DNA from: Octopus sinensis
Taxonomy: Eukaryota
Direction of reading: 5' to 3'
NCBI RefSeq assembly: GCF_006345805.1
Contig: NC_043002.1
Location: forward strand, 38,688,001 to 38,752,000
Length of the DNA stretch: 64,000 bases
The notes under the pieces were generated by a model that was given only the letters and a program-made list of their open reading frames with translations, was not told where the DNA came from and did no database searches. Position numbers and translations under genes: made by a program. Positions 1 through 64,000 of the stretch are shown piece after piece (within the stretch, counting starts at the first letter, position 1; each line of letters opens with the position of its first letter).

Positions 1-247
1 TTCTATCATATTTCTCTTTGGTTGCATACGTTTATAGACACCAACAACTCAATGTTCTTCTTGCGATTTGATGCGAATGTATGCAAGTTTAAATATATAA
101 CCACATATACACATATACATACATGCATGTTCATACATACACACAAATATATATAAATACACATATGTAAATATACATGCAGAGATCTATATATGTATGT
201 ATATATATGTGTGTGTGTGGTGTGTGTATGTGTGTGTATCTATATAC

Positions 248-366
<119 letters not shown>

Positions 367-426
367 GGAGTAAACACATAAATTTTTTTTTTCTGCTGCT
401 TTAAATAAAGTATATATATATATATA

Positions 427-640
427 ACGGGAAGCTTTATGAAAATAAACAAAAGACGAAGGCAGGTGGAATACAAACAAACAATTGTATTAGTATGGCG
501 CTCAGGAATATAAATAAAACAAGTCTTTTACGTTTCGAGCCTACGCTCTTCAACAGAAAGATACACAGAAAAGAAACACGGAGAGAAACAAGGAGAGAAA
601 AATATGCGTGCAGAAGCTAGCGAATCAACATGGCGATCTC
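427..640 (-). mobile_element. Non-autonomous PLE-terminus-like repeat with non-canonical mini-hammerhead (524-561)
   Basis: Minus strand TCTTT-CTGTTGA-A.GAGC(GTAG)GCTC-GAAA-CGT-A-AAAGA; sits between (TA)n tracts; related copies at ~30920, ~40480, ~61270. Confidence 0.55.
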
Positions 641-678
641 ATATATATATATGTGTGTGTGTGGTGTGTGTGTGTGTG

Positions 679-717
<39 letters not shown>

Positions 718-1934
718 TATATAAATACATATACATACATCTATCTCCTCTTCCTACTGCTATCACATACATGACCAGCGGCCAGTTTCTGTTTTCCTGC
801 CTTTCTTAGACTGGTCCTTTAGCTGACTAGTCGTATATTATGTCTCTCCGTTTTCCATCTTTCCAAACATTTTCTGACCGTTACCCACTATTTTCGTCTC
901 CTTGGTCCCGAAACCGTTTTTGCTCAACTGTTCTTCCTCGTCCACTGCCCTAAATCACACTACGTATCATTTTGCTTGTTTTGTATTGTTTTGTTTGCTC
1001 TTATCCCTAATTCTACGCCAGAAAACAGTTGGGAAGCACTTAGTCTTATCGTTAAAGGTGCGAAACTTAGCAATACCATTGAACGATAACTGATTAAGAA
1101 TTTTGAAACTTGTTTGTCTCCCGTTCGTTTGTACATTCAGTATACGTTACGTCGTTTCTTTAAGCATTTCTCATTTATCAGATAAAGTAACGCAACAACA
1201 CTGTGTTTGTATTGAGAAGTACGAAGAGAAGGCGTGGAGCAAAGAAGGTGTGATTGTTACGGCAACAATGCCTATCGAATAACGAAGATTCAACACACTA
1301 ATACGATCAAGTAAAAGATAGATGAACAATATCTATATGGTTATATAAGTTTCGTAAGTGCATTGCAAGAAACTCCTTTGCATTTCTGTCGGTTATGTGC
1401 TTTGCAGCCGATTACAATATAAGCGTAACCAAAGATGTATATGTGCTTTTAACATGTGTCGTCTTTATTTCTTTTCTTGTTAGCTCTTCGTTAACTGTTG
1501 CTCTTCTTCGATAATATACACAGCAATCTAGTTGTTTTTCTTTTCCTATTTCCGGCGTATAATTCATTGTGCAGTAACTTTATGGCTAAATATGTGTGTG
1601 TACGTGCATATCTATATATATGTATGCGTGTGTATGTGTGTGTGTGCACGTGTGTTTACATTTTTACGGCCATCTTTCGACAATTTGTTTACCTGTTGTA
1701 ATAATGCACGTTGTCCACTGTCCGTCCCTTATTTCCCCTCGTTTCATTTGTACTGTTTTACTCATATATATATATATATATATACTTATTTTATCGAGCC
1801 CGAAACGATGAAAGGCAAAATCGACCACGTCGGTATTCAAACGTAAAGATGGACGAAATCCCGCAAAGCATTTTGTCTGACTTGCTATCCATTTTGCCTG
1901 CGTTACATGCACGTCGTAGTAGTAGTAGTAGTAT

Positions 1935-1978
<44 letters not shown>

Positions 1979-3735
1979 ATGATGTTGATCATGATGATGA
2001 TGGTTGGGGTGGGGTGATGATAATAATTATATATTCTTAAAAAAGACAAGACATGAAATGAAGCAGAGAGTGTTTAAGCGATTACATCAACTCCGGCATT
2101 TTATTGACTCTGGTGTTTTGTACCAGAACTATCTTTATTAGTACTTCATCATATTGACTTTGGTTGCATAAAATGTAAGACTGAACTCGACAAGATTTGG
2201 ACATAGAATGTGAAGAGCTAGACTAAAACGGCAAGTGATGCACCGCGCCCCACTGATTCTGCCGCTCAATATAATCATCGGAAATGGGTAAAAAAAATGA
2301 CTTGAAGAATCGATCCTGTTAATAAAGATGACCAACAATAGTGGAAGTATTTAATCAATAATTTTAAAATATCCTCTTTCTTACAGAGGCTAGTTTATGC
2401 AGGAAGACTAAAATATAATTTGTCAAGCTAATGACTGAAGAAAGTATTTACATGGAAAATAAAATAACATAACATGGCGATCGACATTTCCCTTCTACTT
2501 TTCTTGTAGTTAAGTCGAAACAAACAAGTATATATTGCTAAAAATAGACTGTACACCAGTTGACTGGAAGACTGCTTCAGAACATTGTAAATATAATGAA
2601 TATACGGCTAAATTGTTTTTAATTTATATAATAATTAGTAACGGTTTTTAACTGTGACATGAGGCCACAAACCCAGTGGGAAAATAATATTGATTCAAAG
2701 GACGCCATAAACTTGATTGTTAAAAATGACTGAAATTACTTTCATTTTTATTTTTATTTACACAGGCAAGAAAATTGTGGTTGCCTGGAGGTGAATGTAT
2801 ATCAAACAGAGGTACTTAATGTAATATTAACTCGAATTTAAAACACATTCAGAGTGAAATATCTCAGAATATAGAAGAGAAAAGGAATGTATACATACAA
2901 TACATATATTAAAACATTACGCTTGTTTAAATTTTGTGTGGCTTTAAAACTCAACCTATTTTCAAAACACTAAGTTTGAAAGAGAATACATAGCTAGTTT
3001 GTTTGACATTTTGTGTATCTTAAGAAGATCGTCTATATTTAAAACAGTAAGTTGAAAATTGTGTCTATATTAAACCAGTGCCTACGTTAAAGTACGTGAA
3101 TATCGTATTTAAAATATCGATGTTTAAAATAGAGTGTAGCTTTAATATATTGTGTAGATTTAAATCTGCATTTTAATATCTGTGATATGGTATGTTATTT
3201 TCGTCGATAATCGTGCATGTAGTGTCAAAAATTGGGGTTGTTTTCTCTAGCAACAAACTGTGTTCTTAGCAAATTCATTATATTTCCGTCGATTCGGTAG
3301 TCTGTTTTTGCGTCCTGTTCGCACACTGCGATGATGAGATGCTAACTTCTGTCTTCTTTTTAACTATGTTTTTTTTTTCATTTTTTTTAAATATGTATTT
3401 GTGATCTGATAGGTCTGGCATAATCCATGAAGGACCTAACTATTGTTTTACATTATTGTTGCTTCCTTCTGTTGCTAGTTAAGAAAATTATTGAGTAAAC
3501 CTAAAAGTCTCTCAAAACAACAAACGAGAGGTCTTTTCGGTCTGCTAAGATAATGCGACCAGTGGAAATAATGAAAATTCACCACACAAAAACGATCAAG
3601 AAAAAATTACAAGGATTTCTTAAAACGTGTCCTTCTCAAATTGATATGCGCCATCAAACGGTTAGATTAGTGACGTCCCACAGGCTTCAGTAACGGAAGC
3701 AGAAGAAACAAAGTTTTAATATTATTGGAGTCCAA

Positions 3736-3950
3736 GGCTATGAGCTGGCAGAATCGTTAGCACACTGGGAAAAATGCTTAGCAGTATTTTGTCCGTCTTT
3801 ACGTTCTGAGTTCAAATTCCGTTGAGGTAGACTTTGCCTTTCATCCTTCCGGAGTCGACAAAATAGGTACAAGTTTCGCAGTGGGGTCGATGTAATTGAA
3901 TTAACCCTTTCTTCGAAATATCTGGCCTTGTACCAAAATTTGAGACCAGT
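3736..3950 (+). mobile_element. SINE family B (other fragments at ~1782-1900 -, 17160-17330 +, 51080-51560 -, 59040-59400 +)
   Basis: GAGCTGGCAGAATCGTTAGC..GTTCAAATTCC..CTTTGCCTTTCATCCTTCCGGAGTCGAC. Confidence 0.8.
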
Positions 3951-6900
3951 ATATTGCTAGAGCGTCGCCACCTTTGTATTTGTGCGACCTACTGCAGTTA
4001 GTGACGTTTTTAATTTCTGACAAATAATTTCTAGAGGGAAATAAATCAATTCCTAAACAAGAACATTTAGTCATCTCCAGTGTCACGATGTGATTAATTA
4101 GGAACATTTCATTAACGGGTTTTCTTGATAAATAATTTTCATACGTTCATTGCTCTTGTACTTAACAATGATTCGGCAGTATTTGATTCGTCGGTTTTAA
4201 TTTGGTTTATTCTTTTGTTCTTTGTTTTGTGAGTGTTTTATTCTTCTTCGTGTGTTCGCGTTATTTTGCTCTCATCACTGTTTAGTTGATACTGGTAGAA
4301 TTGCTGTTGATTGGTGGTTGCTTCTATTATCTTGTGATAGAAGATTGGCAAACATTGTTCAGAAATGCCTAATGTGGTTTTAAAAATAGTAGAACCATCA
4401 GCAGCAGCAGTTAATTTCATTTTCTAGCTCCAGACCGATCATACGAAGTATTGTCAGTGATGTATATTTTTAAAAGATTTTTCACATATTGCAGAGTGGT
4501 CACAGAAATATCTATTAATAGAAACTGTCCTTTTTTCTTTTCTTTTCTATCACTAACAACTAACCACAGAGATACATAAAGAAAATCTTGGAACATTCTT
4601 GCTTAAAACAAACATTATTTAGATTTTCTGCTATCACGTAAACTTAATGCTAACATTTCCACTTGATATATTCCAGATAACTTTAATTATATTGATTTTA
4701 TATGCATTACACTCTGGTATAAGTCGCTCGTTGTTAGATTTTTATGGCAGAATATCGATGCAAGATTGCCGTCGTCAGAAATATCTAACATTAACATTTG
4801 CCAACTTGCTAAAATGGCGGTGCTTGTGACTCGTGACAGGGCTTCAAATTGAAGACGTTAGGACCGAATTGAAGCATCGGCGAGGAAATGTGTTTGCTCT
4901 TTCAATAGATTCTCCCAAAGGGATGTGATCACTCAGACCAAGGAAAATATGTTCCATGATAGAAGCATCGCTACATTTCCTTATATATAATTCTGTAACA
5001 TCTACCTTCTGTAATTTGTAATAATGTGTATTCTTTATATATATTTTATCCTAGGAATTGATTTCTAAAGTGTATGAGAAATAACTGAAGCTAAATAGAA
5101 TTACACATACTGTCTAATGGCCCGTTGAATTAAAGAGAAGTTCTAATATATTAATGTTCCTTGGTGCACTGAAAAATTGGGCAATGATTTAGGTTTCTGC
5201 GGAAGGCAATTTTAGATTGCGTTCGTCAGGAGATAAAATTATGTCTTAAATTATAAATTACTAATACATTGGTAGTGATGCTGCGAAACTTAAGAATAAA
5301 GTGGGTTGAAAGGTGTAATGGCTGTGTAGCAACAGAACATTTATAATACATATATATATATATATGTGTGTGTGTATATGTTTATGCAAGTGGATGGAGG
5401 TTTACGCATACCAAAAGATATACGTGTATGAAAATAAATCAGTTTAGTGCACCTAGATGTCTACCTTGATATATTTGTTCTATAACATTGTCCTTATTTA
5501 CATATGCATATCATTAATTCTGGTTTCTTCTTGTGGCATTTTAAATTCGGAGATTTAGGAGTTTGCAATCTGTTAATATGAGTTTAACTTTCGTTTGAAA
5601 GTTAATATATGTATATTAATTTTCCTAGGTGATGCAGTTGCGTATTTGAAACTCACAATTTAGTTCACTTGCCTCTCAAACTATTTAAGAATAAGTAAAG
5701 TAGTTATCGAGATCAAGATGATATATACTAATCACTAGTGATTCTATGATCTTATCTCATAAACACATGAATCGTTAAAAACTAATAGATGTATCTCATA
5801 TTTCAACAGAAACAAGTGAGAAATAAAACATTTGTGCAGCCATACACTATAATAAATTTCACATATATGAGGTGTATGTCTGTGCCTGGGTACGTATGAG
5901 TTTCTGGGTTTACATGTACCTGCATATATCTACATCTATATGTGCGTATGCGTTTGTGTGTATGCGTACGATCGTAGGTAGGGAAGTATTAAGAAAGAAA
6001 GACTTGGTGAAAATTTTCTTTCCCACTTCTTCATATGTATAGGCGGTCGAAATGATTAGCGTTCCCATTCAGTTGCAGCCAGTCGTTCAAACATAGAAGT
6101 TTTACAACTCTGCACTTTTCCTCTTTGTTCACACTGATATTTTAAAACCTGAAGTTTTAAAAGTTGGGCACTGAAACTACACAACTTTGCTTTTCACTTT
6201 CTGTCACCTTTGCAGTTAATATTGTCACTGACCAACACTAGTTTCCTTGAACTTACTTTATCTGTCTATATATCTGTCTGTTTATCTGTCTATCTATCTA
6301 TATGTATATCTCTCTATCTATTTATCTATCTGTATATACACACACACACGCACGCACACACACACACGCACACACAGAGTTAGTGGTCTAAGGTGAACTT
6401 AAACGTATATATTCATTCATCTTTTATTATATCCTTTCTTGCACTTTTTTATGTATTCTCTCTTTCCACTCTGTATCTCTCTTATGCTTGTTATCCCAGA
6501 CTCTTTTTTCCTTAATTTCTCTCTTTTTCATCAGTTCTCTTTAGTGATCTCTAACTTAACTCTTTGAAAAACATAACGCATGTATTATTTTTTGCTTCTT
6601 TTATTTGAAAATAGACGAATATGAAATATATATATATTTACATATATATATATATATACATATACGTATATACATATATATATATATCCGGTTGCGGTAC
6701 TTGCTCGGTTTTCCATGATTTTTTGTCGCCACATAACTTTATTTATAATTGAATTGGGAGCTTTAGTTCTGAGTATTTCATTAGCTGATTACGCAACCAT
6801 GAACGCCGCTCCTTCATATGTGTTGCAGTTATACTCCGTAATAAAGCTTTGTGATCCTGACTTTTGGTGTAGGATTTCTTTGTCCAGCATCATTATGTGA

Positions 6901-7428
6901 AGCACCGTCGGCCCAATTACCCTGGGCTCTTAACCTGCCTTTCACAATCCGCCCAGCTGCAGTCGGATGACTTCGCAGAGTGGCTGACCAGGGACTATGC
7001 CTTGCCAAAGGGCAGGCGTAACTATGCAGGGTAGAGCCGTCACTCCGTAAGGTACTTTTAAAGTACCCGCATTCCCTATCAACGTATTATGCTTGTTTCA
7101 GTAGAGTGACTTTTAGGACCAATCTTAAAAGGATGGCAAGCTACCAACGGTAGAACAGGCCTGAAGCAACCAATAATTATGGGAAGTGTTTCAAAAGAAG
7201 TAAAATTAATATCGCTTATGAGAAACTGGACTAATAACCATAAAACACCGTTAGACAAAATAAGATTTTAAAAGAATTACGATAACACATTTATCGGGTG
7301 GTACATGAAGTAAATTCAACAAGACAGATATCGGAAGAACAAACACACACACACGTACACACACACACACACAAGCACGCATGTATGTATAAACATACCA
7401 GCATATATATTTATATATATATGAACAT

Positions 7429-7459
<31 letters not shown>

Positions 7460-7470
7460 TATAGATAGAT

Positions 7471-7564
<94 letters not shown>

Positions 7565-7817
7565 AATATGCAAACGCAAACATATTTCTTCCAGCAAAAT
7601 GTACTCTAAACATAACCAAAATGTAGCAACTGATTTATTAGTTTTCCGGCACCAAACTTCATAGTTATTCTAATGTCTAAAATAACAAATTTCATTCCTT
7701 TACACAAAGAAAAAGATAAGAAATAAAGAAGCAAAAATCAAAGCAGAAAATAATTTTGTTAACTCCTACTTTGGCACCAGAACAATGACATTTTTCCTTT
7801 ATTCTAAATGTTGTGAT

Positions 7818-8531
7818 ACGAACGTATCTCTTCCCCCTTGATTCTTTCGAAGCATTTCTCTTGGCATTACTGCAATAAAAAGTGTGATTTATTTAAAAAG
7901 CGAACGAATTACTTCCCGTTCGGTAAGGTACTCGTTTAGAACCGAGCAACATATTTCTTGGGGTTCCGCTGAGTTTTAGTCTAGGCTACTTTTCCAAGAT
8001 TATAAAGGTTTGACTCTATTCCATCTATTTTTATTGTTGCTGCTGCTGTTGTTGTTGTTGTTGTTGTTATTGTTGCTATTTTTGTTGTTGTTGTTTTCAT
8101 CTTATTTGATATACAGAAAGTGTGTCTAAAGCCAGATGGAGACGTCGATCTCCTGGGGCTAAATAGCTACAGTAACGAACGTATCTCTTCCCCCTTGATT
8201 CTTTCGAAGCATTTCTCTTGGCATTACTGCAATAAAAAGTGTGATTTATTTAAAAAGCGAACGAATTACTTCCCGTTCGGTAAGGTACTCGTTTAGAACC
8301 GAGCAACATATTTCTTGGGGTTCCGCTGAGTTTTAGTCTAGGCTACTTTTCCAAGATTATAAAGGTTTGACTCTATTCCATCTATTTTTATTGTTGCTGC
8401 GGCTGTTGTTGTTGTTGTTGTTGTTATTGTTGCTATTTTTGTTGTTGTTGTTTTCATCTTATTTGATATACAGAAAGTGTGTCTAAAGCCAGATGGAGAC
8501 GTCGATCTCCTGGGGCTAAATAGCTACAGTA
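7818..8531. repeat. Near-perfect 357-bp tandem duplication
   Basis: ACGAACGTATCTC...GCTACAGTA at 7818-8174 and 8175-8531; about one substitution seen. Confidence 0.95.
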
Positions 8532-9208
8532 ACACCCCCTCTTTGTGGTTGGCCATGTTGAGATGGCTTTTATACTTTACGTTGTTGATCGGCTACTGTT
8601 TACATCTCGCTCTGTGATTTAATAATGCTTACAGTCAGTTTTTCGAAATCAGTGGCAGACGTCACTAGAAAAACTCTTATATATTTGCAAAGCAAACCTT
8701 GCCTTTCATCGTGACCTGGTGGTTACCGCCCGTTGATAAGAGACAATAATCTCGAAACCGCGGTCCGGTGCGTATCACTAAGGCTTACGAGGAAGGGATG
8801 GCTTCCCTTTGCAAATACCTGAAGGGCACATAAGGTGTGTCTAAAGCAAGCTGGAGACGTCTATCTCCTGGGGCTAAATAGCTACAGTAACACCCCCCAC
8901 TTTGTGGCTGGCCATGTTGATTCAGTGACAGTTTTCTTACAACCATCTCAAAACAATGAGAGAGTCAAGCAGCACCGTGAGAGTTCTTCTTTGAGCATGA
9001 TAAACTAGCAAGAAACAGCAACCAGATCTCCCTCAAATCACTTTCTACTCTCTTTAAAAGAAGGATTCATTTATGCGTGCGGGGACGCGTGGAGCTTTAG
9101 GTGTTTTCGCTCAATAAACACTCACAACGCCCAGTCTTGGAATCGAAACCGCGATCCTACGACCGTGAGTCCGCTGCCCAAACCACTGGGCCGTTGCGCC
9201 TCCACATA

Positions 9209-9249
<41 letters not shown>

Positions 9250-9627
9250 ATATATATATATATTATATATATATATATATATAATATATGAGATAGATAG
9301 ATAGATAGATAGAGATACAAGATGCTCGGGTAACCTACTGAGTCAACGAGAGTCACGTGCCACTAAGGGATGTTCACTCAACTTGCCAGAAATAGCAGCC
9401 AGATCTCACTCAAATTATTCTCTAACAAAGAATGACACATTGTAGAGTGTTGATCTAGTAGTATATAAAATTAAAAGATGGGCATAGCAGCAAATCCTAT
9501 GCTCAGAGTAGAAACCAACAAACAAAAAGTATTAATAGACAGTGTTTCATGTTTCCTTATATAGTTTCTAAATGTTTATGACTTGTGTAATATATTGTGA
9601 CATGGTGGCACCAAATGAATTTAGTTA

Positions 9628-10015
9628 AGGGTCCAATTCCAATGCGTAGCACCTTGGGAGAGTGTCTCCTACTATAGCCCCGAGCCGACCAAAGCTTTGT
9701 AAAGTCATTGAGTAGACGGAAACTGAAAGTCGTTATATATACATATGTGTGTGTGTGTTTGCGTGTATGTATGTTGTGCGTGTGTTTGTGTGCGTATGCA
9801 TACATATATGTATATATATCTATGTATATATGTCTGTGTTTGTGTTTGTTCCCTACCAGCGTTTGAGAACTGCTGTTGGTTTGTTAACGTCTCTGTAACT
9901 TAACGCTTAAATACCAGAATTAAACAGAGTATACTCGACTCGATTTCTTCGACTATAACGTTTATTTCGTTGCTCAAGCATGGCCGACGTCCAATGACTG
10001 GAAAAACTAAAAGAT
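9628..10015 (+). mobile_element. SINE family A, diverged
   Basis: Core and tail similarity to 20171-20579. Confidence 0.75.
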
Positions 10016-10983
10016 AAACGATATTATACTCACAATTTCCTCACTTATTTCAGAGATAATTCATAAACCACATTTCACCAGAAAGATAATTCAGTTTATT
10101 AATATCGAACATAGCAATGTATCACATTAGAATTTGATGTTTACAACAGGAATTAAACCCCTTGAATATTAACAGATTATTTTTATCTTCGCAAATATCC
10201 TACTTTCTTCACAGATAATTCCAAAGTCATTTAGCGCTAGCACAATAATGTGTTCTGCTAAGGTTGAGCATTGCGAACTGTGACACTTCGATTGAATATT
10301 TCCAGCAAAATTTAACACTGTTGAATATTAACAAATTATTTTATCGTTACAAATATCTCGCTTTTTTCACAGATAACTCTGTCACTTAGCGATATCAGGC
10401 GAAGTTATTTGCATAATGTCCAACATAGCTAGTTGTCACATCTTGAACGGAATAGGATGTCTCCAAAAGAAATTATTACTAATAACTTATTTCCCTTAGA
10501 ATTAGATTTGATTGACATAACTTGTATTTTATCATCATTAATGTTTTTGTTATTGTTATTGTTGTTATTGCTTGTGTTGATACTTCCGTTGTTGGTTGTA
10601 ATAAATTGCCCTACGTTTGTATTTGGTTCTTTTATGTACTTAGTCCAAATCTCGCTCAGTTATACTTTGCCGCTTCTTCTTCCGATTTTTGATAACAGGA
10701 ACACTAATTTTTTAGATTTAGCCTCGTAAATAACGAACGTTCATTAAAAAAAAATCTGTCTTACATGAATCAGTGATATGTGAATAATAGAAAATATGAG
10801 AAAAGTAGTTTTCCTTCCGAGACCCCAAGTTGTACTGAGCATTGTAGATTGTCGTTGTGACGCGCTTTTGTGGCCCAAGTAGAATCGTTGACTGGGTGCA
10901 GATCCGTGTTATCACAGATCAATTCGTGATAAGCGTAACACAGTTCATTGTGAGCGTACCGTGTTATCCCCGATGAATGTATA

Positions 10984-11014
10984 GGCGGTAACTGACCGCC
11001 GGTCTATTCACTAG
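10984..11014 (+). mobile_element. Candidate Helitron 3' terminus
   Basis: GGCGGT(AACTG)ACCGCC hairpin, 10-nt spacer, CTAG followed by T. Confidence 0.5.
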
Positions 11015-11037
11015 TAGTAGTAACAGAAGTAGTAGTA

Positions 11038-11089
<52 letters not shown>

Positions 11090-12300
11090 CAAACGATCAG
11101 CAGAGGCTGTCAGCTACTCTCCTGTTATTTCTGAGTTCAATGTTCGACGTTGCCTTTTGTCTTTCCAGTGAGAACGAACTGTGAGTCAGCCATACTTACT
11201 AAATCAATACTAGTAGCAATGTTCCTCGCGATTTACATTTGCGATGTCCGTAGTGTTGGTAGATATGTGGGTGTGGCCGCTTGTTGTTGTTTAGCCCGAA
11301 TCGAGCAAAGCTACGTTCACAGGCGTTCTAACCACAGCCGTCCCATCTGGATTTTTCTGATATATTTTGCCTACAGTATTGTATATGAGATAGAAGGGAG
11401 TGGCAGAAGGGGGGAATTTGAGGGAAGCGCGCCTGCTATTTCTAGCTCCATCATTGGTACGTATTGCTGATGCTGTTCTTGATCGAGTTGGCTTAAGATT
11501 AATAGCATTCCGATCGCGACTATCCTGTTTTCAATTTGGCATGAGTGACTTGGGACTACACGTCCCACTTGACTTTTCTAAATGCTAGAATGTGTTTTGC
11601 GGGCAATAGTGAAATCGACATTTTGTGACATCGTCATTGTTTCATGTTCATGCTGATACCAGTATTTTATTGCTGTTTAGCCCTTGGCCAACCCCTGATC
11701 AACCAAATCTAAAGTTTAAGATTTTTGAGAAGTGATCCCCCCATCATTTTCGTAGCAATCATAAACCCCGATCAATGTTATCCAACAAGCATGTTTTATC
11801 ACGAGTGTTGGTTTTTGCCTATGGCTACCATTTCTTGCAATTCAAGTGGCCACGTAGAGGCTCATTCATAGGTCCACTTAAAGCTCATTGTTGTTGTTAT
11901 TGTTGAAGGAAGTTACCGCTGTTTTTGACATATTTAACGGGTTTGTTTTCTTTGCTATTTATATTCTTGTTCACGATGGTGATGACGGCAACGACGACGA
12001 CGGTCGTGGGGGCGATGTTTTTTGAACGTAAACATATCTATAAATATAATTTTTCTACCCCCACAACCCCGTCCGATAATTCCATTGATGCCTGGAGGAA
12101 AAATAACATTCGACAAGCACTTCAGAATGGAACCATTATTGACCTTAATCCTTTCACAGCATACGCGCACACATATACGCATAAATATCTAAGCACATTT
12201 ACATACATTCACGCATATACATACACACACACACTCACACACACATATGCATATATATGTATATACAATATATATATATATGCATATATATATGTATATG

Positions 12301-12369
<69 letters not shown>

Positions 12370-12395
12370 GTATATATATATATACACATACATAC

Positions 12396-12426
<31 letters not shown>

Positions 12427-12457
12427 CACATACATACATATATATATATATACATAC

Positions 12458-12503
<46 letters not shown>

Positions 12504-13581
12504 CGATAACGCATGCACTCACGTGCACGTCCAGTACTGGATCATTATCACCTCCAATGTACAAACGATAATCGAACAACAAGCGAATGGTAATTCTTTT
12601 ATTGTTATTTTTTATTTTCCATTTTTTTCTGTGCTTTTTATTTATTCGTTATTACTTTTTTTTTTCAATCTGCAAAATCTATTTATTTATCGTATAATGG
12701 ATTTACGATATGGCTTTTCTTTCAACACCCTGTCTGTCTGTTTGTCTGTCTATCTGATTTTCTAACTAATTATGTTTCCCATTTTGTGTGTGTGTGTGTG
12801 TGTGTCTTTCTTTTTCACTCAGTCTCCTTACCTTTCATTATTTTTAAGTTAACGGAATAACTAAAAAATATTTTGCAAAAAAACATTATTATTATTTGGG
12901 TGTTTTCGAATTATTATTTTAAACCGCTCTATTTTTCTATTTTTCTACACCAACCAACCAATGCACAATCTTGTTTTCGCTTGTTTCCTCTCTTTTCTTT
13001 TCCCCACCCCTCGCCAGAACGGTGTAAGGCTATAGTTTACTGCTGAAGTCAAACAAGACCGAAAGTTAACTAAAGTTGTCTCCCCTATTTACCAGAAAAG
13101 TGAGAATTTTACATATCACTAACTAACATAATGTTTCTCGCTGCATATGTATTTCTATCAGTTTCATTATTTTCACATCAAAATTTGTATTAACACGGTA
13201 AATATTGATGGTCTGTTCTCTTTGTTGTTTGTGGCATCCTGTTAAATGCTGTTATAAAACCGTCATCTGTCTCTTGGTTGTCTTTAGTGCAATCTTTTCT
13301 GTTGTAAGATACCACGGTCTAAAAAAATAACATGGCACCTTAACACCATGATGCCTACAGCAGCAAACATGGCACGTGTTTTTTTATGCTCTGTTTCCAT
13401 AAGTCTTCAAGTTCCTACAAAGGAGCTGTATGTGAATATCCTTCCTCCTCTGGTTAAGCCATAAAATAGACAGAATGTGTTCTTCAGTTTTCTTACTGTA
13501 GTTGTTATTTGGTTTTGTGTCTCATTTCTGATCAAACCGACTTATAATCAAAGGTATTCAGCCATTTAACTATATATATAT

Positions 13582-13613
<32 letters not shown>

Positions 13614-13624
13614 AAATAATAATA

Positions 13625-13925
13625 ATAATACAAAATGGGACAAGAACGCAAAACATTCACATAGACAACACAAAAAACGGACGGGTCATTCGAAGCCACT
13701 AATCTTCAGTCAAGAACCGGATCATCCTCGCAATTTCGGCTGATTAATCTTGAGATCGCTCCGATCAGGCCAGCCCCAAGGAAAAACTAAGCTACGAGCA
13801 TTAGATTTCTTGGAAAAAGGATTGAATGTATACGAAACAAAGACAGAAAAACGGTCGATGTCACACGAATATAAATACAAAAAACAATAATAATAACAGG
13901 ACAAAAACAACAACAACAACAAGTG
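13625..13925 (-). mobile_element. Dispersed non-coding repeat, second copy at ~28170-28500 (+)
   Basis: Shared block AATCTAATGCTCGTAGCTTAGTTTTTCCTTGGGGCTGGCC...GATTAATCAGCCGAAATTGCGAGGATGATC...GGTTCTTGACTGAAGA...GGCTTCGAATGACCCGT; both copies abut TA/TAA microsatellites. Confidence 0.7.
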
Positions 13926-14009
13926 TCTTACGACTTTAGACAGTTCAACTTAGCTTAGCTGGCGTATTTGGAAAATAATGCCTTACTGCAGATATATGTA
14001 TACATATAT

Positions 14010-14725
14010 ATACAGATTGCAAGGGGTATTTGAGGACATTTAATTATAAGCATATTACTCTCTTCTAAATAATTAGGATTTTTAAAACTTGTTTCAAATC
14101 CGCCAAAGTAGATAAAATGCTAACACAAGAAATGAAAAGACATGCAATCATTGTCACTCTATGTGGAGAATACTGCAATTTAGATATTGCCAACTTTCTA
14201 AATGATGCAAGACCTTTTGTACATAAAATTTCAGATGGAATTGGAAGTCTCTGGCAGAAGCGTTTCATCTGTATCAACAACACACAAAAAGAACCCTAAA
14301 TGTTCTCACACTATAGAAAAGACTCGCAATTCGTCCAACGCGTCCAAAATCTTATCGCTGATGATCCTAGATAATCAATGAAAGCCATCACCAGGGAATA
14401 TCAGGTGCCGGAGTGGACAGTCAGAACTACAGTGAATGAGAACATTCGATACAAGTCTAATGTCTAATGTACAAGTCTAATGAAAAGACCAATTTCTGTC
14501 TACAAAGACAGAAAAACTATTTGGACCGTGTCAATCAGTTACTTAGCAACGTTAAAAACCCTCACGAACATGATATACTTTGGCTCTTCTTTAATGAGAA
14601 AAACTTCGACTAGGGTCAGATGTCTAACAGGAGAAATGACGGATGGTTATGTACAGATCTTTCTGATCCCGGAATGATGCACTCTAAGTTTCCAGCGACT
14701 GTGATGACTTAGGTGTAATGAGTAA
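14010..14725 (+). mobile_element. 5' half of a decayed maT-like (DD37D-type) Tc1/mariner element
   Basis: Translated remnants MKRHAIIV..NLDIANFL, FNEKNFD, RRNDGWLCTD, MHSKFPATVM; stops and frameshifts. Confidence 0.75.
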
Positions 14726-16355
14726 TATTAACTGAGATGTTATTACCGATGGTACAGTTTTTTTTTAATATTAGTAATGCTTCCTGCAGCGATATTAATG
14801 TTGGTTAGTACTATGATGGTAGAATTTGTTTTTATATTAACGATTGATGTTGTTGTTATTGTTGTTCTGCCACACGTCAACCCTGCCGACAAAGGCAATG
14901 GGTCAAAGGCATTCCTGCCTTCACAATCTCGACTTTTATTATTTTTTCTCGGGAATAATGTATCGACTATAATATACATATGTGTTCGTTTTATTAAGAT
15001 AGTAAAAAGAGAGAGAGAGAGAAAGAGAAATGCGAGCTATTTTTAGCAAGTCTAGCAGCCACATAGGAGCTCCCTCATTGGTTCATTGGCTAAAATGTAT
15101 CTAAAGATGGCGTTGTTTTATTGATATTGATAGTATCAGCAGCGGCAGTGTTAGCAATGGCGGTGTTATTGGGGTTGTTGCTCTTGTTGTTTCTTTTGTT
15201 GTTTACATTGTTGTCTATTGGAAGAATGGTGTTTAGTGGCAATGCTGGAATTGTGATTAGTGAGCTGGGGGAAATATATATGTTTGTAAGGGATGGGGGT
15301 GTTGGAATGTTGTTAGATACAAAACTGGAGATAAACTGTACTTTTAATGTCTGGTGTGATTGCTAGCAATAAACAATTACAGCAGAGGTACTTATCAGTA
15401 AAATATAATAGGAACCGGCGTTGCATGTTGTATTGAAGGAGCTGATAGCCTATCTGATGGTAGAGTGGGCGGGGCGTATTGGTGCTAGTAGAAGTGATGG
15501 CGATAATAATGGTGTGGTCGAAATATTGTGGTGTTAGTTACTTTCATGACCGTGGCGACGGAGATGGAAATAGCGGCTATAACGATGAGAGTGGGGTGGA
15601 GCCACGATGGTACTAGTGATGGTAATGATTGTATGGTGGTGGTGGTGGTGGTTGTGGTGGTGGTGGTGGTGGTGTGTGCCTTCGGTCGTTGTCGTTACGA
15701 GTGCGGATGTTAAGGGCATCAGAATTATCGTGGTGTTTGTGCATATGCTTGTGGTTGAGTTTTACAAAAAAATCGGCCAAATGAGATTATCCTGTCAATT
15801 AGTCGGCAAAAACGCCCGTCAGATAGTATTTACAATTCTTATAGAGCGCCCAAAATTTCTAAAAACTGATTGTATAGGAGTTATCTTTTTTGGCTAAATA
15901 AGTTATTTATTTATTTATTTATTTATTGTTAGGTTTTTAGGTACCTCTAATGGAAGCGCCTATCTACTCATTGTTTTGATAAATTCAATTACTCGGTTTT
16001 TACACTTCACCATATTACCCAGCTCTATTTTTATTTAGCATTTGTGTTTAGTATCAAGAATGATTCCCTCGAGTTGTTTCTTTCAGTCTATCCCACCTCC
16101 CATGTTGAGGCAGGGGACGTAATGGTGGTGGGGTGATGATCCATGAATCTTGGATCTCAAGAGCAGTCGTTATCGGAGTATCACTCTACGACAACGAAAT
16201 AGTTCACCGTTTGTAGTTTAGTTGCTACCGAGAGAAATTTGTCTGGTAATTCCAGCAATCGCAACAACCAATATAAAGACACCCGTTAACACGTCCACTC
16301 CATATTGTTGATGTTGTTGCTGTTAGGTGGCGGTGATGAGCTAGCAAAATCGTTA

Positions 16356-16645
16356 AAAATGTTAAAACTGTATTGGATTACTGGAAGTACCAGAGTGTTA
16401 ATGGCTTCGATACGATATTTGGCGTTGTGTTCAGTTTTTAGTATGAGCCATATTCTCCGATGATACTCCTTTCGTTTTTTTTTCCTTCATTGTAGCACGT
16501 TGTATACCATCTTCTTCGTTTATCCCCAGGTATTTATAGCTTTCTTGTGGGTCAAGCTCCTTGGTGGTAGTGTCGGTATCTAATTTACTGGAAACTCTTG
16601 CCTCTTACAAAAGTTGCTTTAGCACACTTATCAAGGCTAAAATCC
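16356..16645 (-). mobile_element. R4/Dong-type non-LTR retrotransposon RT fragment
   Basis: Own translation: FSLDKCAKATFVRGK / ELDPQESYKYLGINEEDGIQ..MKEK.RKEYHRRIWLILKTEHNAKYRIEAINTLVLPVIQYSF. Confidence 0.85.
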
Positions 16646-18286
16646 ATCATAGGATGTGAGGCCTGGAACAGAATAGGAAGTGACAACAACGACAGTGTGA
16701 AAGGTGACGATGTAAAGATGAAAGCAGGAAGTATTAGAGGATATGATAGGATGTGGAACATTGGCAGTTAGTGCATATAACACAGGCACTGACTGTATTA
16801 TTGATGATTTTGACATATGATTGTAACCAGTGTTGGTAATACTGTTTTTCTGGTTGTTTTGAGTACTGCTGATAGAGTAATTGTCATTGTTGTTGTCTTT
16901 TCGCACACAATTCAGTTTTAGTTAAGCAGGCCTACGGTCAAATGCATTCCAGTATTGTTATATTGATTTAATTGAGAGCGGGTGCAGGACGACATTCTAT
17001 AAGGCGTCCTTCCTGTATTCCTTTTTAAAAGGTAGAGTGATATTAAAGTGACATTTCGGCTGCGAGGTCTAGGAAGTTATGTGACCAAAATGTGACGACA
17101 CTTTTACTTGTTTTTCATTTGTTTGTTTGTTTGTTTATGTGTTTGCTTGTTACTATCGTTGATCACCTGGCAGAATCGATAGCAGGTCGGACAAAATGCA
17201 TATCGGCATTTCGTCCGTCTTTACATCCTCAGTTCGAATTCCACGCAGCTCAATTTAACTTTCCTCTTTTCGAGGTTGATGAAATAAGAATCAATTGAGA
17301 AATGTGGTCGATTACATCGACTAGCTTACGCCTGTCAGCTCTGCTCAAGTAGGACGAATTCATGGAAGTAACGAAATGTCATGCGTGGAGAATTTCCTGA
17401 GGATTAATTCGCGGTGAACCTCCTCATTCAATCTCTTTCCTCATGTTGTTTGAGAAGCCCTAAGCTAATGTTTCTCATTGTGATAGGATGGTGTGACGAT
17501 TGAATAGAAAACAATCAAACTGCCACGCTGAAGAAACCAGAATGTTATGGAAGCAAACTCTGTTTTGTCTTTTTCATAGATAAAAGGATGTGGAAATTTC
17601 ATTAATATCCACGTATAGTAAAGCACCTTCCTTTTTTCCAATTAGCCTAGAACAAGTATTTTTAGAAATTTGGAGCACATATTTGAGAATTTCTTTTAAG
17701 GTCTCTGCTGCAATAAAGTTTGTTCTAACAGAACATCGTTTAGGTGGGAATAAATATTACTTCTTGGTATTAACACTGAATCCGTCGCTGATATATATAA
17801 TTTCAACTAGATAATTGGCTAATCGCGACACCAGGCCCTGTTCTAGTACTGATTGTCTAAACATCGCTAGTGGAGAGATGAGTAGCTGTTATCTCTAGCG
17901 GTCGAGAGTCCATTTCTGAAAAGATCAAGGAAGACCGAAATCACGTGAAATGGTCGTCTCGGCGCTGTAGTTGGTGGTGATTCATCTCCCCGCTGACGAT
18001 ATGAACAAAGGAGCGTGGATTCTGCACTATAAGCCTATACGATGGCTTCTCTCATGGTATCTACCGCAATAAAGTTTGTTCCAACAGAACATCTACATTT
18101 AAGTATACATGTGTGTGTGTGTTTGTGTATGTGTTTGTGTGTGTTTCTGTGTGTGAGTATCCTACATATGTTTTTTTTTTTACTTATATTCTCTTATTTT
18201 CATTTACACTTCTTATTTCCATCATTTTCCAACATAACTCCTTATAGTAAACTTTAATATTTCCATCTATTTAACCATTTCACATC

Positions 18287-18334
18287 GTCTCTGATGAAGG
18301 GATATCACTAATATCCCAGAAACAGCTGTAAGAC
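18287..18334 (+). ncRNA. Canonical-core type I hammerhead motif (solo, PLE-terminus-like context)
   Basis: GTCT-CTGATGA-A.GGGATAT(CACTA)ATATCCC.A-GAAA-CAGCTG-TA-AGAC; stem III is the palindrome ACAGCTGT; GUA triplet. Confidence 0.8.
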
Positions 18335-18479
18335 TAACTTTCTCTTTATAAATGTCCTGAAAATTCCACGCAGCTTTGGCAGTGTTGTCTCATTTTATTT
18401 AATGTAACACACACACACACACACACACACACAACACACACACACACACACTACATACATACATACATACATACATACA

Positions 18480-18514
<35 letters not shown>

Positions 18515-20170
18515 TACGGAGATGTACTTGCATAGCAAATGACCTGATCTGAAATCGTGTGCTGAAACAAAAATAATTGAAGCGTGGAAGATGTTTTAGA
18601 AACCATTTAAAACTCACAAAACCGTTAGATTCACTTCAGCATCATAATGTAATTTGTCAAAATATTTTCGTCAATTTGAAACCGCAAGCTGTTCACTGAC
18701 AAAATTTCGTGCTGCGCGAAATTTTGTCAGTGAACAGGTCGCGGTTTCAAATCGACGAAAATATTTTGACAAATTATATTTAAATGTTGAAGTGAATCTA
18801 ACGGATTTTGTGTTTTTAAATGGCTTGGAGTTAAACGCAGATGTTATTCAAATTCTTTTACTTCCGACATATATTTCGAAGACATTTATAGTATTACAAA
18901 GGAATAAAATGGTGTAAAACACTGTAATCTTCTCTTCAAAGAAAGAAAGAAACCAAACTCATCAATAAGACATTTTAACAGAATGTGATGGATGTGTATA
19001 ATGATGAACGAACGCTATTAAGTTTTTTTGAACAATCCGTCAAAGATAGCTTATAGAAAGAGGAGGGGTAAAGGAAAGAAATAAGCAGAAAACTAATGAA
19101 TGAGAAATAAAGAGTGATATGTGAATTAAATAAAAGCTTAAAAGCTTGGAAAAAGATAAGTCTAGTGGAAGTGAAATGTAAGAAGAAAATCAATGTTCAA
19201 ATTATATAAAGTGGTCACTTATATGAACTAAAGGTATGTTTCTGCCAAAGTTTACATCGATAAGCACGCTCCTGTTTACAAGGGGATTCTTAAAAAAAGA
19301 ATAGAAAATAGTTCAGTATTACAGAGTTTGCAGAATTCTTTGCCTTTATCAATGTGGGAATGAAATGGAGAGAATCAACCAATCTAAATTAAACTGTTTA
19401 TTATAGTCTTTTAGATACCAAATTAATTTACTAAGCCCTGTACTGTTGCGTTTATTACTATCCCTAAATGTAGAGTAATGATTAGAAATTTAGTTTAGAT
19501 AACTGCGAAGAACTACCTATATAAAAAGGACATCGGTACCTGAAGTAATTTTACACTGGTATATAAAGTTTTTATCTTAGAATTACTAGGCATAAACTTA
19601 ATTCTGTTGGAATTGACTTCAGTGACAATAACCTTGTCATTAATATTTCTAGGGGTATGGTTGGTATTAGCTAAATTAATATTAGTATTAGTAATTGGAT
19701 TCTTATATAAAAGTCTAATATGATGTGTGGAGATAATTTGTGAGAGATTTTTTTGCGTTAGAAAAACCGATCCTAATCGTGTACGAGTTGATAATAGAGT
19801 AATACCTACAATTCTTTGGAAAATTCCTAATAATACCTTCCGTAAACTGGAAAGGAAGATTAGATTTAATTTGCCTCCCATAAGGAATAATCAACCAAAT
19901 AGTTTGCTATTAGGTGCTTTATTTTTAGTGTAATTATCCATAAAAGAAATCGATTTACCTTTAGAATGAAAAAAGGGGGTTAAATAACTTCATTTATTTA
20001 TCTATATATTATACAAAATATTTCACATCAACCCGGAGTTTCTACCTTCACAAATAGGTTGTTAGGTCCTTATTACTTGTGTGATTTTTTGCTGCCCTGG
20101 TAACTCTTTATCTATTTTTTCCGAGTTAATTGTAAACAAGGGGAAAATACACACATCCATTTATATATAT

Positions 20171-20579
20171 GGCGCAGGAGTGGCTGTGTGGTAAGTAGCT
20201 TGCTAACCAACCACATGGTTCCGGGTTCAGTCCCACTGCGTGGCATCTTGGGCAAGTGTCTTCTGCTATAGCCCCGGGCCGACCAATGCCTTGTGAGTGG
20301 ATTTGGTAGACGGAAACTGAAAGAAGCCTGTCATATATATGTATATATATAGATATATGTGTATGTGTTTGTGTGTCTGTGTTTGCCCCCCCCCAACATT
20401 GCTTGACAACCGATGCTGGTGTGTTTACGTCCCGTCACTTAGCGGTTCGGCAAAAGAGACCGATAGAATAAGTACTGGGCTTACAAAGAATAAGTCCCGG
20501 GGTCGATTTGCTCGACTAAAGGCGGTGCTCCAGCATGGCCGCAGTCAAATAACTGAAACAAGTAAAAGAGTAAAAAGAG
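20171..20579 (+). mobile_element. tRNA-derived SINE, family A (head, conserved core, internal TA/TG microsatellite, GAGTAAAA tail)
   Basis: GGCGCAGGAGTGGCTGTGTGGTAAG..GGTTCAGTCCC box-like head; core CTATAGCCCCGGGCCGACC..GTGGATTTGGTAGACGGAAACTGAAAGAAGCC (MetaSINE-like from memory); many copies in the window. Confidence 0.9.
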
Positions 20580-20851
20580 TATATACTATCAAAGTTGATA
20601 TTTCTTACTTTGGAAGTCATTGCATTAGTTCCAAATTTAGACATTTCATGCTGCTCATAATTATGATGTCAAGGATAGTGCCAATATTAACAATTCCAGA
20701 ACATGTAATACTTGTAGTGGTGGTATGCAGATATGTGCAGTTCTAGTTTGTCCTCATTGTAACGATCTACGAAAATGATGTCCAGATTATAACCATTCCG
20801 TCACATTGTTCCTTTGTTTTTACTTTTCTTTTTCTTATTGCTTTCATATAT

Positions 20852-21242
20852 TCTTTTACCCTTTTATTTGTTTCAGTCATTTGACTGCAGCCATGCTAGA
20901 GGACCGCCTTTAGTCGAACATAAGAGACCCCAGGACTTATTATTTGTACTTATCCTATCAGTCTCTTTTGCGGAAACGCTAAGTTACGGGGACGTAAACA
21001 TACCAGCATCGGTTGTTAAGCGATTGTGGGGAGACAAATACAGACACACAAACTTACACACACACACACATATATATATACGAGAGGCTTCTTTCAGTTT
21101 CCGTCTACCAAATCCACTCACAAGGCTTTGGTCGGCCCGAGGGTATAGTAGAAGACACTTGCCCAAGGTGCCACGCAGTGGAACTGAACTCGGTACCATG
21201 TGGTTGGTAACCAAGCTACTTACCAGACAGCCATTGCTGCGC
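20852..21242 (-). mobile_element. SINE family A, inverted relative to 20171-20579
   Basis: Reverse-complement similarity across head, core and tail. Confidence 0.9.
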
Positions 21243-22037
21243 TAGGACTACACTTTATCCCTCTTTTAAAACTGTACGACCGGTTTTATTTTAGTAATTG
21301 ATACTGTAAATATAGTAGTGCATCGTCTAACTTGCAGTTTTTTGAAATTTTATTCATTTGCTTCAAGAAGGACGAGTACACTTCAAGGAAACCGTGTGAG
21401 AGCGCACGGAGACTTCCTTGTTGGCTCGCGATAGAAATGTTAGCAGCGAATAAATGTATTTATTTATGATCGGCTCGGGAGAAAAATATAACATCACCTA
21501 TAGAGTATCTATAGCAACAGGTTTTTGAACATAATTGCATTGAGTGGTTGCTTCATGCTTTACCGTTTCAACAGCTACTACGAATACTGAAATAGGAAGG
21601 CTGCATAAACTGCTGGTACTAGAAATGATAGAAGCACAGTTCGTGTTTATCTGATGACAATAAAGATAGCGCATAAACAGCAGTAGTAACAGTGAGAAAG
21701 ATGAAGGTATTAATAGTGCTTCAAATGGGACAATCCTTTAGCTAGAAAACGCAACAAAATTTTCGTCCAGTTATACCATAGCAATTTGAAAAAAAAAGAG
21801 AGACATATACTGGATAATATATTTCTAGATAATCCCCAAGGAGGTCAAAAAGAGAGAATGGTCACAGGTGAAATTTTTTTCATTATACACCTATCTGTTT
21901 CATGGGGTCTGTTCTAAGGATAAACCGTAAACGAATAACAACAGACTGATAAAAGAAACTCTATTTTGGCTTTCGACCTGGTGGAAGTAGTAGCAAAATT
22001 TCCCTCGAGCTATAGAACATAGTTGTCTTAAACGATG

Positions 22038-22459
22038 GGAGTGGCTGTGTGGTAAGTAGCTTGCTTACGAACCACATGGTTCCGGGTTCACTCCCACTGC
22101 GTGGCACCTTGGGCTAGTGTCTTCTACTATAGACTCGGGCCGACCAAAGCCTTGTGAGTGGATTTGGTTGACGGAAACTGAAAGAAGCCCGTCGTATATA
22201 TGTATATGTATATATATATATATGTATATATGTATGTGTGTGTATATGTTTGTGGGTCTGTGTTTGTCCCCCCAACATCGCTTCACAACCGATGCTGGTG
22301 TGTTTAGGTACCCGTAACTTAGCAGTTCGGCAAAGGAGAACCGATAGAATAAGTACTAGGCTTACAAAGAATAAGTTCTAGGGTCGATTGGCTCGGCTAA
22401 ATGCGGTGCTCCAGCATGACCACAGTCAAATGACTGAAACAAGTAGAAGAGTAAAGAGT
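22038..22459 (+). mobile_element. SINE family A
   Basis: Full-length similarity to 20171-20579. Confidence 0.9.
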
Positions 22460-22476
22460 ATATACACATATATTAC

Positions 22477-22679
22477 GAAGAAGAAGTTTGGATAATACTT
22501 TATTAGCGTTTTCGTCCGTTCAATCGAACTCTTCAAGATATAATGCGCAGAAAATTCATTCCGCCTTATATATAAATCGAAAACATTCTCTTTTAGATTT
22601 ATATATAAGGCTAAAGAAATTTTCTAAAGAGTTCAATTGAACGGACGAAAGCGCTAATAAAAAGTTATCCAAAATTCTT
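22477..22679. repeat. ~200-bp fold-back (nested inverted repeats) with a hammerhead-like motif in each outer arm
   Basis: 22477-22536 mirrors 22624-22679; 22563-22580 mirrors 22594-22611. Confidence 0.8.
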
Positions 22680-22755
22680 ACTGCCTCCCTCCTCATATAC
22701 ATTATCTATACACTACTTCAAACACTACACTAACACACACACACACACACATACA

Positions 22756-22787
<32 letters not shown>

Positions 22788-22813
22788 CATATACATATAT
22801 ATATATATATATT

Positions 22814-22869
<56 letters not shown>

Positions 22870-23407
22870 AATATATGTACGTATACATACGCAAACACAC
22901 GCTAAAATTAATCCACTAGTTTTATGTCAGAAGGGCTGAATATAAAATAAACGTGTTTTAACTATGGTATCTACTGTTCGAAATATGGTTTTAAAATGTG
23001 CTTACTAATACATATACCTATGTGTGTGTGTGCGTATGCGTGTGAATATGCATGAACGTGTGTACAAATTTTATATAAATTACTATCGCTTTCACACTTC
23101 TCTCCCTGACTCTCACTATATATCTTACCCCTCTTTCCCATTGGGTAAGCAGAAAGTGCTAAAAAGTGATCATACCCGCACCTACCGCACTAATCCTTCC
23201 AGCAATAATCTCTAGACACAAGAAGAAGTCTTATTTAGAGATAACCAACAATACCAACGAGAAAACAAAATATATGTTTGTTATATGCGCAACTATCACA
23301 AAACATAAAAATTCTTTATAAGATTGTACATTCTCATTTTTATATCTAATGATTGGTTTCATAAAAGAATATATATTCGTTTATTCTCTTATTCTTTTAC
23401 TTGTATA

Positions 23408-23678
23408 CAGTGGACTTGCGGTCGAGGGATCGCGGGTTTGAATCTCAGACCGGACGATGTGTGTGTTTATGAACGAAACACGTAAGCTCCACGCGTCTCC
23501 GGCACAAGGTGATGGCGAACTTCTGCTGACTCTTTTGCCACTATTTTCTCTCACTCTTTCTTCCTGTATCTAGCAGCTCACCTGCGACGGACCGGCGTCC
23601 CGTCCAGGTGGGGAACCTATACGCCAAGGAAACCGAGGAACCTTATGAGCCAGGTGTGGCTCGAGAAGGAACAAACAA
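23408..23678 (+). mobile_element. tRNA-derived SINE family C (head also at 9075-9203, minus strand)
   Basis: GGTCGAGGGATCGCGGGTTTGAATCTC B-box-like motif, AAGCTCCACGCGTC shared with the 9075-9203 copy, CCTGCGACGGACCGGCGTCCCGTCCAGG body. Confidence 0.7.
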
Positions 23679-23692
23679 TATATATATATATT

Positions 23693-24017
23693 CTTTTATT
23701 CTTCTACTTATTTCTGTCATTTGACTGCAGCCATGCTAGAGCACTGCCTTAAGAGTTTTAGTCTTTGTAAGCCTAGTATTTTTTCTATCGGTGTCGTATG
23801 CTGAACCCCTACGTTACGGGAACATAAACACACCGACATCGGTTGTCAAGCGATAGTGTGGGAACAAACACAGACACACAAACACACATAAATATATGCA
23901 TGTATATATACACGGGCTTCTTTCCGTTTCCGTCTACCAAGTCCATGCACAAGGCTCTGGCTTACCTGAGGCTATAGTAGAAGACTTTGCCCAAGGTGCC
24001 ATGCAATGGGACTAAAC
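23693..24017 (-). mobile_element. SINE family A, head truncated
   Basis: Reverse-complement similarity to core and tail. Confidence 0.8.
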
Positions 24018-24052
24018 TCGCAACCATACCGCACAGCCACGCCATATCTAGG

Positions 24053-24093
<41 letters not shown>

Positions 24094-24983
24094 CGGGGAG
24101 AGTGAGCGACAGACAGACACACAAACACACTCACACGCACGCACAAACTCACACGCACACGCACAAACACGGCGAGAGAGAGAGAGAGAGAGAGGAGTCG
24201 GAGATTGATACAAATATACATCAACAAAGATGTCCGACTTATTTATATAGAATGATTGCAACGAATATAAAAACTAAAAACCGCAAGATGTAATATATGT
24301 ACGCGTTTGTACATTTGTGCGTACGTATATATCTGTACACGTATATGTATACGTAAACATATGCACACAGATATATAGACATACATAATAAAGAGAAATG
24401 TATAAACTTGTTTAGATAGTTGTCTGTTGTGTGAGTGTAGATATCCATTTGCTTCTATCGGTTCATCTATCAATCTAAGTAATTGTAAATCGTGTGTTTG
24501 GTTATGTTCTTTATATTTTCCGTCCTCTCATTGTTCCACTATCTCTGCATTAACTTCATTTCCTTCTATATCTTTCTCTATTTCAGGCGCCCTTTCTTTC
24601 TCTCCCTGTCTCTCTCTCTCTTTCTGTTTTCCTTTCTCTCGCTCTCTTTATAAATATACATATGTGTGCTATACACATATAAGTACACACATAGATACGT
24701 ACGTACTTAATACATACACACATATATACACGCATACATGCATACAGACAGACAGACAGACATAGACACATACGTAGATATATGTATGCGTGCGTGTATA
24801 GTAACAAACATACCTATAAACATAAACTTACCTACGTTAACATACATACATCAATACATATATACATACATAAATACATACATAAATACATATACACATA
24901 CATACACATACATACATACATGCATACATACATACATACATACATACATACATAAATACATACATACATACATACATACATAC

Positions 24984-25014
<31 letters not shown>

Positions 25015-25433
25015 CAAACATAAAAATTTAGGCAGAAATATTATAGATTCAGTAATTGATATTTAATGAAAGCCATTGCGAAACCTCAAAGAGGCCAATC
25101 CATCAGAACTTTAAAAACGAGGTTATTCTCTTCTCCATAACAAAAAGATTACTTCGCTGAAAATCATAGGAAATAAGCAAAGCGGGAGCAACTTTACATA
25201 TATTGATGTACACTGACATACATACAAACACATAGACACACACACATACGCAGATGCACACACAAAAATAAGATGTATTCATTCATAAATATACATAGTC
25301 TCTAGACGGTACACAATGTCACCTTTATTCGGACTAACATTCTAAATGACGCAACTTTATTCATACGCATGCACAGCACGTAGCACAAACATACATACAT
25401 ACATATATATATATGCATGTATGTATATGTATG

Positions 25434-25481
<48 letters not shown>

Positions 25482-25607
25482 TATATGCATACATATATAT
25501 ATACTTATGTATGTATATATGAATATATAAATGTATATATGTATGTATGAATGCAGAATGTATGTATTTATCAATAACTATATATGTATATATATATATA
25601 TATATAT

Positions 25608-25662
<55 letters not shown>

Positions 25663-27381
25663 ATACACACACACACATACATACATATGAGAGTATAAAA
25701 TATTTTTATATACCGATAGGAGACTCTGACAGTGTGTGCTTATCTGTGTATATATAGTGATATCCATGAGAAATTCTATTACTTAAACGTAAGTGCGCTC
25801 GCATTCGTGCATTCATTGGTGCATAGAAAACATCATGCGCATTCATTAACAAAAATACTACGTATATAATAATAGCCATCTTCTTTTACTTCATACAAAT
25901 ATATACACATAGCTACTTGCATACATTACTACGTGTTCTGACATTCATAAATTAGATGCACATCTACACACGCCTATATGTTTGTGTGTGTGTGTGTTAT
26001 CGTCTTTACATACACATGTTTTTTATCATGTTACATACTCAAACCGCATTTACGTAGATGCACACATATTTGTCTTGCACAAACTGCACACATACACATA
26101 GATACGTTTACATAATTCCATCAGATACGAATATATACACACATAAGTGTCTTGATAAACATACAAACAAACAAAAGCACATGAAAGTACGTAAATATAG
26201 GATCTCGTAGAATAGTTGCGAAAGAATTGTGAAATGAAGAGCAAATATTAAATACTTCTAAAAGATTAAGGAAATGGCTTGGTTGTTAAGATTTTTATTG
26301 CAAACACTGCTGGACTCTAGTAACCGTTTCTGTTCTGCTGCTTCTAATCGATAATACAAACAATGATTATCAAATTAAAGCAAATATTCTCAAACTTAAT
26401 TTGAAATTGAAACTATTCCGTCTCGAAATTTGACTGTATAAACGCATGAAGACACATGACCCAATCTTGAGGGTGTTAAATTCATCATTATATATAATTG
26501 TGTGTTCAATTTCTGAACCGAGCAGCGTTAAGTCCTTGAATCCATTTCATTTATAATTACTTCTGTTCTATACGGCTGTGATGGATACAAAACTGGATCA
26601 CACAGTAGTCCTCTTTTCATCCAACCTTTACATCCTGAATAGCCTGTCGGAATAATGTGCTTTACATGAGAGTGGATGAAGGTTAAATCAATATCTGTAG
26701 TACGAGAACAGAGCTAAGTGTCCCTTCCAGTTTCGGTTTATTTCAAAATTTGCCAAGCAAGGACATAATTTTCGTTGTATAACATTTAATATTGCCCAGT
26801 GGATTTTGCAACTTCAGACACAGATTTCTGAAAAGCTACTTATACTGAAGAAGTCCTCTGTATTTCTCCACAAACATTCTGGGGTAATTTCTAATTGGAC
26901 TCACATATGAGCATCTTGGATGAATTTTTATAAAGTACTGTCAAAAATAACGTAATTTAAAATCTGCTGTATTACCGATAGTTATTCTCAGATAACGGAG
27001 AACACTTACATTCTTGGTGAGATTTTATAATCTGACAGCAACATGCAGGAATTTCGCTAGCTGGATGCAAAAGAATTTCTTTGGTGAGGGGTAGCTAGTA
27101 TTATAGGAACCAAATTTATCAACGATCAGTAAGGACCTGCCGCTGTAGCCAAACGTGAGTAAGGCTTCAATTAGAGCTTTAAATTGGCTTGATGGGTCTT
27201 TAACGTGGCTTGGTGGGTCTTCATCTCACGTACGACATAATGCCAAAGGTCTCGGTCATTGCTTCTGTGAGACCCAAACACTTGAAAGGTGCTTTTTACG
27301 GTTACGTAACATCAGAATCAGCCACGACTACGATTATATATATATATATGTGTGTATATGTATATACATATATATACACAG

Positions 27382-27437
<56 letters not shown>

Positions 27438-27554
27438 ATGTATATATATATATTTACATATATATTACAGACATACATACTTACATAATACATACATACA
27501 TATATACACACACATACAAATATATAAACACCGAGAGAGAACATGGATAGATAT

Positions 27555-27589
<35 letters not shown>

Positions 27590-28169
27590 TGCTTCACTAA
27601 ATCTGACCGCTGGTTCTAAATGAAGACAAGGAAAATAACTGAAATATATTAATTATACATCTACAATCTATTCCTGTTTTCATTTAGCTAATCATTATAT
27701 AACCAGGAACAAATGTCATCTATTTTAAACCTCGTTCCAGTTTATAGACCATACATTGCTTGAGAGAATATATAAACTGACGCGGCGACATAATATACCA
27801 GTGCACAACCCTATTCTCTGCCGATTCAGAGAACAGCGTTGCTCATGTGGGCAGTAAGTTGCTATTCGAAATATATTAAAATGATACCCATAATAATACG
27901 CAGCTCGACTTTTGGCTTGTAAAGTTACACTGAAGAAAAGAAAATATATTCTTTTCTCATTCTCCACACACTCACACATACAAACACATAAACACGCTAC
28001 CTTAGTGCACATATAAACATGCATACGCACTTAAACATCAAAGGGCATGCGTATATATTTTGTGTGATACGTCAGCACATATGTGTGTGTATATATATAT
28101 ATAATATATATATATAATATATATATATATTATATATTATTATTATTATTATTATTAATATTTTTATTA

Positions 28170-28500
28170 TTATTATTATTATTGTTTTTTATTGTTTTTA
28201 TATTCATGTAACATGTCTCTGTTTTCCGTCCTTGATTCCTTTACATTCGTTGCTTTTTGCCAAAGAATCTAATGCTCGTAGCTTAGTTTTTCCTTGGGGC
28301 TGGCCAGATTGGAACAATTTCAAGATTAATCAGCCGAAATTGCGAGGATGATCAGGTTCTTGACTGAAGATAAAAGGCTTCGAATGACCCGTCCGTGTTT
28401 TTTTTTTGTATCGTCTATCTGGATGTTTTGTTGTCCCCTTTTGTATCACCTAGTTGTCCGGATGTTTTGGGTTCTTGTCCCATCTGTATTTTATTTATAT
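28170..28500 (+). mobile_element. Second copy of the 13625-13925 repeat family
   Basis: Direct sequence similarity to the reverse complement of 13625-13925. Confidence 0.7.
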
Positions 28501-28511
28501 GTATTGTATTT

Positions 28512-28542
<31 letters not shown>

Positions 28543-28799
28543 CATACGTATAAAAACATTTTTTCGTAATGAGATAAAAAAAACAATGGTGTGTAGATTT
28601 TAGAATATTTATAAATAGATGCATTAATATATATATGTGTGTGTATATATATATATGTATGTGTGTGTGCGTGTGTGTGTGTGCGTGTGTGTGTGTGTGT
28701 TTGTGTGAGTGCATATAAGCATATATGTATGTATGCATGTATGTATGCATGTATGTATGTATTATGTATGTATGTATCTATGTATGTATGTATAAATGT

Positions 28800-29303
28800 A
28801 TTGTCTCATCTATTTTTTAATTATTATACATCTACCACTGGGGAGGGAGCCGGTTTCCAGCAAATATACAAGGTCCCATCTTTGAGATATAGTTAAAACA
28901 AATTCACATTTGGAACGTCAGAAAAGTCTTGCATATTATTACTGTTCCACTCACAGACTGCACTTGTAATTTACGAATTAGCCGGTCGATTTCTCATTCT
29001 AAAAATCCCAGGTTATCCAGACTCCCCTTTAAGCATTTGCTAACAAAAACTAATATTCCAATCATCATTGGTATATGAATTCAACGTCTGAACATAGAAG
29101 CTGGAGATTTCAAAGCATTTGTCCACAGATATCCTCTTTTTCTTTGATTTTCAATGAGATTTTTATATCGACAGGGCAGTTGACCCCTATGAGAGTACAT
29201 AGCTTTGCCCTTTTATCCCAAACAACAATATCCGACCTCTTATATTTATATCTGACAGAGGTTTTGATGGGAATATTCCACGAAGTATTGCCTTGAGGTG
29301 GTG
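28800..29303 (-). mobile_element. 3' end of a restriction-like-endonuclease (REL) non-LTR element (stop at 28904-28906) plus 3' UTR
   Basis: Own translation: WNIPIKT..KRSDIVVWDKRAKLCTLIGVNCPVD..KEKE..NLQLL..LGF..LIRKLQVQSVSGTVIICKTF. Confidence 0.8.
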
Positions 29304-29327
29304 TTTATAACTATGTAACCATTATAT

Positions 29328-29379
<52 letters not shown>

Positions 29380-29741
29380 CATGCACTCATATATCGACCC
29401 ACTAACATACATAAGTTTGAAATATTACAGAAAAATCGAAAGCGGCGACTGAAAAAGCAATTCGTTTATATCAAACTCAAAAGAAGACTAAACAATTCGG
29501 AAACTGATACAATGCTATTATAGATAAAGTGTTGAGATATCAAAACATATCACATAACTTCTCAAAATTGATTGAATGTACGTATCCAAGTATGAATGTC
29601 TGTTCGTATGTGTGTCTATGTATTTATGAATGTATGAATATACAATGTATATGCGATGTATACATGCATGATCTTACACTCACTCACTCACACACACACA
29701 CACACACACAGACAGACATAAACCCCCCCACACACACACAC

Positions 29742-29795
<54 letters not shown>

Positions 29796-29974
29796 GAGTT
29801 CGATTCTGAAATCGAGCGTTGTGTTGCGTTCATGTGACACACCATGCACTTGTTAAGACAATGTTGATTTGATGGATGAAGTGAGCTAATGTACAACACA
29901 TACATTTAATCACTGTAAGCAAATCATCTGTGCAGATCGTCCAATCAAACGTCGTCTTCGGCGGGAGATTCCAT

Positions 29975-30022
<48 letters not shown>

Positions 30023-30376
30023 TAGTGTGTCTGGAGAGAGTCATTCTGTTTTAGTGCCTTATTATTAACACACACATTGGTTCGATTTCTACTCATGTAC
30101 TTATATATATTATTATTTTCTTTTACTTGTTTCAGACATTTAACTGCAGCCATGCTGGATAATGGACAGAGTCAACGGCAACAGAAGAGGCTGCAAGAGG
30201 CAACGAACATTTTAGAAAAAATAAATAAATAAATTAGTGTAAATCGAACAGGTGAGTGTGTTAATTCATAAGGACTTAAAAGAGAATGACTTTCCCGAGA
30301 CACAATAAAACATACTTCAACACACGAATTCACATAAAGAATCTTGCAAACCAAATAGAAGAACGAATATGTATTG

Positions 30377-30417
<41 letters not shown>

Positions 30418-30480
30418 TACATATGTGTGTGTGGGGTGTGTGAGTGTGTGCGAGTGTGTGTGTATGTATGTATATGTATA

Positions 30481-30533
<53 letters not shown>

Positions 30534-30877
30534 TGTACATTTAAACACATAAGAAGTATCATCATAGGACTACCTGCACGCTAGAGAGGACAGTAAAATT
30601 CCAAACCACTATTAGGAATACAATTTCGAAGAGAATGAAAAATAAAAACATTTACCATCTAACTCTCGGACCAATGGTTTCAGACTTTTCTTAGCAAATA
30701 AAATAATATGCTAGGCGAACACTTCTTCAGCAGGTACACCTTAGATTAAATATATATACACGAGGCAATCCAGTATATACCCCGTGCTATACATTCTAAT
30801 TTTTCAAATCTACTGCGCAAGCGCAGATCTTTATCGGCAGTAAATAATATGCCGGGTTCGCTTATATATTATATATA

Positions 30878-30919
<42 letters not shown>

Positions 30920-30924
<5 letters not shown>

Positions 30925-31130
30925 ATCCAAACAAGAAAGCAAAAAAAAACACAAAACGCCGAGGGACGTGAAACAAATATGGTATTATTGACGCTCAGGA
31001 AAGAAGAAAGAAGGAGAGTTTAACGTTTCGAGCGGAGCTCTTCGTCGGAAACATAGGAGAAGGAAAGATCCAGAGAAGGGAAGACAGAGGGAAAAAAATC
31101 GCCAACGTTACACACGAGGTCACATTTTGA
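30920..31130 (-). mobile_element. Related PLE-terminus-like repeat, mini-hammerhead variant at 31018-31052
   Basis: Minus strand GTTT-CCGACGA-A.GAGC(TCC)GCTC-GAAA-CGT-T-AAAC; near-identical to 61278-61388 over the shared part. Confidence 0.55.
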
Positions 31131-31142
31131 AAGATATATATA

Positions 31143-32422
31143 TAGGTTGGGGCAGGGAGAGAGGACGGACGGTTTTGAAAAATTCTCAAAATCATTAATT
31201 TTACTGACATCAACGAGTTTCTATTGAATTAGCATTTGTCAAAATCAAGTGTGGAAAACAACATCTATCGGGTGATGTCCGTTTTCGTTGATGCATTTCT
31301 GAAGGCGTCCTTGAAAGTTGTCCTCCACTCTCTCCATCATTGCTCTGTCGATTTGGGCGACTTCCACGCGAATAGCTTCCTTCAAATCGTCCAATATACG
31401 CGGCTTATGCACATATCCATGTACCTTGAGATTTTCTCACAAGAAATAATCACATGGTCAAATCTGGAGAGCGAGGAAACCAAGGAATGTCAGCAAGCCT
31501 GGAAATGAGGCGATCACCGAAAAGCGAGAGAAGAACGTCCATTGCTGCTCTGGCTGTGTGGGTCGTTGCTCCCTCCTGTTGAAACAGCACACGTCGAATA
31601 GGCATACGTTCTCGTCGTAATTCAGGCACAGAGTATTTATCATCTCGATGTAACGCTCGGAGAACACAGTAACAGCATTTCCATTATTGTCTTCAAAGAA
31701 GTAAGGACCAATGGTGGCAGTTTTTTTCAACAGCACATCAGACCATCACTTTTAGGCTGTGCTGTGGTCTTTTGTGCAGTTCTCTTGGATTTTCAAGAGT
31801 CTAATAACGACAGTTCTGTTGATTCACCATGCCACTGAGATGAAAATGAGCTTCATCCCTCATTAGCAAAAATGTCATTTGCCTCATAAATTGCTTCCAT
31901 CTGACATGCGAAGTTAAGCCGCTATGCATAGTCTAGTCCCATGATTTCAACTCTTCTCCAATGACCAATTTGTAAGGTGGAAATGCAGGTATTCATGCGA
32001 AATACGCCTTACCGATCGGTTACTGATGCCAAATTCAGTGTAATAACTCAGAGCAGAGCGATTCGAACTCCGTGTCAAAGCTTGTCTCACCCTTTCCACA
32101 TTTTCTGAGATTTGTACTATACATGGCGCCTCCACCAGTTCCTTATTCATTAGTGTACCTCGTGTTCGAAGTGCATTCACCGAACGTAAGGTTGTGTTAC
32201 GGGTGGAAACACTGAAACTCACGCTTAACAGCTGTGAAAAACTCGTTATTCCTCACGTAACAGCCGTAGGCAAACACGCGATGCTTTATCGTCCACAGCG
32301 CCATGACTTCACCTGAAAAGTAGAGACACCACAAACTGAATGGTACCTATCGGACATGTGTTCCCCCCCCCGGGACTGGATTATAGCCATTTCAAAAACG
32401 ACCGTCCTCTCTGCCCCCTCTG
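31143..32422 (-). mobile_element. Full-length decayed Tc1/mariner transposon, DD41D (rosa-like) family
   Basis: Degenerate TIRs (GGGGCAG..AGAGGACGG.CG.TTTTGAAA) with TA at both ends; translated remnants ENVERVRQALTRS, IGPYFFEDNNGNAVTV, FQQEGATTHTAR...WFPRSPDLT(CD), 41 residues between the last two acidic positions; stops and frameshifts. Confidence 0.88.
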
Positions 32423-32426
32423 TATA

Positions 32427-32469
<43 letters not shown>

Positions 32470-33375
32470 GCACATATATATGTATTCTAACATGTCTAAT
32501 ATGCTGCGCTCAGAATGCAAGTGTCTTAGTTTCTTGTAGCAGCAACATCTGTAAGCCAATGAGACGGATTACGATACACCTGTTTTGTCATTCATTAACT
32601 GATGTATGTGCGCGCGCGTGTGTGCGTTTGTGTCGTACGTGTTGTATGAGTACCGTTGTTTATTTTTGCGTGCGTGTATCTACTCATATATTCTTAGTTA
32701 GATTCCAAAATATCAAGGAGTAAAGAAGTAAATGACTTCATTGCATCAACACTGATGTGCGATTCGAGATTCATGCAGATATCGCGCTACTACGTTAAAA
32801 CAGGTCTATTTAGGCTCTGTATAAACGCACTTTCAACGTTCACAAGAATTGTTACTCTCAACCCCAGCTGAAATATCAAGATGACAGAAATACTGAGATA
32901 TTTACGAAGATTTTCTGTAAATTATGATAGAAATATTCTGTTTCATGGAGATATATTTCAGATTCACTATTTCTGTGGTTGCATTTTTTCATATAGACAC
33001 TATCTATAGCCTAAATTAAACTTTACTAGTTGTGAAAGACTCTTAATGAAAATTGCCTCGATCAGACAGACATCTTATGATTTCGTTTCATGCAAATCTA
33101 GTTACATCTCACACGCATACGCAAACACCAATATGTTATGCAAAATATTTGCTTCCTTTCGTATAACAAATATAAAGTCTATAAAGTAATTGATTCGTTT
33201 CGCTGACGATGATTACTATACCAAACATTCGTGAAGTCAACACCTGATATATATTGAGTCGTAAAAAGAGTGAATACGTTTAATTCAACAGCGGCTGAAG
33301 ATGTGAATGATCACTTAAATGTCTAAATGTTATTAAAGACAGGCACACATACAAGAGCACATGCACACATACATG

Positions 33376-33437
<62 letters not shown>

Positions 33438-33617
33438 ATATATAATATATACTATATATTATATATATATATATATATACATATATATTCATATATTCAT
33501 GTACGTGTGTGTGTTTATATATATATTTGACATATATAATGGATACACATTTATATGTAAATGTACATGTCTATGTATATGCATAGTTGTACATATATGT
33601 ATCTATCTACTTATTTC

Positions 33618-33690
<73 letters not shown>

Positions 33691-35005
33691 TGGATGTAGT
33701 GTGTATGTGTAATTATTTATCCATCTATATATATATATATATTTGTATGTATGTATGTATGTATGTATGTATGTATGTATAATTATATATATAAAAACGC
33801 GCACACACACACACAAACACGCATGTTATATGTGTGTATATGTCTATCTATGCATGTATGTAAGTGTATAAGAATTAAATGTGTTTATATATGCATGTAC
33901 GTCTATGTATGGGTATTGTGAGCGCGTGAACTTCCTACTTGAGCGTGTCTATGTTCACACAAAACTGTATGTGCATTCACTATCAAAGCGGACATTTGTT
34001 CACTTTGATTCAATATTTTTATTATAAATATATTCATATCGCCTTTTCTTTTTGATATGTCTCTTTATATCACAACTCTCTTTGATATAACATTTAAAAT
34101 TCTATTCAATCAATTGGTAATCATCTTTTCTTTTCTTTTTTTGTTGTTGATAGGCTCCATTATCGATATCATCTTTTAAAATTTACGCTTTTGTCTCATA
34201 TGTTTTTTCATTATTCTTCACTAATTTGAGTAGTGATTATTAACACTTTCCATACCATTTCTTCAATGCATTTGCCATAATTCTACAGCCAAAATACATT
34301 ACTAATTTCATACAATAAGGGAATGCTTTTTATGTGTATATACATTTATAGTCTTACTATTTTGTACTTCGGAGCTAAAGTGTTGTAGAATTATAAATTT
34401 AGAATCATCAATAGATAAAATGAAACGTTAGTACATGATTTTTAGTACTTTTCTTTTTCATATACCCGATATTTTATATATAGATATCAGACATATATTG
34501 TATGTTCTCATTCTCTTTTTAATTTAGAGTAAATTTTGACAGGCCACCTATTTCATAGCAAGGTCGTGAAGGGAAGCATTTTGTTTTAACCATCATTCAT
34601 TTTGTTTTAACCATCATTCAAAGATCTGCAAGAAGGCCTTGCAGATCTTTTTAGTCCCTGATATAGTGATCATTTGTAGTGTATGAATTAAACGCTTTCG
34701 TTCTGTTCCCAAGAATTTTAGTTCAGTCAGGATTTGCTCCAGATGGGTTGGTATGTATCTTCTTGCTCCAATAATAATAGGTATGAAGCTGAAAGTGCAT
34801 CGTTAGTACAGGATTTGAAAACTCCTTATCAATGGTCCAGGGATGTCGTCTTTCTCTTTCATCCTACTAACCACACTGTTGTTCAGGGGGGAAATTATTT
34901 CCACAGAATCGCATATCTTTTTCTTATGGTTCCATAAAACAATATTTGGTCTTTGGCCGATTGTGTTTTAACTTTGTGGTTGTTTTCATTTTTAAGTTCT
35001 TTATA

Positions 35006-35177
35006 AAGGCTGTCCATACATTGCCTTTACAATTTGAAAAAAATCATTGAAATAAAAACAGAGTAATAAGAGTTTATTAGAAACATCAGAACACTTCCAC
35101 GTGGGCTCCGTAGATTGCTCGACATACATCTAAATGTCGCTGAATTTCTATTTTGAAGACAATTTATGAACACCCTG
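35006..35177. mobile_element. Tc1/mariner-type MITE (~172 bp)
   Basis: TA-AAGGCTGTCCATACATTG ... CAATTTATGAACACCCTG-TA imperfect TIRs. Confidence 0.6.
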
Positions 35178-35234
35178 TATAAATATATGGGCGTTTAGGG
35201 GGGGGAGTATGTGCGTGTGTTTGCTTGCGTGAGC

Positions 35235-35276
<42 letters not shown>

Positions 35277-35299
35277 GCATACATACATACACACACACA

Positions 35300-35333
<34 letters not shown>

Positions 35334-35782
35334 ACACACACACACACACACACAACACACACACACACCACACACATATATATATATAATATATATATAT
35401 ATATATAAACAACTAATAGTTCCGTATTTTATTATACTTTAACTAGGCATATTTATAAAATACGCCATCTTCAAACAATCTTTCAGGCTCTGTTTATGCG
35501 TTATATATATTTTCAAAAGAAGGGCAGTGAGAAAATAAGAAAAAAACGGGAAGTGAAACGCGAAATAACTAGATGCAAAAAAATGGAAGGAATAGAAGGA
35601 AAAGAAATCATGAAAACTAAATCCCAGCTTCCTCTGACAGCAGAAATCTCAATTAAGGCAACTGATAAAGAACAATGTACGAGAAAATGTGCCAAAGTTT
35701 TCGAGACAGCAACTCAATCCGGGGCGAGCGATGTTCTCCTCCCATGCGTTTGCATCTTTCAAAAATTTCAGATCTGGAATTA

Positions 35783-35798
35783 ATCAGTGTTGCAATGG

Positions 35799-35870
<72 letters not shown>

Positions 35871-35883
35871 AGTGTTGCAATGG

Positions 35884-35927
<44 letters not shown>

Positions 35928-35940
35928 AGTGTTGCAATGG

Positions 35941-36001
<61 letters not shown>

Positions 36002-36070
36002 GTCTGTCTGTCTGTCTGTCTGTCTGCCGTCCTGTCTGTCTGTCTATTTATCTATCTATCTATCTATCTG
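35783..36070. repeat. (TATC)n tract punctuated three times by CAGTGTTGCAATGG
   Basis: Direct reading. Confidence 0.9.
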
Positions 36071-36989
36071 TCTGTATGTTTGTCTGTTTGTCAGTTTGTT
36101 TACATCAAATTGTGGTGTATATTCTTAAAATCTGGTAAATGTTCTTTGGTGTGTGTGTATATGTGTCATTATTCAGTTTTATTTCAAGATTTTTTGTCAA
36201 AAGAGAAAGAGCCGTCTTTTATCCAAGATCCAAGGCTCAATCATTGAAATTTCAATGTATGTATGTGTTGTGAAGTTATATGACACATCAGGTATAAGTA
36301 CAACTAAATGTAAGTAATATAATTTATGATTTTCAATTTGTATTACTTAAGCAGAATAGTTACGAGGTACTAAATATTAAGTTGAACTGATCTAGCAAGT
36401 GAGGCCTCATATCAGTGAGTGGGAGGGGGCGCATTGATGCCATCGAGAGGTAGGCCCGAAACGGCGCGCATTCTTTCCTGATGACCCCATACACTTGCTG
36501 GCTTCTGGTATATGGAGTTAATGACTGGTAGCACTTGCATGTGCAGGTTGTTTGCAAGACATCATCTATAAATATATACGTTTATGGAATTTGTGTTGCA
36601 AGATTTCTGGTGTGAAACCGTGTGTTGAAACAGATATTGCTGTATTTCGGGATAATCATTTATTTTTCTTGGCTTTTTTCTGTTTGCCAAATAAATACAG
36701 GCACTATATATTCGTTCTTCACTTGTTTAGTACTGTTCTCATTTTAGTTCATTTCCATTGTCTGGAAATCTTTCGTCACTCATCTGTTAGCTCTTCAGTA
36801 ACACATTCCATCCTCGTGTGTGTTCCTGCTTCCATTTGTCCATTTTGTTCTTCTATGATGTCTGTTTTTCTCTTCTTCATCTTAGAACAACAGAATGGAC
36901 TAAGCGAAGCAGGGGCAGACACGAAGACGGAAAGTGTCGCTGAAGAGGTCACAGATGTGTGACGGAAGATCTTCGGACAATGGGCATGA

Positions 36990-37690
36990 GTTAAAATAAG
37001 AGCAGTAATAAACGAGAGAAGTTAAGCCAAGACGTTGTGAAGTAGTGAACGCTGGGAAAACGAGCTTTGGGAAGAGACAGGTAAAAGTACGTCTTGTCTT
37101 CAGGAAGGAAGTGGAACAAAGAAAAATGGATGGCCGTTGGTCACGTTTGAGAACAAAAGAGGGAGATAGAAAGGATAGAGATAGAATAAGAGTGCACATC
37201 GTAATTATTAAGATAAAACTTACTTGGAAATGGATGTGTAGCGTTCGATTATATAATAATAGAAATGATATATAAATATATTAATATATACATACATATA
37301 TATATACATAGCTACATATATATGTATATATACATGCATATATGGGTACAGATATGCATGAATATATCTTATCTCTATTCTTTCTTGCTATCCCCCTTTC
37401 TTGTTCTTCCTTTTTGTTTTTTTCTTCCACTCTTTCCCTATTCTTCTCCTGTCCCCTTCAAGGTTCCCTCTCACTCTCACTCTTCCTCCTTGATTCTCTT
37501 GTTGCTCACACGTGACCAACGGCCATCCATCTTTCTTTCACTTCTTTCCTAAAGACAAAACCTGCTTTTACCTATCTATTCTCAAAGCTCGTTTTTCCAG
37601 CGTTCACCACTTTACATCGTCTTGGCTTAGCACCCCTCACCGTTTGTCTTTACTGTTTTTTTCTCACTGTCCTGTTTTTGTTACCGCATT
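36990..37690. repeat. Diverged inverted repeat pair (~190-bp arms) around a TA-rich spacer
   Basis: ~36990-37170 matches the reverse complement of ~37485-37690 (TAAGCCAAGACG..GTGAACGCTGG..ATGGATGGCCGTTGGTCACGT). Confidence 0.75.
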
Positions 37691-37842
37691 TTATCTACGA
37701 TTTTTATATCCTGTACCCATATATACATATATATATATATATACATATATTTGTAGGCACGTATATATATGTATGTATATATGCATATAATTATATCTTA
37801 TTTATATAATTATATCATCGAACGCCACGCGTCCATTTCTAA

Positions 37843-37886
<44 letters not shown>

Positions 37887-38359
37887 TCAAAATTTGCTCT
37901 TTCATTGTATTGGAATAGTGAAGCATTTTAGCTATGCAATTATGTACAAAGATTGGAACAAGCAGTACAGAAAGTTTTATTAATCACATACTTTACATGA
38001 TGTGATTTCTCAACACGTAGCAAACAATTCCTTATTTTTCCGTAGGATAGGGAAAACTATATGGTTTAAAATCCATATATCAGTAACTCGATAATTATTC
38101 TATCAACCTATACTTATTTACCTTCCTATGAACCTGCCATTTGATCAATATATTTAATTTCAGCAAAACTGCACAAAACAAGTTGTCTGATGGTTGGAAT
38201 ACCTATTATCACATGACAGCTCGCCTATATCACCGATTTTCATTAAAATTCTGAACGTGTGACCTAAAAGCTTAACTAACGATGGTTACAATCGAATTAG
38301 CGTTCTACCGTCATGGTTATCAATCTATAAGTTTATTTTGGTACATACATACATACAAA

Positions 38360-38990
38360 CATAATACAGAGTGAGGTCCGTTGCAAGGATAATCCCGAGG
38401 ACAAAGAAATAAGAACCCACAATATGGTAGAAGCCATAGCCACTCAAAATAAAACGGACTACTGGTGGAATGTAACCGTGAAAGTTTCAATAATGTGTAA
38501 GCAAAACAGACCTGATATAATGATTTGGAATAGATAAGAGAAACTGTGTACAGTTATGAAAATTAGCTGCCCAACGGATGTTAAGATGAAGCTGAAGATC
38601 AGTGAAAAAGAGAACACCTATGCTTGAACTATTGAGAAATCTGCAGCTACTCGATCCAGATTACAAGTTCAGGCGTATACTTGTAATTATTGGATCTCGG
38701 TTAGAAACCGGTTCTTTTTCTATTGGCTAGGAAATCTTGAAATAAACTGAATAATGACATATATACATATATACATACATAATAGGTACAATTTTCATTT
38801 GTACCTATTATCATAGGTACTTTAGATTATGTACCAACAAATTTACACAACAACCTAGAAATACTCGGTTTCACGGAGAACTAAAAGAAACTGGCGCGGA
38901 TTCTCTAAATGTAATCTAGTAGGGGCTCAGCAAAGATTTGTAAGACATTCCAAGTATTCTTCATCCGAGATTCTATTGGGAATAAATGCA
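38360..38990 (+). mobile_element. 3' part of a REL non-LTR element, same family as 28800-29303, interrupted at ~38700-38820
   Basis: YWWNVTVK..NRPDIMIWN..CTVMKISCPTD..EKENTY..LRNLQLL..YKF; then YVPTNLHNNLEILGF..SAKICKTF. Confidence 0.78.
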
Positions 38991-39159
38991 CACACTTCAG
39001 TGTATTCCTCGGCAGTTCAGCCAACACACCAACTCAACCACATATTTACAAGCTCAAGGAACTCTCTTAAGTCAAAAAGTCTTTTCACTTTGTTAGCGAC
39101 CGGCTTGAACTCTCTCGAGAAGAACTCAATTAAAATTCAAAGAAAACCATACAAATATA

Positions 39160-39557
39160 GGAGTGGTTGTGTGGTAAGTAGCTTGCTTACGAACCACACG
39201 GTTCTGGGTTCAGTCCCACTGCGTGATACCTTGGGCAAGTGTCTTCTATTATAGTCTCGGGCCGACCAAAGCCATGTGAGTTTGAATATGGTGACGGAAA
39301 CTGAAAGAAGCCCATCGAATACATGTATATGTATATATATGTGTGTGTGTGTGTGCTTGTGTGTCGGCGTTTGTTCTCCAAACATCGCTTGACAACCAAT
39401 GCTGGTGTGTTTACGACCCCGTAACTTAGCGGTTCGGCAAAAGAGACCAATATAATAAGTACCAGGCTTACAAAAAATAAGTCCTGGGGTCGATTTGCTT
39501 GACTAAAGGCGGTGCTCCAGCATGGCTGCAGTCAAATGACTGAAACAAGTAAAAAAA
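39160..39557 (+). mobile_element. SINE family A (partial inverted copy follows at ~39640-39765)
   Basis: Full-length similarity to 20171-20579. Confidence 0.88.
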
Positions 39558-40474
39558 ATACACACGTACGTACATACATACATATATATTTCATACGTAT
39601 ATATATTATATTATATATATATATATATATAACGATTCTCCCTTATAGTTTCCGCCTACCAATTTCAATCCGAAGGCATGGGTCTGTCCGGAGCTATAGC
39701 AATAGGCACTTGTCCAAAGAGCCGTGTAGTGGCCTGAATCTGAAACTTTGAGCTTCATAGTCATACAGCCTCTTTGAGCTATTATATATCGTAAAATATC
39801 ATTTGAATCATAACAACGTACGGTTCTATGTTCAATAGATTATGCAAAGTATACTGAGAAATGATGCTGAAATGACGAAGCATATTAAAAGATTTTGAGA
39901 CGTGAAAGTAGAGAAATAAAATAAAATAAAATAAAATACAAAATTAATGATTAAAAGAGACAAAAAAACATGAAACAAAATAATAATAGTCTAATCAAAG
40001 AATAATCAAGTATTCAACACAAAAATTACAGCGACATCTCACTAATTTCAAGAAAATAAACAACTACAAAAACTTGAAACGGCTTCTGCTTGGATGCATT
40101 TCTTCTTTTAGCATTTTGTGTTTTCATTTCAAAGCTAATTCTTCAACTGTTTTTTTTTTTAACCTTGCGAAGTGTTGGAAGTATTTAGAGCATTTAAGTA
40201 ATTAGGCTGTTAAAGAAATTTTAATTTTGTTTCTTTCCAAAATTCTCATGTTTGTTACCTCTCCCCCACCCGCGAAGTACACCAAGAACATTCACCGGAC
40301 CAAATTATAAGAATAAATATACACTACTATTTGATGTATATCTATATATCTATCTAGTTAACTCTTTCTCTCTCACACTCTCTCCCTCCCCCCTCTCTCT
40401 CTCTCTCGCTCTTTCTCTCTCACTATATATATATATATATGAATATATATATGAATATATATATATATATATAT

Positions 40475-40760
40475 GGGAAGAAGTCACAAAAAACGAAAGA
40501 TGAAGACAGGTGGTGTAGACAACAAACAGGTGTATTAGTATAACGGTCGGGAAGGGGAAAAGTCTTTAACGTTTCGAGCCTATGCTCTTCCACAGAAAGG
40601 AACACAAAAAGAAACAAGGAGAGAAAATAGAGAATGTGTAGTGGCTAGTGATTTATCATGGCGACGGCCGGACAGAAGGGTCACACAGGAGAGCTAGGGA
40701 GGAGGGGAAATAACAAAGTGGTGGTGATCCCAAAACGAAGGTGCTTATGCGTGTGTATAA
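40475..40760 (-). mobile_element. Related PLE-terminus-like repeat, mini-hammerhead variant at 40564-40599
   Basis: Minus strand CTTT-CTGTGGA-A.GAGC(ATAG)GCTC-GAAA-CGT-T-AAAG; similar to 427-640. Confidence 0.55.
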
Positions 40761-40781
40761 GAGAGTTTGTATGTGCACACA

Positions 40782-41090
40782 CAGGGTGCAGTGAACATAT
40801 TGCCGTCTAAATTACGCTAAAATGAAAATAACACTGAAATCTCATTTTAACAGATATATTTACCAAAATTACAAAACAATATCTTGAAATAATAAATTAG
40901 ATAGTAAATTTGTTCAATAAAATCGCTATTGGCTTCAACCACGGCCTCCAGACAACTTCGGAATCTCCTGCAACTCTTCTGGATGATCTCTTTGTTTAAG
41001 CTGGTGAACACTGCCATAATCCTTTTCTTCAGTTCGTCTTTGGTGTTACAAAGAGTTTTGTTGGTCTCTCGCGCAACTGCGTCTCATACA
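40782..41090 (-). mobile_element. 3' end and TIR of a maT-like Tc1/mariner element
   Basis: Minus strand VARETNKTLCNTKDELKKRIMAVF...CRRFRSCLEAVVEANSDFIE*; terminal CAGGGTG. Confidence 0.75.
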
Positions 41091-41117
41091 TAATAATGTA
41101 TACACACACACACACAC

Positions 41118-41155
<38 letters not shown>

Positions 41156-41171
41156 GCAATGAGGGTCTTGT

Positions 41172-41197
<26 letters not shown>

Positions 41198-41205
<8 letters not shown>

Positions 41206-44200
41206 ATATAGAGGGCATTATACATACATGCCAGGAGGCATTCTACATACACGCCATACGCTAAGAGGGACAATCAGTCATTTCTACCAAAAATATTACT
41301 AATCCCACCGAATGCAATTTTTCAAAGAAAGACATTTAAAAATATATAGACCTGTATCACAGTGATTTCATACTTACGTAATCATCAGCAGGCCTGAATA
41401 TACTATAAATAAACAACGACCCTGCTTCGCTTAAGCCGATCAGCTAACTGATCAACATCAACGAAGCACATGGGTGGGTTTATATATACTATATCCGGAT
41501 GAATGGCAAACTTTTACGAATTGCATTTCGGGAGAGGAAAAGTTTTTTCGGAATAAAAATTTAGCAATTAAGGACAACTACTTAATAAGGAAAACTTAAC
41601 AAGAATTGTCAGGTAGATAGCGTAAAAACCTCATAAGAGAAAAAATTTCGAAAATAATTATTTCCTATTGAACATATTAATTTATATATAGAGGGCATTA
41701 TACATACATGCCAGGAGGCATTCTACATACACGCCATACGCTAAGAGGGACAATCAGTCATTTCTACCAAAAATATTACTAATCCCACCGAATGCAATTT
41801 TTCAAAGAAAGACATTTAAAAATATATGACCTGTATCACAGTGATTTCATACTTACGTAATCATCAGCAGGCCTGAATATACTATAAAAAACAACGACCC
41901 TGCTTCGCTTAAGCCGATCAGCTAACTGATCAACATCAACGAAGCACATGGGTGGGTTTATATATACTATATCCGGATGAATGGCAAACTTTTACGAATT
42001 GCATTTCGGGAGAGGAAAAGTTTTTTCGGAATAAAATTTAGCAATTAAGGACAACTACTTATAAGGAAAACTTAACAAGAAATTGTCAGGTAGATAGCGT
42101 AAAAACCTCATAAGAGAAAAATTTCGAAAATAATTATTTCCTGTTGAACATATTAATTTATATATAGAGGGCATTATACATACATGCCAGGAGGCATTCT
42201 ACATACACGCCATACGCTAAGAGGACAATCAGTCATTTCTACCAAAAATATTACTAATCCCACGAATGCAATTTTTCAAAGAAAGACATTTAAAAATATA
42301 TAGACCTGTATCACAGTGATTTCATACTTACGTAATCATCAGCAGGCCTGATATACTATAAATAAAACACGACCCTGCTTCGCTTAAGCCGATCAGCTAA
42401 CTGATCAACATCAACGAAGCACATGGGTGGGTTTATATATACTATATCCGGATGAATGGCAAACTTTTACGAATTGCATTTCGGGAGAGGAAAAGTTTTT
42501 TCGGAATAAAATTTAGCAATTAAGGACAACACTTAATAAGGAAAACTTAACAAGAAATTGTCAGGTAGATAGCGTAAAAACCTCATAAGAGAAAAAATTT
42601 CGAAAATAATTATTTCCTATTGAACATTTAATTTTATATATAGAGGGCATTATACATACATGCCAGGAGGCATTCTACATACACGCCATACGCTAAGAGG
42701 GACAATCAGTCATTCTATTCTACCAAAAATATTACTAATCCCACCGAATGCAATTTTTCAAAGAAAGACATTTAAAAATATATAGACCTGTATCACAGTG
42801 ATTTCATACTTACGTAATCATCAGCAGGCCTGAATATACTATAAATAAACAACGACCCTGCTTCGCTTAAGCCGATCAGCTAACTGATCAACATCAACGA
42901 AGCACATGGGTGGGTTTATATATACTATATCCGGATGAATGGCAAACTTTTACGAATTGCATTTCGGGAGAGGAAAAGTTTTTTCGGAATAAAAATTTAG
43001 CAATTAAGGACAACTACTTAATAAGGAAAACTTAACAAGAAATTGTCAGGTAGATAGCGTAAAAACCTCATAAGAGAAAAAATTTCGAAAATAATTATTT
43101 CCTATTGAACATATTAATTTATATATAGAGGGCATTATACATACATGCCAGGAGGCATTCTACATACACGCCATACGCTAAGAGGGACAATCAGTCATTT
43201 CTACCAAAAATATTACTAATCCCACCGAATGCAATTTTTCAAAGAAAGACATTTAAAAATATATAGACCTGTATCACAGTGATTTCATACTTACGTATCA
43301 TCAGCAGGCCTGAATATACTATAAATAAACAACGACCCTGCTTCGCTTAAGCCGATCAGCTAACTGATCAACATCAACGAAGCACATGGGTGGGTTATAT
43401 ATACTATATCCGGATGAATGGCAAACTTTCGAATTGCATTTCGGGAGAGGAAAAGTATTTTCGGAAATAAATTTAGCAATTAAGGACAACTACTTAATAA
43501 GGAAAACTTAACAAGAAATGGTGTCAGGTAGATAGCGTAAAAACCTCATAAGAGAAAAAATTTCGAAAATAATTATTTCCTATTGAACATATTAATTTAT
43601 ATATAGAGGGCATTTACATACATGCCAGGAGGCATTCTACATACACGCATACGCTAAGAGGGACAATCAGTCATTTCTACCAAAAATATTACTAATCCAC
43701 CGAATGCAATTTTTCAAAGAAAGACATTTAAAAATATATAGACCTGTATCACAGTGATTTCATACTTACGTAATCATCAGCAGGCCTGAATATACTATAA
43801 ATAAACAACGACCCTGCTTCGCTTAAGCCGATCAGCTAACTGATCAACATCAACGAAGCACATGGGTGGGTTTATATATACTATATCCGGATGAATGGCA
43901 AACTTTTACGAATTGCATTTCGGGAGAGGAAAAGTTTTTTCGGAATAAAAATTTAGCAATTAAGGACAACTACTTAATAAGGAAAACTTAACAAAAGAAT
44001 GTCAGGTAGATAGCGTAAAAACCTCATAAGAGAAAAAATTTCGAAAATAATTATTTCCTATTGAACATATTAATTTATATATAGAGGGCATTATACATAC
44101 ATGCCAGGAGGCATTCTACATACACGCCATACGCTAAGAGGGACAATCAGTCATTTCTACCAAAAATATTACTAATCCCACCGAATGCAATTTTTCAAAG

Positions 44201-44538
44201 AAAGACATTTAAAAATATATAGACCTGTATCACAGTGATTTCATACTTACGTAATCATCAGCAGGCCTGAATATACTATAAATAAACAACGACCCTGCTT
44301 CGCTTAAGCCGATCAGCTAACTGATCAACATCAACGAAGCACATGGGTGGGTTTATATATACTATATCCGGATGAATGGCAAACTTTTACGAATTGCATT
44401 TCGGGAGAGGAAAAGTTTTTTCGGAATAAAAATTTAGCAATTAAGGACAACTACTTAATAAGGAAAACTAACAAGAAATTGTCAGGTAGATAGCGTAAAA
44501 ACCTCATAAGAGAAAAAATTTCGAAAATAATTATTTCC
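41198..44538 (-). repeat. Left arm of ~480-bp tandem array (7 units, last ~13 nt short); hammerhead sense is the minus strand
   Basis: Unit start AATTTATATATAGAGGGC recurs at ~41199, 41679, 42155, 42630, 43116, 43594, 44072; units differ almost only by 1-nt indels; no ORF of 60 aa or more in the track. Confidence 0.97.
41348..41395 (-). ncRNA. Type I hammerhead motif, first of seven minus-strand copies (others ~41828, 42302, 42784, 43265, 43740, 44221)
   Basis: Plus strand AGACCTGTATCACAGTGATTTCATACTTACGTAATCATCAGCAGGCCT is the reverse complement of the 45005 motif; copies 2 and 5 each lack one nucleotide. Confidence 0.8.
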
Positions 44539-45004
44539 ATACGTAAGTATGAAATCACTGTGATACAGGTCTATATATTTTTAAATGTCTTTCTTTGAAA
44601 AATTGCATTCGGTGGGATTAGTAATATTTTTGGTAGAAATGACTGATTGTCCCTCTTAGCGTATGGCGTGTATGTAGAATGCCTCCTGGCATGTATGTAT
44701 AATGCCCTCTATATATAAATTAATATGTTCAATAGGAAATAATTATTTTCGAAATTTTTTCTCTTATGAGGTTTTTATGCTATCTACCTGACAATTTCTT
44801 GTTAAGTTTTCCTTATTAAGTAGTTGTCCTTAATTGCTAAATTTTTATTCCGAAAAAACTTTTCCTCTCCCGAAATGCAATTCGTAAAAGTTTGCCATTC
44901 ATCCGGATATAGTATATATAAACCCACCCATGTGCTTCGTTGATGTTGATCAGTTAGCTGATCGGCTTAAGCGAAGCAGGGTCGTTGTTTATTATAGTAT
45001 ATTC

Positions 45005-45052
45005 AGGCCTGCTGATGATTACGTAAGTATGAAATCACTGTGATACAGGTCT
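45005..45052 (+). ncRNA. Type I hammerhead ribozyme motif of the array unit (predicted cleavage 45045/45046)
   Basis: AGGCCTG-CTGATGA-T.TAC(GTAA)GTA.T-GAAA-TCACTGTGA-TA-CAGGTCT: 7-bp stem I (one G.U), intact core, GNRA-capped stem II, near-palindromic stem III, AUA triplet. U.U at the base of stem II is atypical. Confidence 0.8.
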
Positions 45053-45483
45053 ATATATTTTTAAATGTCTTTCTTTGAAAAATTGCATTCGGTGGGATTA
45101 GTATATTTTTGGTACAAATGACTGATTGTCCCTCTTAGCGTATGGCGTGTATGTAGAATGCCTCCTGGCATGTATGTATAATGCCCTCTATATATAAATT
45201 AATATGTTCAATAGGAAATAATTATTTTCGAAATTTTTTCTCTATGAGGTTTTTACGCTATCTACCTGACAATTTCTTGTTAAGTTTTCCTTATTAAGTA
45301 GTTGTCCTTAATTGCTAAATTTTTATTCCGAAAAAACTTTTCCTCTCCCGAAATGCAATTCGTAAAAGTTTGCCATTCATCCGGATATAGTATATATAAA
45401 CCCACCCATGTGCTTCGTTGATGTTGATCAGTTAGCTGATCGGCTTAAGCGAAGCAGGGTCGTTGTTTATTTATAGTATATTC

Positions 45484-45531
45484 AGGCCTGCTGATGATTA
45501 CGTAAGTATGAAATCACTGTGATACAGGTCT
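45484..45531 (+). ncRNA. Type I hammerhead motif, second complete plus-strand copy
   Basis: Identical to 45005-45052. Confidence 0.8.
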
Positions 45532-45868
45532 ATATATTTTAAATGTCTTTCTTTGAAAAATTGCATTCGGTGGGATTAGTAATATTTTTGGTAGAAATGA
45601 CTGATTGTCCCTCTTAGCGTATGGCGTGTATGTAGAATGCCTCCTGGCATGTATGTATAATGCCCTCTATATATATTAATATGTTCAATAGGAAATAATT
45701 ATTTTCGAAATTTTTTCTCTTATGAGGTTTTTACGCTATCTACCTGACAATTTCTTGTTAAGTTTTCCTTATTAAGTAGTTGTCCTTATTGCTAAATTTA
45801 TATATAATATATATAATATATATATCTATATATATATATATATATATATTTATAGCAATGAGGGTCAT

Positions 45869-45904
<36 letters not shown>

Positions 45905-46054
45905 CAATGAGGGTCATTGTTATAATTATATATAATTTTACCGAATATGGTCCTTTTCAATACCGAAGAACTACTTGGTGAAATTTGTTGATTTTATTAA
46001 ATTAACTATATTTCACCCTTTATCTGTATTGTATGTATATATATATATATTATA

Positions 46055-46104
<50 letters not shown>

Positions 46105-46153
46105 AAACAAGTCAAAAATAGAAAATGCTAAAATAATTTTATAGTGAACATTT

Positions 46154-46191
46154 CAGTACCGGTTTCGGTCATTTTGAGACCTTTTCAACTG
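46154..46191 (-). ncRNA. Minimal type I hammerhead variant (U3-A8 core) at the PLE 3' end
   Basis: Minus strand CAG-TTGAAAA-GGTC(TCAAAAT)GACC-GAAA-CCGG-TA-CTG; stem I extends CGTT.A.CAG/CTG.A.AATG; stem III is the palindrome ACCGGT; GUA triplet. Confidence 0.7.
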
Positions 46192-46544
46192 TAACGATTA
46201 AATAATTAAATTTAGAAAAATTAGAAGAAAAGTTTTTTTAAAGGAATATTTCTATAGTAGTGTTCATATATAAGTGGCATTCTGCCTTTCTCTGACTCCC
46301 TTGTTTGCACTTGTGTGTTCGAGGTCGTTGTGAGTTCTTGGTAGGGTAGTAGAGGAAGAGGGCTGGTGAGGAAAGGGGGTGGGAGAATCTGGGAGTGCCC
46401 TGATGGTCGTATTTTGAATGGTCAGTGGCGGCTGGCAGTCTCAGTTCAATTCAGGAGAATATTTATATTGACAGGCTTGTTTATAGAATTAGCGTAAGTG
46501 TTATACTAAAAAACATTAGTGACAAAGTTAAGGGGTAGGGGTGG

Positions 46545-46755
46545 AGAAGTAGAAGAAGAAGAAGAAGAAGAAGGAGAAGGAGAAGGAGAAGGAGAAGATG
46601 ACGATGATGGTGATGGTGGTGATGATTATGACGACGATGATGATGATAATGATAATGATGAAGAAGAAGAAGAAGAAGAAGGAGGAGAAGGAGAAGATGG
46701 TGGTGATGATGGTGGTGATGATGATGACGACGATGATGATGATAATGATGATGAT

Positions 46756-46790
<35 letters not shown>

Positions 46791-46803
46791 AGAAGAAGAA
46801 GAA
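46545..46803. repeat. Compound (GAA)n/(GAT)n/(GGT)n trinucleotide repeat
   Basis: Direct reading; source of the poly-E/D and poly-M/K ORFs. Confidence 0.95.
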
Positions 46804-47026
46804 AAAACAGAGAAGGGAGAATATGAATGGGTGTAAATATAGCTATGAAGGGGCTGATTAGTAATGGATTCTATGGAGTGTAATATTTGTGTGTGTATAT
46901 ATATTTTTCTTTTATTCTAAAGTTGAGGTATATTAATTGTTTGTCGTAGACCCGTTAAGAAGTGGCTTGTATTTTGTAATAAAGAGATTTTCTTTACTTA
47001 TTCGTTGTCTCGAGGTTGTATCGTCC

Positions 47027-48686
47027 CTAAATTGGTAGAGGGGGAAAATTCTGAAGTTTGGTGTTTTTTTTGTTGGCGCAAGTATCTATGTGTTGGCTAA
47101 AAGCTATTTTTCTGTTTTGGGGAATTTTTATCTGGGATCTGTGCAGGGCCATTCGTTTACGCAAACCATTTTTTGTTTGGCCTATGTACTGCTCTTGACA
47201 CCCGGAGCAGGTTAGTGAGTATATTAGGTTCTCCGAAGCACATGTGAAGTTGCTTTTCACTGTAAACCGTTGTCCCTGTTTGAAGGAGAACTCTGATCCC
47301 TCAATAAGATAGTCGCATATCCCGCAATTGGGTCTTCCACATTTTTTACTGTCGGCTTCTGTGTTGAAGAGTGAATTCGGGCTTGTGTAAGGAGACTTTT
47401 CATGGATCTAGGCTGTCTTTTGCTTTTTATGATCGTGTGTGTTTGGAGGATTTTTTTCATTCTGTGGTCTTTTTTTAGGAGGGGTATGTTGTGGAGGATG
47501 GTGTCGAAGGCTTCGTTATTGAGAGGGTTGTGTGTGGAGATGTATGGTAAGGCTTTTGGTTGTAAGTTTTTCTTGATTTGGGATGTCTCAGTTCCTTGAT
47601 GTTAAGTTGAAGGGCACGTTGAATGCACTTGTCAATAAGTGAAGGTGGATAGTTCCTGGTGATTAGGGTATCTTTTAGTTCTTGTAGTCGTGTGTCTCTG
47701 GTGTTTGCGTTAGAGACTATAGTGCATATCCTTTTTGCTAGATTGAAGGGGATATTCATCCTGGTGTGTCTGGGGTGGCATGAATTGAATGGAAGATATT
47801 GCTTAGAGTCTGTAGGCTTATAGTATATGTCTGTTTCTATTATATTATTAGCTTTCTTAATGAGGATATCGAGGAAGGGGAGTTGTTGTTGGCTATATTC
47901 CATCGTGAATTGGATGTTTACGTCCAGTCCGTTTAAAATTTTCTGGAATTCTATGAGTTTTTCTATATTTTTATGCCAAAGGATGAAACAGTCATCTAGA
48001 TATCTCTTCCAGTTGTTTTCTATGTAGATGGAGAAAGGGCTGCCATATCTTTCTAGAACCTTACGATACAGACTGATCTCTAGGTATCCTATGACTAGGT
48101 TGGCAAAGGAGGGGGCCATTCGTGTACCCATCGCAGTCCCCGATTTTTGTCGGTAGAAGTTGTCATTGAAGGCGAAGAAGTTATTTTCCAGGATGAATTT
48201 AACCCCTTCTATCACAAATTCTTTTTTGATGCGGTGTGGTAGTTCGTTGGCGTGATTCTCTAGCCAGAATTGGATTGCCTCTAGTCCTAGGTTGTGTTGG
48301 GATATTGGAGTAGAGGTTGACTACATCGAAGGATACCAGTATGGTGTTTTTGTTTATAGTATTCGGTAGGTGATTGAGCATATCTAAGTCGTCCCTTATA
48401 TAGCTTTTGACATGTTTGAGGAGTGGTTTTAACAGGGTGTCTAAAAAGTTACTGAGGCGGTGGGTTTCGCATGCGGGACCTGCTATTATGGGTCTCAATT
48501 TGAGGTCATTAGGATTAGGGACTTTAATTATTTTGTCTGTAGCTATCTTGCATGCGTTGCTTATTTTTTCACTTTTGTGGATCTTAGGTATACCGTAGAA
48601 TTGGCTAGTTTTACTTGTGAAATTGGTCATATAATCATATTCTTTGTCGGTGAGCCCTGCTTTGTATGGGTTTAATATGGATTTTA
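47027..48686 (-). pseudogene. PLE reverse transcriptase + GIY-YIG endonuclease ORF, 5'-truncated, three small frameshifts (~48290, ~47560, ~47345)
   Basis: ORFs 48199-48765, 47475-48215, 47257-47460 and 47027-47260 join into one PLE polyprotein by small frame changes; I saw no in-frame stops in the joined path. Confidence 0.9.
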
Positions 48687-49059
48687 TACATATATACATA
48701 CATACGTACATACATAGGATCAGCGGTGGTGCCCCAGCACGACCACAGCTTTGAAGCTGAAACAATTTAAAGAAATAAAGCTATATATGTACATACATAC
48801 GTACATACATACATACATACATACATACATACATACATACATACATACATACATACATACATACATACACATGCATTCATGCATACAATTCTTTCACAAG
48901 TCATTGGTTGGCCCGGGAGTATAGTGTAGACACTTGCCGCATATGCTATATATTGGAGCTGAATCTAAAAGCCTATGATTTAGGAACGAACTAATTATCG
49001 AGACAGGGTTGTTATCCACACATACATACTTATGTATGTATGTATGTATGCATGCATGT

Positions 49060-49357
49060 TACCTTCTCCTAGAAGGATGCCCTAACTAACGCTAGGAGTC
49101 CTTCACTCCCAATGGTTTAACCGCGCGATCGGGTAACTGGGATAATTTCGACATAAAACCTGCGGCTCAGTGGTTACCGATGATGTTGACTTGTTCTTCT
49201 TTTCAGATTATGGCTGCTGTTGCTTAGTGAGTGGGATTGACTCAGTGCACAGCCCTTCCTCGCTTTAAAAAAATCTTCTTGCACAAGCATTGCACGATAA
49301 CAACATTGATTAAGCTTCGTGCAATGGCCACACTCGATAACAAGGGGGCAGCCACCA
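49060..49357 (-). mobile_element. Possible RTE-type LINE 5' UTR fragment between (TATG)n tracts
   Basis: Ends in GGGCATCCTTCTAGGAGAAGG, which resembles RTE 5' UTR motifs from memory; not verified by search. Confidence 0.35.
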
Positions 49358-49923
49358 TGTATGTATGTATGTATGTATGTATGCATGCAGTATTTATCTT
49401 TTGTCGTTTGTCGTTTTTTCGCCCGCTTGAATCTCTTTCACTCCATAACAATTTCTATATTGCTACCTCTCCCTCTTCCTCCTGGCTTTCGCTGTTTCAT
49501 TTACAAAAGATGTAATCTCGGTGCTTGCTGGGTTTTTTTTATTTAATATATTGTCTTCTTTCAGTTGGACATGGTATTTATTTATTAATTTTGAACTAAA
49601 ATATATCGAAGTGTAAACAATTAGACAGAGTGTTTATTGAATATCACAGAACCATTTTCAGTATCACACTCGAAAATTTCTCGCTGCAGATCTCTTTTAT
49701 TTTCTCACTTATTCTGCTTCTTTCTTCACGTTGAACTTTCTGGATTTTCAAAATAAAACAAATGGATGGCAAAGTGTAAACAACGACGTAAATGGCTCAT
49801 TTAATAATACCAAAGAATTTCGTACATAACGATGGTACATACACGCACACACATACATAGATACATGTATACACCCACACACACACATATATATATACGT
49901 GTGTGTGTTTGATGTGCAGGTGC

Positions 49924-49960
<37 letters not shown>

Positions 49961-50186
49961 TCTCTCTCTTTCTACCATCCTACCACTTTGTTAAATGCAT
50001 ATTAATGCGTAATGTAATTATTTCTTTATCACCTTTCAAATTGTATTTATAGACACAAACGCACCTTCGTAGTTCGGAAGGGATTTGCCGGAATAAAGTC
50101 GCCTTTTTAAACTCCTAATTTCATACTCATCTTCGTCCTCCTCACATTTGTTCTTATTTTTCCTTATTGCCATCATCCTCATCGTT

Positions 50187-50221
<35 letters not shown>

Positions 50222-50359
50222 AATCACCAACATCAACATCAACAACTGCAGTGCTATTAATACACATAAAACTGATGAGGTTTCCATTGGGGGTTAACAA
50301 GTAATTAACTTTGCATATGCCTTAGAACATCTAACCTAATTATTTATAATTATGATGCT

Positions 50360-50760
50360 AGGAAGTAAAGTTCCGAAATGTCATAGAAGTTTGCTTCCCA
50401 ATCTAATGGTTTCAGATTCAATTCCAGCGCGTGGCACCTTAAGCAAGTGCCTTTTACGATAACCTTAGGCTGACTGAAAACTTGTGAGATTTGGTAGACG
50501 GAAACTGAAAGGAGAATGTCGTATATATACGTGTGTGTGTGAGAGAGAGAGAAAGAGAGAGAGTATGTGTGTATGTATGTGAGTGTGTATGTGTGCGAGA
50601 GATAGAGCCTGTTGTTCCCCCGCCACCATTTCACAATAGGTTTTGGTCTACGTCTCAGTAAGTAGCAGTTTGGCCTAAGAGATCGATAGACTAAGTCCCA
50701 GACTTTTAAAAACATAAGTACTGTGAACAATTTATTGACTAAAAAACAAATACTTTCAAG
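50360..50760 (-). mobile_element. SINE family A, diverged
   Basis: GGTAGACGGAAACTGAAA core and body similarity. Confidence 0.7.
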
Positions 50761-51629
50761 ATAGTAACCCGGCAGTCTACTAAAACTGTCCAGAAGAGAT
50801 ACAAAACCGGGAAATGAAGCGAATTGGAACAGACGGTCATTTCGAAACCACAACTTTATATTATCAGCCTGGAAACGGATTTGAACACAGAGTGTGAATG
50901 TTCGCAACAACCTTTATATTATCCATCCTCGATCGTGCAAAAAGGAAAAGGCATGATTAACCTTGGTAGTATTTGAAATTAGAATGGAAAAAAACTGTAA
51001 GAAATGTCGCTAAGTGTTTTGTCATACGTGCTACTAATGATTCTGTTTGCACGCTGCCTTAATGATGATAATAATGGTTTCAAATTTTGGCCCAAGGCCA
51101 CCAATTTCGGGAGAGGGTAAAAGTCGATTAGATTGGCTCCAGCACTCAACTGGTAGTTATGTTATCGACTTCGAGATGATGAAAGGCAAAGTCAGCCTCT
51201 TTAATGATAATAATAATAATGTTTTCAAATGTTGGCACAAGGACAGCGAGTTCGGGGGAGGGATAATTCGATTACCTCGACCCTACTATGCAACTGGTAC
51301 TTAGTTCATCTACCCCGAAAGGATGAAAGACAAAGTTGACCTCGGCAGAATTTGAACTCAAAACTTAGCGACGGGCGAAATACCGCTAAGCATTCCATCC
51401 AGCGTGCTAACAGTTCTGCCAGCTCGCCGTATTGAGCTAAGCAAAATTACCTTCTCTCCTCTAGGCACAAGGCCTGACATTTTGGGCTAGTCGATTAGAC
51501 AGACGAAATACCACTAAGCATTTTGGCCGGCATGCTAACGATTCTGCCAGCTCGCTGCCTTAAGCTAAGCAAAATAATACTCTACATACACTCAACGTCA
51601 GAGCAGTATATTTCATAATGTATGAAGTG

Positions 51630-52630
51630 GAAATTAGTGAAGGATTAAGTGAAGGGCGTAGACAGGAAGAATAGAAAATAGGTAACATTGCATAAACGCA
51701 TGAATCTCCAGTTAGATGTGAACCGTTTATAACTGAGAAGGAAGAGTGGAATGAAGGGTATTAATGAACATTGAACAGGGTACAGAAGTGGAGAGAACAA
51801 GTCTAGGATCATATCTAGGAGAGAAAGAACTTCATCTTAAGAAGGTGATGAATAGAGGACTATTACAGAGTTTGCAGACCTCAAAACGAAAAAGACAATA
51901 GAAAAGAAAAGTGTTAGGAAGTAACTTTATTCAGTATTTTTCATAGCGAAAATTTTAAACATAAGGAATTTTGGTTTTGTTTACAGAAAGGTGTAAGGAT
52001 GATTTCAGCAGAACAGCAACCAGGTCTAAGGGTAAAACTGATGAAAAAAATGATAACTAGTAAGCATGTTCATCAAAATGTTGAATGCGTGGCGATAATG
52101 ATGCGATGATAGCTCATATTTTATCAGGATGCCCATGTTTTATTCCACATGAGTTGAAAAACTGTTGGCATGATAAGGTTGCTGCAATAATACACTGGAG
52201 TTCTTACATGGGATTCAGTTTTACAAGTGCTGAAAAGAGCAATAATTATTTTCTAAGAATAGAAATGAATATCCTTGAAAACGATAAGTGGAGTTGTTAG
52301 AAGAGTTTCCTATAGAAATCGAAATGAGATCAGCGAACAAGCCGGATATAGTCGTTGATAACATCAAAAATGTGTTTTATAATTGACATGGCATGACAAA
52401 TTGTTACTAGAATCAAGAGAAGGGAAAAGAAAAGAAGCAGTGTATTATATCTACATGCGGTATGAAATTCTGAAAAGTTGTAACAAAGACGTTAACGAGG
52501 TCGTGATCCTGCCAGTTATTAACGGGGGCCTTGGGGAGCGTGTTGAAAAATTTGAAAATAACCTATGGAAAGCTAGATCTTAATTGGCGAGTGGGTGCAA
52601 TGCAGTTGGTTCAGCAGGAATTATCTGATA
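51630..52630 (+). mobile_element. Heavily decayed R4/Dong-type element 3' region (CCHC knuckle + REL endonuclease)
   Basis: IAHILSGCP..WHDKVAAIIHW, ILEND, ANKPDIVVD, VVILPVINGGLG, GSAGII. Confidence 0.75.
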
Positions 52631-52798
52631 AAACCTCGATACAAAGTAATGACAGATTTGAACAGCATAAACAACATATGGAAGTGGACACAAAAGCTTT
52701 TCATCATATGCCACGAGATGTGTTCTGAAAGGAAAAATAATCAAGCCGTTTACAATGTACCATGTAAAAGCAAAACAAGAACAACAACAACAACAACT

Positions 52799-52872
<74 letters not shown>

Positions 52873-52874
52873 CC

Positions 52875-53115
52875 TTGAGATTATAATATCACGGCAAATG
52901 AATTTGACAACCTCAGAAAATATAAGGATTTACTCGTTGGAATCGAAAAAATATAGCATGTCAATGCGATTAAAATACCAAGGAGCACTTGAAATGATAA
53001 AAAGGAAATTCAAAATCATTTGGGTATGATCCCTGGCTTACCGTCCCTGCAAGAAGTGCAAAAGATTGTTTTAACTTGTACGTCACACGTACTGAGAAGA
53101 GTATTGTCGCTGTGA
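52875..53115 (+). mobile_element. Short 3' terminus of another R4/Dong-type element, after a (GTA)n tract
   Basis: KYKDLLVGIEK, GALEMIK, IPGLPSLQEVQKIVLTCTSHVLRRVLSL*. Confidence 0.8.
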
Positions 53116-54246
53116 GAACGATCGCAACCTTTGTAAATTTTTTCTTCTTCCTTTTCTCTTTTTCTTGTTTTTTTTCTTTTTTTCTATTACATAACTTAAC
53201 TTTGTAAATGAACAATGGCCCTTCAATGTATACAGCGAATTTTTTGCCTTAGGTATCGGGGATATACTGGGGAAGAAATGGAAAGGAAATTAATAGAAGA
53301 AAAATTCAAAAGGAGAAGAAGAAGAAGAAGAAGAAGAAGAAGAAGAAGAAGAAGAAGAAGAAACACTCTGAAACAGCTCTAAAATAGCGAACAACAAAAT
53401 CAGAACAACACAGTCAAATATATAAATGAAAGAATATATAAGAGATATTTACGAAGAAAGTTTCTATTACAATCTAAAAGAAGAAATAATTGAAAAATTT
53501 AAACAATAGAACACTTTCCGACAAATCTACCTCGCAATGTACCTCGCAAGCATGAAATTTGACGATGAAATAGCATCAGTTGAGGAAATGTAAAGTAGAT
53601 AGTTCGTTGCAGCTATTCGTATTGGTGCATTAAATTAGAAAAAAGTAATAAACATGTTGGGAAAATTAAAAATCAGGGAAAAGATCTCTCAATCTTGAAT
53701 GAATGCAATGAGAAAGAAATGACTCATCTGAAGAAAAAAAATTAGGGCGACAAATACTACAGGTATATAATACAACGAAGTTTCTGATATCAAAGAAGGC
53801 ATGAAATATTTACTAAACCCCAAAGAATCTGTTGAACGGAGTGAATACATCCGCTACAGCTTGAAAATATTTTATCAAGAACCATAGAAAAATAAAATAG
53901 AAATCAATGCAGCAGCTACAGGAAGGAAAATGGAGGTATTCTGCATTGAGATAAGGACAACGAAGGAATCATATTGGATGATATTGTTCAAAACAATGAG
54001 CCCAACGGTTGACCAATCGGAGAAGGCTGTACTTATGCAATTGCCACAAAAAAAGCAACAAAAAGCAAAATGTTTCGATCCAGTAAATGATAAAAATCCA
54101 AAACTTCTGATTCGACATCGTTTTGTGTTAAGACGTTTGCTGCCCAACAACATAGTTCTGGGTTCGTCCCCACAGCTTGTCACGTTCGACAAATGTCTTC
54201 TGCTATAGACCTGGATTTAGTAGACGGAAACTGAAAGAAACACGTC

Positions 54247-54302
<56 letters not shown>

Positions 54303-54434
54303 ATGTGTGTGTGTGTAAGTGTGTGTGTGTGTAAGTGTGTGTGTGTGTGTGTATTTACCATGAATATATTCAGCAAGAACTTATGGTCCTTGTGGTGATA
54401 TAAAGCTATCAAAATATTAGTTGTAGGCCTAAAT

Positions 54435-54849
54435 ACTCTCTTTTACTCTTTTACTCTTTTACTTGTTTCAGTCATTTGACTGCGGCCATGCTGGAGCACC
54501 GCCTTAAATCGAGCAACTCGACCCCGGGACTTATTCTTTTGTAAGCCCAGTACTTATTCTATCGGTCTCTTTTGCCGAACCGCTAAGAAACGGGGACATA
54601 AACACACCAGTATCGGTTGTCAAGCAATGCTAGGGAGACAATCACAGTCACACAAACACACACACGCATATATATATATATATGCATATATACGACGGGC
54701 TTCTTTCAGTTTCCGTCTACCAAATCCACTCACAAGGCTTTAGTCGGCCCGAGGCTATAGCAGAGGACACTTGCCCAAGGTGCCACGCAGTGGGACTGAA
54801 CCCGGAACCATGTGGTTGGTAAACAAGCTACTTATCACACAGCCACTCC
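54435..54849 (-). mobile_element. SINE family A, young copy (partial + copy at ~54140-54247)
   Basis: High similarity to the reverse complement of 20171-20579. Confidence 0.9.
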
Positions 54850-55026
54850 TAAGCAAAACAGCAAAAATGATGGCAAGAAAAGTTCCTACACAGCCAACAC
54901 CTGAAAAGAAAACAAAGTGGGAATTGCAATAGTGATTGAGAATTGAAGAGCTGAAAGTAAAGAATTCTTGAAGTATCGAAGTAGTCTCTTCAGAAACACC
55001 CAGACAGTATACGATGAACTAAAATG

Positions 55027-55229
55027 CACTCTTTTACTTGTTTCGGTCATTTGATTGTGGCCATGCTGGAGCACCCGTCTTTAGTCGAGCAAGTCGACCC
55101 CCAGGAATTATTCTTTGTAAGCCTAGTACCTACTCTATCGGTCACTTTTACCGAATCTCTAAGTTATGGGGACGTTGACACAGCAGCATCGGTTGTCAAG
55201 CGATGTTGTGGGGGACAAACACAGACACA

Positions 55230-55276
<47 letters not shown>

Positions 55277-55295
55277 ACACACACACATATATATA

Positions 55296-55335
<40 letters not shown>

Positions 55336-55614
55336 GGTGTCCCAAAAAATGTATACACACCTTAAATAATTGTAAATTTGTTATTCTTTGTAATCCTAGT
55401 ACTTATTCTATCGTTCTCTTTTGCCGAATCACTATGTGTATACATTTTTGGGGGACACCCTGTATATATATATATATATATATTCTTTCAGTTTCCGTCT
55501 ACCAAATCCACCCACAAGACTTTGGTCGGCCCGAGTCTAGAGTAGAAGATACTTGCCCAAGGTGTTACGCAGTGAGACTCAACCCGGAACCATGTGATTC
55601 GTAAGCAAGCTACT
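55027..55614 (-). mobile_element. SINE family A, host of the MITE and of the ORF1-only element; its first ~30 nt lie at 57671-57702
   Basis: Body similarity; head GGAGTGGACGTGTGGTAAGTAGCTTGC is displaced by the 2-kb insert. Confidence 0.85.
55333..55462. mobile_element. 130-bp Tc1/mariner MITE inserted in the (TA)n of a SINE, with a SINE-like internal segment
   Basis: TA-CAGGGTGTCCCAAAAAATGTATACAC ... GTGTATACATTTTTGGGGGACACCCTG-TA; interior 55381-55430 resembles SINE body 55108-55157. Confidence 0.85.
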
Positions 55615-57670
55615 TTATTTCATAAATTTGTCATATAGACAGTACAAAGAGCTTTGCGGGCTGGACAAACACATTAATGAATGAAAATGAAATATAATGA
55701 ATAAATGAGAGACGGAACCCAACACTCGCCGATTGGATTTTTCTCGAAAACATATTTTCTTTTTTTTTTTTAAATCAATATGAGGTTTCAAACCTCTTAC
55801 ACGAAGGAGGCACTAAAACCTCTTACTTAACATGTTTTCTTCTTTTTTCTTTCTTTCTTAAAACACAAAATTGAGGTTATAATCCACTACAAAATAATCC
55901 AATAAGACGAGTTTTCAAACCCTGTAACGAGGGTCTTTCACCTCCTACTCTTCGATATATCCATCGATATATTCATCATTATCTTCAATGCCGCTTGAGT
56001 TCCTGTATCCCGCCATTTCCCATGCCTCACTCATGTAGGACATGTAAGTCGTGTAAGGGCCAGCCGGCCATATGCGACATTCCTCCCCAAATCCTTTAAG
56101 CCTTTCCCACAAGGGAAACCTTATGACCTCCACAGCTATCTGCGGAGGCCATTCGGGATCCCGTGTGAAGAGCATATCTACTGTTTCTTTATGTTCTTCT
56201 ACTATTTTTCCACCTCCCTGCCCTTGTAGAAAAAGATAATTAATTGATCATCTTTAAGGGTGGGGTGGTTTCTTCCACCGTGGGTGGCACAACTTCGGGA
56301 CATGCAGTCGGCACATCATCTCCCCGCTGAGATGACCCGTTCTTCTTCCTTCTTTTTTCTTTTCTTCCTGGCTTCGGGAGAGTGGAGCTCTTCCGCTTTG
56401 TCCGGAGACTCTCCCCCGCCTCCCGAAGCCTTAGGTTCCTTCGGCGGGCAACTATTGTTGCCCGCCTTCTTTTTAATCCTTTTTGAGTTGAGGAGGCTGA
56501 AGCCTCCTCGACCACATCCACCTTTCCCTTTGACCGGGTAAGTGAGGTGGCATCTAGTGACTGTTCCAAGACCTTACCATGGCCCTGGGGGCAGTTCCTT
56601 TTAATTTGGCCTGGCTGCAGGCACAAGTGACACTTTGGGGGACGTCCCTCAAGTATCACCGGATACCTGCAGCCAGCCATTTTCAAGAAATCTGGAAAAA
56701 CCAGTTCTGTTGCGGCCGATGGGGTCCACAGAGTCAAAATCGCTTTTGACCCTTCCCAATCGACCGCCGGCAATACCCTTACATTTAAGAGCCTGGGCCC
56801 GCCATCCCCCAGTCCCCGTCGGATGGTATCTTCAATCCAATCCGCTTCGGTGCCCAGGGGCAGCCCACATACCCAGGCTCGTATTAATTTTCTTCCACAT
56901 TATGACGGGAGAAACAGAATTTCCTTGCCTTCTAAAGGCTGACTCGCAAACTGGCGAGCCTTTCCCCCGTTGTCAAACAGCAACCATACGGTTGCATGTT
57001 TGACACCACGGGATATACATTTTACAGAGGACAAATGTTCTTTAAGTTCATTTTTTATGACTTGTTTTGGGAAGACGGTGATGGAATTAAGAACTTTAAG
57101 TACCATCGTCTTCTCCTCCATATCTTTTAACCACTGCTTAGGCGGGTTAATTTCCCACTCTAAGACAGAGCTTTTCTTTTTAAGTTCCTTCTCTGCCATG
57201 TCAAAAAACAGTTCAAAAGTAGTTCAAAAGACAGTCTGCCAAAAAATTAAATCGATTAAAAATAAAACAAAATAAAAGAGGAGGGGAGGAAACTGAAATT
57301 AAAGTAATGAAAAGAATGAACCAAAATTTAGAAAGAAAGAAAAAATAGAAGAAGGGAAAAGTAAAAGAAAAACCTCACAAATAGCACAGACAGGGAATCC
57401 TTTGTATAATACTCCAAAAAGGTAATCCAAAAGGGCAATCCAAATGGCTTATTCTTATTTTTCTGGCGAGATACGCCCACTAGAATTCACAAGAAGAATT
57501 CTCAAGTAAAAATTCTCAATTCACCGTTACGGTGATGAGAACCCAGTATTTTGCTCGCTATAGCGAGCCATAATTGACAATTTTTCTTTTTGTTCTTTTT
57601 TTCTGTTCACAGAGCCGAAACTCACATCTGCTCACTGTAACAGTCCAGACCAACTAGTGTTGCATTCTGG
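55615..57670 (-). mobile_element. ORF1-only LINE derivative (HAL1-like / Tx1-L1-type ORF1) inserted in a SINE head
   Basis: ~470-bp 5' UTR, ORF1 remnant with zinc knuckle, ~330-bp 3' UTR ending AATAA(A); flanked by a 14-bp duplication (55601-55614 / 57671-57684, 13/14 match); no APE or RT motifs seen. Confidence 0.7.
55945..57199 (-). pseudogene. Gag-like ORF1 remnant with CX2CX4(H>Q)X4C knuckle
   Basis: ORFs 56900-57199, 56240-56773 and 55945-56175 join through one premature stop and frameshifts; VILEGRPPKCHLCLQPGQIKRNC followed by a basic region. Confidence 0.7.
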
Positions 57671-58417
57671 GTATGCAAGCTACTTACCACACGTCCACTC
57701 CTTCTAAGTATAGACTATGTGAAAGGGTGAAATGAATAATTAAGCTCATTGTTTCTGCCTCCCCAGCCTTAGTTAAGAGGGAATCCATATATATACACGG
57801 ACTTATGGGACTTGTGTGACCTGGAAATTAGGCTAGCATTATGAAATATTGCCGGAAAATCAAAGTAACAATTTCAATGAGTAGAAGACATACTCTGGTC
57901 TGCACGTGTTCTACGAGACCTGCAATATGTTAGAGACATCTTCCTTTTATGCGTTTTTCACATAAAACTTGAACTAGGCCACAGGTGCTGCATAACTCCC
58001 TCGGACTGAAAATAAAAATAACCTTTCTAAAAGGTTGAAAAATATAAAAATATCAAAACGAAGATACAGAAATAAAAATATATGCAGAGGAGGCATGTAG
58101 AGATTATCCATAATATGAATGTTAAAAACAATGAAAAAAGGAAAAGAAAACGAATGAAAAGAAAACACAGACTAGATTCCATGAGTCGTATATTGATGCT
58201 AAAATACAAATATAGCACTATCTAACTTGTTAATCATGTAATATTAATAAACTAAATACATTAGCCACATGCGCATTATCAATTGCATTTGCAAATACGT
58301 GAACAACATACAATATAATAACGAAATTAATCTCATATATACAACTAAAACAACAGCTATAATAAGAAAACTATTAATAATTTTCAATTGAAAACCGTAA
58401 TTTTTTTTACTCTTTTT

Positions 58418-58787
58418 TGTCTTTCATTTACTTATTTCAATCATTTGACTGCGGCCATGCTGGAGCACCTCCTTTAGTCGAACAAATCGACCCAAGGACT
58501 TATTCTTTGCAAGCCTAGTACTTATTTCATCAGTCTCTTTACCGAACCGCTAAGTTACAGGGACGTAAACGCACTAACATCGGTTGTCCAGTAATGGTGG
58601 GAAGACAAACAGACACACAAATACACATACACATACACATACATATATATACGACGAGCTTCTTTTAGTTTCCGTCTACCAAATCCACTCAGAAGGAGTT
58701 GGTCGGCCCGAGGCTATATTAGAAGACGCGCAGTGGGATTGAACACGGAAGCGTTTGGTTGGAAAGCAAGCTTCTTACCACACAGTC
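58418..58787 (-). mobile_element. SINE family A
   Basis: Reverse-complement similarity. Confidence 0.85.
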
Positions 58788-61014
58788 ATTCCTTTTATTG
58801 CAATCCTACTTCCTGACTGAAATATTTTGTTAGTATATAGATTATTTCATCTGGAATCGAACATGAAGCTCTGCTCTTCATCACAATTAGCTCCATTTGT
58901 AGTGTCCATTCTCTATTGTATTGTGTTACAAAGACCATTTTTTCTCTTTCTGAGTGTTTACAATCAGAACATCTTAAATAAGCTGTACAATATTCTGATT
59001 GTTATTGCCAGCAGACTCCTAATGTGGCGATCGAGAAGAATTGTTTGCGCCACGAGAAGAATTGTTAGCGGCATTTCTTCTGAGTTGAAATTCTACCGGT
59101 GTTCACTTCGCCTTTCATCTTTTCGTGGTCGATAAAATAAGTACCAGTCAGAAGTTGACGTAATCGGGTTCCACCTCTCCTCAAAGAAAAAATGCTGGCC
59201 CTGTGCCAAAAGTTGGACCTATTATTAAGAGATTCAAAGGTGGCTGATTCGTTAGCACTTGATATTTAGTGATATTTTTTCTGGCTTTATATTCTGAGTT
59301 CAAATTCCGGTGAGGTTTAAATTTTGCCTTTCATCCTTTCGAAATTGATAAAATAAGTACCAGTTGAGCACTGGGATCTAGACTCCCAACCTCTTAAATA
59401 TCAGGTTTTTTGCCTACAATAGAAATAAATGTTAGAAGATTCCGTTATTCCAAAGCACCAGGAGGAATTGTTGGATGATTAGCCGCACATATGTAACCCG
59501 TTGACTGGTTTTACTAACACTAGCACTTAGAGTCTTAGGTACTTAACGGAGTCCGCCCTATTGTTAACATTCGGGTTAGGTTTCCGTTTATAAACATACT
59601 TTCCTCTTTCCGGCCCAATAATCTCAGAAGATCTAAAACGGGTCATAGGACTGTCTTTCCTCTCTATTAGAAGATTTGAAAGCACATCAACAAATACATG
59701 GCATGCTAGAAATCTCACCAACAGGCAAGAAGAATACTCTAATCACACTCTACTAACATAAATATCACGGGTGGAACTCCTTATATCATAGGAATGCATC
59801 ACCAAATGTTCATCAGGTATCAAACAATAATATCCATCATTATGGATCACACCTGTACAAAAGAGTGTCATGGTACTCAGTAAGACAATAAAGATTAAAA
59901 TTTCCCTTTCATCCCACTTTTCATCTGCTATATGATTTTCTCATTTCATTGACTTCTTACGCTGCGAACCCGTAGCTTAAGTTGCATGACATACTCTTCT
60001 AAGGCGTTTTTATCTTCATACATAACTGTGTGAGCATTTGCTGTTGTTGTTTAGCTTCATGTCCACGATGATCTGGCAAAATTATGATCAAGAACATAGG
60101 ATCTGAGACGACCCCTACTTTTAGACGTAACTAAGGACACGTTATGGTGCCCTTTCATTTTTTAAGACGGTAGGATATGGACTGATAGGTATTTGATTAC
60201 TTCTTCTAGTAGGTCAAATGATCACGTAAACAGTCTATCCATAGGTGACAGAAATGCAATGCAAGTCGCTATTTCTCAAGAATTTGTAATCTGATTTATC
60301 GTTCGATTCTTTTCCTTAAGAAAAAGAATAAAGTTGTAGGTTTTGACTCAGACAACCATGTTTATTCGTTGATTTAATCATTACATTTGTATAGCATAAT
60401 TAGTTGATAACCTCTCTAGATACAATACAAGAAATGTGACCAGCGGACAGATACACAGAAATCAGATAATACCTGCATAATCTACCATGACCTCAAATGA
60501 ACTACACTATGTGTTATAAACTGGATAAAGTAGCATCAATCTGACAGAAACGTTACTCTATAAATAATTCCAATTCTCGTGACATAGTTTAGTTGAAAGT
60601 TTGTAAAAATTTCTTTTGAGATTTATAGTAAATGTATGTTATATTTGCTTCACTAAAGCTTTACGAATATGTTTAACTCATGAGGAGTGTTGCATTTCGT
60701 TAATTCTATACACGAATATAACCAATAACCCGTATCACATAGTGTGAAATGGTGTGGATCATTTATTATGAAATGCATGAAAGCGTCACAATCAAGAATA
60801 TTCTGATGAATATGAGGACCCCATGATGAAGATGCGCAAATCAATACATATGACTGCATTCTGAATAACGTAACTCAATCCAGAGACAAAAATATTGCCA
60901 ATAGGAGCCAAAGAAGGCGCTTCACCATTGTCACTCAAAGTGTTGATAGTCGCTAGATTCATCTTTCAATCACACAAAAGGCACTGCCATATATTATATA
61001 TATATATATATATA

Positions 61015-61650
<636 letters not shown>

Positions 61651-62052
61651 GAATCAAAACGTAAAAGAATATATATGTATATAAGCAATGTCGACAAATA
61701 ATATGGTGACTGGTAATTACTCAAAATTTTGTTTATTTTATTTTACAATGTCACACACTATATTTATGATTACTGCGATCTACCCGTGATTCCACGGCAT
61801 AGAGTGTGGGCAGCTGCATATTCAATCGGGCATTATTCGTTTCCATATTCTCTATCGTTATGATTTTTCTTAATATACACTCCAGATATTACCATCCAGT
61901 GAAGCTAACACGGACATACCCATCGGAGGAATTTACAGTATGAGTGACAACCGCTAGTTGTCATAGACTTTGAATATTAATCGTTGCGGCTTGCCATAAC
62001 CTGGAACATAACTCAGAGCTACTGTAGTAAACAATATCTCCCTCTAAACTGA

Positions 62053-62098
<46 letters not shown>

Positions 62099-62103
62099 AT
62101 ATA

Positions 62104-62159
<56 letters not shown>

Positions 62160-62179
62160 AATATATATATATATGTTTC

Positions 62180-62403
62180 TTTATACCCACAAGGGGCTAA
62201 ACATAGAAGGGACAAACAAGGACAGAAAATGGATTAAGTCGATTACAACGACCCCAGTGCGTAACTGGTACTTAATTTATCGACCCCCGAAAGGATGAAA
62301 GGCAAAGTCGACCTCGGCGGAATTTTAACTCAGAACGTAGCGGCAGACGAAATAGGGCTACGCTTTTCGCCCGGCGTGCTAACGCTTCTGCCAGCTCGCC
62401 GCC
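62180..62403 (-). mobile_element. SINE family B
   Basis: Reverse complement of head plus one body unit of 63070-63300. Confidence 0.9.
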
Positions 62404-62445
62404 TTCTTTATATATATAAATATATATGTGTGTGTGTATGTGTGT

Positions 62446-62482
<37 letters not shown>

Positions 62483-62538
62483 CTATACATATTGTTATTT
62501 ACATATATATATGTGTCTCTCCCTCTCTCTCTCTACAC

Positions 62539-62570
<32 letters not shown>

Positions 62571-62966
62571 ATGTATGTGTGTGTGCGTGTGTGTGTGTGT
62601 GTAGTATAATCAAGAACATGAGTGTAGTGAAGTTGCCATCGTCAGTGGAAAAATCCAACGTTTCGGAGATAGTCGTTCTTCTTAGAAAAGTTGGCAGGAG
62701 AGAAATTAAAATGAGAGACGGAACAGCATTACATACTCAAAATAAAAAGAAAAATATAACCGGCTGCAATATTAGTTTTTCCAACTTAAAAGATGTAAAT
62801 CTCGACTGTCCCTCATTAATTTCTCACATCTGAAACTTTTGCTGAAGTAGGACTATGCGAAACGCTAGACTTCCCGCTCACCACGGCAAGTTCAGTGCCG
62901 TTTACTAAATAATACAATTCTTGCAGTCGTAGATAAGTATTAGTCATTTTGGAGTGGGTCTGATTT

Positions 62967-63006
<40 letters not shown>

Positions 63007-63069
63007 TGTGTGTGTATTAACATGCATGGTCACGCATACACGCACATACACGCACAAACACATATACAA

Positions 63070-63846
63070 GGCGGCGAGCTGGCAGAAACGTTAGCACTCC
63101 GGGCGAAATGCGTAGCCGTATTTCTTCTGTCTTTGTGTTCTGAGTTCAAATTCCGCCGAGGTCGACTTTGCCTTTCATCCTTTTGGGGTCGATAAATTAA
63201 GTACCAGTTACGCACTGGGGTCGATATAATCGACTTAATCCGTTTGTCAGTCCTTGTTTGTCCTCTCTGTGTTTAACACCTTGTGGGTAGTAAAGAAATG
63301 GGTATTTTTTCTGTCTTTATGTTCAAATTCCGCCGAGGTCGACTTTGCCTTTCATCCTTTCGGGGTCGATAAATTAAGTACCAGTTATGCACTGGGGTCG
63401 ATATAATCGACTTAATTCCTTTGTCAGTCCTTGTCTGTCCTCTCTGTGCTTAACACCTTGTGGGTAGTAAAGAAATAGGTATTTCTTCTGTCTTTATGTT
63501 CTGAGTTCAAATTCCGCCGAGGTCGACTTTGCCTTTCATCCTTTCGGGGTCGATAAATTAAGTACCAGTTACGCACTGGGGTCGATATAATCGACTTAAT
63601 TCCTTTGTCAGTCCTTGTCTGTCCTCTCTGTGCTTAACACCTTGTGGGTAGTAAAGAAATAGGTATTTCTTCTGTCTTTATGTTCTGAGTTCAAATTCCG
63701 CCGAGGTCGACTTTGCCTTTCATCCTTTCGGGGTCGATAAATTAAGTACCAGTTACGCACTGGGGTCGATATAATCGACTTAATTCCTTTGTCTGTCCTT
63801 GTTTGTACCATCTGTGTTTAGCACCTTGTGGGCAATAAAGAAATAA
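63070..63846 (+). mobile_element. tRNA-derived SINE family B (Nin/Deu-like domain) with its ~184-bp body repeated four times
   Basis: Head GGCGGCGAGCTGGCAGAAACGTTAGC..; unit GTATTT..GTTCAAATTCCGCCGAGGTCGACTTTGCCTTTCATCCTTTCGGGGTCGATAAA starts at 63118, 63302, 63479, 63663. Confidence 0.92.
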
Positions 63847-63905
63847 CAAACACATATACAAGCATGCAAACACACATACATATACACACAAACATATACA
63901 CATAC

Positions 63906-63936
<31 letters not shown>

Positions 63937-64000
63937 ATGCGTGTGTATGCGCGCTCTGAAAGAGGGAAGAAGCAATAAGAAATCCATATGACGATATACA

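What the first reader, a model, noticed from the sequence alone, without database searches (positions are those of the whole stretch)
41198..45799. 4.6-kb tandem array of ~480-bp units, each with a type I hammerhead ribozyme: a retrozyme-like element in a probable octopus genome
Seen: nine complete copies and one partial copy of AGGCCUG-CUGAUGA-UUAC(GUAA)GUAU-GAAA-UCACUGUGA-UA-CAGGUCU, one per unit, in a non-coding, almost homogeneous array. Stem I has 7 bp and extends past a UC bulge (UAUAU/AUAUA). Stem II is a GUAA-capped hairpin. Stem III (AUCAC-U-GUGAU) is near-palindromic. Established: tandem repeats with type I hammerheads and short palindromic stem III (newt satellite 2, schistosome Sm-alpha, animal non-LTR retrozymes, PLE termini) self-cleave, often as dimers, releasing monomers that can circularise. 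Inference: transcription would give ~480-nt monomers or circRNA copied back by a borrowed RT. I do not know of a described cephalopod example, and the unit is longer than the ~170-400 nt I recall for animal retrozymes. Weak point: U.U rather than G-C at the base of stem II.
Basis: partly seen in the sequence, partly recalled or inferred. Interest (0 to 1): 0.93.

Follow-up and report, generated by a model that had tools for sequence, protein, structure and literature searches.

The report
Hammerhead-ribozyme retrozyme repeat in octopus DNA
A 4.6-kb block of almost identical 481-base non-coding repeats, each with a self-cutting "hammerhead" RNA motif, is most likely a small parasitic retroelement (a retrozyme) copied into an octopus-type genome by a Penelope-like element's enzymes; this kind of element is already known in other animals, so it is a good but fairly ordinary example.

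Summary
The repeat and the hammerhead (HHR) motif are real. There are nine complete copies and one partial copy, at the stated coordinates, and far more than chance would give. The locus is not one tandem array. It is two inverted blocks joined head-to-head: 7.0 units with the HHR on the minus strand (41193-44538) and 2.6 units with it on the plus strand (44540-45803). Both blocks are 5'-truncated at the centre. Their 3' ends point outward into (TA)n, and near-identical ~80-nt direct repeats bracket the whole. This is the insertion signature of Penelope-like elements (PLEs). I found the same anatomy, and an HHR with the same U.U mismatch, in an autonomous PLE of Argonauta hians.

The 481-nt unit is non-coding and 33.5% GC. 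Its sense RNA folds far better than shuffles (z = -6.6), with stem I closing the fold. Two copies fold into a double hammerhead.

Best reading: a metazoan non-LTR retrozyme, meaning a non-autonomous PLE-dependent element.

Caveats:
- Rfam hammerhead models do not score it, even at E<=10.
- No homologous arrays could be fetched, so there is no covariation or copy-number evidence.
- Cleavage and expression are untested.

The unit length and the U.U mismatch both have published precedents, and hammerhead hits are already reported for a squid genome. It is a new member of a known kind, of moderate-to-low interest.

The parts
41193..44538 (-). Block A: 7.0 units of the 481-nt repeat, sense (HHR) strand = minus. 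Read 5'->3' on the minus strand it starts 5'-truncated at consensus position 170 (window 44539/44538), runs through six full units, and ends 3'-truncated at consensus position ~157 (window 41193) in (TA)11.
   Evidence: TRF; unit dissection
44540..45803 (+). Block B: 2.6 units, sense strand = plus. It starts 5'-truncated inside the HHR at consensus position ~456 (this is the 'partial copy'), has two full units, and ends 3'-truncated at consensus position ~279 (window ~45799) in TA-rich sequence.
   Evidence: TRF (consensus is the reverse complement of block A)
44538..44540 (.). Head-to-head junction of the two 5'-truncated blocks, with one filler or ambiguous base. The two sides are at different unit phases (170 vs 456), so it is not a mirror-image fold-back.
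   Evidence: inverted arms of up to 455 nt at 100% complementarity
45005..45052 (+). Complete type I hammerhead motif; predicted cut after A45045
45484..45531 (+). Complete type I hammerhead motif; predicted cut after A45524
44540..44572 (+). Partial hammerhead. It lacks the stem I 5' strand and CUGAUGAU, so it is not expected to cut in cis. The cleavage-site sequence GUGAUA|C is still present at 44565/44566.
44221..44268 (-). Complete hammerhead motif; predicted cut between 44228 and 44227 on the minus strand
43740..43787 (-). Complete hammerhead motif; cut between 43747 and 43746
43265..43311 (-). Hammerhead motif with a 1-nt deletion in stem II (CUGAUGA-UACGUAAGUAU-GAAA); cut site between 43272 and 43271
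42784..42831 (-). Complete hammerhead motif; cut between 42791 and 42790
42302..42349 (-). Complete hammerhead motif (1-nt deletion in the distal extension of stem I); cut between 42309 and 42308
41828..41873 (-). Hammerhead motif with a 1-nt deletion in the stem I 3' strand (6 bp); cut between 41834 and 41833
41348..41395 (-). Complete hammerhead motif; cut between 41355 and 41354
41118..41192 (+). Left flank: (TA)n-TTTATAGCAATGAGGGTCTTGTTA-(TA)11. It is a direct repeat of the right flank and a candidate long target-site duplication. The target is a (TA)n microsatellite.
45804..45899 (+). Right flank: TA-rich run-TTTATAGCAATGAGGGTCATTGTT-TTA(TA)n. It is nearly identical to the left flank over ~80 nt. 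A third, more divergent copy follows at 45900-45925 (49-bp period).

Best explanation
The locus is one young insertion of a metazoan non-LTR retrozyme, a non-coding, non-autonomous retroelement that depends on Penelope-like element (PLE) enzymes.

Proposed cycle:
1. Sense transcription of a multimer (inferred; the promoter is unknown).
2. Each unit's type I hammerhead cuts after A17 (GUGAUA|CAGGUC). It acts alone or, more efficiently, as a double hammerhead formed by two neighbouring copies through the near-palindromic stem III. This releases 481-nt monomers with 5'-OH and 2',3'-cyclic phosphate ends (inferred from HHR chemistry).
3. The monomer folds into a highly paired structure in which stem I brings the two ends together. 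A host RtcB-type tRNA ligase then circularises it (inferred from mussel and axolotl retrozymes).
4. A PLE reverse transcriptase/GIY-YIG nickase nicks a (TA)n microsatellite and copies the circular or multimeric RNA by target-primed, more-than-unit-length reverse transcription.
5. Priming from both nicked strands gives two 5'-truncated multimers joined head-to-head, with 3' ends outward and a variable, long target-site duplication.

Shown here: the sequence anatomy, the motif, the RNA folding propensity, the PLE-type insertion architecture, and the presence of PLEs in the genome. Not shown: transcription, cleavage, circularisation, and which RT did the copying.
For: Repeat and motif:
- One complete HHR core and three stems per unit, in nine copies. 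Chance expectation is 0.0067 per window at this stringency, and 27 of 20000 shuffled units give any relaxed hit.
- The motif is type I: stems II and III are closed by short loops, and stem I is closed by the other 433 nt.
- The unit is 481 nt and 33.5% GC, with no ORF over 56 aa. This fits the published retrozyme profile of tandem units of a few hundred bp, low GC, and no LTR/PBS/PPT (PMC7229834).

RNA folding:
- Sense monomer MFE is -128.7 kcal/mol against shuffles at -94.8 +/- 5.2, giving z = -6.57 with 0 of 100 shuffles as stable. As a circle it is -125.2, z = -6.2.
- Stem I closes the global fold.
- Two HHR copies cofold into a double hammerhead at -29.9, against 2 x -11.1 for monomers.

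Insertion anatomy:
- Two inverted blocks lie head-to-head, each 5'-truncated at a different unit phase. Their 3' ends face outward at two further phases, in (TA)n.
- The flanks are near-identical over ~80 nt, and the flank motif occurs nowhere else in the window.
- PLE insertions are described exactly this way: 5'-truncation, head-to-tail tandems, an adjacent inverted 5'-truncated copy, microsatellite/(TA)n target bias and variable-length TSDs. Multicopy head-to-tail insertions are also reported for non-autonomous PLEs (PMC8557442).

PLE context:
- A decayed RT + GIY-YIG PLE lies 1.1 kb to the right.
- An autonomous Argonauta hians PLE (L004) shows the same head-to-head anatomy and (TA)n ends, and an HHR with the same U.U at the base of stem II.

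Precedent for U.U: axolotl HHR_Amex2 carries it and is active, best as a dimer (PMC7229834).

Age: units in both blocks are essentially identical, which fits one recent event.
Against: - No Rfam hammerhead model scores the motif, even at E<=10 on a 91-nt slice.
- The G10.1-C11.1 pair, described as highly conserved in canonical and PLE HHRs (PMC4209133), is replaced by U.U. Stem II has only 3 Watson-Crick pairs.
- 15.2-16.2 is U-A and the cleavage triplet is AUA, not GUC.
- The canonical HHR fold (-9.9) is not the MFE of the 71-nt segment (-13.8).
- The antisense strand is also strongly structured (z = -5.4), so the folding signal is not strand-specific.
- No second locus, homologous array or transcript could be retrieved. 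There is therefore no covariation, copy-number or expression evidence.
- The unit shows no similarity to the neighbouring PLE or to the three fetched octopod PLE loci tested.
- The flanking repeat could be a pre-existing 49-bp minisatellite rather than a TSD.
Confidence: 0.75

Rival explanations
1. Dead retrozyme-derived satellite. The repeat descends from a retrozyme or PLE terminus, but its hammerhead is catalytically inert because of U.U at 10.1/11.1, a 3-bp stem II and an AUA triplet. The array would then persist and grow only by DNA-level processes.
For: Rfam hammerhead models give no score. G10.1-C11.1 is reported as highly conserved (PMC4209133). PLE min-HHRs show low or no activity in vitro. 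The canonical fold is 3.9 kcal/mol above the MFE.
Against: - All 13 core positions are intact in all nine copies.
- The U.U variant is active in axolotl and recurs in an Argonauta PLE.
- Units are near-identical, so the event is young.
- An inverted block with different phases at all four ends cannot arise by unequal crossing-over.
Confidence: 0.13
2. The array is part of a complex insertion of an autonomous PLE: amplified pseudo-LTR/terminal sequence of the neighbouring or another PLE, rather than a separate non-autonomous family.
For: PLE pLTRs carry HHRs and form tandem/inverted structures. A PLE remnant lies 1.1 kb away with its 3' end pointing towards the array. The 2026 preprint derives retrozymes from pLTRs.
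Against: - No RT/EN coding sequence lies within or between the units.
- The unit has no similarity to the neighbouring PLE or its 3' region.
- The PLE is frameshifted and old, while the array is near-identical and young.
- Seven and 2.6 full-unit repeats of a 481-nt non-coding unit are not a pLTR arrangement.
Confidence: 0.07
3. An ordinary satellite or minisatellite whose unit matches the hammerhead pattern by chance. The inverted arrangement is an assembly error.
For: No Rfam hit. The window is extremely rich in simple repeats. The private 1-nt indels suggest a noisy long-read assembly.
Against: - The chance of the motif in a unit is about 1e-3 at the relaxed level and far lower at the observed stem lengths.
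- The RNA fold has z = -6.6.
- The junction is not a mirror fold-back, because the phases differ (170 vs 456).
- The same anatomy is seen in a real PLE.
Confidence: 0.05

Closest known systems
Metazoan non-LTR retrozymes (Cervera & de la Pena 2020, PMC7229834), especially axolotl Rtz_353 with HHR_Amex2 and the Mytilus ~350-390-bp repeats
   Same: - Tandem non-coding units of a few hundred bp with low GC.
- One type I HHR per unit.
- Highly self-paired monomer RNA.
- Co-occurrence with PLEs.
- HHR_Amex2 shares the U.U mismatch at the base of helix II and a relatively stable helix III. It works best as a dimer.
   Different: - No sequence similarity was tested or expected, because these families are species-specific.
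- The host is an octopod.
- The unit is 481 nt, above the 170-400 nt of that paper but inside the 51-972 bp of the 2026 preprint.
- Loop 2 is a GUAA tetraloop and loop 1 is a 2-nt UC bulge.
- Expression, cleavage and circularisation are shown for those elements and not here.
- The head-to-head inverted architecture is not part of their description.
Penelope-like elements and their pLTR hammerheads (Cervera & de la Pena 2014, PMC4209133; Craig et al. 2021, PMC8557442); example here: Argonauta hians PLE in L004
   Same: - Insertion anatomy: 5'-truncation, head-to-tail tandems, an adjacent inverted 5'-truncated copy, (TA)n target and a variable long TSD.
- Type I HHR with a palindromic stem III suited to dimer action.
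- The A. hians HHR has the same U.U at the base of stem II.
   Different: - The array has no RT/EN ORF.
- The array HHR has a long stem I (7+5 bp), a short stem II (3 bp) and a 4-bp stem III. PLE min-HHRs have a short stem I (3-5 bp), a long stem II (5-8 bp) and a 0-2-bp stem III.
- The unit has no sequence similarity to the PLEs examined.
Newt satellite 2 and Schistosoma Sm-alpha hammerhead repeats
   Same: Tandem ~330-bp repeats with a type I HHR and a weak or palindromic stem III. Cleavage as double hammerheads releases monomers (own knowledge; summarised in PMC7229834).
   Different: Those have G10.1-C11.1 and the conserved loop1-loop2 contacts, and they are recognised by Rfam Hammerhead_1. 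This motif is not.
Plant LTR retrozymes (Cervera et al. 2016, PMC4918200)
   Same: A non-autonomous retroelement bounded by HHRs, with a circular RNA intermediate and a borrowed RT.
   Different: Plant elements have type III HHRs inside LTRs, a PBS and PPT, 4-bp TSDs, GC above 55%, and are mobilised by Gypsy LTR elements. None of these features is present here.

Membership tests
Hammerhead ribozyme (type I) | Conserved core: C3-U4-G5-A6-N7-G8-A9, G12-A13-A14, A15.1-U16.1, H17 (not G) | tested here: met
   CUGAUGA...GAAA...U-A is present in all nine complete copies
Hammerhead ribozyme (type I) | Three helices around the core, with helix I open (type I) and helices II and III closed by loops | tested here: met
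   Stem I is 7 bp (+5 bp past a UC bulge). Stem II is 3 bp + GUAA. Stem III is 4 bp + CUG, or 10 bp intermolecular. The named structure evaluates to -9.9 kcal/mol and the dimer cofold to -29.9
Hammerhead ribozyme (type I) | G10.1-C11.1 pair at the base of helix II (highly conserved) | tested here: not met
   U.U is found instead. Precedents: axolotl HHR_Amex2, which is active, and the A. hians PLE HHR
Hammerhead ribozyme (type I) | Match to the Rfam hammerhead covariance models (clan CL00010) at gathering score | tested here: not met
   No hammerhead hit at gathering score, nor at E<=10 on 5 kb or 91 nt. The independent HHR-like motif at 18287 was also missed
Hammerhead ribozyme (type I) | Loop 1 - loop 2 tertiary contacts | not testable with these tools
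   A UC bulge sits 7 bp from the core and loop 2 is a GUAA tetraloop. Mussel retrozyme HHRs also lack the archetypal contact nucleotides yet still cleave
Hammerhead ribozyme (type I) | Covariation of the stems among homologues; self-cleavage | not testable with these tools
   All copies are near-identical and no homologous arrays could be retrieved. Cleavage needs the bench
Metazoan non-LTR retrozyme | Tandem repeats of ~150-1000 bp, each with one type I HHR | tested here: met
   481-nt unit; 7.0 + 2.6 units; one HHR per unit
Metazoan non-LTR retrozyme | Non-coding, low GC (<45-50%), no LTR/PBS/PPT | tested here: met
   GC is 33.5% and the longest ORF is 56 aa. No terminal repeats other than the unit itself
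Metazoan non-LTR retrozyme | Highly self-paired monomer RNA | tested here: met
   z = -6.57, with 0 of 100 shuffles as stable; 64% of bases are paired as a circle. The antisense strand is also structured
Metazoan non-LTR retrozyme | Co-occurrence with autonomous PLEs in the genome | tested here: met
   A decayed RT + GIY-YIG PLE lies at 46935-48765 on the minus strand. It is a remnant, not a proven active partner
Metazoan non-LTR retrozyme | Many dispersed arrays or monomers with different flanks in the same genome | not testable with these tools
   There is no other copy in the window and no tool searches cephalopod genomes by DNA. The indirect protein-index route found nothing
Metazoan non-LTR retrozyme | Expression as unit-length linear and circular RNA | not testable with these tools
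   No transcriptome access
PLE-mediated insertion | 5'-truncated head-to-tail copies with an adjacent inverted 5'-truncated copy, a microsatellite target and a variable TSD | tested here: met
   compared with the description in PMC8557442 and with L004. TSD versus pre-existing minisatellite is unresolved

The most novel reading that the evidence does not exclude
The locus is a single-event footprint of how retrozymes integrate. Two multimeric cDNAs were copied by rolling-circle, target-primed reverse transcription from a circular 481-nt RNA, primed from both nicked strands of a (TA)n target by a PLE enzyme. They were then joined head-to-head and left a long (~80-nt) target duplication. If dispersed copies confirm this, it would be direct structural evidence that PLE machinery mobilises animal retrozymes. 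So far that link rests on co-occurrence and pLTR similarity. A side consequence: read-through transcription across the inverted blocks would give a ~1.26-kb hairpin RNA able to feed small-RNA silencing of the family.
Probability: 0.35. Interest if true: 0.55.

Novelty: new member of a known kind. Interest (0 to 1): 0.35.

Why it matters
It would extend the retrozyme/PLE partnership to octopods, where neither of the two papers matching retrozyme + cephalopod, nor any paper listed by the hammerhead + octopus/cephalopod searches I inspected, describes such an element. It also shows that a hammerhead variant with U.U at the base of helix II recurs in independent lineages (axolotl, Argonauta PLE, this array) and is invisible to the Rfam models. 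Standard genome annotation will therefore undercount such ribozymes. The head-to-head, (TA)n-targeted architecture ties a retrozyme insertion to the peculiar PLE integration mechanism more directly than co-occurrence statistics do. None of this overturns current views; it is a well-preserved specimen of a known class.

Tried and rejected
1. Rfam cmscan was run on the whole window at gathering score, on 41000-46000 at E<=10, and on 44985-45075 at E<=10. There were no hammerhead hits, only spurious miRNA/snoRNA matches in the TA repeats. The second HHR-like motif was missed too.
2. My first pattern search used the wrong spacer length and found nothing. This was corrected.
3. blastn of the unit against the rest of the window found only low-complexity matches.
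4. blastn of the unit against octopod PLE loci L001 (O. vulgaris), L004, L006 and L007 (A. hians) and L005 (O. bimaculoides) found no similarity.
5. Pattern scans for the HHR were run in metagenome, prokaryote-genome and viral contig collections. The only two hits are the same bacterial coding sequence (L002, L003) and are chance matches.
6. A pseudo-protein made of all stop-free frames of the unit was searched against 5.8 billion proteins, hoping to reach Logan/ENA contigs of octopus reads. There were no hits.
7. A fold-back assembly artefact was rejected because the two sides of the junction are at different unit phases.
8. Derivation of the array from the neighbouring PLE was rejected for lack of any similarity and because of the age contrast.
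9. Strand-specific RNA structure as an argument for the sense strand is weak, because both strands fold well.

Full report
OBSERVATION

Tandem Repeats Finder reports two adjacent arrays. One spans 41193-44538 (period 476, 7.0 copies, 97% matches). The other spans 44540-45803 (period 478, 2.6 copies, 98% matches), and its consensus is the reverse complement of the first.

A regular-expression scan finds the hammerhead box CUGAUGA-N12-GAAA nine times inside the array:
- Seven on the minus strand: 41366, 41845, 42320, 42802, 43283, 43758, 44239.
- Two on the plus strand: 45012, 45491.

A simple structural descriptor asks for stem I >=4 bp, CUGANGA, stem II, GAA, A15.1...U16.1 and H17. It returns eight of the nine as complete three-stem motifs. 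The ninth (43283) has a 1-nt deletion in stem II. A tenth, partial copy starts inside the motif at 44540.

The repeat finder confirms inverted arms of up to 455 nt at 100% complementarity between them.

CHANCE

On 300 block-shuffles of the window without the array, the relaxed descriptor gives 0.19 loci per 59 kb. At the stringency met by the array motif (stem I >=7 bp, stem II >=3 bp) it gives 0.0067. Only 27 of 20000 shuffled units give any relaxed hit. A hammerhead-shaped motif in the unit of a tandem repeat is therefore not a chance finding.

THE UNIT

Cut-to-cut, the consensus is 481 nt and 33.5% GC. The eight full units differ at 26 indel columns and 18 substitution columns. All but one of these are private to a single unit, and many sit in homopolymer runs. 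This looks like long-read error on essentially identical units. There is no variant that separates the two blocks. The longest ORF is 56 aa.

The sense monomer folds to -128.7 kcal/mol, against -94.8 +/- 5.2 for 100 dinucleotide shuffles (z = -6.57, none as stable). As a circle it folds to -125.2, z = -6.2, with 64% of bases paired. In these folds stem I (CAGGUCU/AGGCCUG) closes the whole structure and brings the two cleavage ends together. The antisense strand is also well structured (-98.1, z = -5.4) but has fewer G.U pairs (8 against 16). The folding signal is real but only weakly strand-specific.

THE RIBOZYME

All invariant core positions are present. Stem I has 7 bp (one G.U) and continues for 5 A-U pairs past a UC bulge. 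Stem II is a U.U mismatch followed by U-A, A-U and C-G, capped by GUAA. Stem III is A-U, U-A, C-G, A-U with a CUG loop. H17 is A, so the triplet is AUA.

The named structure evaluates to -9.9 kcal/mol on a 71-nt segment whose MFE is -13.8. Two copies cofold to -29.9, against 2 x -11.1 for monomers. They form a double hammerhead with a 10-bp intermolecular stem III.

Against the motif:
- Rfam's hammerhead models do not report it at gathering score, at E<=10 on 5 kb, or at E<=10 on 91 nt.
- G10.1-C11.1 is called highly conserved (PMC4209133), and here it is U.U.

For the motif:
[quoted passage not shown] Its retrozyme forms circles in vivo (PMC7229834).
- I found the same U.U in the hammerhead of an Argonauta hians PLE (below).
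- Mussel retrozyme HHRs also lack the archetypal loop contacts and still cleave.

INSERTION ANATOMY

In sense orientation, block A starts at consensus position 170 and ends at about position 157. Block B starts at about position 456 and ends at about position 279.

Both 5' ends meet at the centre (44538-44540, with one ambiguous base). Both 3' ends face outward and run into (TA)n. Four different phases exclude a mirror-image fold-back artefact. They also exclude growth of the inverted part by unequal crossing-over.

The flanks (41118-41197 and 45818-45899) align almost perfectly over ~80 nt, as (TA)n-TTTATAGCAATGAGGGTC(A)TTGTT-(TA)n. A third, more divergent copy lies just to the right (49-bp period). 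The core of this motif occurs nowhere else in the window. The flanks are therefore either a long target-site duplication or units of a pre-existing minisatellite. I cannot decide between these without an empty site.

COMPARISON WITH PLEs

Craig et al. (PMC8557442) describe PLE insertions as highly 5'-truncated and organised in partial tandems. [quoted passage not shown] The window itself holds a frameshifted PLE on the minus strand. Its RT ORFs are at 48765-48199 and 48215-47475. A GIY-YIG ORF lies at 47260-47027 (Pfam PF01541, E = 2e-4, just under cut-off), and the C-terminus is near 46935. Its best named relatives are from Octopus vulgaris (68%), O. bimaculoides (56%), Argonauta hians (57%) and bivalves. 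This supports an octopod origin for the window.

The locus fetched around the A. hians relative (L004) shows a full PLE at about 4300-8608, with an inverted 5'-truncated copy at 2084-4296 (arms 94-100% complementary). Both 3' ends are outward at (TA)n, with a 37-nt tail on one side. About 100 nt from each 3' end lies the motif CUGAUGA-U-ACAAA-ACAA-UUUGU-U-GAAA-CUAG-U-U. This is again a hammerhead with U.U at the base of stem II. The array therefore has the same architecture as a bona fide octopod PLE insertion, but no coding capacity.

WHAT IT IS

The features match the published definition of metazoan non-LTR retrozymes: tandem units of a few hundred bp, a type I HHR, low GC, non-coding, a highly self-paired RNA, and coexistence with PLEs (PMC7229834). 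[quoted passage not shown] That work reports consensus lengths of 51-972 bp and finds that 75% of families have at most seven units (bioRxiv 10.64898/2026.07.22.740005). More-than-unit reverse transcription of a circular RNA as the source of tandem copies was proposed in PMC4209133.

I assign 0.75 to this explanation. The rivals are:
- An inert relic (0.13).
- Part of an autonomous PLE's complex insertion (0.07).
- A plain satellite with a chance motif and a mis-assembly (0.05).

LIMITS

No tool here searches cephalopod genomes or transcriptomes by nucleotide sequence. The unit has no copy elsewhere in the window or in five fetched octopod loci. Scans of the metagenome, prokaryote and viral collections gave only a chance match in a bacterial gene. 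A search of the protein index with all open frames of the unit gave nothing. Copy number, dispersal, covariation, transcription, cleavage and circularisation therefore remain untested.

NOVELTY

Two papers in the library hold both 'retrozyme' and 'cephalopod'. One was listed (Craig et al., PMC8557442), and it does not describe such an element. None of the papers listed by the hammerhead + octopus/cephalopod searches that I inspected does either. However, the giant squid genome paper already lists 235 Rfam Hammerhead_1 loci (PMC6962438). Retrozyme-like repeats are reported 'from molluscs to arthropods'. The unit length and the U.U mismatch both have precedents. This is a new member of a known kind.

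The most interesting aspect is the clean head-to-head, (TA)n-targeted architecture, which links a retrozyme insertion to the PLE integration mechanism. Interest: 0.35.

Noticed in passing
window 18287-18334 (+): A second, unrelated hammerhead-like motif: GUCU-CUGAUGA-A-GGGAUAU-CACUA-AUAUCCC-A-GAA-ACAGCUGU-A-AGAC. It has a 4-bp stem I, a 7-bp stem II with A.A at its base, and a fully palindromic stem III, which is the PLE 'minimal' dimer type. It is single copy and sits in a ~280-bp unique piece between (TG)n and (CA)n. Chance expectation at this stringency is 0.0067 per window. Rfam does not score it. It is possibly a solo PLE terminus.
   Followed up: partly
window 46935-48765 (-): A decayed canonical Penelope-like element. 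RT lies in two frameshifted ORFs (48765-48199, 48215-47475), a GIY-YIG/CCHH endonuclease ORF at 47260-47027, and the C-terminus near 46935. No hammerhead was found downstream; the 3' end runs into a (GAN)n microsatellite at 46545-46803. Best relatives are Octopus vulgaris (68%) and Argonauta and O. bimaculoides (56-57%).
   Followed up: partly
L004 2084-8608 (Argonauta hians BAAFZT010000013.1): A textbook PLE insertion: a full copy plus an inverted 5'-truncated copy head-to-head, (TA)n at both ends, a 37-nt tail at one end, and an HHR-like motif with U.U at the base of stem II about 100 nt from each 3' end (8487-8513 +, 2179-2205 -). My >=4-bp stem I descriptor missed it because stem I has only 3 bp.
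   Followed up: partly
window 45823-45934 and 41151-41175: A 49-bp-period minisatellite made of (TA)n plus the small palindrome-like motif ACAATGA-GGG-TCATTGT. Its copies bracket the array, and the motif occurs nowhere else in the window.
   Followed up: partly
window 41193-45803: Differences between units are almost all private single-base indels, which is an error profile typical of long-read assemblies. The true units may be identical, and the unit count may not be exact.
   Followed up: no
window ~40905-41085 (-): The translation DAVARETNKTLCNTKDELKKRIMAVFTSLNKEIIQKSCRRFRSCLEAVVEANSDFIEQI looks like the C-terminal end of a mariner-type transposase remnant, just left of the (CA)n/(TA)n target. 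This is recognised from memory only and was not tested.
   Followed up: no
L002 3550-3586 and L003 3021-3057: The only matches to the HHR pattern in the metagenome and prokaryote collections are the same bacterial coding sequence (a chicken-gut MAG and a metagenome contig). They are chance matches, not ribozyme repeats.
   Followed up: yes
window 56240-56773 (-): A 177-aa ORF with a CX2CX4HX4C-like zinc knuckle (CHLCLQPGQIKRNCPQ) and a basic tail. It may be a gag-like retroelement remnant. It has no Pfam hit.
   Followed up: no
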